A stretch of DNA of 64,000 nucleotides. Origin: Mobula hypostoma. Taxonomy: Eukaryota. The notes beneath the pieces were generated by a model. It did no database searches, had not been told where the DNA came from, and saw only the letters and a program-made list of their open reading frames with translations. Numbering within the stretch: the stretch's first letter is position 1; every line of letters starts with the position of its first letter. The position numbers and the translations under genes were made by a program. Where the stretch lies: positions 77,130,001 through 77,194,000 of the forward strand of contig NC_086108.1 in assembly GCF_963921235.1 (NCBI RefSeq). Direction: 5' to 3'. Shown here piece by piece: positions 1 to 64,000 of this stretch.

Positions 1-384
1 ATCTATTTGTCTCTCTCCCATCAGGGACGAGGCTACATGCCAGGACCACCAGGCTCAAAAACAGTTGCTTTCCCCAAGCAGTAAGGCTGATTAATACCTC
101 CACCCACCAACCCACCCCCCCCCGTCCACACCCCCTACCACTACTACTTTATCACTTCCTGTTATTCACCTTGTGTACAGATACTCGTTTGCCTAATGTC
201 ACTTTATGGACATACATTCAATCTATGTAAATATGCTACTTTATATATTTATATTTATTGTGTTTTATTATTATTATTGTGCTCTTTATCTTATTGAGTC
301 TTTTTCAGTGCTATTTCAGAACAAGTATTTAATTCTCCTTTACATTTGCGTATTGGAAATAATATTAAACAATCTTGAATCTTG
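1..384 (+). mobile_element. Rex1/Babar LINE 3' end (end of ORF plus 3' UTR)
   Basis: Begins with an LPSGxR...ARTTRLKNSxFP-type C-terminus and ends in a (CTTGAAT)n-like tail; same C-terminal motif as the other Rex1 copies in the window. Confidence 0.75.
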
Positions 385-489
385 AGTAATCTTTGCAAGT
401 ATTTGTCACTGCTTTGAATTTGCAGTTCCTATTTTCCTTCATTTGTATTGTAAATCAAAGTTCTTTATAGTTTTTATGTAATGGCCAGA

Positions 490-560
490 AAGTGGGGGGC
501 ACTGGAGATGTGATCTAGGAGCCAAGGGGACCATAACCTAAAAATGTTTGGGAACCACTG
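490..560. mobile_element. hAT (Charlie/MER5-like) MITE end fragment
   Basis: Ends AAAAATGTTTGGGAACCACTG followed by CTCTAG, a typical Charlie-type terminal inverted repeat. Confidence 0.45.
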
Positions 561-1232
561 CTCTAGTGTATTCTGTTTTGTACTCCTCTCTCTTCCTTGC
601 AATAGTTACACAGCCTAGAAACTGGACCGTGCATCCGTGAAGATTTCAGTAACATATCTACACCCTGTGCCTGTGTGTCTGTACATTGCGTTGACCTAAC
701 ATACTATATATGATGCCACACTGTGATGTAGACATGATTGAGACATTAATAACAGGGTTGTGGCTGGTCAAGAGAGGACAGATAGTACTACGAAGATTAA
801 TAGCCAACGTATGCACTAGCTGCAGTGCTTTGCGGGTCAGAGCCTTAGAGTGAAAGTCATCAATGACAAAATCTGCACAGGCCAGAAGGCCAGATTCAAG
901 ATTCATTAGTCCTCACTGGCTGGACAGTCATCATGTGCCACCAACAGTCTCACCAACATTTATCAATTGAATTGAAAGCACCTATTGACAGTGATGTGCA
1001 TGAACCCACAGCAGAAGAACCTTGGGCACGATCAAAGGCTATGTTCAACCTGTCACCCAGAAACAGTGGCAGGCTCATTGCAGATGGCAATGTTAACTCT
1101 TTCTCCGATTGTGATCTCTTATTTTGATTCCCTGTTTCCACAGACATTCAATGTGGCAGAAGTCTTAAAATAAATCAAAGAAAGGACTTTTTATATCATG
1201 CGAATCACATAGAGCTGCATAACTTTTGAATT

Positions 1233-2232
1233 TCAGAATCATAATTTGGTGTAACATCACTGGCATATGTCATGAAATTTATTGTTATGTGACAGCAGTG
1301 CATTGCAATACATAATTCAAAAAACTATAAACTACAAAAATAAGTGTACTGTATATATATAATTAAATAAGTCTTCAGGCTTCTGACCTCCTCCTGGATG
1401 GTAGCAATGAGGAGAGGACGTGTGCTGGGTAATGGGTGTCCTTAATAATGGATGTTGCCTTTTTGAGATATTGCCTCTTGAAGAGGTTCTCAGTGCTGGG
1501 GAGATCAGTGCCCAGGATAGAGCTGGTAGAGCTTACAACTTTCTACGGCTTTTTCTGATCCCGTGTAGTGAACCCTTCATACCGGACAGTGATACGACCA
1601 GTTAAAATGCTCTCCATGGTATATCTGTAGAAGTTTCCAAGAATCTTTGGTGACATACCAAGTCTCCTGAAACTCCTAATGAAATATAGCTACCGCCGTG
1701 CTTTCTTTGTCATTGCATCAAAATGTTGGGTGCAAGATAGATCTTCAGAGATGTTGACACCAGGAACTTGAAACTGCTCACCATTTTCACTGCTGACCTC
1801 TCGATGAGGGCTGGAGTGTGTTCCCTCAGCTTCTCCTTCCTGAAGTCCACAGTCAATTCCCTGGTCTTACTGATGTTGAGTGAAAGGCTGATCTTGCAAC
1901 ACCACTCAACCAGCAGATCTATCTTGCTCCTGTACGCCTCCTCATCACCATCATAAATTCTACCAACAATCGTTGTGGTATCAGCAAATGTATAGATGGT
2001 GTAGGCACTGTACCTAGTCACACAGCCGTGGGTGTAGAGAGTGTAGAGCACAGGGCTAAGGATGAACACTAAGGTGTGTCAGTATTGATTGCCAGTGAGG
2101 AGGAGATGTTATTTCAGATCCGCACAGACTGTAGTCTCCTGGTGAAGAAGTCAAGGATCCAGTTGCAGAGGGAGGTACAGGGGTTGAGGTTTTGGAGCTT
2201 GTCAATTAGATCTGAGGGTATGATTATACAAA
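1233..2232 (-). mobile_element. Rex1/Babar LINE, 5'-truncated and decayed RT
   Basis: ORFs 1710-2069 (LSPVLYTLYTH...FADTTTIVG...LSLNISKTRELTVDFRK) and 2114-2392 ([18 protein letters not shown]). Confidence 0.9.
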
Positions 2233-2549
2233 CAGCATACCTGATGCAGCCTGACAATGGATTTAATTCAAATGAGCATGAATGGGAAAGCATTAAACGA
2301 GACCCGGAAATTGATTGGTACCTGGGTATGACTTCAGCAGGAACACTGGTTAGATGCTGATAGAATATTAATCGATAATTTCGATATTTCAATAAGGTTC
2401 ATATGAAGTTCAATAAGGTTCACGTTGTTTTGTACAATTTGCTACTTCAACACTTGATTCAAAGTCTTATTTAAAAAACTTAATTACTGGTTTGTCCAGT
2501 CAGGTTGTGAAATTAACTTACAGAAGTATATGCACAATTAATTTATATG

Positions 2550-2975
2550 TCCAGATAGATTCCAACCTGATGGCATGAACATTGATTGTTCCTTCTGGTA
2601 ATTCCCCCCTCCCCCCCTTCTTCTTCTATTCCCCAGCCTGGACGCTTACCTCTTTTCCTCACCTGCCTATCGCCCTTGGTGCCCCTTCTTCTTCCCTGTG
2701 TCCTATGGTCCACTCTCCTTTCCTATCAGATTCCTTCTTCTCTAGCCCTGTACCTTTCCCGCTCACCTAGCCTCACCTATCACCTTCCCCTCCTTCCTCT
2801 CCCCCCAACTTTTTATTCTGGTCTCCTCCCCCTTCCTTCCAGGGTCCTGGAGAGGGGTCTCAACCTGAAAGGTTGACTGTTTATTCATTTCCATAGATGC
2901 TTCCTGACCTGCTGTGTTCCTCCAGCATTTTGTGCGCATTGCTCTGGTTTTCCAGCATCTGCAGAATCTCTTGTA
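2550..2975 (+). mobile_element. Penelope-like element 3' end / terminal repeat (older copy)
   Basis: QPDGMNID end of GIY-YIG ORF, pyrimidine-rich UTR, degenerate hammerhead, ...TCCAGCATCTGCAGAATCTCTTG end. Confidence 0.8.
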
Positions 2976-3825
2976 TTTATAAATTAACTTACGTTTATTT
3001 CTATATTCTCACTTTTTTTCAGACTACTGTAGAGCTGATTTTGTTCATGGTGAGCTACTTCTGGCTTTCTTCAAAATAATTTTGCTGCAGTTTGAAATAA
3101 TTTAGTGGAGAAGTCAGGCCTTAACAGGGGTTGTATAAAAGGAGGGCTTTGTGCAGGACCCCATAATCACAGCTAACCAAATGAAAACACTGCTGTGCTC
3201 TGTTATCTGCTAGTAGTGTATTAGTACCTGCTGGAAGAAAGGCTGTGCAATAAGAGAGAACTTGGGTTATTCAAAAACTGAGCAAGTCTAGTGTTAGCCC
3301 AGTGTGGGGAAAGAGAGAGGGAGAGGTGTGTTTGACCACTGGTTTTTGATTGTCTATGGAGTTGTAGTATTCACAACACTGTCATAAAATAGAACCACAA
3401 TATCTTTGTTTGATCCTTCAAAGCTCATAGAAATGCTGATGTTTACATGTTTAGCAGATGCTAATAAGTTTTTTAAAGATTTTATTTCTCTACTAAAATA
3501 GATTGAGAATGTATAATTTTTCTTGAATTGGAAACACTGATCACTGCAGTGCAATTCAAGATGATGACCTTGTGACATAAAATTATACCAAGCAGCTACC
3601 ACAAATATCAGACAAAAGAGAGGAAGAAAACTGAAGTACTGTTTGCTCAGGACTGGGAGGGATGTGGGGGAATGGTAGAGACTGCAAATCTTTGTGTTAT
3701 ATTTATGCAGAATCAGGAGTTTCTATTGTATGCAGCAGTTGAGTTTACCTTGAATATAAGATCTCTCAGTCGCATTGGTACTGCAATCATGGGAAATGAT
3801 TTGGTTAGTTACTGGAACTCATGCC

Positions 3826-3958
3826 TCCTGACGAAGGGTCTCGGCCTGAAACGTCGACTGTACCTCTTCCTAGAGATGCTGCCTGGCCTGCTGCGTTCAC
3901 CAGCAACTTTGATGTGCGTTGCTTGAATTTCCAGCATCAGCAGAATTCCTCGTGTTTG
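3826..3958 (+). mobile_element. Penelope terminal-repeat-only insertion with hammerhead core
   Basis: CTGACGAAGGGTCTCGGCCTGAAACGTCGACTG, then the same terminal repeat seen at 29500-29596 and 54740-54872. Confidence 0.85.
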
Positions 3959-4705
3959 CCTCATCAGAGTTTTGCTGGATTGTCCTCCAAACTGGATAAG
4001 AGTATATGGATGTAGTATTCAGCTTAGAAGGAGGTAAAGAGAAAGGGAAGGGTATTCTATTGTCAAGTGTAACATTAGCATTACTGTAATAATTGTTTGG
4101 CATTTAACTGAGAAAGTAAGTTTTTTTTTTGGCTATTTACTGCTAGTCTCTCATCAGCACTTCTGTACAGCGGGTGATAATTCAGTTGTAGACATGAATA
4201 GACAAGAGGAGACACAAGTCCTCTGGTAGCCTGATCAATGTCTGATGAAAAAAAAATATATTGAAAATTTACTAGCATATCCTGATTTGCTACTTAGTAA
4301 ATTATATGTTTTACAATGTTATAAAACTTCTGAAATATGTTTGATTGTGTCTGCATTTAAGAAAATAAATAATTTGAAGAAACTTTCATATTCAGCATAA
4401 TTGATGAAATCTTCCATTTCTGATCTAGTTTGAGTTTAATTGAGGCCACAGTTAATGCAGTAAATCAGTGTTTGGGGTTTATTATAACTCTTTAACATCG
4501 TTCTCCAGTCTCCAAGTGGTTCACCCATTATCGTTATATGGTGCATTTTAATGAATAGACTCAAAAATAGATTGCTCTGTTGCTGCTCCACTTTAATAAT
4601 AAACCACAAATTGTTAATTCTTCATTACCTTTTCAATTGTGCAGCCTGTAGCTAAGTCTTTTCCACCTCCAATTCAGAACAGAATATGCAAATGAAAATT
4701 CTGAA

Positions 4706-5470
4706 CTCGATCAGAATCGTTTACTATCACTCACATACATTGTGAAATTTGTTGTTTTGAGGCAGTAGTACAGTGCAATACATAAAAAATACTATAATTT
4801 GTAATAAATAAGTAGTGCAAAAGATTAATAATGAAGTAGTGTTCACAATTTCATGGACAGTTCAGAGATCTGATGTCAGAGAGGGAGAAGTTGTTCCTTA
4901 AAGAAGCTGAGTGTGGGTCTTCAGATCCCTGCCCCCCCCCCCCATACTATTGTAGCATTATGTTTTGGATATGTGTAGTTAGAGTAGTTCCAATCATGGT
5001 ACAAAGTAACTTAGAGTTCAAAGTTCAAAGTAAGTTTTATTATCAAGGTATATGTCACCGTGTACTGTATAACCCTGAGATTCATTTTCCTGCAAACATC
5101 CTCAGCAAACTTATAGAATAATAACTTTAACAGGAAGAATGGAAGGTCAACTAGAGTGGAGAAGACAAAAAACTGTGCAAATACAAATATAAATAAACAG
5201 TAATAAATAATGAGAACATGAGATAACAAGGTAGAGAGCCCTTAAAGTGAGATCATTGGTTGTGGGAGTGTAGTTGTCCCCTTTGAGCAAGAGCCTGATG
5301 GTTGAGGGGTAGTAATTGTTCTTGAATCTGGTGGTGTGAGTGCTGAGGCTCTTGTACCTGTTGCCTGATGGCAGCAGCGAGAAAAGAGCATGGCCTGGTT
5401 GGGGGGGATCTCTGTTGCTGGATGCTGCTTTCCTACGACAGCATTTGTGATGAAATCCCTCATGATTCAT
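4706..5470 (-). mobile_element. Rex1/Babar 3' end fragments (two adjacent pieces)
   Basis: ORF 5147-5566 contains HALFSLLPSGNRYKSL...TTRFKNNYYPSTIRLL; typical Rex1 3' UTR tails. Confidence 0.8.
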
Positions 5471-5779
5471 GACTTTAGAACAGATAGAAGAAGAAGCCAA
5501 AGGAATAACGTACACATGATGAAGTATTTTGGCCCAAAACATCGACTTTTTATCTCTTTCCATCAATGCTGTCTGACCTGCTGAGTTCCACCAACATTTT
5601 GTGTGATTTACTACGGATTTTCAGAATCTCTTGTGTTCGCAAAGATCTGGAAGTGCTTTCAATGTCCGCCTGTAGATGCATCACATTCAAGTGGAAGTGG
5701 TCAAGTCCCACGCTCTTGTGAGATGAATTAAATAATTTTCCAAAATGTTCAATTTACAATTTACAATCATCTCCTTTTT

Positions 5780-5884
5780 ACAGTAATAAATAATGAGAAC
5801 ATGAGATAACAAGGTAGAGAGCCCTTAAAGTGAGATCATTGGTTGTGGGAGTGTAGTTGTCCCCTTTGAGCAAGAGCCTGATGG
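5780..5884. repeat. Exact 105-bp copy of 5197-5301
   Basis: Base-by-base identical by eye (ACAGTAATAAATAATGAG...GAGCCTGATGG). Confidence 0.9.
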
Positions 5885-6109
5885 ACATTTTAAGTTCTTG
5901 CCTGATGACTTTGTAATGGGTAATAGAAAAGTAAGCTCTGATAAGCAAAACCTCTCACTCCCTAAAATCCACAAGCATTATCTAGGGTGTGAAATAATAT
6001 TAAGGATGGTATCCAGACAGGAAAAATAATAAACACACTTTTGTCTTAGAAATTTTTAATGAATGAATCTGCATCACTTTTGGGGATGATTAGTATTGCG
6101 GAGCATCTC

Positions 6110-6405
6110 ATAGTATCGCAGAGTTATAGAGACGTACAGCATAGAAATGGCCACTTTGGCTCACGTCATCCGTACTAACCATGATCACTATTAATGCTAA
6201 TTTCATTTGTCCACATTAGGCTCATATCTCTCTTCCCTTTTCCTGTCCAACTACCTGTAAAAATGCTTTTTAAATGCTGTAATTACATATATCTCTACCA
6301 CTTCCTCTGGCTGCTCGTTCCATACACCACTAGATGCTGTGTGAAAAACTTGCCCTTCAGATTTCCTTTAAAATTTCCCTTCTCATTTGCAACGAATGCC
6401 CTCTA
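6110..6405 (-). mobile_element. CR1 LINE 3' end fragment
   Basis: Reverse complement of the CR1 3' UTR/tail seen at 39900-40157. Confidence 0.7.
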
Positions 6406-6411
6406 GATATA

Positions 6412-6992
6412 CACTCAGTGGTCACTTTATTACATACACCCTGTATGTCTGCTTATTAATGCAAATATCTAGTCAGCCAATCATGTGGCAGCAACTCAAT
6501 GCATAAAAGCATGCAGGCATGGTCAAGAGGTTCAGTTGTTGTTGAGACCAAAATTCAGAATGGAGAAGTAATATGATCTAAGTGACTTTGATCATGGAAT
6601 TATAATTGGTGTCAGATGGGGTGATTTGAGAATCTCAGAAACTGCTGATCTCCTGGGAATTTTGCACACAAGTCTGTAAGGTTTACAAACAATGCTGCAG
6701 AAAACAAAAAAAACAAAAAAAAAATCCAATGAACAGCCGTTCTGTGGGCAAAATTGCCTTGTTAATGAAAGAGGTCAGACGTGATTGGCCGGACTAATTC
6801 GAGATGACAGGAAGGTGAGAGTAACTCAACCACGCGTTACAACAGTGGTGTGCAGAAGAGCATCTCTAACCCCACAACACATCGAACCTTGGAGTGGATG
6901 GGCAGTAGCAGCAGAAGACCACAAACACAGGAATGCACTCAGTAGCCACTTCATTAGTTATGTCCTGTACCCAATACAGTGGCCACTGAATA
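6412..6992 (+). mobile_element. Tc1/mariner non-autonomous element (internally deleted)
   Basis: TA|CACTCAGTGGTCACTTTATT ... AATACAGTGGCCACTGA TIRs; decayed transposase N-terminus (DLSDFDHGIIIGVRWGDLRISETADLLG). Confidence 0.9.
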
Positions 6993-7349
6993 TGGAATCC
7001 CCTACCCTGAGAAAAAGGCTGAAACCATCTGCCACATCTATGCCCCTCATGATTCTACTAATGTCTATAGGTCACCTTTGGCCTCCTATGTTCCGGTGAG
7101 AATATACCCAATGTATTTGTATCACACAACATTGCCATACAAATACATTTGTCAGTATTACAGTCAATACTTGATAGAGGCATACGTAACCTCAAATTAT
7201 GATATTTCTTTTCTCATTTAATATACACTTGAAATATGGTCACTGTAGTAATATGACAAAATGCCATAGAAGCAAAATTTCTATAAATAAAAGTAATTGC
7301 ATTCTATTCATGATACCAAAAACTGTGGGCACAACCATATCATCAGTAC

Positions 7350-7767
7350 TTACTCACTTACTGCCTGTTTCACTGTTGGAGTTTAGGGCAGCAGTGAAGT
7401 TCCTCCATCTCTGGCAGAGTTCAGGGCTTCCTTCATCACGTCAGTAGCTTCCTCTCGTTTTTCACTACTGTCAGTCATGCATTTCCCAGGTGGAGACTCA
7501 GGAATCTCGCACTCTGATGTAGAAGGATTCTTCATTGCTACTTCTGTAACAATTTTTATTTTACCAGTCAGGGTTGTTCAACTGAACCCCAGAATCTGGA
7601 GGACCAGTGGACCACTCTTAATCCGGCCTCTACCCTTTGACCTGTTTGGCATGGGTGACCCTACCAACAGCCAAAGCAAAAAGCCCTGACTCCAGCCAAC
7701 ATAGCTCTTCAGGGCACTGAGGCATGCAAGCCTCCAAACCACGTCAAGGTTGTGGTCCTCTTGGAGT
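7350..7767 (-). mobile_element. Non-autonomous RTE-derived element (RTE 5' UTR joined to a short 3' tail)
   Basis: Reverse complement starts GAGGACCACAACCTTGACGTGG...GGTAGGGTCACCCATGCCAAACAGGTC, resembling the conserved RTE/BovB 5' UTR, and ends CAGTAAGTGAGTA; second copy at 61186-61600. Confidence 0.7.
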
Positions 7768-7989
7768 CACATCACCCGTGTAAGGGCCAAATCAGCAGAC
7801 GGTGAAAATCTGAAATCGAAACAGAAAGTGTTAGAAGTGTTAAGCAGGCCGGCAGTGTACAAAGAGGGAGACAAATTTTCCTGATTTCATAAACTTAATT
7901 TCTAGGTTTGTTACTGTATATATTGTACTTATTTATAGTTAACATGTACACTGTGAGCTTCATGTTTGAAAAGAATTTCATTGCACACT

Positions 7990-8340
7990 GGTACATGACA
8001 GTAAACTAATTTGAATCCAAATGGAGAAAACATTCTGCTCCCTTAGAGGTGTTGGGAGTGTAGGAACTATGTTGATTGTGTGGGACGTGCTAGGAGAACA
8101 GGAAAAGCAATTGGTGTTGAATGAAAGGTGGGTCGAGGTATTTAAGAAGCCATTGCTTCCTTGAAATACTGAAAGGGAAGGGAAAGATGTATTTGGCAGC
8201 AGGATTGTTCTGGAGGAAGTGGAGAGGTGATCTGTTGAATGCAGAGGTGGGGAGGGTGGAAGAGATGATTGCAACAGATGCTACTGTAGGTCTGGCTGGG
8301 AGCAGAATGGTGAAAGTAGAAGCTGTCTTGGTTGAGACGT
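7990..8340 (-). mobile_element. Old Penelope-like ORF remnant
   Basis: Degenerate similarity to the region upstream of the GIY-YIG ORF at 28667-28880. Confidence 0.5.
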
Positions 8341-8464
8341 AAATGTTTGCTAAGTGACAAGGAGAACTCTGGCTTTTTACTGCATGTCGTCTTCTGCACT
8401 TACCTGACAGGACAGACAGAACTTGGCTTTAATCTCATTGATGGCAGCATCTTTAACAATGCTT

Positions 8465-9025
8465 ATAGAATCTTAGAATCATAAAGCATGGAATCATACA
8501 TTTGGCCGAACTCATCCACCACAACTAGTGGGCACCCTTCCCTAGTAATCCCATCACCCAGCTCTCTATGCCCAAGCAATCCAATAGCTGATGTAGAAAT
8601 TTTCTAAATGCTTTTGGTGAGTCTGCTTTAACCCCTCTTTCAGGCAGTTTATTCCAGGTACTTAACCCTTTCTGCGTGAAGAAGGTCTCTGTCATATTCC
8701 TCATAGTTTTATATGTCTTAATCATGCGCACTCTTCACCTCCTCTCCTCCAGGGGGAGTAAACCTAACTTCTTCAGTCTCACCTCATATGCCATTTCAGG
8801 CAACATTTTGGTGAATCTACCTTCTCTTATGCTGTCACTTCCTCCCTCTACCTAGGAGACCAGAACTGCATGCAGCACTCCAGCCGTGGTCTGACCATGG
8901 ATTTAAAACGTTTGAACAAAATGTCCCTACTACTATATTCAGTGCCCTGACTAATCCCATGTGCTATTATCCCATATACCATCCTAACCACATAATTAAC
9001 CTGCATTGACACCTTCAAAAATCTA
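8465..9025 (-). mobile_element. CR1 LINE 3' fragment (old)
   Basis: ORF 8525-8731 FFTQKGLSTWNKLPE, typical of the CR1 C-terminus. Confidence 0.8.
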
Positions 9026-9849
9026 AAGCTGAAACTACAGGAAATTGCTTTTATTGAATAAAACTTAATGCTCTTATTTGAAAAGAACTTTTTCCATGTG
9101 TGTATTTAAACATCATCTATAAGTCAGCTCTTTCGACAGATCTGCAATATTTCAGTATGATACTGGAATGTCAGCTAGGGTTTCAGAATAGAACATAGAA
9201 TAGAATCAGGTTTATTTTCACTGATATATGTTTTGAAATTTGTTGTTTTGCAGCCGCAGTAGAGAGCAAGACATAATCTAAATGTATGCTTACTTCTCAA
9301 AGGAGATAAAAACATATTTTTTAAAACTTCCTCTGGTTTTGTAACTCTTTTGAGATTGGCATGCCAGATTTGAATTAAGCATCAGTGAGCTGGTATCAAG
9401 CAGGGTCAGAGAGGATGGGTATAAGGCAGGAAGTGAATTTCAGTGACATGATGATAAAGCAGACTGCTGGACTGATTGTACTACTTTCCACCAGGAGAGA
9501 AATAATCATAATATTTTCACAGGATGGACATGTGTGCACCTATGCCACACAAGGTGTCCTATTTTAGATCACTTTGTAAAAACCTGGCTCATTTTCAATC
9601 TGGGTGCTGACAGCTGGATGATTGATCTGTGGAGTGTGCTGGCTGGCCCACCATTCTGATGGTGAAGAATTCGTGCAATTTATTAGACAGAATTTTGCAC
9701 ATTGTGCGTGCTACAATCAAAATGCAAACCTCTGCTACGACGAGTTTGTCCGCTCTCATCTCTGACTCAGAGCTGACATATCTGATAAGGGTATTGCAAA
9801 CAATCTCGATGAGTACAAAAAAGCCTTGTTATCATTGTAGGAAGAAGAA

Positions 9850-10045
9850 TTGAAAACATTTGCATCTATATAGTTTTGCATAATGTTCTCATGACATCTT
9901 AAACTGCTTTACTGTCAGCAACGTTCTTTTGAGAGAAATGTAACTGTCACGAGCATAATGCAAAATTCTACAGAAAGCAGATGAGATGAAAGGCCAGTTT
10001 TTTTGTATAAAGTCAATAGAGGAAAGAATATTTGATAAAAGTGCC
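9850..10045 (-). mobile_element. Degenerate DeuSINE (SacSINE1-like) 3' part
   Basis: Resembles the reverse complement of the Deu-domain/tail (ATTTGCATCTATATAG...AAACTGCTTTACTGTCA); further remnants near 8400-8460, 9090-9180, 19400-19500, 55170-55480 and 57545-57710. Confidence 0.5.
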
Positions 10046-10249
10046 TGAAATTACAGCACAGAAACAGGATGTTCAGCCCAACCAGCCCATGAAATTATTT
10101 ATGCACTATTCAACACTCCGTACCTTTCTTTATCTAAGCCTCTTCCCCTCTATTCCTTGCTCTATCACCTAAATCTTCTCCTGATTCACTGTACCATTCC
10201 CTATTGTAGTAAGTTAAACATCCTCTTTCCATTATGGCTGAGTAAGTTT

Positions 10250-10425
10250 CTCCTAAGTTCTCATTTATGTACCCCATTGCTCTGACCATTGCAATAAGTA
10301 AGTACATGTTCGGCACAGCATTGTGGGCCGAAGGGCCTATTTTGTGCTGTAGTTTTTCTATGTTTCTCTGTTTCTATGACATACAGTTTTGGACTCCACT
10401 TTGGCACTCGTTGGTAAACATGGGA
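10250..10425 (+). repeat. 176-bp direct repeat, left copy (putative TSD)
   Basis: Matches 10912-11087 with 7 substitutions and no indels by my count. Confidence 0.92.
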
Positions 10426-10911
10426 CCAGACATTGTCCCAGTGTCTGAGTCTACTAAGCAAGTGGTGCTGCTGGAGCTGACAGTCCCATGGGAAGATAGC
10501 TTGGAAGAGGCCTTTGAAAGGAAGCTCTCCAAGTACGCAGGACTGGTCAGCAACTGTCAGCAGGCTGGATGGAGAGCGAGGTGTCTCCCAGTGGAGGTTG
10601 GTTGTAGGGGATTCGTAGCCCGTTCTCTGGTTAGAGCCTTTAGTATTTTGGGCATCGAGGGAGAGAGGAAGAGGAGAGCCATCCGCAGTACCACCGATGC
10701 GGCAGAGAGGGCCTCAAGATGGCTGTGGCTCAAAAAAGGGGAGCCATGGAGTCATAAGTAGCTAGCCATCTGGACACAAGCTGGGTTCTGATCAGCCCCG
10801 GCTGGGTCACTTGGAGGAGGTTGTATGATGTTGAAAGACCCGAAACACCCAATGATTCCAGGAACATCACTGAAGATGTGTCCAGAAGCATCAATAGATG
10901 TATGTACACAG
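10426..10911 (+). mobile_element. HERO-like (RLE-bearing) non-LTR retrotransposon, 5'-truncated
   Basis: Open frame PDIV...KQVVLLELTVPWEDSLEEAFERKLSKY...CLPVEVGCRGF...AAERASRWLWLKK* is a PD-(D/E)xK restriction-like endonuclease C-terminus typical of HERO; ~150-bp 3' UTR follows. Confidence 0.85.
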
Positions 10912-11087
10912 CTCCTAAGTCCTCATTTATGTACCCCATTGCTCTGACCATTGCAATAAGTAAGTACATGTTTGGCACAGCATTGTGGGCCGAAGGGCCT
11001 ATTTTGTGCTGTAGTTTTTCTGTGTTTCTATGTTTCTATGACATACAATTTTGTACTCCACTTTGGCAATCGTTGGTAAACATGGGA
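10912..11087 (+). repeat. 176-bp direct repeat, right copy (putative TSD)
   Basis: Begins immediately after the HERO 3' UTR (…GATGTATGTACACAG|CTCCTAAG). Confidence 0.92.
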
Positions 11088-11273
11088 ACGGGTGGTGTGA
11101 CTTTTGTAAGGTACCAGACACAGTGAAGCATATGACCTTGGTGTGCCACAGATAATCATTAGAACGCGGGAAGCATCTGAAGAAGGAACAGTTAAGTCAT
11201 GTAGTACGCTTTTAATTAAAAGGGATTTGTGAGCAGGATCTGAACTCCGCCATGGCTCCTGTCATACTTCATT

Positions 11274-11289
11274 ACAGTAGGTGGCGGTA
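11274..11289 (+). promoter_or_regulatory. CTCF-like motif
   Basis: ACAGTAGGTGGCGGTA is close to the CTCF core CCASYAGRKGGCRS; lies in apparently unique sequence. Confidence 0.4.
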
Positions 11290-11934
11290 ATGCACCTTTC
11301 TGAATGTGTGAGTTGCCATTAGCACAAAAGGAGAAGAAGTCAGGTCCCCTCCGTGAAACTGAAAGCAACAACAAACAGGACATGTCAAAGAATGCAACTG
11401 TCCTGGAGTGTGCAAGAGCAGCCAAACGTGTCCATGCTGTGAATTGTGTGCACCCAATAAACACAATGCCAGCGCTGCCAGACAGGGACAATGAGAATTA
11501 CAGGGCTACTGAGGAGTGGAGGGAGGGAATGAAGAAATGACTTGTGGCAGACCTAATCTGTTACACATCCTGTTCAGTCTTTAAATTAATGTTATCACAA
11601 TGCGTACAATATTATTGTCACTAATACCCTGATCTTTCATTGCTTTTATTTTAATGCACTCTTCCACATTCAATAGCCTTAACAGAAAATTCTGTTACAT
11701 ACATGGATAGAAAAATCCTTCCTATTGATTAATTTCATTTTAGTTGAAGTCTTAAGTGTAATTCCCTTTCTCTCTTACAATGAGGTCTGGCGATTACACT
11801 TAATGGTGTAATTGATGTTTGATCGTCACTGTCCACATGAGTTTTATTTCTGTCCCAATATTGATTGTTTCATCGTTTCTTTAGAATTAACTTATTGCTA
11901 ATTAGCAAAGTTAATCTAATCTATATTAATCTGT

Positions 11935-12308
11935 ATGCCTGAAAGGCTTGTCCTATGAGAAGTGTTTGATGGCTCTGGGCCTCTATTCACTGGAATTCAG
12001 AAGAATGAGGGGTGACCTCATTGAAACCTATCAAATATCGAGAGGCCTTGATAGAGTGGATGCAGAGCCTCAGAATAGAGGGATGTCCATTTAGGATGGA
12101 GATGAGGAGGAATTTTTTTAATCAGAAAGTGGTGAATCTGTGAAATTCATTGCCACAGGCAGCTGTGGAAGTCAAGTCATTGGGTATATTTAAGGCAAAG
12201 GTTGACTGGGCCTGAGAAGGAAAATGGATCAGCCATGATGAAATGGTGGAACAGACTCAAAGGGCCAAATGGCTTAATTCTGCTTCTGTATCTTATAGTC
12301 TTCTGGTA
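11935..12308 (+). mobile_element. CR1 LINE 3' fragment
   Basis: LGLYSLEFRRMRGDLIETY motif and CR1 3' tail. Confidence 0.85.
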
Positions 12309-12954
12309 TGTCAATCGATTTGTCCATCCATCCACTTATTACAGAGAGGATGATGTCTCCGTAACATATGTTGTATCAAGATGCAGGGACTTAGCTGAAA
12401 TGGAGATCTTGTGAATTTATTAATATAGTTACACAAGTTACTGGTTCTTGGTTCTTCCAAAGCTGTTCTAATTGAAGAAATCTCTGGCTATTTAGTACAA
12501 TTGACAGAGGCTTGAAAGAGATTCTCTGGAAGCTGGTAGGAAAGGGGAAGGGAGAGGGTGTTTATTGGGTTAGCAAGAAGAGGGTTGGTGTGTGACAGGT
12601 CAAAGAAACAGCCACAATCGTTGAAGTCACTGTGGAGTTAGAGTTCCCACCTGCTTCTCCTGACCTTACAGCTTTGAGTTTAGTATCAACATCATGTACC
12701 AACTTGTAAAGCAGGTTTGTCTCCTGTTCTCCTTGCATGATTGAATTTAGCAGAGGCAAATAAACCAGGATTAGGGCCACCATTTACATATTTCGCAAAC
12801 CTAATATAGGGAACTACCAAGGATACATGAAATGCTACCCACACCAGAATCTGACTGCATGGCCTGAGGATGTTGGTCCTTGGAATTCATGCAAGTACAT
12901 TAGGAACCAGAGTAATGTGAAATAGGAGCTTATTTTAAAAATCTTTGAAGAGTA

Positions 12955-12958
<4 letters not shown>

Positions 12959-12988
<30 letters not shown>
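12959..12988. repeat. (TG)n microsatellite
   Basis: Pure TG run. Confidence 0.95.
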
Positions 12989-12989
<1 letters not shown>

Positions 12990-13014
12990 CTGCGCTGGGG
13001 ATGGGGTGGTGGAA

Positions 13015-13612
13015 TCTAGCATTACAAGGATGTAATGTTGAGGTTTTATAAGGCACTGGTGAGGTCTCACTTGGAGTACTGTGAGCAGTATCGGGCCCCT
13101 TATCTAGACAATGGAGAGAGTTCAAAGGAGGTTTAAAGGGATTGAAAGTCTTACCATATGAAGAGCGTTTGATGGCTTTGGGCCTTTGCTCACTGGAATT
13201 CAGAAGAATGAGGGGTGACCTTATTGAAACCTGTTGAATGGAGAAAAGCCTCGATAAGGTGGTCGTGGAGAGGATGGGGAAGTCAAAGATCAGAGGACAC
13301 AGCCCAAGAGTAGAGGGATATCCATTTAGAATGGGAAATGAGAAGGAACTTATTTATCCAGAGAGTGGTGAATCTGTGGGATTTATTACCACAGGCAGCT
13401 GTGGAGGCCGTCTCATTAGGTATTCTAATGACTTGATACTAAGTCATTAAGTACAGTAATAGCAGAGGTTGATAGATTCTTGATTAATGTGAATGGGTAA
13501 GGAGAGAAGGCAGGAGATTGGGGCTGAAAGGGAAAAGGATCAGCCATGATGAAATGGTGGAGTAGATTTGATGAGCCAAATGGCCTAATTCTGCTCCTAT
13601 GTCTTATGGTCT
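13015..13612 (+). mobile_element. CR1 LINE 3' fragment
   Basis: LVRSHLEYC...EFRRMRGDLIET and tail GGCCTAATTCTGCTCCTATGTCTTATGGTCTT. Confidence 0.85.
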
Positions 13613-13613
13613 T

Positions 13614-14365
13614 AATTGAATTGAATTGAATTGACTTTATTACTTACATCCTTCATATATATGAGGAGTAAAAATCTTTATGTTACGTCTCTGTCTAATG
13701 TGCAATGTGCAATTTATAGTAATTTATAATAAATATTATGTACAACAGGACAATCAGTATAACATAGAAATACAGTTGTGTCAGCATGAATTAATTAGTC
13801 TGATGGCCTGGTGGAAGAAGCTGTCCCGGAGCCTGTTGGTCCTGGCTTTTATGCTGTGGTACCATTTCCTAGATGGTAGCAGCTGGGACAGTTTGTGGTT
13901 GGGGTGACTTGGGTCCCCAATCGTCCTTCAGGCCCTTTTCACACACCTGTCTTTGTAAATGTCTTGAATAGTGGGAAGTTCACATCTACAGATGCACTGG
14001 GCTGTCCACACCACTCTCTGCAGAGTCCTACAATTAAGGGAAGTACAGTTTCTATACCAGGCAGTGATGCAGCCGGTCAGGATGCTCTCAATTGTGCCCC
14101 TGTAGAAAGTTCTTAGGATTTTGGAGCCCATACTAAATTTCTTCAATCGTCTGAGGTGAAAGAGGCACTGTTGTGCTTTTTTCAGCACACAGCTGGTATG
14201 TACAGACCACGCAAGATCCTCGATGATGCTTATTCTGAGGAACTCAAAGCTGTTTTGAGTTCTCAACCCCAGATCCATTGATGTCAATAGGGGTTAGTCT
14301 GTCTCCATTCCTCCTGTAATCTACAACCAGCTCCTTTGTTTATGTGACGTTGAGGGAGAGGGTGT
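13614..14365 (-). mobile_element. Rex1/Babar LINE 3' fragment
   Basis: ORF 13928-14287 KKAQQCLFHLRRLKKF...FYRGTIESILTGCITAWY; (AATTG)n tail; same subfamily as 33250-34458. Confidence 0.9.
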
Positions 14366-14429
14366 TCCATATTGCTCCATATCTATAACACACTTTCAGG
14401 CTGTTCTTAAAATAGTGAAATGTTATGAC

Positions 14430-15132
14430 TGTAATCAAAGTCACCGGAGAGACACTAAGCTGGTGATATAGAAGTCTTTGTTCATCACAACTAGCAGTCA
14501 TTCTTCTGGAGACACTTGTGGTAGAGTCTCACAAACTCAAAAGTACATCACATGTTTCTACTCTTAAGATTAAAGGTAACAATTTCAATAGTTATAATGA
14601 CATAATTTACTTCAATATTTTGGTTGACAAAGCTTTCTTTGAGTTCCATTATCTACAGTAGGAGACAGCTCTAAGTGTTCAAATACCTCTGCTGGGACAA
14701 ACTAATTGACACAGATATTATAAAAACTTCTGAAGACAGAGATCCAGATGCCCAAGGTTAGTATCTGTGTGAGCTGACTCTCTGAGTACACAGTAGATTA
14801 GCTATTGATTGCAACTATACCTGTGACCATGTTAGATATGCTAAGTCACAGCATTCCTCTGGTCTGCTAGCTTGAGCTCAAGTCACAATGGTGCAAGTAA
14901 CATAGCCTTGGTACCTTCTTTAATGCTGGTAACCCCATTATCCTAACGTTTGACTGTTGCATATGCAACCTTCTCACGGCCACCGTTTTGCAAACCATAT
15001 CTCTTAGTCTGTGGTCCAGCCTGTGCTTTTAACTTCAATTTGCTGCTTGCAATTTACAATAAGAACTGAAAACGGGTTCTTGTTTGAATTAGTAGCTGCT
15101 ATATTCACATAACTCCAGATTACTCCCTGACA
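14430..15132 (-). mobile_element. Possible solo LTR
   Basis: TGT...ACA-bounded block with LTR-like composition; no clean TSD found. Confidence 0.35.
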
Positions 15133-16509
15133 GCTCAGAAAGGATGACAACTTTCATAATAGTTTGATTTGACTGGGCCTAGAGTGACAGTGAGGAAGTG
15201 ATTCATGGAAATCAAGCTATCATGATAAAGTTGGACTTTGAATGCCTGCCAAATGAAAACTCCCGAAAACTCCTTTTCAATGGTCTAATTCTGCTCCTAT
15301 ATCTTATGACACGTGAGCAATTTCATGATACACTAAAATGTCTGCAGACAGCTCCTGTGGCAGGGCTGAATGCTTTCTCAGTTTATGTAATGTAGTGGTG
15401 CAGGACTGCATCCGCCAAGTGTGTATTCACCATTGCGGAGGATGCAATGAGAGGCTAACAACAATGAAATGTTGCCCTGGATTTTGAAGAGTTGACCTGT
15501 CATCTAGTCTGTAGCATGCTCCAGCTTGGAGACACTTAGAGGGGTGTGCTAGGTTTCAAGACTTCATTTACCTACAAGAATCTGTTCGGGTCAATGTGAG
15601 TGACAAGTGAAGAAACATGAATGGCACATGCTGCCCTTTGCAAAACACTGGGCACCTCTACCCCACATCGCCCTCGCAACAATATCTGTCATGGAACATA
15701 ATAGAAACAGGGGTAGCCCACCCGGCCTCTCAAGCCTGCTTGACCATTCAATGTCATCATGACAGATCAGCTCTAGGCCTTATCTCCCTCTTCCATGCTA
15801 GTCCCCTACAAACACTCGATTTCCTGAGCTTTCAGAAAAATATCTTTTTTTCTTCTTTTAATAGCCCCAATGATACATTAATTCTCACCAACCTCAGTCT
15901 TAAATGATGCCATGCTCCCCCAATCTTGTACACACAAATCTGCTCACTGAAGATTCTCCCACTAATGGAAGTATCTTGACATCTTTCTAAGAGCCTCTCA
16001 CTTCATTCCCCCCTCCCCCACCCAGTTACCTTCCCCCTCACTAGGCTTCACCTATCACTTTTCTGCTTGTACTCTTTCCTCTCTCCCTGTCACAGGAATT
16101 AGTTCTAGCAGCACTTGGTGGGTTTTAAACCAATGACTATACCAATGAATATGAAAAACAACAAAGTAATATAACTGCAAATCCAACATAAAAACAGAAA
16201 AAAATTGGAGATACTCAGCAGGTCAGATTGTGTCTGCGGGAAAAGAGACAGAGATAATGTTTCAACAGGTAATGTCAGAACGGAGAAGGAGAGAAAAGAA
16301 ACTTGTTAAGCTGGTGGGGAGAGTGTCTCTGGGTAAAACGAAGGTGACCATGGAGATAAGTGAATGGGAGCAATTAGAGAGTGAGAACTTAAACAAAAGG
16401 ATATAGACAAACAAATGCAGGAGTTGTGAAATGCAGACTAGGCATACCTGGGCACATCTTCCACTCCTAAAAGATAAGAAATAAAGGAAAAAGCAGTAAA
16501 CATGAGGAT

Positions 16510-16725
16510 CTTTTCTCCTCTTCCTTTCCAGTCCTGCTGCAGGGTCTCGACCCGAAACGTCGACTGTTTACTCTTTTCAATAGATGCTGCCTGGCCTGAT
16601 GAATTCCTCCAGCATTTTGTGTGTTCTACTCTGGATCTCCAGCACCTGCAGATTTTCTCCTGTTTGAAATTCTGCAGAAGCTGGAAATCCAAAGTAATGC
16701 ACACAAAACACTGAAGGAATCCTGC
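16510..16725. mobile_element. Two Penelope terminal-repeat pieces in tail-to-tail orientation
   Basis: Plus copy with mutated hammerhead (CAGTCCTGCTGCAGGGTCTCGACCCGAAACGTCGACTG), followed by an inverted copy from ~16668. Confidence 0.75.
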
Positions 16726-16880
16726 AAAGTATTCACCCAATCTGTGTTTCATCTCTCAAGTACAGAGGAAGCCATATTATACACGAGAAAACCTTGGAAA
16801 CCTGAAGTGTAATTTCTCCTGCTCGACATCAGTGCATGCAAATTCCTGTTGGAGTTTGAACTTAATGTAAATTTCGATTT

Positions 16881-16899
16881 TGGCCACTAGATGGAGCTG
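16881..16899 (+). promoter_or_regulatory. CTCF-like motif
   Basis: TGGCCACTAGATGGAGCTG is a close match to the canonical CTCF motif TGGCCACCAGGGGGCGCTA. Confidence 0.5.
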
Positions 16900-17179
16900 T
16901 TGGTTTAGGAGTGAAATAAAGCATGCTGGAGATGCCCAGCAGTTCAGACAGCACTGATGATGGGAGAAACAGAACTAATGCTTCAGGTTGATTACCATGC
17001 ACATTTCTTGTTCCCACACAATTGCTCTTTGTTTTACTGGAAATAATACATAAAGGTTGTACTCCATTTTCTGTCAATAAGGCAGAGGTGATGTTGATGT
17101 GTCAGACGGGCACTGGACAAACATACTCAAGAAGTGCCTGATTCAACTGCCCAGAGGGTGGGGCCATCACCCAGACTTC

Positions 17180-17790
17180 TGTAATGCCCTGGTTCACATC
17201 CTTACTGTTACGCTGTAGGTATTTCATTTAGCAGCTCTGTAAGAGCAGTTTGTTCTGCTTTCAGCCTGTTTGGGTTACTGTTGAAGATAAAGGATGATGT
17301 GGAATGTGTGCCATCCAGTTAGCGGGAGGTTTTTCTTGGCGAGGGACAATAAGGTTGGTCTTGGGCTTGTGTTCAGCGGGAGATGGAGAGAGAAGACGCT
17401 GGGGAGAACCGGTTGTAGCATACGATCCGGCGGGAGATGGATTGCGAGCGAGGTTTGGTGTGTGCTTTCACACTGACCGAGGGCCCAGCGCATGAGTGAC
17501 TGAGAAGTTCAAGATGAGCTCCAACTTGTGCACATTTGACTGTTTCATTAGAATGGGCCCTTTTCTTTTTGTTATTCCTTACTAACCCTTCAGTTCCAAT
17601 TCATAAATATAATTCCTTTAATCATATGTCTGTCATTTCGTGGCACTAATTTGTAACAGGGTAGCAAATTACACCACATCCACACAAACTGGGGTTTGGG
17701 ATGGGGTGAGCTGTCTCTGTCTCCCGAGTCTGGCGGGACTTGAAAGTGTCTTCTCCAGGCTTACACAGCCAAGGAAACCAGGGCATTTCA
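17180..17790. mobile_element. Solo LTR (TG...CA, 4-bp TSD CTTC)
   Basis: CTTC|TGTAATGCCCTGGTT ... AACCAGGGCATTTCA|CTTC. Confidence 0.75.
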
Positions 17791-18348
17791 CTTCCAGTGG
17801 AAATAGTTGCTTTCACATTCAGTGCAATTTGCACACAGATAGAGGCACTAAGCTCTGTAGTTTTGAGATGTATTCCGTCTGTACTACCAGAGGTGAAAAA
17901 TATTATCTCAGGAAGGGATAATACATTGAATAATAAATAAGGCAATAAGTAAGACTGAAATATAGGAGAGCATTCCTCAGCCTTTCATATCCTTTCTGTT
18001 TGTTTGATCCTCAGACTAACCCAGGCCAGGTTACCATTTACCCTGGTACTACATACTGTTTCCAGAACTGCCCCCCCTCCAGAACTACATACTGTTTCCA
18101 GAACTGCTCCCCACCGCATTACCTGTGAACTGCCAGCATCTGACTCCCAAAGGGGGTAAAATAAGTCAAGATTGTTATCACCAAGCCAGTTCCTTCCGCT
18201 GCATTAACAACCATAGTTACTCAATCAGTTCAGTAACTCCTAGAGCTGCAAAATAATTTGGCAATAACATGGGCAGTTTAAAGTTTATATTAAATGATTT
18301 TATTTGAACACTACACTGCCAGGGCAAACCGGAGCAGACTGCTTAGTG

Positions 18349-18508
18349 CAAACAACAGGAATTCTGCAGATGCTGGAAATTCAAGCAACACACATCAAAG
18401 TTGCTGGTGAACGCAGCAGGCCAAGCAGCATCTATCTGACGAAGGGTCTCGGCCTGAAATGTCGACTGCGCCTCTTCCTATAGATGCTGCTTGGCCTGCT
18501 GCGTTCAC
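18349..18508. mobile_element. Fold-back Penelope terminal-repeat insertion, 14-bp TSD
   Basis: Minus arm 18349-18434, then plus arm starting at the hammerhead core; flanked by CAGACTGCTTAGTG at 18335-18348 and 18509-18522. Confidence 0.85.
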
Positions 18509-18520
18509 CAGACTGCTTAG

Positions 18521-18771
18521 TGTTATATCTTGTAACTCCGAAACATAAAAACTGATTGAAGGGAAAACACGGAGCTGGAAACAACTCACTTACGTTCTTG
18601 GTTTAAATTTTAGCGAGACGCACGCGTATGATCTGGTGGCATGATGACGTATGCCAATCATACACATTTACATATAACCCCTAATGAATTTTTAAAATGA
18701 ACAGGAATGCTTAATCAAGGAGTGTATTTACAATATTACTCAAATACTTCTGAAATATTAAATACACAACA
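18521..18771. mobile_element. Short solo LTR (TGTT...AACA, 5-bp TSD CTTAG)
   Basis: CTTAG|TGTTATATC ... ATACACAACA|CTTAG. Confidence 0.7.
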
Positions 18772-19544
18772 CTTAGGGACTGCGACGCTGTCTTCAGATT
18801 GGGAGACAGGCAGCAAGAGTCATGCTCTGCTGTATCACCAGGAAGGCAACACGTGAGTACACACAGAAAAGCCACAGACACTTTTGTGACATCAGGGACA
18901 CGTGGGACACGTGATGCACGAGGCAAGGTACACAAACCATAACCAATTTCAAGTCAGCCCAGCGCGTCAACGACAGCGACGTCTCCCTTCCTGAGAGACT
19001 GAATGCTTTCTGTGCACGATTTGACCGATTGAATGATGGGACACCAAGGAAACACACTCTCGTCCTGAGGAACAGGCACCCTGTTTGGCCACAGCTGAGG
19101 TGAGGAGGATCCAAGCCAAGGAAAAGGAATAGAAGGGTTAAATGGGTGAGATGGAGCATGGTTGCAAGTCCTCCCCAAACCTCTATCCCTGTTCATTTCC
19201 TTCTCCACCTAACTTTCCGTAAGGAATTGGATAAATACTTGAACAGGAAAACCTTTCGAGGGTGTGGTGTACAAATGGAGAATGGGGCTATTTTTCCCCC
19301 AAGCTGCCGCAATGAGGTGATGTTCTACAACATTCTGTGGTCCTGTAGTTCCATGAAACTTCCTTCCTTGGCCTAGCTGTAATTCATACACTGTACCTTC
19401 TTCGACTTGGTGTCACTTTTTGCTGTGCTACGTTCTTGCAAAGTGCCTTGGGAAATTTATTATGTTAAAGGTGCTGTATCAATTCATATTGCTATTGATT
19501 AAGGAGATACTTGCAATAAGATGGAGGTATAAAGGGGAATGATA

Positions 19545-19751
19545 GCTGGCCAGTGGTGTAGTGGTAGCCACACTGGACCTTGAGGCGAATGGTTTCAAGT
19601 TTGAATCCGGCAGGCTTCTTACATGCTTTCCATCCACGCTGGGTTGAGCATCATGCTAGCAACTCGGCCTCGTGAAAAAACCAGAGAAGTGCTAAAGAAA
19701 AGGCAAGATTGCTGCCCGATGCACTGCAAGGCTTGGAGAGGAACAACAGCA
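19545..19751 (+). mobile_element. tRNA-derived SINE with RTE-like tail
   Basis: Pol III A box TGGTGTAGTGG, B box GTTTGAATCC, (CAA)-like tail; 16-bp TSD ATAAAGGGGAATGA(T/G)A at 19529-19544 and 19752-19767. Confidence 0.8.
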
Positions 19752-20594
19752 ATAAAGGGGAATGAGAGCAAGGGGAGGAGTGGCCACCAAGACTGATAGG
19801 CAATGCCCCACCAGAACCTACAGACAGCAGTAGACTATCCTTTAGCCTTGAAGTGAAGAAAAGGCGAAAGCAGAACCAAAAGTAAAACAGGCTGTTGCAC
19901 AGAGAGGTGCACGGGAAGACACAAGCAGAAAAATGCAACCCAATGATATCAGCAATGTGTAAAAATATTACCGCAAGCGGTAAGGCTGAAGGGGGATTTA
20001 TTATGGATGAAGATACTAAGCAATATTGAACAAAATGTACTGAATTTGGAATGTGGGCATTGTGCAATGTATTGTGTGACTGTTGTACATAGCTTTCATA
20101 AATTGGCTTCCTTCAGTATAAACAGAATTAGTCAGTCAGGAATGAATCTTATTGGTTTATACAACCTCAGGAAACTCCAGTCCTACACTTTGCAGTAAAT
20201 TGTATTATTGGATCAATGTGACGCAAACTGCTATCATTTATTGATGGTATAACAAGAGACCAGGGACCTCAAATAATGGATCATATTTAAAATCATTCAT
20301 TATAAATAGTTTTCCATTATTTTTCTGAAACAAATTTACTTTCCCTTCTGAGTCGGGAAATAAACGTAATGCCAATTTCTCATCTGGTCACAGATATTAC
20401 TGGTGAAGTCACACCTGGAGTACCATGAACTATTTTGGTCCCCTTATTTAGAAAGAATATACTGGCATTACCAAGAGCCCAAAAGAGATTAATTGGGCCA
20501 AGTCTGGGATGAGAGTGTTGTCCTATCATGAGCAGCTAAAGTAATTAGATCTATTATTTTTTTGAGTGGTGATCTTATGGAAGCATGTAAAACC

Positions 20595-22010
20595 ATAAGA
20601 CATAAGGAGGAGAATCAGGCCTTTTTTTTGGCAATTATGTCCATCATGGTTGATTTATTATACTTCTCAACCCAATTCTCCTGCCTTCTCCCTGTAACCT
20701 TTAACACTCTTACTAATCAAGAATCTATCAACTTACACTTTAGATAAACTGTACTCAGTGACTCGACTCCACAATGAATTCCACAGATTCACACCCTCTG
20801 GTTAAAGAAATTCCTCCTCATCTCTATTCTAAATGGATGTCCCTCTATTCTGAAGCTATGTCCTATGGTTCTAGACTTACCCACATCCTCTTCACCTCCA
20901 CTCATCTCGGCCTTTGAATATTCAATAGATTTCTATTAGATTCACTCTCATTCTTCTAAACTCCAGCGAGAACAGGCCCAAAGCCATCAAATGCTCCCCA
21001 TAATTTAACCCTTTCATTCCCAGAATTATTGTTGTGAACCTCCTCTGGACTGTCTCCAATGCCTGTACACCTTTTCTTAGTGTTACGATTTCGTAATGTA
21101 CCAGCAGCAAGAAATGACAAACTGAATCAGGTTTTAATATTAAAACCACTATATTTATTTATATTTACTCAAAAATATAGAACATTAAATAAACTACTTC
21201 CTTAAACGGAAGTTAACAGTGTTATGCATCTTTACCTCCCAAACAGTCAAACTTAGAACCCGTTCTTAGCAAATCTTACTCAAGCACAATCTTAAAGTGG
21301 CAGTTCAGAGAGTCCCGGTAATTCACGAAATAGGTGAGAGGAGAGACTTATGGATTCACAGTGCAGCAACGAGGCAATCACAATGAATTCCAAAGATTCC
21401 ACGACTAGCGAACGAAGAAATGGTTACTGAAGATCCCAGCCGAGGAATACTGCTCCGAAGTCCACGAAGAGCCATTTCACAAAGACACTATCATGAAATA
21501 CACACCCATGGATTATACAAAGGACAGACACGTCTCCACAATGCACAGCGTGCCGCTGATTAACCCAACCCTTTGGGTTTGGGTAAGCATTAGACTTTAC
21601 CCTTCTCAATCGTGAGCTGTTCCCAGATAGCTCGAAGTGCAGTCTTCACTCTCTCTCTCTTTCCTTTGACTCCTTCTTTTATACCGTTGCCATATGTCAT
21701 AAGGTAGCGCTCACAGAAACAAAACTGTGGACTCCCAGGAAAACAAAACCGTGGACACATAACATCAGATAAGGGGCTCAAAACTGCTCACAATACTCCA
21801 AGTGTGTTCTGACCTATACCTTATAAAGCTTCAGCATTACGTACTTGCTTTTATATTCTAGTCCCCTCAAAATGAATGCTAACATTGCATTTGCCTTCCT
21901 TACCACTGACTCAACCTGCAAGTTAACCTTTGGGAATCCTGCACAAAGGACTCCCAAGTCCCTTTGCGGCTCTTATTTTTGATTTTTCTCAAGTGATTCA
22001 CTTTAGAAAA
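20595..22010 (-). mobile_element. CR1 LINE 3' fragment interrupted by a solo LTR
   Basis: ORF 20922-21149 ALETVQRRFT...LGLFSLEFRRMR; resumes after 21764. Confidence 0.85.
21081..21764 (-). mobile_element. Solo LTR inserted in CR1
   Basis: TTAG|TGTTA...TAACA|TCAG (4-bp TSD, one mismatch); CR1 sequence is contiguous across it. Confidence 0.75.
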
Positions 22011-22272
22011 TCAGACTTGAAAGAAGAATATAAGGTTAATGGCAGAATTCTTATCAGTGTGGAGGAACAGGGATCTTGGGGCCCAAATCCATAAAGTCAC
22101 CACACAAGTTGATAGAGTGGTTAAGAGGGCTGAGTAACACTGAACCACACAGAAGCTGCAACTGGGAAATATTTTATCCACACAACAAAGCGTCAGGAGA
22201 GAGTGAGAGACCAAGAGGACCCAGGAGAATCTCACTCTCTTGACACAATGTTATAGACTTCTTCAATACAAA

Positions 22273-22525
22273 CTACTACTACTACTACATCGACTCAGGC
22301 CTAGGGGGCCGGCGTCGGGCACGATGACGGACTCTCCACTTCTCCGTCTCCCTCTTCAGTGTGTTCAGTTCAACTACATTAGCCACATCGCTGTCTTCTA
22401 GGAGCGTGTTGACCATAGTCTTGGGAGGGTGCCCAGAGTTCATCCTCCCGTGCTTGGGCTCCCATATGATGACTGGGCTGGCAGGTAGCTCGGGGTGGCA
22501 TAGGCAGTGCCCCGCTAGTTGCAGT
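22273..22525 (-). mobile_element. RTE-clade LINE 3' end with (TAG)n tail
   Basis: Open frame RLQLAGHCLCHPELPASPVIIWEPKHGRMNSGHPPKTMVNTLLED...W...PESM*; 12-bp TSD CTTCAA(T/C)ACAAA at 22261-22272 and 22526-22537. Confidence 0.8.
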
Positions 22526-23019
22526 CTTCAACACAAAGATAACAATAAACAATTAACTACATTTTAATTGCTCTAAGCACCTACCTAACTTTAACATTTT
22601 GTGCATAGCCAGGTAAATTTACAGAATTACGTATCTACAATGGCAGAACATCCCAACTAGCAGAACCTCTTTGAATATTCAATACTGGTGTCTGTTCCAA
22701 AAGCCTCTTAAATACAAAACTCCAGACATTTAAAATAAGCTGTCTTTGTTACAGTGTTGAGGGATGGCACCATGAATATACAACTAATCAGAAGATTGTG
22801 ACAAAATAGATCTGAGCTGAACTGTTGAACTGTTAATAGTAAGGGATTCACCTTTAACAATGTGCTAATAGCAGGAAAAATATCTATTGTCTTTCCTTAT
22901 GTAGGTTTAATGGGAAATAATCAGAGTACTCCTTTAAATTGTGTACAGGTTTTATTTTCTAAAGACTGGTTCTCATTAAAGATAATCCATAATTACGCCA
23001 TCAATCATGCCATAGCTCC

Positions 23020-23250
23020 AACATATGGTGTGCTGCCATTCATTGATCAGGGGATTGAGTTCAAGAGGCATGAGGTACTGTTGCAGCTCTATATAACTGT
23101 GGTTAGACCACACTAGTAGTACTGGGTTCATTTCTGGTCACCTCATTGTAGGAAGGATATGGAAACTTTAGAGATGATGCAGAAGATATTCACCAGGATG
23201 CTGCCTGGATTAGAGAATAAATTTTATTAGGAAAGATTGAGTAAGCTAGG
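23020..23250 (+). mobile_element. CR1 LINE fragment
   Basis: YGVLPFIDQGIEFKRHEVLLQLYITVVRPH. Confidence 0.8.
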
Positions 23251-23415
23251 ACTTCGGGTAGTGCAGCGGCCTCTTGGGGGCCAAACAAAGGTGCTTTTGT
23301 CTTTTTTAAAGCATCTTTTTTACAATCGCAGCACAACGCTGGACACTAAGAACTGCAAATACTGCAGGCCCACCCCATCAGTGAGCTGGAGAAGCCTGAC
23401 GGTGCGGATGTTGTT

Positions 23416-25166
23416 GGGTGATACTTCTATTACGGTAGTACATTCAGAATATATTTTTGAGACACATTTTCTTAAGAATATCAATATTTTCCTTGGTTAA
23501 AAACAACAAAATATATTTGGAATTTTAACCCTTTTTGACAGAATTCTGATTTTGGCGTCAAAGCACTTGACTCCAGCAAATAAGTTCAGTCCCTAACCCT
23601 AACCTTTACATTGACAATGGTTTTAGTTTAACATCTGTCCAACTAAAAGAAGCAACACTTACAATTAAAAATACATCCTTACAGTCGGCACTTTTTTTTC
23701 AAAATTCCATAACAGATCACAGATTTTAAGGCAGGTGACAAGAGAACTTTGTAAAAAACTTCCACGTGAAACATGAACATAGGCAGCCCAGCTATACTAG
23801 GCATTGTCCAGTCTTGTTTAAAAAAAACAGTAATGCTTACAAAACATCTGCTCAACCTTCCACAACTCTGGAATAAGTACAAATCATATTTCAAACAGAT
23901 TATAGAGATCATTAATTTTCAATTGACTAGAGAGGACACTTTTTTAAGCACTGACAAAACATTTACTCAATCCTCTACGCACTTTTTTTTATCAGTAAGG
24001 ACAACATTCACAGAAACCTCAACAACTCTGTTGCTAGCCCACTGGAGATTCTAGCAGGGTATTCCCTGCTATAAAACTTCGTACTGCCTGTCTTTTCTTA
24101 TCAGCAGCCCTTTTGTTTCTTTGATTAACTCTTCTCTGTGGTCTCTTCAGTCTCTGTGCTTTGGTAATTGTGAGATGATCTTAAAGTTTTCTTGTCTTGC
24201 TTCTCTTTTTGTATCGCTCTCTTCCTCTTTCAAGGTACTGCTGGTATTTCACTGGGTGTTCTTTAAATGTGTCTGTATTTTTTTGATCAGTCTACTGATG
24301 ATATATGGGGCAATCTTGACAACTTCACTGCCACCTGAGTGATGGTAATGACATTTCTCACTTTTTGAAGAAAAAGTTGGCTACGTCTTGCACCTGCTAT
24401 CTTGACTATATAGCTAGCTCATAAATGTAATTTAAATATACAGAAATAAAGTCAGTTAAAGCACTGAAATTGTAACTCATTTGGTAATGACATGGGATGA
24501 ACATACTCTCAGTTCATGAAGTATAAATCTTTAAATTACTCACATTTCTGGACATCAAAATGTCATTCTTCTGCCATGACAGCCACATGCTCCCCTGTCA
24601 CTTCTCAATTCCACAGCAACCACATAAGCAGTTGTTTGAATAAACTTGATTGGTCTCTAAAACGTGTGGCGTGATGGTAATGACAGAAGTGTTGGGGACA
24701 GCGATTCTTTGTCATAAAAAAATTTACAAATTGTATAAAAAATAACCCATGTGAATTTGACTGCACCTCTTCCTAGAGATGCTGTCTGGCCTGCTGCGTT
24801 CACCAGCAACTTTTATGTGTGTTGTTTGAATTTCCAGCATCTGCAGAATTCCTGTTGTTCCATGTGAATTTGACATCTGTTTTAAAGTTTTTGTGAGAAA
24901 ATACAAACCAAAAGTTTCATGAATTTAATACTTATTATTACTTTATTTTGAAGATAAAGTTACAGAGTCTGGGTTGGGGACAAGCCCAAAATAGTGAAAT
25001 TCTGACACATTCAAGTTTTTAATCACTTAAAAATTAAGAAAATATTATTTATGAAGTGTACTGAAAAAAGTTTCGAGTTACTATTATTTAACTTTTAAAG
25101 CTACAGTACTTGCTTTGGTAAGAACTATTTTTTTCTTGAAAATTTACCCTAAATAAAGAATCGCCC
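23416..25166 (-). mobile_element. Probable Sola2-type non-autonomous DNA transposon
   Basis: Short imperfect TIRs GGGTGAT(AC)TTCT / AGAATCGCCC; 4-bp TSD TGTT/TGCT; minus-strand relic KEHPVKYQQYLERGRERYKKR at ~24181-24267; repeated internal motif GGTAATGACA (x3). Confidence 0.6.
24762..24859 (+). mobile_element. Penelope terminal-repeat fragment with 15-bp TSD, nested in the Sola-like element
   Basis: Flanked by CCATGTGAATTTGAC at 24747-24761 and 24860-24874. Confidence 0.85.
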
Positions 25167-25604
25167 TGCTACAGGAAGGCATCGGAGTCGGTGTGTGAAG
25201 GTGGTGTGCAGAATAACTCGGAGTGATTATCTTGGATGTTTCTCTTGCAATTGCAAGAACGTGTTAGATATTAGTAATATAAAATGTTGTAAATTGATTT
25301 CCCTTGTTAATTGGTGAGTCAGACCGCGGGGGAGCTGTGTGACCTTGGAATGTGGCAAGGACGAGGCCTCAGCCTTGGGCTTGCCTTTTACAGACAGAGG
25401 TGATGTTACGCGACATCCATGCTGGATTGGAGGCTGTCCCCTCCTGTCAGTGCTGCCATCCAGTGTTCAATTGGTGGAATGACAAGCTGGGTTACGTGCA
25501 TGCAGGCATATGCTCAACTACAGACTGCTGAGAACTGCTTGCTCTTGCCGATAACACCCAAGCAGCATCAATTTACAGGACATATCATTCAGGGACTTGG
25601 GCTA

Positions 25605-26460
25605 TACAGGGACGAGGTCCAGCACCTACAGTGATGAGGTCCAGCACCTGGCCACATGGTGTGCCGACAACAACCTTGCCCTCAACACCCAGAAGACTAA
25701 GGAGATCATTGTGGACTTCAGGCATGCTAGGAGCCACACTCACGTCCCCATCTACATCAAAAGAGCTGTAGTGGAGCGTGTATCAAGCTTCAAATTCCTT
25801 GGTGTTCACATTTCAGAGGATCTCACCTGGTCCCTGAACTCCTCTATCCTGATCAAAAAGGCACAACAGCGCCTTTATTTCCTGCGGAGCATCAGGAAAG
25901 CTCACCTCTGTTCCGGATACTGATGGACTTTTACCGCTGTACCATTGAGAGCATACTCACCAACTGCATCTCAGTGTGGTATGGCAATTGTCCCTTATCG
26001 GACCGCAAAGCACTCCAGCGTGTGGTGAAAACTGCCCAGCAGATTATCGGCACCCAATTGCCCACCATTGAGAATATCTACCATAAACGCTGCCTGGGCA
26101 GGGCAAAAAGCATTATCAAGGATACATCTCACCCTAACTATGGACATTTTACTCTCCTCCCATCCGGTAGGCGCTACAGGAGCCTCTGCTCCCACACCAG
26201 CAGGCACAGGAAGAGCTTCTTCCCTGAGGCTGTGACACTGCTGAACCTCACATCACATCGCTAAGCAATATTGCACCCATATTGTACTGTCTCAGTACTT
26301 TTATATTTGTGTGCTGTAGCACTTACTTTTTATTCACAGTTATTTTGGAAATAACACTATTCTTTGTATTTCTGGTTAGATACTAACTGCATTTCATTGG
26401 CTTTGTATCTGTATTCGGCGCAATGACAATAAAGTTGAATCTAATCTAATCTAATCTAAT
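25605..26460 (+). mobile_element. Rex1/Babar LINE, 5'-truncated, relatively young
   Basis: ORFs 25597-25923 and 25923-26264 (WCADNNLALNTQKTKEIIVDFR...FYRCTIESILTNCISVWYG); (CTAAT)n tail; ~22-bp tandem duplication at the 5' junction. Confidence 0.92.
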
Positions 26461-26470
26461 CTATATATAT

Positions 26471-26720
26471 GCAGACAACAGGAATTCTGCAGATGCTGGA
26501 TATTCAAGCAACACACATCAAAGTTGCTGGTGAACGCAGCAGGCCAGGCAGCATCTGTAGGAAGAGGTGCAGTCGACGTTTCAGGCCGTTTCAAATCCCT
26601 TACTCACTCTTTCTTCAGTTAGTCCTGACGAAGGGTCTCGGCCTGAAACGTCAACTGCACCTCTTCCTACAGATGCTGCCTGGCCTGCTACGTTCACCAG
26701 CAACTTTGATGTGTGTTGCT
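26471..26720. mobile_element. Fold-back Penelope terminal-repeat insertion, 14-bp TSD
   Basis: Minus arm 26471-26587, plus arm 26588-26720; flanked by TAATCTATATATAT at 26457-26470 and 26721-26734. Confidence 0.85.
26621..26656 (+). ncRNA. Minimal type I hammerhead ribozyme motif (Penelope-associated)
   Basis: AGTC-CTGACGA-AGG(GTCTCGG)CCT-GAAACGTC-AACT; stem I first pair mismatched. Confidence 0.65.
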
Positions 26721-26939
26721 TAATCTATATATATATTCTGTGTGACGCTATCTTTACTTGTTATCTTAAATGTGCTATATGTGCCTTGTGCTGTGTATGA
26801 CTGTTGGTACTATGTTTTGCACCTTGGCCCCAGAGGAATGTCATTTCATTTGGCTGTACTCATAGGTATTCATGTATGGCTGAATGATTTTAACCTTGAA
26901 CTTGAACTTCACTTTTCTCTTTGGTATGGCAAAGGTAAG

Positions 26940-27870
26940 TGATGATTTGGCAGAGGTGCGTAAGATTTTGAGAGGTAAAGACAGAGTGGACAGCCAGCAC
27001 CTTTTTCCTCACGATGGCAATGTCAGTATCAGAGGACATCTGTTTAAAGTGAGTGGAGGAAAGTTCAGGGGAAATGTCAGAGGTAGGTTTGTATACTAAA
27101 GAGTGGCAGGTGCCTGAGACGGTGGTAGAGGCTGATACAATAGGGACACTTAAAAGATTTCTAAACAGGCACATAGATGAGTAGTGGATGGTGGCTTATG
27201 TAGCAGGGAAGAGTTAGATTGATTGTGGAGTAGATTTACGTAGGTTGGCACAACATTGTGGGCCCAAAGGCCTGTAGTGTACTGTGCTGTTCTATGCCTT
27301 TTAACAATTTCCGTTCCCCTTTCAAATTAAAACAATGTTCTCTTGTATTTGGCATTTCTACCCTGTTTGAGAGGGCTTGATAGGGGATATGTCAAAATGT
27401 TTCCACTAGTGGGAGAATCTCAAATGAGGGGACATAGTTACAAGATTGGAGGAAGTCATATAAAACTGAAGTGTGCGGGAAATTCCTCTTGCAGAGAACA
27501 TAGAACGTAGAGCAGTACAGACAGGAACCCTTGCTTTGGCTCATGATATCTGAGCTGACCATGATGCCTGATTAAACCCAATCTATTTGTCTTCATATAA
27601 TCAATAACTCTGTATTCCCTGCATGCTCATACCCCCATTAAAGTGCTTCTTAAATGCCACCATTGCGTCCACTTCCATTACAACTCTTGGCAGCACATTC
27701 CAGCTACCCACCATGCTCTGTGGGGAAAAAGTACCTCATAAATCTCTTTTAAACTCTCCACCTTCAACTCTAAGCTATGTTCTCTTTTATTTGACATTTC
27801 TACCCTGGGGGAAAATCTCTAACTACCTAGACTATATATGTCCCTTATCTTTTTATAAACCAAGGCTTAC
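26940..27870. mobile_element. Cluster of CR1 3' fragments (both orientations)
   Basis: RGKDRVDSQHLFP...RGHLFKV and CR1 tails. Confidence 0.75.
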
Positions 27871-28666
27871 ATTAAGAGTTAATACATAGTTACCAATGTA
27901 CCTCTCTCTGAGGCATAAAAATTCTTCAGTAAAAGTGCTTCAGCAACACCCAGCAGAGGAAGATAAAGATAAGTGTGTCTCAGGGTTTCCAGCATCTGCA
28001 GAATCTCTTGTGTGTAAGATAAAGATAGTGTTGGATCAGTGAAAACACATGGTTACCAAAGAGGGTAGCCAGCCTGAACATCTCAGAACTCACTAAAAGT
28101 GAGCCATGGCATTGATGAGATAGCTGAACGTGAAATATAAGAGGCATCTGTCAAAGAAACATTAACGTAGAAAGTAAAAAAAGTGAAAATGAAAAGATTA
28201 GCAAAAATTAATGAAGGTCCCTTACATGCTGATACAAGGAAAATCATATTCAAAAATAAAGAAAAGACAGAGAATGGCAACAGATACTTTGTGGCCTTAT
28301 GAAAGAAGGCACAGAAAACCTAGGTGAATCAGGAGCAGAAAGAAATTAGTATGAGAGAAAATATTGCTCAAATCAATGTGACTGAAAACCAGCAAATCTC
28401 CAGGATCTGATGAGCCACATTTCAATGTCTGAAAAGTGATGGTAGTGTGGAAGTGGGTGCACTTTATTGATTCCAGAACAATCCATACAGATTGAAGGAA
28501 GTAAATATAGCAGAGAACCAATGGTATATTTGGACCGACAGAGGACATTAATAAGTTGCAACACAATAAGTAATCAAACACAATAATACTAGGCAGAATT
28601 GGGAAGTTACAGACACATGCAAATTGAAGATTGATTAATGTACGGAAATAGAAATAAACAGAATAG

Positions 28667-29596
28667 GATCCCACCACTAAGCATATCTTTCCCTCCCCGC
28701 CTCTCTCTGCATTCCGCAGGGATCGCTCCCTACACAACTCCCTTGTCCATTCGTCCCCCCCATCCCTCCCCACTGATCTCCCTCCTGGCACTTATCCGTG
28801 TAAGCGGAACAAGTGCTACACATGCCCTTACACTTCCTCCCTTACCACCATTCAGGGCCCCAAACAGTCCTTCCAGGTGAGGCATCACTTCACCTGTGAG
28901 TCGACTGGGGTGATATACTGCGTCCGGTGCTCCCAATGTGGCCTTTTATATATTGGTGAGACCCGACGCAGACTGGGAGACCGCTTTGCTGAACATCTAC
29001 GCTCTGTCCGCCAGAGAAAGCAGGATCTCCCAGTGGCCACACATTTTAATTCCACATCCCATTCCCATTCTGACATGTCTATCCACGGCCTCCTCTACTG
29101 TAAAGATGAAGCCACACTCAGGTTGGAGGAACAACACCTTATATTCCGTCTGGGTAGCCTCCAACCTGATGGCATGAACATTGACTTCTCTAACTTCCGC
29201 TAGGCCCCACCTCCCCCTCGTACCCCATCTGTTACTCTTTTTAATGCACACATTCTTTCTCTCACTCTCCTTTTTCTCCCTCTGTCCCTCTGAATATACC
29301 TCTTGCCCATCCTCTGGGTCACCCCCCCCCCCGTCTTTCTTCCTGGACCTCCTGTCCCATGATCCTCTCGCATCCCCTTCTGCCTATCACCTGTCCAGCT
29401 CTCGGCTCCATCCCTCCCCCTCCTGTCTTCTCCTATCATTTTGCATCTCCCCCTCCCCCTCCAGCTTTCAAATCCCTTACTCACTCTTCCTTCAGTTAGT
29501 CCTGACGAAGGGTCTCGGCCTGAAATGTCGACTGCGCCTCTTCCTATAGATGTTGCCTGGCCTGCTGCGTTCACCAGCAACTTTGATGTATGTTGC
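28667..29596 (+). mobile_element. Penelope-like element, 5'-truncated, intact GIY-YIG endonuclease domain
   Basis: ORF 28877-29203 HFTCESTGVIYCVRCSQCGLLYIGETRRRLGDRFAEH...VATHFN...LGSLQPDGMN; possible TSD CAGAATAG; sits inside an older CR1 remnant. Confidence 0.93.
29498..29533 (+). ncRNA. Minimal type I hammerhead ribozyme motif
   Basis: AGTC-CTGACGA-AGG(GTCTCGG)CCT-GAAATGTC-GACT: stem I AGTC/GACT, stem II AGG/CCT, GUC cleavage triplet. Confidence 0.75.
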
Positions 29597-30981
29597 CAGA
29601 ATAGAAATAGATGGGTTAATGTTGGGGTGTGAAAATATGACCAGTGGGGTGCAGAAGGGATTGGTGCAAGAGCCTAGTTGTTCATAATCTCTGTTTATGG
29701 TCTAGATAAGAGGACCAAGTATCACAACTGATGAAAATATTGGTGCAATGCAGGTTGTGAAGGTGAATTCTAAGAAGCATCTAGACAAATATTTGAATTG
29801 CCAAGGCATAAGAAACTAATGACTAATAGGATTAAATGTAGAGAGTTACATCAGGTGGTATAGACATGATAGGCTGAAGAGCCTGTTTCTGTTATACCAT
29901 GACTCCATAGTAATGCTAGGAGTCTTCAGAGATACATAGGCATCTCTTCTCAGCGGCTGAACCTTCAAGCAGAGATCAATATTTATTCAGGTATTGAAGA
30001 AATCAATACAGGAACATAGCACTGGGTAAAAGATACTATGTTTGAGGAACTGAGTGGGCCATCCTGCTCATAATTCACACGCTCTTAGAAGCATAACGTT
30101 TCTGTTTTGCTTTCACAATCTTGTTGCTATTCATAACATTATTATTTTTGATGACTTGTGTTCAAAGGTATATTATCTGTGATTCTTATATTTGACAATT
30201 AGCTTCAGTAAATATCTAGCCATTTCCTTAAGAAATAATGATGCTTGAAGCTTTTGTCAGATGAGTCTGTGGTGACCAAATGCAAATCTAATAGGGGCGC
30301 CGAGAAGGTTCAACTGTGACTCCAAAATTAAATGTTCGCCTCTTTTGAAATTTACTATTTTTGGCTCCGATGTGATATTTTTCACAATGAGGTCACCTTG
30401 CTTGCCCTATTGCTGCAGGGATCAGTGCATATTGGATTGATGTTTCAGGGCCTGTACACAACTGGCTATTTCAATCTGCAATCACAATTCAGCATTTCTG
30501 CTTCTCGGGCTCCTGAGGAAGTGAAGTGAGTTCCGAGAGACTGGAATGACTTCAATCCCAAATTAAAGGGGAGGCTTGGCTCCAGGCTTCGTATCTTTAA
30601 TTGACTTGGGGCCAAGACAGTAATCATGTAATTTGGTTTTGTGACAGGGTGCCAGCAAAAATTCCACATGGAGCCAGAATCAGTTGCATGGCTCCACTCT
30701 GCTCTTACCTGTGTTTTTAGATATGTCCTCAACGAATGTGTGTTTTTTTAAAATGAATTTTAAATTTTGGCAACGGGAATGGGGAAAAAGCATTTAACAG
30801 CAGTTACAAAACAGATTATATTCCATAATGAAATGGAAACTAAATGCACAGAGTTTAGTTTCGCTCAATCAGAATGAGAATCAGGTTTATCATTGTCAAC
30901 CTGTGTCATGAAATTTGTTGTTTTGTGGCAGCAATACAGTGTAAGACACAGAAATTACAAATGACAATTTATAAAAATATA

Positions 30982-31523
30982 CACTCAGAGGCCAGATTAT
31001 TAGGTACCTTCTGAACCCAATAAAGTGGCCATTGAGTGTCTGTGGTCTGTGGTCTTCCGTGGCTGTAGCCCATCCACCTCAAATTTCAACGTGTTGTGCA
31101 TTGAGAGATGCTCTTCTGCACACTACTGTTGTAATGCATGGTTATTTGAGTTACTGTCAGTTTGAACCATTCTCCTCTGACCTCTTTTATTAACAAGGTG
31201 TTTTTGCCCACAGAACTGCTGCTCACCAAATGCTTCTTGCTTTTGCACCATTCCTTGTAAACTCTTGAGACTGTTGTGCATGAAAATCCCGGGAGATCAG
31301 CAGTCTCTAAGGTACTCAACACACCCCGAATGACATCAGCAATCATTCCATAGTTAAAATCACTTAGAACACATTTTTCCCCCATTCTGATGTTTGGTTT
31401 GAACAACAACTGAACCTCTTGACCATGCCTTCATGCTGTTATGCCTTGTGCTGCTGCTACATGATTGGTTGATTAGATATTTGCATTAACAACAAGCATA
31501 CCTAATAAAGTGGCCACTGAGTG
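30982..31523 (-). mobile_element. Tc1 non-autonomous element
   Basis: TA-flanked TIRs CACTCAG...; ORF 31086-31409 MGEKCVLSDFNYGMIADV...TTVSRVYKEW; interrupts a Rex1 3' UTR fragment. Confidence 0.9.
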
Positions 31524-31639
31524 TATAGATAATGCCAAAGACAAACAACGTAGTAGTGATGATGGGTTCATGGAGTGTTCAGAAATCAGATGGCAGAGAA
31601 GATGAAGACTTCCTTTTCCTGAAGCGCACAACTAATTCC

Positions 31640-32785
31640 TTGGTAATCCAAAAGAGATCTTAAATTAATTTTTTGTATCTGTATTTATTCAGGACACAGT
31701 CTATAGAGGTGAGGCAAAATGGCATCAACAGATTACAGAGGAGGAGATGCTTGCTATCTTGAGGCAAATTAGGTTCCCTTGGACCCTATGGGAGGCAAGT
31801 ACAGAACTTGCTGGTGCCCTAGCAGAGATATTTAAATCATCCTTAGTGACAGGTAAGGTACCAGAGGATTGGAGGATAGCCAATGATATTCCACTGTTTA
31901 AGAAAGGCTGTAAAAGTAAACCAGGAAATTATAGGCCGATGAGCTTGACATCAGTAGTGGGAAAGTTATTGGAAGGTATTCTAAGGGACTGGATATATGA
32001 GTATTTGGATAGAAGTGACTGATTAAGGACAGTTGGCGTGGCTTTGTGTGTGGTACGTCATGTCTAACCAATCTTATATAATTTTTCAAAGAAGTTACCA
32101 GGAAAGTTGATGAAGGCAAGGAAGTGGATGTTGTCTACATGGACTTTAGCAAGACCTTTGACAAGGTCATGCATGTGAGGTTGGTCAAAAAGGTTCAGTC
32201 GGTCGGCTTTCAAGATGAGGTAATATATTAAGTAAGACATTATCTTTGTGGGAGAAGCCAGAGAATGATAATAGATGGTGTCTTCTCTGATTGGAGGCCT
32301 GTGACTACTGGAATGCTGCAGGGATTGGTACTGTGTCTATTGTTGTTTGTCACCTGTATCAATGATCTGGATGATTATATGGATAACTGGATCAGCAAAT
32401 TTACGGATGACAACAAGATTGGGGATGTAGTAGACAGTGAGGAAGACTATCATGGTCTGCAGGGGGATCTGGACCAGATGGAAAAATGGGCCAAAAAATA
32501 GCAGATGGAATTTAATGGAGACAAGTGCAGGGTCTTGCAGTTTTGTGGGACCACCCAGGCTAGGTCTTACACAGTGAGCGGTTGGGTACTGACGAGTGTG
32601 GTAGAAAAAGGGGATCGGTGAATACAGGTCTATAACTCGTTGAAAGTGGCATCACAGGAGGATAGGGTATTAAAGAAAGCTTTTGGCACGTTGGCCTTCA
32701 TAAATCAAAGTATTGGGTACAGGAGATGGGATGTTATGTTGAAGTTGTATAAGACATTGGGAGGCCTAATTTGGAATATTGTGTA
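31640..32785 (+). mobile_element. CR1 LINE ORF2 (RT) fragment
   Basis: VPEDWRIAND.PLFKKG.KSKPGNYRPMSLTSVVGKLLE; ISKFTDDNKIG. Confidence 0.92.
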
Positions 32786-32869
32786 GCACACACAAAATGC
32801 TGGAGGAACTCAGTAGGCTGGGAAATAAGTAAATGGTCAATGTTTCGGGTTGTGACCCTTCATTGAGAT

Positions 32870-33250
32870 TACATTCACTACTTGCACTGGCAGCTCATTC
32901 CACACCCGCACCACCCTCTGAGTGAAGTTTCCCCTCATGTTCCCCTTAAACTTTTCTCCTTTTGCCTTTCACCCATGATCTCTGGTTGTAGTACCACACA
33001 AAATCAATGGAAAATACCTGATTGTATTTACATTATCTATACACTCATAATTTTGTATGCCTCTATTAAATCTGCTCTCAATCTTGCTGTCAGTCTTTTA
33101 TGTTCTGAAAAATAAAGTCCTAACCTATTCAAAATGTTCACATAACTCAGGTCATCCAGACTCAGTATCATCCTGTAATGGTTCTCTGTACCTGTTCAAA
33201 CTTATTTACACCTTCCCTGTTGGTAGGTGACCAAAACTGTACACAATACA
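32870..33250 (-). mobile_element. CR1 LINE 3' fragment
   Basis: Reverse complement of the CR1 C-terminal region; interrupted by Rex1 at ~33250. Confidence 0.75.
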
Positions 33251-34458
33251 ACCAACACAACTGATCGACAGATGACGCAATAGCCACTGCCCTACACACT
33301 GTCCTTACACATCTGGAGACGAAGGGTGCTTATGTGAGAATGCTGTTCTTGGACTACAGTTCAGCATTCAACACCATAGCTCCATCCAGGCTCGACAAGA
33401 AGCTCAGGGACCCCGGCCTTGACCCTACCTTGTGCAGCTGGATTCTGGACGTCCTGCCAGATTGCCAGCAGGTTGTAAGAGTGGGCTCCCTCACCTCCAC
33501 CCCTCTGACTCTCAATACAGGAGCCTCTCAGGGCTGCATACTGAGTCCCCTCCTTTACTCCCTGTATACCCATGACTGTATCACCAACCACAGCTCCAAT
33601 CTGCTAATTAAATTTGCCAACAACACTTACATTGATTGACCTTATCTCAAACAATAACAAGGTGGCCTACAAGGAAGAGTCATCTCTCTGACACAGTGGT
33701 GTCAAGAAAACAACCTCTCCCTCAATGTCGCAAAATCAAAGGAGCTGGTTGTGGATTACAGGAGGAATGGAGATGAGCTAACCCCTATTGACATCAATGG
33801 ATCTGGGGTTGAGAGGGTAAACAGCTTCAAGTTCCTTGGCATCCACATCACTGAGGACCTCATGTGGTCTGTACACACCAGCTGTGTGGTGAAAAAGGCA
33901 GAACAGTGCCTCTTTCACCTCAGACAGTTGAGGAAGTTTGGTATGGGCCCCAAAATCCTAAGAACTTTCTACAGGGGTACAATTGAGAGCATCCTGACTG
34001 GCTGCATCACTGCCTGGTATGGGAACTGTACCTCCCTTAATCACAGGACTCTGCAGAGAGTGGTGCAGACAGCCCAGCACATCTGTAGTTGTGAACTTCC
34101 CATGATTCAGGACATTTACAGGGACAGGTGTGTGAAAAGGGCCCATAGGATCATTGGAGATACAAGCCATCCCAACCACAATCTATTCCAGCTGCTACCA
34201 TCCGGGAAGTGGCACCACAGCATAAAAGCCAGGACAAATAGGCTCCGGGACAGCTTCTTTCACCAGACCATCAGACTGATGAACTCATGCTGATTTGAGT
34301 GTACTCTATATTACATTGACTGTTCTATTTATTATAAATTATTATAAATTACTGTGATTGCACATTGATTAGATTAATTGATTGATTAGATGGAGACGTA
34401 ACATAACGATTTTTACTCCTCATGTATGTGAAGGATGTAAGAAATAAAGTCAATTTAA
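33250..34458 (+). mobile_element. Rex1/Babar LINE RT and 3' end
   Basis: ORFs 33334-33639 (RMLFLDYSSAFNTI...GASQGCILSPLLYSLYTHDC) and 33751-34293. Confidence 0.93.
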
Positions 34459-34464
34459 TACTCC

Positions 34465-35540
34465 AAGACGCGAAAATCTGCAGATGCTGGAAATCCGAGC
34501 AACACACACAAAATGCTGGAGGAACTCAGCATGTCAGGCAACATCTGTGGAAAAGAGTGAACAGTCGACATTTCAGGCCAAGACCCTTCATCAGGACTGG
34601 AAAAAAAGATGAGAAGTCAGAGTGGAGAATGTGGGAGGAGGGGAGGAAGAAGTACAAAGTGGTAGGTGATAGGTGAAACCAGGAGAAGGAAAGGGGTGAA
34701 GGAAAGAGCAGGGAAGCTGATAGGTGACAGAGATAAAGGGCTAGAGAAGGGGGAATCTGTTGGGAGAAGACCATGGAAGATAGGGAAGGGGGAGGAGCAC
34801 CAGAAGGTGGTGATGGGCAGGTAAGGCAATGAGGTGAGTGAGGGAAATGGGAATGGGGGAATGGTGAAGGGGGGAAATTACCAGAAGTTAGAGAAATTGA
34901 TGCTTAAGCCATCAGATTGGAAGCAACCCTGATGGACTATAAAGTGTTTCTCCTCCAGCTTGAGTGTGGCTTCTTTGCAACAGTAGAGGAGGCCAGGGAC
35001 AGACATGTTGCTAGAATTGATGTGGGTGGCCACCGGGAGATCCCGCTTTTTCTTGGCGATGTGGTCTTCAAATCTACGTTGGGTCTCACCGATATACAGG
35101 AGCACTAGGACACAGCAGATGACCCCAACAGTCTCACAGGTGAAGTGTTGCCTCACCTGGAAGGACTGTTTTTGGAGTCCTGAATGGTAGCAAGGGAGCA
35201 AGTGTAGGGGCAGGTATGGTACTTGTTCGTTTGCAAGGATAAGTACCAGGAGGGAGATCAGTGGGGAGAGAAGAATGGACCAGGGAGTCATGTCAGGAGA
35301 GATCTCTGCGGAAAGCAGAAAGTGGAGAGAGGGAAAGATGTGCTTGGTGGTGGGCTCCCGCTTTGAGATGGTGGAAATTCAGAGAATTATGTGCTGGACA
35401 CCTCCCCCCACCTTCTTACTCGGACTTCTCATCTTTTTTTCCAGTCCTGATTAAGGGTCTCACACCAAAATTTCAACTGTTTCCTCTTTTCCATAGGTGC
35501 TGCCTGGCTTGCTGAGTTCCTCCAGTATTTTGTGTATGTT
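34465..35540 (-). mobile_element. Penelope-like element 3' part with an inverted terminal repeat at its 5' end
   Basis: ORF 34878-35291 FQVRQHFTCET.GVICCV.LLYIGETQRR; plus-oriented terminal-repeat copy at ~35400-35540. Confidence 0.88.
34562..34599 (-). ncRNA. Minimal type I hammerhead ribozyme motif
   Basis: Reverse complement CAGTC-CTGATGA-AGG(GTCTTGG)CCT-GAAATGTC-GACTG with a 5-bp stem I. Confidence 0.75.
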
Positions 35541-35894
35541 GTACAGTTAATACATGCAGCATGTTTAAAAACAAGCTAGGTTCTGTCCACGATCTAGCAT
35601 AATCTACTCTAGCCTCAGCTTTGGTGTCATCAAATACTCAGCAAGTGGAGAGAGAAACAGTTAAGATTTCAGGTCAATGACATTTCCTAAGAAGTCATCT
35701 TATCTGATTCCTTTCACAAAGCCCACCACATGGAACTTTAGATGTTGAGTTAACTCTCAGCAAATGAGCAGAGTAAGAAGAGGTGGAGGCTGCAGTCTAG
35801 GCTTGAGATACAGCAAAAAGATATTCAACAGCTTGTTATACCATTACCAGTTGTCAAGAGACATCACCCCTCTTTAACAATTAAATATAGGAAA

Positions 35895-36780
35895 TGTTTA
35901 GCCTTTCTCTATAACTCAGGTCCTCAAGTCCTGGCAACATCCTTGTAAATTTTCTCTGCAGTCTTTCAATCTTATTTACATCTTTCCTGTAAGGAGGTGC
36001 CAAAAACTGCACACATTACCTCATTGACATCTTATACAATTTCAAAATACCATCCCAACTTCTGTACTCAATACATTGATTTATGAAGGCCAATGTGCTA
36101 AAAGCTTTCTTTACAACCCTATCTACCTGTGATGTCAGTTTCAAAGAATTATGTTTCTGTGTTCTCAGATCCCTCTGTTCTACCACACTCCTCAGTGACC
36201 TACTGCTCACTGTGTAAGACGTACCCAGCACTTATCTGCATTCAATTCCATCTGCCATTTTTCAGACCATTTTTCCAGCCAGTCCATATCTTGCTCCAAG
36301 CATTGATAGTCTTCCTCACTGTCCACTATAGCCTCAATCTTGGTGATCCAGTTTACCACATTATCATCCAAATCATTGGTATCGATGACAAACAACAACG
36401 GACCCAGTACTGATCCCTATGGCACACAGGCCTCCTGTCAGAGATGCAACAATCTACAATACTCACTGGCTTTCTGTGAAGTCAATGTCTAATCCAATAT
36501 ACTACCTCATCTTGAATGCCAAGTGAATGCCCTTCTTGACCATGTGGGACTTTGGAAAGCCCATGACCTCACTGCTGCATTTCTTCACATCTATAGACTC
36601 TGCGTCCATCTCCCGAGTAAATACAGATGTAAAAAATCCATTTAACATCTCCCCCATGTCTTCCAGCTCCATGAATAGATTAACACTCTGATCTTCCAGA
36701 GGACCAATTTTGTCCCTTGATGTCCTTTTGCTCTTAATATATCTGTAGAAGCCCTTGCGATTCTTCTTCATCTTTTCTAC
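35895..36780 (-). mobile_element. CR1 LINE ORF2 fragments with internal deletions
   Basis: ORFs 36016-36231, 36207-36398 and 36502-36930 (KKNRKGFYRYIKSKR...FFTSVFT). Confidence 0.85.
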
Positions 36781-36789
36781 TAGTTCAAT

Positions 36790-39700
36790 CTCAAGGAGGA
36801 TGAAGAGCAGGGCCTGCAAGGTGGTAACCTCCGGATTACTCCCCATGCTATGAGCTAGTGAATGACAGAACAGGAAGATAGTGCAGATGAGTGAATGGCT
36901 GAGGAGATGGTGCAGGGCGCAGGGCTTCAAGTTCTTGGATCATTGGAAACTTTTCTGGGGAAGGGGTGACCTTTACAAGTGGGATGGGTTGCACCTGAAC
37001 TGGAGGGGAACCAATATCCTGGTAGGGAGGTTTGCTAATGCTACTGGGAAGGGTTTAAACTAGATTTGCAGCGGGGTGGGAACTGAAATGAAGAGGCAAA
37101 GAATGGGGTGGTTGGTGCACAAGTAGAGACAGCTTATACAGAGTTTGTGAGGAAGGACAGGCAGCTGACAGAGCAAAGATGCACTCAGCCAGATGGTTTC
37201 AGGTGTGTCTATTTTAATGCAAGGAGTATCATGAACTTAGAGTGTGGATCAATACATGGAACTATGACATTGTGGCCATTACAGAGACTTGGATGTCTCA
37301 GGGGCAGGAATTTCTGCTGAGTGTGCCAGGCCTTAGGTGTTTCAAAAAGGACAGGGAGGAAGGCAAAAGAGATGGAGGCATGACATTCCTAATTGGGGAT
37401 AGTATCATGGCTGCAGAAAAGGAAGAAATCATGGAGGGATTGTCTACTGAGTCAGTGTGGGTGGAAGTCAGAAACAGGAAGGGGGCAATAACTCTACTGG
37501 GTATTTTTATAGACCACCCCAATAGTAACAAGGATACTGAGGAGCAGATAGGGAGGCAGATTCTGGAACAGTGCAATAATAATAGGGTTGTTGTGATGGA
37601 TGATTTTAACTTTCCTCATATTGATTGGCATCTCCTTAAAGCAAGGGGTTTGGATGGGATGGAGTTTGTTAGGTGTGTTCAGGAAGGCTTCCTGATTTAA
37701 TATCTAGAAGAGAGGCTGTACTTAATCTGGTATTGGAAATGAACCTCTGATCTCTCGGTGGGAGAGCATCTTGGAGGTAGTGATCACAATTCTATCTGCT
37801 TTACCATAGCGCTGGAGAGGGATAGGTGCAGACAATTTGGGAAAAAAATTAATTGGGCTGGGGGAAATATGAAGCTATTAGGCAGGAACTCGGGAATATA
37901 AACTGGGAGCAGATGTTCTCAGGGAAGTGCATGGCAGAAATGTTCAGAGAACATTTGCATGGCATTCTGCATAGGTATGTTCCATTGAAGCAGGTAAAGG
38001 ATGGTAGGGTAAGAGAACCATGGTGTATAAATGATGTAAAAAAAATCTAGTTAAGAAGAAAAGCTTACAAAAGGTTCAGGAAACTAGGTACTGTTAGAGT
38101 TCTAGAAAATTACAAGGGTTCCAGGGAGGACCTCAAGAATGAAATTAGGAGAGCTAAAAGGGGCCATGAGAAGGCCTTGGTGAGCAGGATTAAGGAAAAC
38201 CCCAAGCCAATCTACAAGTATGTGAAGACCAAGAGGATGAGCCATGTGAGAATAGGACCAATCAGGTGTGATAATGGAAACGTGTACATGGAGTCAGAGG
38301 AGGTAGTGGAGGTACTTAATGAAATCTTTTTTCCAGTATTCACCAGGGAAAAGGACCTTGGGAATTGTGGGGATGACTTACAGTGGACTGAAACACTTGA
38401 ACACATAGACATTAAGAAAGAGGATGTGCTAGAGCTTTTGAAAGGCATTAAGTCTGATAAGTTGCTGGGTCCAGCTGAGGTGTACCCCAGGCTACTGTGA
38501 GAAGCAAGGGAGGAGATTGCTGAGCCTCTGGCAATGATCTTTGCATCATCAATAGGGACAGGAGAAGTTCCAGAAGATTAGAAAGTTGCAAAAATTGTTC
38601 ATTTGTTCAAGAAAGGGAGTAGAGATAACTCAGGAAATTATAGACCAGTGAGTCTTACTTCAGTAGTGGGCAGGTTGTTGAAGATCCTGAGAGGCAGAAT
38701 TTATGAGCATTTGGAGAGACCTAATCTGATTAGAGATACTCAGCATAGCTTTGTCAAGGGCAATTCATGACTTGCAAGCCTGATTGAATTTTTTGAGAAT
38801 GTAGCAAAACACATTAATGAAGTTAGAGCAGTGGACGTATATGGATTTTAGTAAGGCATTTGATAAGGTTCCCCATGCAAGGCTCATTCAGAAAGTAATG
38901 AGGCATGGGATCCAAGGAGACTTTGCTTTGTGGATCCAGAATTGGCTTGCCCATTGAAGGTAGGGGATGGTTGTAGATTGTTCCTATTCTGCATGGAAGT
39001 CGGTGACCAGCGGTGCTCCACAGGTATCTGTTCTTGGAACCCTCCTCTTTGTGATTTTTATAAATGATCTGGATGAGGAAGTAGAAGGGTGGGTTAGTAA
39101 GTTTGCTGATGACACAAAGGTTGAGGGTGTTGTGGATAGTCTGGAGGGTTGTCAGAGGTTAAAGCAGGAGGTCGATAGGATGCAGAACTGGGCTGAGAAG
39201 TGGAAGATGGAGTTCAACCCAGATAAATGTGAAACCAGATAAATGTGAACGAAGGGTCTCGGCCTGAAACGTCGACTGTACCTCTTCCTAGGGATGCCTG
39301 CTGCGTTCACCAGCAACTTTGATGTGTGTTGCTTGAATTTCCAGCATCTGCAGAATTCCTGTTGTTTGCGTTGTTAAATGTGAACTGGTTCATTTTGGTA
39401 GGTTAAATTTGAAGACAGAATATAATATTAATGGTAAGATTCTTGGGAGCGTGGAGGATCAGAGAGATCTTGCGGTCCTGTCCACGGGACACTCAAAGCT
39501 GCTGTGCAGGTTGACAGTGTTGTTAAGAAGGCGTATGGTGAGTTGGCCTTCATCAACCATGGGATTGAGTTTAAGAGTCGTGATGTAACGTTACAACTAT
39601 ATAAGACCTTAGTTAGACCCCACTTGGAGTACTGTGTTCAGTTCTGGTCACCTCACTACAGGAAGGATGTGGATACTATAGACAGATTACAGAGAAGAGT

Positions 39701-40157
39701 TACAAGGATGTTGCTTGGATTGGAGAGCGTGCCTGATAAGAATAGATTGGGTGAATTTGGCCTTTTCTCCTTGGAGCAACAGAGGATGAGAGGTGACCGA
39801 ACAGAGGTGTATAAGATGATGAGAGGCATTGTTCATTTGGATAGCCAGAGGCTTTTTCCCAGGGCTGAAATGGCTAACTCGAAGGGGCAGAGTTTTAAGG
39901 TGCTCAGAAGTAGGTACAGGGGTAAGTTTTTCACACAGAGATTGGTGGGTGCATGGAATGCTCTGCTGGCAGTGCTGGTGGAAGTGGACACAATAGAGAC
40001 TTCTAACAGACTCCTAGATAGGTATATGGAGCTTAGAAAAATAGAGGGCTATGTGAAAGGGAAATTCTAGACAGTTTCTAGAGTAGGTTACATGATTGGC
40101 ACAACATTGTGGGCTATAGGGCCTGTAACGTGCTGCAATTTCTATGTTCTATGTTCT
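36790..40157 (+). mobile_element. Near full-length CR1 LINE (ORF1 esterase C-terminal half, ORF2 APE-RT), pseudogenised
   Basis: WLRRWCRAQGFKFLDHW...DGLHLN (SGNH esterase); YDIVAITETW and DFNFPHIDW (APE); SKFADDTK (RT); many stops and frameshifts; (TTCTATG)n tail. Confidence 0.95.
39251..39374 (+). mobile_element. Penelope terminal-repeat fragment inserted in the CR1 RT, 11-bp TSD
   Basis: Flanked by TAAATGTGAAC at 39240-39250 and 39375-39385. Confidence 0.85.
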
Positions 40158-40849
40158 AAAATAGAAGAACAGCAAATGAATGACAGAAAAATGTTAGATA
40201 CGCAAAGCTGCCTGTCCACTTCCCCCACGCAAGCAGCAGCAAGCATCAATGCATCAACCCCCCACCCGTTTCAGAAAGAAGTGTCAGCACCACCACCCAC
40301 CAAGCAACAGCAAAGCACCCAAAGAGAGATGATGATCTGCAGTCAACACAAACTACTATTTACCCGACAGTCCGACGTACCACAGGCTCTCTCTCTCTCA
40401 CTAACAAGGGTCAGGGAGGTATCACCTATTTTCACAGCCGACGGGGAGACTGACAGTCGCTGTTACGGTGTTACAGTCTGCCATGTTGCTTTTTATTCTG
40501 AGAATCAGCAGCAAACTCTCCCCACCGTTGAGAGAAAGAGGGAGAGAGTGCAACCTCCATCCGTATGTCCACCGCAGTGAAATCCTGATGTTCCACCTCC
40601 CAGGATGCCTCAACCAACAACACTTTCCTGGAATCAGTTGCCCACAGGGTCGCGCCCCAGAGGCACCATCTTGCAAACTGTATCTGGAGAATATTGGAAA
40701 ACCGTCAGCCGGCAACCTCCATGAACGGGAACTCATCCGCTGTAAAACAAAACGCAGTTTGAGTGCCACTTGCAGATCAGGAAAAAAGAGACATTAAAGA
40801 GCGGAATTTAATCTATTTCCGCAGATGAGCTCAAAGAGGCAGTGCCTTC

Positions 40850-42170
40850 TTAACTCTGCCCATCATAATTCCACATGCCTGTCCATGCCATAAGTTCATC
40901 ATTCACCTTTCCTACAATACTCATTGCATTGAGATATATGCAGCTCGGAACATTGGTCTCACCATGCTCAGCCTTTTGACTCCTGACCTTGTATGTAGGC
41001 TTAAAAACCTCTTTCTCCACAATCACTCCACTATCTGTTCTGGCTCTCTGGTTCCCACCCTCCTGCAACTCTGGCTTAAGATCCCCTGTGCAGCACTAGC
41101 AAACCTTCCTACTAGGATATTAGTCCCCTCCAGTTCAGCTGCAAACTGTCCCTTTTCTTCAGAGACTGCAATGATCAAAAATTCTCCCTCCTGCACCAAC
41201 TCATTAGCCATGTGTTATACAGTATGATCTTCCCATTTCTCATTAGCAAATGATATGTATAGCAATCCTGAGATCATAACCTTGGGGATCTTTTCATTTA
41301 ATTTAACACCTAGCTCCCTAAGCTCTTTTGCAGGACCTCATTACCCATCCGATCCATGCCATTGGTACCAAAGTGGACAACAACTGCTGGCTACTCACCC
41401 TTCCACCAGAATGCTGTGGACTTGATCTGAGATGTCCCTGACCCTGGCACCAAACCATCTTGGAATTTCGTTCTCTTTCACAGAACCTCCTTTCTGTTCC
41501 CCTAACCAATGAATCCCCTATCACTACAGCTTGCCTCCTCCCTTCCCTTCTGAGCCACAGAGCCAGACTCCATGCCAGAAACCTAACCACTTTGGCTTTC
41601 CTCTGCCAGGTCATCCCCGCAACATTATCCAGAGTTGAGGGGTTGGCCTCGGTGGTACACTGCACTGGCTACCTATCCCCTTTCCCCTTCCTGACTGACC
41701 TGTGTCCTACACTTTGAGTGTAACTACCTCCATGTATGTCCTGTCTATCAACCCCTCTGTCTCCAGAATGATCAGGAGTCCATTCAGTTCCAGCTCCAGC
41801 TCCTTAACACCGTCTGTTAGAAGCTGCAGCTGGATGCACTTCTTGCAGGTGTGTCATCAGGGACACTGGAGGTCTCCCTGCCTTCCCACAACTCGCAAGA
41901 CAACCATTCAACTATCCAGACGTGCAATAAGATATAAGAAATAAAGAAAGAACAAGTAACAAAAAGAAATGACCTGCAGCCTACACCGCTCCTCACTGAA
42001 GCCTCGATGAGCCAGAGCCTGAACTCTCCACTCTACCACTTGCCTGCTCACAATGCCACTCTGCTTAAAGCTAACTTCTTCTTCAAGTGCCTAATTATGC
42101 ACAATTTCATGACTCCTTGTGACTGTGGCACGCAAAAACGTGCCAATTGCCCCGGTCACTTCTTTTAAAC
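40850..42170 (-). mobile_element. CR1 LINE 5' part (5' UTR, ORF1 esterase, start of APE)
   Basis: RQAVVIGDSLVRGTERRFC (GDS esterase motif), GTNILVGRFA, SCIYLNAMSIVGK. Confidence 0.88.
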
Positions 42171-44104
42171 TCTCTCTCCCTCTACGTAATCCAATGGTTC
42201 TTTGGGATTATGGTGTGCAAAATAGAGGCTGAAACATTCGAGACTTTTAAGAGACATTTAGGCAGACACATAAGTGTGAGGTATATGGAAGCTATTTGAT
42301 TAATAATTTAATATTGTGGGCCAAAGGGCCTGTGCTGTACTGTTCCGTGTTCTATGTTGTATCAATGTGACTTTCCTTTTGTGGAATTGTTTCTATCTGA
42401 TTTAGGCCCCTACTGCATTAATACCTATGTCTGTGTACCAGGTGAGCTTCAGACCCAGCAAAATGCCTTACACTGAGCAAAGTTCAAATTGCCACCTGAT
42501 TCAAAGATTATTATGCATAAGCATTGTGTGCATTTTTGAAGGTAATTCATGCCCAGTAATAAATGAATACCTTCAGCAACTTAGAAGGAAAGTAGGATGA
42601 AATGTGATATTCAGCAAAAGACAACACGAGATAGACGAGAGGTGCAGAGGTATTAGATCCTAGCTACCAGGCTCAGGAACAGTTGTTGCCCTACAACCAT
42701 TGGGCTCCTGGACTGGCGTGGAGGGCTTCACTCACCTCAGCACTGAAATGACTACACAGCCTGTAGGCTCACTTGCAGAGACTCTGCCTTTGTTGTTTCT
42801 GGTTTTTCACGGATTCTGTTGTTTTCATCATTTTCCAATGGATGCCTGCAAGAAAATGAATCTCAATGTGTATATAGTATTTATACTTTGATAATAAATT
42901 TACTTTGAACTTTGAGATTCTTATCAATCTGCAAGATCCTTTCTTGAATTCACTGAGGAGGTGAAGGTAATGCAAACTGCCAACGTGCCAGAGAGCAAAT
43001 ATTGTGTAACAACAAAAGACAGCCTGGATACAAGTTGTCCATTTTGCCTAGAAGTATCATTTCGGTAAGCATGTTTGTCAGGGAATTACTGTAGGTTTCC
43101 TTACACAATGATGCAGGTAATCCCCACTGGCCTATCTTCAAGCAGAATATGATCCTCACAACCACATGGTGGCAGTGTAATACAGTGTATGTGCTACTTG
43201 GATGCTCTAAATAAAAGCAGGAAAAAGTTGCTCGTGAAGATTATAGAGTTGTTGAAGATAAAATAATTGGGACAAATGTTGTAGGTAGATGAAGTTAAAA
43301 GAATTGACCTTTGCAATAGAGAGATGGAACTGAAATTATTTTTAAGTATAATTGTATTTAAGTTGACATTTGGGGCATTCATTAGGAATTGACACAGATC
43401 AGTGCTCAAACATTTGGACGCTATTCAAACTGGAGCAGCAGACTATGGACAGGATGGTTGACAGCAGGTCCATGCATGTGATGTATTGGTATAAAAAGAC
43501 CAATGAGCATGTGTGATGCACTATGCTGGTTTGATGTCACTGGCATAAATTGTACCACATTTGAGGCCTGCAATAACACTTAAAAGATCAGAAGTGGAGG
43601 GCTGAGATCTGTTTCTTCATTGATTTAAGGTGTCTACCTCTCTAGGGCTACTGTTAGAGGGTGCGACAATAGCTCAGGTAAGGGTCTTCTTTAACCTTCT
43701 GATTTTGATTGCTCCCACCATCTATACTGCAGCAGCCCATTGACATCTGCGTGTACCTTGCTCATATCAAAATAAACAAGAAAAAGGATAAAATACTTAC
43801 TTTCTATTTGATCAATTCTGTTTCAATGTAGCCTTTCTTTGGTGGAGTTGTTCTATCAAAGATGATGTAAGAATCAGGCTGATGATTTAAGTTTGCATTA
43901 TGCTTTAGGCACCAATGAAGTTTGTCTTATTGTTTACAGTTGGAACCCAGGTGCAAAAGGCTAGGTTATTTTGCAAAATGAAGCACACTCTGGGGAATAA
44001 AACTTTCAAAATAATGGGGAACCTTTACAATTTTCCATATGGGAAATACAACTGGGGCTGAATTACCTGGAACCTGAAAGTGGGCAAGGGATGTTTATTA
44101 AAGA

Positions 44105-44345
44105 CAGAGGAAAGAATAGCTTTATTTGTCACATGTACATCAAAACATTAAAACACACAGTGAAATTCGCTGTTTATATCAATGACCAACACAGTCCAAG
44201 GATGTGCTGTGAACAGCCTGCAAGTGTTGCCATGCTTTCTGCACCCACATTGCACACCCACAACTCACTAACCCTTAGTAACCCATGTCTTTGGAATGTG
44301 GGAGGGAACTGGAGCACCCAGATTCACGGGGAGAACATTAGCCGC
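44105..44345 (-). mobile_element. V-SINE-like SINE fragment with a Rex1-type tail
   Basis: TCTTTGGAATGTGGGAGGGAACTGGAGCACCC...ACGGGGAGAAC is the reverse V-domain; AGCTTTATTTGTCAC tail. Confidence 0.65.
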
Positions 44346-46907
44346 TATGCCAATGGAACAATTTACAGTGTCAGCCACCCCCTTATTGTATTAATTGGAT
44401 TAACCCCTTGTCTACTGTTTCATTTTCAGGCAATACATCATTTTTGTTTTAGCAGCCATTGAACTTAAAACTAGTTGGCATTGCCTAAAGCCAGCCTGCA
44501 CGAGAGAAACCATATTTCAGGTTACGACAAGTATTGGCGGGCTTCCTGGAACTCAGTCTGACTCACTCTGACTGGCAAACATTGAAGAATGGCATTTCAT
44601 GTGGAAAAATAGAGTCCGCGATTTACATACTGCTCTGGAGGTACTAATGAAGGAGGTGCAGAGATGTCATATTTCTGCACTGATTCAGAAGGCCTTTCCA
44701 CTGACACTCAGGGCCAGAAGAAAGAGACTGATCTGTGGATCAGTGCAGGGGTCAAGTCTCTGGGTACTGGATGCCTTACTGTAACATGTTCAATGCTCTT
44801 ATGTACATAGTTCTGAATGTCCACCAGTACATCAGTAAGCTCAAGCATCTCTCAATCTTTCCACAACCCTTTCACCCACCAAACAGCAATTTGTACTGCA
44901 GAATCAGGGGTGAAAATAACTTTTTACCATCTATTGGGTCCAGCAGTCAATATGGGCAAACGTACACTGTCAACAGGCCTGAGTCCGTGTCCATTGGAGA
45001 CCGGAGCTGGGGGCCTGTTCTGGGATTAAATGGACTGTGTATTTGCATGGATGGGAGGGAGGAAACAACTTTTTTTGCTGTTGTTGTTTGTTGCTTCTTG
45101 TGTTCCATGTTCTTCGAACAATGTAGGCATGCTATGTAGGTACCAAAATGTTTGGTGACACTTGTTCTCTGCTCCTTGCACAACTCTAACTATATTGGCT
45201 GTTAATACAAACAGCAAATTTCACTGTGTTTCGATGTGCACGTGAAAAAATAAACTTGAATTTTGAAATGGGGAAACACCAGAATTCATTCGGACGCTCA
45301 CAACCATCAGCTCCATGATTGGCCTAATATAGAAGATAGCTTAGAGGCCAGGCTGCACATGTTGTGAGAATGTGCACGAAGTTTCTCACAGGCAGGGCAG
45401 TGGATGAAGGAAGTGCATCTGCCAACACGCTAGCAGGCAGGATCACACCAGGAAGCTGAGATGAAGACTTGGAAGGAGTAGGGCGCAGAAGAAGGCCGGT
45501 ATGTTTATACAATCAAAAGCTCGGTGTCATTTCCAGGACTGTCAGCACTGGTCAATGTCTCAACTTCCATTGCAACTGAAGCAGATATTCAAAATGCCTT
45601 TCCAAACACTTCTGCAATCCTCTGATCTGCTTGTAATGGATTAAACAAGCTCTGCTCCATGTGGGAGATGGTGATGTAGATCACAAAAATACGTGTATAA
45701 CTCTAAGACTATGACTTCTGGATTTTCATCATCACCACTGCTGTAGTGCCTTTACTGGGGCCTGCCAGCATTCTGGGCCCTGGCTGCTCATAGTCAGCTT
45801 CCAAAACGGTTGGCAGTCTTTGGCACTGAAAATAGAAATCTTTCTAATGGCTGTGCTTCAGCCATTGGTAGTGCTGTGCAGCAGGAGTAGAGGAAAAGGC
45901 ACATAGAAATCAGGGAGGTGGGGGAAGCACAAAGCTGACTAATTGACATTTCCACGAAAAAATAGCATGCTTTGATTTATAATATTGCTTGGAGAGTTTA
46001 TTTTGCATTGGAATTTCTTCTTGCCATGTGGCAAAGTGAAGGCTGAGATATGTAATGAGAGAGGGAAGAGAGGATATGGACTGTTGACAAATGTGAAATT
46101 GGGGTTAAAGTTTGGGACAGCCTAACCAGAAAAGTTTTATTTCATTTTCCTCTTCCAAGCCCTCACGAGTCAGCATCTGTGATGCCAAGACCTTGATGTC
46201 CATGGTGCCAGGTGTTCTGGGATACCTTTAGAGCATTCCATGCAATTAAAACAAGTCTCTCTGGCAAATTATAAACATAAGAGGTTCTGAGATGCGGGAA
46301 ATCCAGAACAATGAACTTCTGAAGGAACTCAGAGAGTTAGGCAGCATCTATATAGAGGAATAAGCAGATGACACTTCAAGTCCTAATGAGAGTTCTCTAT
46401 CTGAAATGTTGGCTGATTATTCCTTTCCATAGATGCTGCTTGACCTGCTGAGTTCCTCCAACATTTTGTGTGTGAGTCTGTGTAGTACATATTGTGATGT
46501 TCGTTTGCCCGCTGTCCATCGTGCATGGGTTTCAAATAGAGACACTCATGATTATGTTTGTAAACAGCATTTGTTGCACTCTTTGGTGCTTCAGATGCAT
46601 ATGGTACATCAAAGTGATATACAATGAAGGCACTATGACTGCTGCTAAAATACTGTGCATGGATTTGCATGATTTGCTACCGCTGTTCAGACACAGAGTG
46701 GACACTGAAGGAGTGGAAATGTTTTTTTTTGTTATAATATATCCCAGAATTGGTAAGTTGCAGATGCAAACAATAATGCATGTGGTCAGCGGCATCCTGC
46801 ACCATCCTTGTGAAGCTGTAGGCTTGGCTCATTTTCTTCTTTCTAAGAAAGAGAATAAAAGTTTTTGTCAGTAGCAACCCCTAGTGTCTTCCCTTACTCA
46901 ATATGAT

Positions 46908-47512
46908 ATAAGAACATAAGAAATAGGAGCAGGAGTAGGCCATCTGGCCTGTCGAGCCTGCTCTGCCATTCAATAAGATCACGGCTGATCTGGCCATGGA
47001 CTCATCTCTAGCTACCTGCCTTTTCCCCATAACCCTTAATTCCCCTACTATACAAAACTCTATCCAACCTTGTCTTAAACATAATTACTGAGGTAGCATC
47101 CACTGCTTCATTGGGCAGAGAATTCCACAGATTCACCACTCTTTGGGAAAAGCAGTTTCTCCTCATCATCCTAAATTTACTCCCCCGAATCTTGAGACTA
47201 TGTCCTAGTTCTAGTCTCACCTACCAGTAGAAACAACTTTCTTGTCTCTATCTTATCTGTCCCTTTCATAATTTTATATGTTTCTATGAGATCTCCTCTC
47301 ATTCTTCTGAATTCCAGTGAGTACAGTCCCAGGCGACTCAATCTCTCCTCATAGTCTAATCCCCTCATCTCTGGAATCAACCTGGTGAACCTCCTCTGCA
47401 CTGCCTCCAAAGCCAGTATATCCTTCAAGTATGGAGACCAGAATTGCACGCAGTACTCCAGCTGTAGCTTCATCAGTACCCTGTGTAGTTGCAGCATAAC
47501 CTCCTTGTTCTT
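46908..47512 (-). mobile_element. CR1 LINE 3' fragment, young
   Basis: ORFs 47198-47497 (LEYCVQFWSPYLK...LGLYSLEFRRMRGDLIETYKI) and 47008-47220; (ATAAGAAC) tail. Confidence 0.93.
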
Positions 47513-47598
47513 ATGGCAAAGTGCAAAACTGTTAATATTTCCAGCCCTGCCCTAAAATAAAACTGTCAAATATACGTTAGCCGTATGGTCCTTTCCTA

Positions 47599-47770
47599 CA
47601 ACACACATCAAAGTTGCTGGTGAACGCAGCAGGCCAGGCAGCAACTCTAGGAAGAGGTAGAGATGCTCTACTCTACCCTGCTCATCTCTAGAGATGCTGC
47701 CTGGCCTGCTGCGTTCACCAGCAACTTTGATGTGTGTTGCTTGAATTTCCAGCATTTGCAGAATTCCTCG
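47599..47770. mobile_element. Fold-back Penelope terminal-repeat insertion, 13-bp TSD
   Basis: Inverted arms around a short filler; flanked by TGGTCCTTTCCTA at 47586-47598 and 47771-47783. Confidence 0.85.
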
Positions 47771-49204
47771 TGGTCCTTTCCTAGCTGTGTAAACTTGCAT
47801 CCAACTGCAACAAGTGGAAGGTACCAATGAGGAGGCCCTTACTCAAGTGCAAGCACCTCATTCACAGTTTCTTCCCGAAGATCGGATGGGAGTATTGCTG
47901 TATGAATACCCTTTTAGACATGGCCTTCTTCAGTGAGCAGTTCCCCCATTTCTCTTCCTCTTTAACTTGCCCTGGATGCATCCTGTTTAACTTTCGGGCA
48001 TGCTGCCTGCAAGGGAATGTCTGCTAGTGCACCCATGTCTGGTATCAACATAGTTGCCCATCAGTATCCATCGCTCTGCAGATATTAGTAATTTTCAACA
48101 ACTCCAGAGTTCGATAAACACTTGTAGTCAGAGTAGGTAAGCAACAATTTGCAAGGGCAGAACACAGGTGGTAATCTCTTTAAATAACCCTGGTGAAATT
48201 GTCCTTCCTGCTACAGAGTATGCTTTAAAATGGGAATAGTTCAGACAGTGTGCTCGAGCTTCAAGATAGCAGCACTGTTGTAAAAAGCACTTAGAACAAT
48301 CTTAAAAAAAGAACTGGATTTTCTGTAAATATGTATTGAAAATTGAAACACAAACACCAGAAGAATACTGATATTACATTTTGATTAGGCCTAAAAATAA
48401 AGTCATATTAAGATCAAAATCAGGAAATGAGACCAGTATTAAAGCATACTACTTTATCACTAAATTAATGATGATTGAATCTGTGAGAATCAAAGAGTAT
48501 TTCTAACTTCTACTGGTGTATTATGTAACATGCCTACAGGTTTTCATTAGAACTGTTTGCCATACACTTTTGTTCTCATACTGTTACTTGACATAATAAT
48601 TTATTTCATCTTCAGAAAGGGAAAAATGCTGTTATGAAAAATGAGCCTTACCTGAGAAGGGCCTAAGTTTAACACCAATAAGATGGGCCAAATAGCCAAA
48701 TCTTTGTTGGAATTCAACTTCTTAAAAGGGCTTCAGATTTACAGAAAATTGCACGTTCTACAGCTGTGATGACACTTTTCAGCGCCATAACTGATGAACA
48801 GAATAATCGGAACAAACTTCTATTCTGTGACATGCACTGTGTCTCATTCCCAGAAAATCAGAAGCTGTACTGTCTGGGCACTTTAAAATGGGTGAGATCT
48901 AGCACTTAAAAATAGGTTTCAGTCTGTTCACATATAATTGATAGGTTAAACACTATTAATTATTCTTCACATAGTGAAGCAATCTATATCTGCATACATC
49001 AAGGCTGTAATGATACCCAGGCCTTGGTTAGTAAATGGAAATAGATATTCCCCACCAGTGAGTATCTAACCACCTTCCTTTGACTAATTTTGATTCAGTA
49101 TAGACAATACCAGAACTTAGTGCCCATCCCTAATTTTCCTGAACTGAGGCGGGTTTAGTTACAACATGACTGGAATGTGTAGGATCACATATACATTCAG
49201 TAGA

Positions 49205-50936
49205 TATTTTATTAGATACAGCAGTGGAAACTGGAGTTGTCTTCTGCTGCTGTAGCCCATTGACTTCAAGGTTTGACATGAGCTCTTTGGCAAATCACTA
49301 TTGTAATGTGTGGTTACTTGAGTTACTCTCACCTTCCTGTCAGCTTGAACCAGTCTGGCTATTCTCCTCTGACTTCTCTCATTAACAAGGCATTTTCATT
49401 CACATACTGTAACAGCTACTCACTGGATGTATCTTCTTGTTTTTTGCACTATGTCTGTGAACTGTAGAGACTGTTATGTGTAGAAATCCCAGGAGATCAG
49501 CAGTTTCTGAGATACTCAAACCACCCCATCTGGCACCAACAATTATTCCTCAGTCTAAGTCACTTAGATCAGCGGTCCCCAACCACCAGGCCACAAAGCA
49601 TGCGCTACTGGGCCGCGAGGAAACGATATGATTTGGCGATAGGAGTCAGCTGCACCTTTCCTCATTCCCTGTCACGCCCACTGTTGAGCCATTACACATG
49701 CGAGGTCATTACCCGTGCGTCATCCATGTCAGCGCGGGAGGAAGATCAACTCCTCGAGCTTGCAAATGACAGTGGGCTGAAAAGTATGTTTGACATAACA
49801 TCTCTGCCAGCATTCTGGATCTCAAAGTCAAGGCTAAATATCCTGTGATAGCCACGAAAGCAGTGAAAACGTTGCTTCCATTTCCAACATATCTCTGCAA
49901 TGAATGCAACGAAAACCAAATTGCGTAATAGACCGGACATAAGGAGCCCCCTTCGAGTATCGCTGTCTCCAATCACCCCTCGATAGGACCGTGTTGTTGC
50001 AGGGAAACAAGCCCAGAGCTCCCACTGATTCAGCGATATTGGTGTGTTGCAATGATTTTATATGTTCATACAGGGAAAATATGTGCTGTGTGTTTAATAT
50101 CCAAACATTACTTAAAATGTTATGATGCTATTGACTTACTTATATAACCATATAACAATCACAGCACAGAAACAAGCCATCTCTGCCCTTCTAGTCCGTG
50201 CCGAACGCTACTCTCACCTAGTCCCACCGACCTGCACTCAGCCCATAACCCTCCATTCCTTTCCTGTCCATATACCTATCCAATTTTTCTTTAAATAGTA
50301 ATATTGAACCTGCCTCTACCACTTCTACTGGAAGTTCGTTCAATACTTACTTCAAGCTCCCCTGTCTTCCCCTGATAATCGACTTATCACTATATACATG
50401 TGAGGAAAACATGCGCTGTGTGTTTAATATTAAATTCCTTAGATAAACCCTTTTAGAAACGAAATTGAGTGTATTAGCCACTTATCACCAATATTCCGGT
50501 CCTGATTAACACCCCCCCGCCGTACAGAATCGCCAAAAACGATTTGTAGAAAAAATCGGCATGTACACGCATACGCAAATCACGCATGCGTACTGGTGCC
50601 TGCGCAAGGCTTCATGGTCATTGTAGTCTCTCGGGGTAAACAATGTATTTGACTGCTACTCTTGTCCGTTGGCAACCCTACCCCCCTCCCCCGGGGTCTG
50701 CCAGTCCGCAAGAATATTGTCAATAATAAACCGGTCCGCGGTGCAAAAAAGGTTGGGGACCCCTGACTTAGATCACATTTCTTCCCCATTCTGATGTTTG
50801 GTCTGAGCAACAACTGAACCTCTTGACCATGTCTGCATGCTTTTATTTATTGAGTTGCTGCTGCATGATTGGCTGATTAGATATTTGTATTAACAAGCAG
50901 GTGTACAGGTGTACCTAATAAAATGGCCACTGAGTG
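49205..50936 (-). mobile_element. Tc1 non-autonomous element split by a hAT insertion
   Basis: Same family as 30982-31523; right end ...GTACCTAATAAAATGGCCACTGAGTG|TA; MGKKCDLS start at ~50790. Confidence 0.85.
49570..50765 (+). mobile_element. hAT (Buster/Charlie) non-autonomous element with transposase C-terminal relic
   Basis: TIRs CAGCGGTCCCCAACC / GGTTGGGGACCCCTG; 8-bp TSD ACTTAGAT (central TA); relic EEDQLLELANDSGLK...LPAFW...KAVKTLLPFPT.YLC...TKLRNR (hAT dimerisation domain). Confidence 0.92.
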
Positions 50937-51869
50937 TAAGTGAGATGGGGAATTCATGGCAGATTTCAATTTCCTTCCCTGAAAGAATTAGGGAACAAAA
51001 TGTATTCTCAAAACCACCTGGTGATTTCACAGTTGTCATTTTTAAGACTAATTTTAGTTCCAATTTTAGATTATGCAGTTTTTCATTTATTGGTTCATTT
51101 TTCAGAATGTGGGGATTGTTGGCAAAGCGATTATTGTCCATTCCTTTATACTTTTGAGAAAAAGTGTCTTCTAGTCAAGTAATGATAACCCTACCAGTAG
51201 TGTCCATCATATAAATCCAGGTAATCAGATAATGCTGGAATTAAAGCTAGTTTTAATAATAGTAACAATGAAACCATCATATTGTTCTAAAAGCCTGATT
51301 GGCTCCAAAACCCATTTCTCATCATTGATAAATTAGAATTGGTTTATTATTGTCAAATGATTTGGGGAACAGTGAAGAAGTTGTGTTACATACTGTTCAT
51401 ACAGATCAGATTATTACACAGTGCATTGAGGTAGAACAAGGTATAATGTCACCAATAGTCCTTAGAGAATTTAGATTTTAGTAGATCTGGAGGGAGCAGC
51501 TTGAAATGAGTTGCCATAAACCGATGCCATCTTGCATAACAGAGTTGTTTAGAAATAATGCTCCACATTCATAGATTGAAGTAGGGTTTTGAAGGTCTTA
51601 AGAGTCTTGCTCAGGAAAAAAAAATCGAAAAGAAAAATTATCAGATAATTTAGATGATTAGTTCTTTGAGTGGATATTAGTAGAGAACAATGAATTTGGA
51701 AAGTTAGCCCCACATTTAAACATCACACCATTTTATATGTATTTTTTTCTATTCTTTAATACTTCCATGTACCACGTATTATTCCCGGCAAATCAAAATA
51801 TACACTGCCTGCTAAGAAAATAGAGATTAAGATCTTCCTCAAGCTTTTTCTTGTTCCACTCATCAAATT

Positions 51870-52510
51870 TCAAAGGTTAAAGTAAATTTATTATCGTAGT
51901 ATGTGTATGTCACCATATACTACCTTGCGATTCATTTTCTTGCAGGCATTCACAGTAGAACAAAGACGTATAGCAAAATCAATGAAAAGCTAAACACAAA
52001 CACTGACAAACAATCAACGTACAAAAGAGGCTTAAAAGCTGCAATTACAAAACAATAAATAAATAAATAAATAAATACATACATACATACATACATACAT
52101 ACTGAGAACGTGAGTTGTAAAATCCTTGAAAGTGAGTCCGTAGATTTGGAATCAGTTCAGTGTGGAGGAGAGGTTATCCATGCTGGTTCAGGAGCCTGAT
52201 AGCTGAAGTGTAATAACGGTTCCTGAACATGATGATGTGGGACTTAAGGCTCTTGTACCTCCTTCGCTATGGCAACAGTGAGGAGAGAGCACAACCTGGA
52301 TGGTGCTTGTTCTTGATGACAGAAGCTACTTCCTTGTGGCATCGCTACTTGTAGATGTGCTGAACTGAGGGGAGGGCTTCTCCTTTGAAAGTGGGTTGTA
52401 TCAAACAGTTTTTGTAGACTTTTCCTTTCTTGGGAATCGGCGTTTCCATACCAGGCCGGGACGCAACCAGTCAGGGTACTCTCCACAGTGCATCAGAGTC
52501 ATCTTGTAAC
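51870..52510 (-). mobile_element. Rex1-type 3' end with (AAAT)n(ACAT)n microsatellite
   Basis: ORF 52244-52486 MESTLTGCVPAWYGN; microsatellite at ~52053-52101. Confidence 0.75.
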
Positions 52511-54363
52511 TGAAAATATCTGAAAATTTGTAAAATAACTTTACAACTGAAAATAATTGTTGTCTTATTGTAAATGAAATAGGCAGAGAGGGACTCCAGT
52601 CTGTCTCTAGAAAGAGCAGGAAAGTAACGTAATTTTGATAGCTCCACCAAACGCACAATAGGAAAAAGTGATCTTTAATTTCAATGTATGATTCCATAGA
52701 ACTACTTTGAATATAAAAGTACATTATCTGCCTACATTTCGGTAGATATTTTTGTTGTTACAGTATTATTGTGACAGATAAAAGTATTTTAGTATAGCTT
52801 ATCTAAAATCACAATCCACAAACTACAAAAATTCATTAAGAAATATGAATTGATGAACTCTGAAAGGATTCTTAATTCAGAGCAAAGCTATTTTTGGAAG
52901 TGCTGTGCGTGATGCAGAAACATCAAGCCCTTTAACTTAAAAATTCTCCAGGAATATCCAAGAGTCTGTTGATGCCATATCATCCCAAGTTCTATGTTTG
53001 TTATTATGGAGATCTGGTTAGACCATTTTCAGAGGCATGTTTTAATAACAAACCAACCTGTTTTAAAATGGCCATCCCCCTTTTGTTGACTCTGGGTCTA
53101 TTTATTAATCTTTTGTTTTCTGCCCATGGAGAAGCAGTTGAAATTCTTCTGGATAATGCACAATTGTTAGGTTTTAAGATAACAGCTCTTTAGCCTTTAC
53201 ATTCAGAACATTAATCTTCCTTAATCCTTTCCCAACGTAAGTTTCTTTTAGTCAGTTTACCCAGGTCAAGTTTCAAAATTGGCAAAAAAGTAAGCGAATG
53301 AAACTTTAAGTAGGCCAGACACAGTTAAAAAAAATTCCATACACTTTGTTTTAATAGATACCCATTTCCTTATGTGTTCTTGTGGTGGTGTATCATATAA
53401 ATCCCAAATTATTTAATCTGTCAAGACTTCTATATGCAATTTTCCCTCTGGCAAAAGGGGAGATGTTACAATGGCTGGAGCTGTTCCAGCTCATTGCAAA
53501 ACCTGTGTATTCAGGCATACTGTTTTATATTTTGCCCCTTCTTAAGTATTTCCCTATCACCTCCCCTTGGTTCTCTTGATCTAATGAGATATTTTGATTT
53601 CTCTATTGCTAATTTGTTTTCTTTGTTTTTTTTGTGTGTTCTCTCAGCTCTGAGATTTGTAATCATGTCCCTGTTTGTTTAGTTATGACAGCACAAGTAC
53701 AATGAAAGTAGGTGCACCAACAGGCTAACTGGCTCTTCAAGCCGATGCTGCCACACAGTCTGTGTCAGTTCTCCTTAGCCCTCAACTCCCTGACCTTTCA
53801 AAAATTTATCTCCTCCTTCAATTCCCCCAGTTATCTGCCCTCCATGACTTCGAACTTGCTATTGAGTTTTGATCATAGCCCTTTATTTCCAGTTGGGAGA
53901 TATTTGTTCTTTATTAATTTTCTGCTCTCAGTTGTGTTTTTTTTTAAGGAAGAACATGTGTAGATCATTGAAGTGAATACATTTCTAGGCAACATTCCAG
54001 CAAGCAAATGACTGAGGTTTCTGCTAATGCAGTGCCAATGAATTAAGCATGATTTGCAAAGAGTACTTAAGAGTCAGTTATCAAAGAAAGGATTGAAATT
54101 CAGAAATTACTCTCAGCAAGTAAATTGATCTTTGAACTAGTATCACAGTTAGAACAATTGTATCATCAGATTGACATGCAGGTCTCAAGAATGTGGGACT
54201 CCAATAAAACTACTGGGACCAGACTTTTCATATTAGTACGTAGAAAATAATATTCCCTGCGTGAACTTCTCTGTTCCTGTGAGTACATTATTGCATTGCT
54301 AAGCCAAACATTTCTATTTCTGTATCTATAATGATTTGTAACCTTCCTTCTTAATGTATAGAA

Positions 54364-54872
54364 GAGGAACAACACCTTATATTCCGTCTGGGTAGCCTCC
54401 AACCTGATGGCATGAACATCGACTTCTCTAACTTCCGCTAATGCCCCACCTCCCCCTTGTACCCCATCTGTTACTTATTTTTATATACACATTCTTTCTC
54501 TCACTCTCCTTTTTCTCCCTCTGTCCCTCTGAATATACCCCTTGCCCATCCTCTGGGTCCTCCCCGCCTCCTTGTCTTTCTTCCCGGACCTCCTGTCCCA
54601 TGATCCTCTCGTATCCCTTTTGCCTATCACCTGTCCAGCTCTTGGCTCCATCCCTCCCCCTCCTGTCTTCTCCTATCATTTTGGATCTCCCCCTCCCCCT
54701 CCAACTTTCAAATCCCTTACTCACTCTTCCTTCAGTTAGTCCTGACGAAGGGTCTCGGCCTGAAATGTCGACTGCACCTCTTCCGAGAGATGCTGCTTGG
54801 CCTGTTGCGTTCACCAGCAACTTTTATGTGTGTTGCTTGAATTTCCAGCATCTGCAGAATTCCTGTTGTTTG
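54364..54872 (+). mobile_element. Penelope-like element 3' end (young subfamily)
   Basis: Nearly identical to 29126-29596; hammerhead motif at 54738-54773. Confidence 0.92.
54738..54773 (+). ncRNA. Minimal type I hammerhead ribozyme motif
   Basis: AGTC-CTGACGA-AGG(GTCTCGG)CCT-GAAATGTC-GACT. Confidence 0.75.
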
Positions 54873-55169
54873 CACTTACTTGGTGTCCTGTCACTTCTCT
54901 CCAATAAATACAAACATTTAAAATACAATAAGTTACCTTAAAACTGCAATTGCTGTTAGATTGGTGTATCTATTTCCACAAAGATGCTGTTTAAACACTT
55001 ATCTTCCCCTTTCCCATTTATATTTAGGATAGTGCTATAATAAATTAGCATCTGGATGCAACACATACATTGCTGCTGTCCACAATAAAGGAAGGGCAGT
55101 ATTCAGTCAGGTGGCACCATGGAGTAGTAGGTTCTTTGGTCCACAGGTGGCAAAAGGTGAAGACTACAC

Positions 55170-55480
55170 AATGTATTGCCTTTCACAACCCTAGCAGGAC
55201 ATCAGAAAGCCAGTGAGACATTTTTGAAGTGTATTCACTATTAATATCAGAATTGCAGCTACCAAGTTGCATAGAAAAATAAAACATGTTAGCTGCAACA
55301 ATTTCTGTTATGGAGAAAATATTGGCCAAGGTCTGAGAAGTAGGTATTAGCTAGGGCTTTGAGAGAGGCACCACTGACCTTCTTGGAAATAATATTGTAC
55401 ATCCTCCTGAGAGAGCAGACTAGTTAATAGGTTAGCAGACTAGGTTAATACCTCATATGAAAAATAGTGATTTAGAAATT
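55170..55480 (-). mobile_element. Degenerate DeuSINE (SacSINE1-like)
   Basis: GCCTTTCACAACC...TTTTTGAAGTGTATTCACTATT...AAATATTGGCCAAG...CCTGAGAGAGCAGAC resemble the reverse Deu domain. Confidence 0.55.
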
Positions 55481-56911
55481 CAACCACATTGTGTGAGGTC
55501 CTTTTTACTATTTGACTGAGATTTATTGCTAAACTTGACTGGGTACTGTGTGTGCATTCCATTCCTTTCAGGATACTTGTTCCAGGTTTTCCTTGCATAC
55601 TGGGCATCAGTTTGTGCTCTATAGATAGAGCTATTCGTTTACAAATCTATTCTTTTAACTTCAGACTCATTACTGCTTGCCATTTATGTTAAGAACTGAA
55701 GACTGGTTCCTGTTTATGATGAGAAGCTGAACAGTGAATAGTGGTTGGAAGTTTAACTTAGATACAGCACTTCGTGTCAGCTGCTATATCAGAAAGCTGA
55801 GCTTGGAAAAAGGCCCCTGGCGCTGGACTTTGGGGTTCTAACATTTAACTGTCGTTCATTCTTTGGGGCACCCCTCTGTTTTCATGGATGGCTGCGAAGA
55901 AAAAGATCATAAACATTTCTCTGACATTAAATGTACCTTTGAAACCTTTGAATATCCATCACAGTATTGCTCATTTAGCATTTGCTCCCACCACTACCCC
56001 ACCTTGCTATCAATGTTCACATGCTCATTGATGGATTCATTATATGGTCAACTCTGCATTCATCAAAAATCAAACCAGCTTGATCATCTCAATAGCTATA
56101 GAGAGCTTTATCCTTTCCACCATTACAGCCCCAGTTCTCTCTTTCTGAAAGTGTGTTTTCAGCTCTGCAACTCTCATTGTGCTGGACAACCTTATCTTTG
56201 TTCTCAGAAGAATGGGTTGAGACTTGAACACATAATCTCAGACTTGGAGGTGAGAGAGCAACTAGCAGGTAACAGCCAACAGTTGCTGGCATCTCATATG
56301 AAATTGGTACTAAGTAGAGCCAAGGAGTCTAAGTTAATTGTTTTCTTGGAACATATGATTAGCAGTTCCTCCATGATTCATTCTCAGCTTCCTCCTCTGA
56401 ATAATTTCATGCAGCATTTGAGTGATGCAAAATTAATTCTGGGAAGCATGTTTACTACAAATCATGTGAGATTTAGCACAGGTAAAATCCAAGTCTGTGT
56501 CTAAGCAGGATTATGCAACTGGAAATGGAGGAGACAGATGGTTTGCACATCCCTCAGGGCACTCTATCAGCTGGCGTCAGATGAACACAAATGAAAATAC
56601 CATTAAATGTGACTTGGAAGATGATCTTGCTCAGAGGATGTGAAATGGCCTAATTCCCACAAAAATGCCCCTGACATTAATAAACAAAAGGCAGAAGGAA
56701 TTCAAAGAAACACATTTGGAGCTTAACTAAAACTATCCAAGCAAAATAAATGTAACAAAACAGTTAATGATGATTTCCTTTTAATCTCTGAATTAAATAC
56801 AAAACATTTTCCTCCACATAAACAGGACAACATGCAATTTTGGGTGATGGAAAATGGATTCCAGAAAGCAATTACAAAGCAGTGGACTGACTGAGGATCC
56901 TAAGTGATAGA

Positions 56912-57438
56912 AACTCAGTGGCCACTTTATTATGTACACTTGTACACTGGCACGTTAATGAAAATATCTAATCAGCCAATCATGTGGCAGCCACTCAATG
57001 CATTAAAACATGCAGACATGGTCAAGAGGTTCAGTTCAAACATTAGAATGAGGTAGAAATAACTTTGTCTGTGGAATGACTGCTGGTGCAAGATGGGGTG
57101 GTTTGAGTATCTCAGAAATTGCTGATCTCCTAGGATTTTCACACACAACAGTCTCCGGAGTTTACAAAGAATGGTGCAAGAAGCAAAAAAAAAAAACCAG
57201 CCAGTGAGCATCAGTTCTGTGGGCAGAAGTGCCTTGTTAATGAGAGAGGTCAGAAGAGAATAGCCAGACTGGATCAAGCTGAATGGAAGGTGACAGAAAC
57301 GCAACACACATCACAACAGTCATGTGTAGAAGAGCACCTCCAAATGCACAACACATTGAAGCTAGAAGTGGATGGGCTACAGCAGCAGAAAACCACTCCA
57401 GGTTCCACTCCGCTACCTAATAAAGTGACCACTGAGTG
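56912..57438 (+). mobile_element. Tc1 non-autonomous element
   Basis: TIRs ACTCAGTGGCCACTTTATT / AATAAAGTGACCACTGAGTG; transposase N-terminal relic. Confidence 0.9.
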
Positions 57439-58425
57439 TGTGTTTTGGACGGATGACTTCTTCATCTGCTGTTCCTGTAGTTTAGACTATTTTCTTTTCA
57501 TCAACGACTGCATTTGCTTTCTTGGCAATTACAATGAAAACATATTTTTTTTTGTGGCTGCATGTTGTGAGTAAATTGGTTGCTGCTCTCCCCAAATTCT
57601 AACTATGACCAAAATTTGTAAGTACTTCAGTGCTTGTCAAGTACCTTGGGGTGCCATGAAGTGAGGAAACGATGTCATATAAATCTAAAAATAGAAGCTT
57701 TTCTTTTCCTTTTCAGAGAGTTGACCAAAAACAGCTTAAAAGAAAGTCTGAAAATATGCATAATCAAAAGACCTTCCACTTTGAGAAGATCTTGTGCTTT
57801 TCCTCAGTTGGAGGTGAATGTGGTTGTATGAATAAGTAAAGAATCTTGCATTTGACTTTTATTGACAGGATGACTCCTTTGAAGTGAAGCTGCTTTGATC
57901 TTGTTCAAGTTTAAGCACTGAATATAGATTCATTATTCATTTCAGCATACGCTACAGGATTTATAGAACATTTTAAGACCAGTTCATTCTGCTTGAAAGC
58001 TCCCATATATAGTAGTGTTTACCATGTAATCCGTTGTGCATTGCATCCTGGGAGAAAAGTACACTAGCGATCACTGACCATTACCATAGCTGGAGTCTAA
58101 AGCTATCCATAGATCAGTAAACTGAAAAATTAAACACCTTATGGGAGAGGGGGGGATTAAAATGACTCTCAAAGCTGTGTACGTGTCTATGTGCACACAA
58201 GTGCCATCTTCATTTCTAATCCAGTTAATGTTTTGCAGGTATCTTTGGTAAATTCATGGATGTCACAATGATCTGTGCTAGCGCCAGAAAACACAGCATT
58301 CTGATGCGAAGATAATACCAGGAGATAGTTGATATATTATTGCAAGAATGATTAGGGTTTATATTGTTATGGATCCAGTTATTTTATTTGTAGATTGATT
58401 CACTGCTTCACATTTTGCAGAAGAG

Positions 58426-60124
58426 GAATCAGAATCAGGTTTAATATCATTGGCATATGTCATGAAATTTTGTTGTTATGTGATAGCATTACATTGCAAT
58501 ACATAATAAAAACTGTAGATTACAGTAAGAAGTACATATATATATTTAAAAAGTTAAATTAAATAAGTAGTGCAATAAGAGAAAAATAAAGTAGAGAGGT
58601 TGTGTGCATGGGTTGAATGTTCATTCAGAAATCTGATGGCAGACGGGAAGAAGCAGTTCTTGAATTGTTGAGTGTGTGCTGTCAGGCTCTTGTACCTCCT
58701 CCCTGAGGGTAACAATGAGAAGAGGGCATCTCCTAGTTGAAGGGGTTCCTTAATGATGGATGCCACCTTTTTGAGGCATCACTCCTTGAAGATGTATTGG
58801 ATGCTAGAGAGGCTAGTGCTGGTGAAATATAGCTGCTGTCGTGCCTCCTTTGTAACTGCGTCAATATGTTGGGCCCAGGATAGATCCTCAGAGATGCTGA
58901 CACCCAGGAACTTGAAAAATGCTCAGTCTTTGCACTTCTGATCCTTCTATGAGGACTGGTGTGTGTTATCTTGTCTTACCCTTGAAGTCCACAATCAATT
59001 CTTTGGTCTTATTGAAGCTGAGTGCAAGGTTGTTGCTGTCACACCACTGATATATCTTCCTCTTGAACGCTTTCTCATCACCATCTAAAACTCTGACAAC
59101 AACAGTTGTGTTGTCAGCAATTTTATGGATGGCATTCGAGCTGTGCTTAGCCACATAGTCATGGGTGTAGAAAGAGTAGAGCAGTGGGCAAAGATCACAT
59201 CCTTGAGGTGCGCCAGTGCTGATTACCAACAAGGTGGAGATTTTATTTCCAATCCGCACAGACTGTGAGGAAGTCAAGGATTCACTTGCAGAGGGAGGTA
59301 CTGTACAGAGGCCCTGATTTTGGAGCTTTTTGATCAGACGTGTAGGAATGATTGTGTTAAATGCTGAACTGTAGTGAACAAACAGTAGTCTGACCTAAGT
59401 ATTGTATTGTCCAGGTGATCCAAGGCCATGTGAAGATCCAATGAGATCACATCCACTGCAGATCTACTTTTGGTGATGGGCAATTTGCAGTGGGTCCAGG
59501 TCCTTGCTGAGGGAGGTGTTGATTCTGGCCATGACCAACTTCTCAAAACACTTCATCATCTTAGATGTGAGTGCCACTGGATAGTCATTAAGGCAGCTCA
59601 CACTGCCCTTCTTGGGCACTGGTATGATTGTTGCCATTTTGAAGCAAGTAGGAACTTCTGACTGTAGCAATGAGGCTTTGAAAATGTCTCTGAACACACC
59701 CATCCGTGATTGGCACAAGTTTCGGGGCTCTACCAGGTACACCATCTGGGCCCATTGCCTCGCAAGGCTTCATCCTATTGAAAGGCATTCTGACATTGGC
59801 CTCCAAGACAAAGATCACAGGGTCACCGGGTGCTACAGGGATCATCATAGCTGTAGTTCTATTCTCCATGTCAAAGCGTGCATAAAAGTCATTGAGCTCA
59901 TCTGGGAGTGAAGCATCACTGCCATTCATGAGGTTAGTTATTGCTTATAGGAACCCTGCCAGAGTTGATGTGCATCTGATTCCACCTCTAACCTCAATTA
60001 GAATTGTTCTTTTGCTCTTGAGATAGCCCTCTGTAAGTTGTACCTGGCTTTCTTTATAGTCCTGGATTACCAGACTTGAATGCCACGGATCTAGCCCTCA
60101 GAAGATTACGAACCTCCTGGTTCC
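58426..60124 (-). mobile_element. Rex1/Babar LINE, 5'-truncated
   Basis: ORFs 59588-59929 (DASLPDELNDFYARFD), 59464-59745 (VPTCFKMATIIPVPKK), 58966-59277 (GAPQGC..PLLYSFYTHD) and 58554-58766. Confidence 0.93.
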
Positions 60125-61185
60125 AACAATATTTCTCGCAGCAGCTCATGGCTTGAAGACTGAAAAATTAGCATACAGTTTTGAGCCATAGTTTTGAATA
60201 AAGAGATCTCTGGACATGATGTTGTAGCAGAAACTAGATGAACAAATTCCATTGCACGTGGATAATGTGGAAGCTGAACTTGGCTCATTAAAAAACAAGA
60301 AAAATGTAAACTAGTAGTTTTCTGATGTTCTCATCATGATGAAATTGAAAACTGTTGAATGTTAGTTTACATTTTTTCTCTATGATTTCACTAGCATCTC
60401 GGTTCAGCATGGGCTGGAACTGCGCAGATATCAGAGCTGTCTTTTGCACACCCAGGTGCATGATTACAGGTCAGAGCTGAATTGATTTGCAGGTCAAGAA
60501 TGAAAAATCCAACACACTTTTTGAAGTGAATTTGTTTTCTAAAGTCTAATACAGATACCAAATGAGCTAGTTGACTTCATACAATATTAGAAGCAGTGAA
60601 TGCAATCTCAAGGAAATAGGGATCAACATTTCAGATTCTCCATACCTAAGCATTTAGGAAGTTTTTTACAGGAAAGGAAGAGTTCACTATTAGCAAGATC
60701 ATAACAAATTGCAAGGAGAGGGATGAAGAGGCAGGTTATTTAAACCAACAACAGTCCTGGGAAGGAAGATATCACTGTTCAATGACCAAAATCAGTCATC
60801 TGTGATCAAGAAGGTTGGATGACTTGAGCTGAAGGATTTGAGTTGGGGGATGTGTAATAAAAGACTCAGCATACATTATCCAGGAAAAGTAATACAAATA
60901 AAACTCTGTAAGACCAGAAAGGAGACTGACAGAGGCTAGATATATTTTCAGCTAATAATTAAGGGGTAGCTTATTGCAAAGAAAGAACTACAACCATATA
61001 CAAGAGGATACAATTGAAGATGACATCTCATGAGCAGAAAGTGTGCTGTTGACTGTATTCAGAATCATCATACCAAAATAAAGCATCTAGAAAATAAATG
61101 AAGAATCGTGATAAACTCGTGAATTTTGAGAAATTCAAGTTGATGGTTATATCAACTCTTTACTGACTGATATATAGAAGGACTC

Positions 61186-61600
61186 TTTAGGAGGACCACA
61201 GTCTTGACATGGTTTGGAAGCTTGTGTGTCTCAATGACCTGGAGAGCGATGTCAGTTGGAGTCAGAGCTTTCTGTTTTGGCTCTTGGGAGTGTCACCCAT
61301 GCCAAACAGGTCAAAGGGTAGAGGCCAGACTAAGAGTGGTTCACCGATCCTCCAGATTTGGGGTTTCAGCTCAGGGCTAATATCCCTGGCTGGTAAAACA
61401 AAATTGTTACAAAAACAGCAATGAAGAATCCTTCTGCATCTGAGTGCGATGGTATTCCTGAGTCTCCACCCAGGACTTGCATTACGACAGTAGTGAAAAC
61501 TGTGAGGAAGCTACTGATGTGTTGATGGAGGCTTTGAACACCTCCAGAGATGGAGGGTCTTTGTTGCTGGCCTAAACACCAATGGTGTAATGGGCAAGTA
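61186..61600 (+). mobile_element. Non-autonomous RTE-derived element (second copy)
   Basis: GGAGGACCACAGTCTTGACATGG...GTCACCCATGCCAAACAGGTC; colinear with the reverse complement of 7350-7767. Confidence 0.7.
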
Positions 61601-62654
61601 CTCCTAGAAGGATACAGAGAGAAAGATATGTTGTATTTGCTGGGAATACAAGTTGTCAAGGTTATTATGATGAAATAATTATCGAAGTACGTATATGACA
61701 TCATTTACTATTCTGAGATTAATTTTCATTCACTGTGGAATAAAAGAACACAATAAAATCAATGAAAACTGCACACAAACAAACTGACAAACAATCAATG
61801 TGCAAAAGAAGACAAACTGTGCAAATACTAAAAAGCAACAACTGTGGGGCAGCCCGCAAGTGTTGCTGTACATTCCTGTATCAACATGGCATGGCCACAA
61901 TGCTCGGCAGAGCAACACAAAACACAACAAAACAGAACATACAAGGTAAACAAAGCAACAACCATAAAACAAGCACCTTTCCTCCCTCCCTCCCTCCCAC
62001 CCACACACACAATCACATGCATGGGCAGTACTCCAACCCAAAACCTGGCTTCTGGGCCTCCTGTCTCCATGATTTCCGATTGACCTTCGAGCTTCAATCT
62101 TCGGAATCAATCCCTGGACTAGCCAATGATGGGACCCTGAACTCCAGGCCTTGAACTCTGGCCTCAGTGGCTCACCAGCCCTCGTGCCTCCTGCTTGCGT
62201 AGTCATCTTATCCTACTGACCCGGGGCAGTCTGACATCCACAGATGCCCTTTGTCACCTGCCAATGTCACTGGTCTTTGACTGTAGAGTGCAGGTCTAGA
62301 CCTCTAACTCCCCACATTCCTGTCTTTAAACCCCAACCTGACCCCTTACTCCCCTCTCTGTTCTCAAAACCATCATTATGAACTTAAAAACAATTGAGAC
62401 TGAGCCATTATCTTGATGGAGCTTGGTGCCATCTTGACAAGTCATATTACAGTTGTATCTTTGTTCTCTCCATCCCTTCCCCTTTCTGTAACTTAAACAT
62501 CCTTGTTTTTCCTCTTTTCCAATTGTGATGATTAATCTTTGACCTGAAACATCATCTATTTTCCCACTCATGGATGCTGCTTGATTTGCTAAGTGCCTTC
62601 ATTTTTCTATATTTGCTTTGGAATTTCAGCATTTGAACCTTTTTTCTCCACTAG

Positions 62655-62980
62655 CTACAGTAGTTCAAATCCTCTTTGCAGAACAGGGGATTCCTGAGAA
62701 ATTAGTGGCTCACAGCAAAACCTAATTTAGCAATGCAGAATTCGGAGTGGTTGCTAAGCAAAGCACACTCACTATTGTGATTTCATCCATACACTGTCTG
62801 CGAGGACATCCTTTCACAGAGATCCATGTCCAAACAGTCAGTAAGATCTTTAACAAATAAGGAGAGACAAAGGAGAGACACCTTGGCCTATTGTCTCTCA
62901 CAGCTACAGCTCTAATATATCAGATCACCAACCAAAAATACTGAATGGCATGGAGTATATGATAACCTGGCCAAAGAAAT
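62655..62980 (+). mobile_element. Gypsy-type integrase core relic
   Basis: My translation from 62663: VQILFAEQGIPEKLVAHSKT*FSNAEFG...ISSIHCLRGHPFTEIHVQTVSKIF, a decayed G.PE....DNG.QF.S.EF...SSP..P.G.G..ER.VQT rve motif. Confidence 0.75.
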
Positions 62981-63299
62981 ATTTTCTCTATAATATTGAA
63001 AAGAAATAAGACAATGAGTGCCTGATGCATAAGTAAAAGGAAACCAACACTGCAATAACTGTATCAATTGTGAAATAGACAACAGTTAAAACTTGAATTT
63101 AACTGATTATGAATTTAACTGATTATGAGATGCTTCAAGCTGCTGACTCCAACAGTCACAGAAGAATGGGCAGTATTTAAGTTTGGAGGGGTTCTTTAAA
63201 CTTCTCTGAAGGGGTAATGCATGCACCCTTAATGTGATTAATTATTATTGGGGGGGTACAATACTGGCCAAGCTCTCCACATACCCCTGTAGATAGCAA

Positions 63300-63750
63300 T
63301 TACAACATAATTCACACCTATTGCCTCAAAGCTCCAACGACCTCGGTTGAACCGTTACTGTCTATGTTAAGTTTTCATGTTTTCCCTGTGACAACGTTGG
63401 CTTTCCAAGCATGCTCTTGCATTTCCTCAGGTGCTCAGGTTTCCTCATACATCCCAAAGATCTACATATTGATAGGCTAACTGGCAAAACTCTAAATGCA
63501 GGGACTCTAGTGCAGGGGTTCCCAACCTTTTTTATGCCATGGACCCCTACCATTAACTGAGGGGTTTGTGGATGCCAGGTTGGGAACCTGTGACTGTGAG
63601 CAGTTGAATGGGAGAATGTGGGGGGAGTTGATGGGGATATGGGGAGAATAACATGCAACATTGTAGGATTAGTTAAATGAATGGTTGATGGTTATTGTGG
63701 ATTTGCTGAGCTAAAAGTCCTGTTTCTGTGCTGTATGATTCTATGATGCT
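63300..63750 (+). mobile_element. V-SINE (HE1-like) with CR1-type tail, interrupted by an 80-bp hAT MITE
   Basis: GGTGCTCAGGTTTCCTCATACATCCCAAAGA V-domain; MITE at 63513-63592 with CAGGGGTTCCCAACC / GGTTGGGAACCTGTG ends. Confidence 0.7.
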
Positions 63751-64000
63751 AAAAACAATTTCCTTTTATAAGGCATCCTTAATGACTTGGAACCAATCAT
63801 AGAGTTTCGTGCATTACTGCAGATGAGCAAAATCTTCAAAGAAGCATATGCTAGGGCTCACAAAAAATGCTAACCCTGAATTGCCAAATGATTAATTCTC
63901 CTTTGCTTGAGACATTTTATAGCCAAAAGGAAACAGGAACCAACAATGAATTCTGTGTTTATCCTGTTCCTGCTGCATTTCACTCCTATACTTGTAGGTC

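Follow-up and report, generated by a model that had tools for sequence, protein, structure and literature searches.

Among described elements, LINEs of the HERO clade (HEROFr, HEROTn, HERODr) are the closest to the one reported here. According to the accessible part of PMC2790886, a zinc motif and a PD..D/E endonuclease come after the reverse transcriptase (RT) in a single HERO ORF, and passages of PMC3636483 describe the clade as not site-specific. Neither a ribozyme nor a target-site duplication (TSD) is mentioned for HERO in the accessible passages of PMC2790886, PMC3636483, PMC7650587, PMC13580325, PMC4838377, PMC3088659, PMC2777235 and 10.64898/2026.07.22.740005, and a tandem layout likewise goes unmentioned in the HERO-related passages of the literature. 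The literature search returned no paper on HERO TSDs or on a HERO ribozyme; most of the subscription literature lay outside its scope, and an earlier description is possible.

Duplications of more than 100 bp adjoining both ends of an insertion, as found at the present locus, are known from R9, Dualen-4b and HERV-K. The TSD of R9, named in the preliminary description as a known exception, is indeed 126 bp long, but it is not the sole case, the duplications of Dualen-4b having a median of 900 bp (passages of PMC9977147). R9 differs from the element studied here in being site-specific for rDNA and is grouped with the R2 A and D clades, not with HERO (PMC4838377, in part), while Dualen differs in having two endonucleases and a long duplication in over half of its insertions (PMC9977147, in part). 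The long duplications of HERV-K (111 and 250 bp, with up to 250 bp validated) are sporadic, as appears to be the case here (accessible text of PMC5488345).

The RLE LINE R2 likewise carries a self-cleaving RNA that processes a longer transcript, a 5′ HDV-like ribozyme (accessible parts of PMC7650587 and PMC13580325); it differs in ribozyme class and in its position at the 5′ end only, whereas the fold described below occupies the 3′ UTR and recurs ahead of the 5′ UTR. In Penelope-like elements, the start of reverse transcription is internal and AC-rich; their hammerhead needs protein to cleave and is dispensable for insertion in vitro (PMC11167929). Hammerheads of type SGC (Eckert et al. 2023), as far as the accessible text of PMC10085705 goes, are known only outside known genomes and are assumed to have an uninterrupted block C, the pairing of the strand after CUGANGA with the strand before GAAA being taken as necessary.

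The 176-bp duplication and its HERO-like insert

The window, that is, the whole stretch of 64,000 nucleotides of Mobula hypostoma DNA analysed here, contains a truncated retroelement between two direct repeats (Table 1). Alignment confirmed the repeats of the preliminary description: the two units of 176 nt each are 96% identical (spacing 662; BLAST E 7e-80), differ by seven substitutions at unit positions 10, 62, 111, 119, 137, 143 and 158 with no indels, and abut the insert exactly at both ends.

Table 1. Features of the duplicated locus and of the predicted fold in the 3′ UTR (window coordinates).
Feature	Position	Strand	Basis
Left copy of the 176-bp duplicated host segment	10250..10425	+	Repeat alignment; start at single-copy depth in runs X1 and X5
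Older high-copy repeat, 3′ tail, inside left unit	10296..10378	+	Loose ends at 10296; right end read from sequence
Microhomology at 5′ truncation joint	10421..10425	+	Alignment to L004
HERO-like LINE ORF C-terminus, 111 codons and stop (restriction-like endonuclease half)	10426..10761	+	Endonuclease motif; protein matches
3′ UTR, 150 nt, AC-rich end without poly-A	10762..10911	+	Alignment to related loci
Hammerhead-like fold; outer helix Pa, 10770-10778 with 10877-10885	10770..10885	+	Motif search, covariation, covariance model
Hairpin Pc, palindromic hexamer in loop (10789-10794)	10779..10803	+	Anchored motif search
Stem II equivalent, 10804-10808 with 10837-10841, immediately preceding GAAA	10804..10841	+	Helix statistics
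Extra helix Pd, 10810-10815 with 10857-10862	10810..10862	+	Helix statistics
Block S: stem III strand 10819-10824, stem I strand 10826-10831	10819..10831	+	Motif search
Predicted cleavage site in block S, after 10825 (GUA)	10825	+	Motif search
Block G: GAAA and partner strand of stem III	10842..10850	+	Motif search
Block C: stem I partner strand 10864-10869, CUGANGA 10870-10876	10864..10876	+	Motif search
Right copy of the 176-bp duplicated host segment	10912..11087	+	Adjoins element 3′ end; repeat alignment
Older low-copy dispersed repeat across right duplication border	11055..11174	.	X1 record 6 and two shorter-overlap records

Contigs from four of 23 listed public runs were aligned to window positions 9700-11600. 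The contig of run X1, a run that may stem from the source sample, matched 9700-10289 with 0 differences and ended exactly 30 nt past the first difference between the units, the point at which a 31-mer graph has to merge two units. Depth in X1 was 13.5 in the bin 10212-10275 compared with 9.05 for the left contig, which by hand calculation fits a double-depth piece from 10260. The duplication is present in the reads and not merely a product of assembly, and this species carries two units. Since the start of the unit is at single-copy depth (10212-10275) and the element exceeds 1e5 (summed depth above 3e5 in its 3′ part), the 176-mer is host target DNA, as had been proposed, and not element sequence. 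An old CR1 tail had also been claimed for the duplicated DNA; a high-copy repeat tail is indeed present, with loose ends, very high depth in four of four runs and weak matches elsewhere in the window, and we label it CR1-like. The repeat across the right border was covered by an X1 record with 18 differences that extends 33 nt to the left of the border; because this older repeat spans it, the end of the unit and the right flank were contiguous before the duplication event.

The insert itself (10426-10911, 486 nt) is 5′-truncated and consists of an open frame of 111 codons, a stop and the 3′ UTR. The frame contains an endonuclease motif, PD..ELTVPWE..K..KY, up to the stop, and the DNA is 90% identical to the related locus L004 from 10421 to 10910, with poly-A absent. 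A search against longer proteins gave 165 matches, the best being the C-termini of RT proteins from one ray and several teleosts (91–92% identical); these relatives carry RVT_1 and, below cut-off, zf-RVT, that is, RT, zinc motif and endonuclease in a single ORF. The RT BAC82598.1 of Takifugu, which we take to be HEROFr, is 64% identical to the endonuclease piece. The earlier identification as a 5′-truncated HERO-like RLE LINE without poly-A is upheld by the motif, the RT relatives and the alignment to L004, the HERO assignment being one of pairwise identity to BAC82598.1 plus the motif, with no RT within the window. The element resembles the HERO clade in its single ORF with RT, zinc motif and endonuclease and in being dispersed rather than site-specific: its depth in X1 is about four orders over single copy, and flanks are unrelated among related loci. 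The Pfam search with the 111-aa piece gave no domain match, no second copy was found in the 64-kb window by blastn, tblastn or the RNA model described below, and no relative was found among viral contigs. A tblastn alignment running 66 nt into the unit was rejected as part of the ORF, DNA likeness to L004 stopping at 10421.

Several further observations concern the element family and the window. The endonuclease piece (10426-10758; proteins P0004-P0010) is 90–92% identical between ray and flatfish, hake, conger, pipefish and herring, a similarity that suggests horizontal transfer of this element family. Two contigs of 350–500 nt in bacterial isolate genomes (L001, L002) consist of HERO-like coding sequence throughout and are probably contamination with animal DNA. 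A diverged 3′ UTR copy (10795-10915) terminates record 5 of X1 and record 30 of X5 (1915 and 1919 nt) and sits at an identical position in the two records; it probably goes back to an older insertion that the two organisms share. A 105-bp direct repeat at 5197-5301 and 5780-5884 is 100% identical over a mixed spacer of 478 bp; its first copy extends into a host repeat (matching 52073-52331 and 58530-58763), the second does not, which suggests recent templated copying within the locus rather than a TSD. Dispersed repeat pairs are found at 29126-29602 and 54364-54842 (93% over 480 nt) and at 13625-14366 and 33709-34459 (83% over 756 nt).

A hammerhead-like fold in the 3′ UTR

The 3′ UTR contains a fold that the preliminary description does not mention. 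Side-by-side comparison of 3′ UTRs revealed a common order of core motifs, namely a cleavage site (NUH), GAAA and CUGANGA (S-G-C, a non-circular order), with the hammerhead core nucleotides CUGANGA, GAAA and U16.1-H17 all present. Six helices recur, designated Pa, Pc, II, Pd, III and I. The strand following CUGANGA and the strand preceding GAAA pair with two separate upstream strands, between which hairpin Pc is inserted with little or no gap; A9 leads into helix Pa and G12 comes after helix II. In the predicted structure, a four-way junction takes the place of the classic stem II. Among 42 distinct well-paired copies, 38 have G-C as the first pair of the stem II equivalent, beside G12, and 32 have a palindromic Pc loop, with three different palindromes, which suggests a kissing loop. 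Minimum-free-energy folding recovered Pa and Pc alone, as is to be expected of a pseudoknotted fold. Stem III of the window copy contains a single mismatch; the base that would restore the pair accounts for only about 7% of the X1 depth at that position.

Conservation was assessed on relatives from a metagenome scan, the best 80 of 184 together with three short contigs of prokaryote genomes that matched by protein (83 loci). Of the 69 sequences, that of the window among them, in which the anchored search covered 200 nt or more, 58 contain the core; in these the cleavage triplet is GUC in 25, GUU in 17, GUA in 14 and AUC in one, with G at position 17 in one poorly fitted copy. In a plain MAFFT alignment of 29 hand-picked sequences, 93.5% of 1069 cells were paired, compared with 64.2% after shuffling and 32–43% after sliding by 1–3 columns; the slid control is at a disadvantage in this comparison, the window copy having served to draw the structure. 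Changes on both sides were seen in 30 of the 38 pairs in this alignment, and the G-U pairs fall on the sense strand. Among 28 non-redundant copies (less than 80% alike), all six helices were 89–96% paired against shuffled means of 49–78%, and stems I and III, which flank the cleavage site, reached 96% and 93% against 53% and 78%; the helix registers in these and in the anchored-search statistics were picked by best pairing, which inflates the figures, and kinship of sequences alone can exceed shuffles without structure. The classic stem II, by contrast, was paired in 39% of these copies and in 39% after shuffling, that is, at the level of chance.

A covariance model gave one match in the window and recognized 69 of the 83 loci; among the 55 loci on which it had not been trained, it recognized 41. 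Six of the 14 missed loci end within 40 nt of the ORF match. As a control, 80 prokaryotic loci containing a chance 16-mer of the fold yielded nothing better than E 0.34. A search of Rfam was negative for the window stretch (E up to 5) and for six loci (E up to 1). Sequence conservation and covariation make it almost certain that the 3′ UTR contains a conserved RNA structure.

With type-SGC hammerheads the fold shares the S-G-C order, a pseudoknot, the full core and one extra helix (PMC10085705, in part). It differs in that its block C is interrupted, the pairing held to be necessary in type SGC standing at the shuffled level. In type SGC the extra helix joins stems I and II; helix Pd, which is supported by pairing, is a possible counterpart. 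The core and stems I and III are common to hammerheads of types I, II and III as well, but their circular orders (CGS, GSC, SCG) are not encountered here. On this comparison of predicted structures, the fold is hammerhead-like yet outside all described types, and it is apparently undescribed so far.

Layout of related elements and the role of the fold

The 5′ start of related elements is marked by a conserved hairpin, for which a loose pattern gave 19 matches, 14 of them judged real and five chance; the fold precedes the hairpin in all 14 (12 by motif, two by the model). Ten contigs wrap around with periods of 3643–3836 nt, which in short-read assemblies proves a 3′-to-5′ junction but not the length of an array. 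Dispersed copies of one related family end a few bases before the 5′ hairpin, and at one locus (L039) a complete upstream fold starts at the host flank. Judged from these contigs, related HERO-like elements lie head to tail or else have one end repeated, and their insertions stop at an internal AC-rich point; the junctions come from related families, the locus L004, 90% identical to the insert, being cut inside its 5′ UTR. Direct repeats in L008, L015, L030, L042 and L039 were rejected as TSDs because there the 3′ UTR of the element recurs ahead of its 5′ end, and those in L032, L035, L037, L052, L053 and L065 were rejected as wrap-arounds of the unit.

At its start, the 5′ UTR also carries several short, conserved hairpins in succession, their loops rich in purines (L008 118-260, L069 2794-2900 and 12 similar loci). 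Locus L069 contains two HERO-like families (201-2727 and 3931-6449), 70% alike, head to tail and with the same palindromic loop; the join may have arisen by template switching within a mixed RNA dimer or be an artefact of chimeric assembly.

Penelope-like elements and non-LTR retrozymes are likewise tandem or partial-tandem with a hammerhead in the repeated end, and likewise have an AC-rich internal start and no poly-A (PMC11167929; accessible part of 10.64898/2026.07.22.740005). Penelope-like elements differ in having a GIY-YIG endonuclease instead of an RLE, and their type I hammerhead is a classic circular permutation. By analogy, the most likely role of the fold would be the processing of tandem or read-through transcripts, with uncleaved or religated RNA serving as template, and reverse transcription would start at an internal AC-rich site just before the 5′ hairpin of the next unit. 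Such an internal start would explain both the missing poly-A and the head-to-tail junctions, and the chances for and against a Penelope-like start of this kind appear evenly balanced.

In a more elaborate version, the ribozyme would cut at both of its copies in the tandem transcript and the unit RNA would be circularised, reverse transcription proceeding round the circle from the internal start as in retrozymes. The wrapping contigs and the complete upstream fold at the host flank of L039 are in keeping with this, and a religated site would account for the intact insertions; wrap-around, however, demonstrates the 3′-to-5′ junction only, and uncleaved tandem transcripts give the same pattern; a circular template is a serious alternative, though less likely than not. 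The wider picture, of HERO LINEs with an active, newly wired hammerhead, RNA dimers formed via the palindromic kissing loop, Penelope- or retrozyme-like replication and possible circles, is offered only tentatively.

The fold is predicted, with good probability, to self-cleave after the NUH triplet. Hammerheads cleave after C, U or A at position 17, not after G, and the copies examined vary among these three bases and avoid G in agreement with this rule. Inserted copies keep the cleavage site intact, and cleavage may occur at one stage or with protein only. Alternatively, the fold could be a non-catalytic platform for binding the RT protein, derived from a hammerhead or merely resembling one. 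The missing classic stem II, the uncleaved site in insertions and the dispensability of the Penelope-like hammerhead for insertion in vitro (PMC11167929) are in line with such a platform; against it stand the variation at position 17 and the retention of all core nucleotides across families 45–92% alike in protein, and we regard it as unlikely.

Origin of the duplication and significance of the fold

The replication model outlined above leaves the 176-bp duplication, a separate event, unexplained. Four of the last five bases of the unit, including the last two, match the element's own next upstream bases. Microhomology is usual at the joints of truncated LINEs.

Reads of a second organism (organism B, run X5) show 16 differences in 917 nt from the window. 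The X5 contig runs unbroken over 9700-10324 at single-copy depth, past the point 10289 at which the X1 contig breaks, and a second X5 contig covers 11004-11295, also at single-copy depth. Because the contigs of X5 and X1 break differently, we infer a single unit in organism B; an unbroken X5 contig with two units needs a private change in a stretch of 11 nt (about 1 in 10 or less by hand estimate). A joint skipping 662 nt was absent among the 15 X5 joints listed of 81 (84% of X5 read), and no contig spanning the site in organism B was found among those listed. The joints listed in the contigs read were rejected as cross-matches of repeats with sides mostly below 30 nt, and runs X20 and X13, with zero depth at 10148-10275, are uninformative on the site. 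The contig evidence favours an empty site with one unit in organism B. Divergence of the units is 2.0% per copy, of the same order as that of the insert from the read majority (at least 1.6%).

The duplication was probably made at insertion, and the best reading is a one-off repair product, its length set by that repair event and not by a fixed enzyme stagger. Target-primed reverse transcription would begin from a bottom-strand nick at 10250 and halt after 486 nt; host repair would then join the cDNA end, through a microhomology of 2–5 nt, to the top strand 176 bp downstream, and fill-in of both gaps would double the 176 bp. We hold this repair route, together with the single unit in the relative, to be reasonably well founded.

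Alternatively, a tandem duplication of 176 bp existed beforehand and the element entered between its units without a TSD, or local templated copying took place later. HERO-like copies usually lack a TSD, a local duplication of 105 bp that holds no element is found 5 kb away, the units differ at seven sites compared with the 3.1 expected from the distance between the two organisms for an event after their split (P=0.037), in mild conflict with a duplication made at insertion, and recombination between long repeats can also restore a single unit (PMC5488345, in part); yet a prior tandem would require the element to have hit a single position out of 176, organism B apparently has one unit, and microhomology is present at the 5′ joint, which together make it improbable.

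The preliminary description had instead suggested that this family may make its second nick some 176 bp from the first, roughly a nucleosome repeat length. In its full form the idea is a routine stagger, of nucleosome or Okazaki-fragment size, with long TSDs as a family trait. This was examined at the 41 of 83 loci with flanks of 150 nt or more on either side, the remaining 42 being left out; the test is indirect because these loci belong to other families and come from short-read metagenome assemblies, in which long duplications are broken or scrambled, and because their 5′ ends are approximate. By local flank alignment (best 80 of 184 relatives plus three), a flanking duplication was absent in 40 of the 41, including the nearest fish-type loci with both flanks (L018, L027), and ambiguous in one, a rate of 1/41 (95% interval 0.06–13%). 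Short TSDs were at control level, the longest junction match averaging 4.6 nt compared with 4.7 nt in controls at 34 loci with a defined 3′ end. At the ambiguous locus, L023, a truncated copy is flanked by a 96-bp repeat of 99% identity, one of three repeated pieces of 52, 15 and 96 nt (2230-2498 and 3118-3226) with about 50 nt on the left side only, a pattern that a prior tandem duplication with the element inside its second unit fits equally well.

The clean TSD geometry in the window, the precedents of R9 and Dualen, which prove long duplications possible for RLE-bearing LINEs (PMC9977147, in part), the repeat of L023 and the concealment of long TSDs by short-read assembly all speak for the trait, but with the 40 relatives and the other account of L023 against it, a routine stagger of this kind has little probability, and the nucleosome link finds no support, as one length cannot show it. 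On these comparisons the 176-bp duplication does not look like a family trait and appears sporadic; it is ordinary in kind, larger precedents having been published. The overall explanation, in which the duplication and the fold in the 3′ UTR are two separate things, is the one we favour with some confidence.

The significance of the locus lies in what the fold would mean if it cleaves. As a natural hammerhead, it would then contradict the assumption that stem II must follow CUGANGA without interruption, and animal genomes would contain a non-circularly permuted ribozyme in very many copies. Cleavage would explain how RNA ends are defined in a non-site-specific RLE LINE without poly-A, and a clade of LINEs would have converged on the layout of Penelope. 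As the 3′ UTR is the RNA handle of R2-type insertion tools, the structure is also of practical interest.
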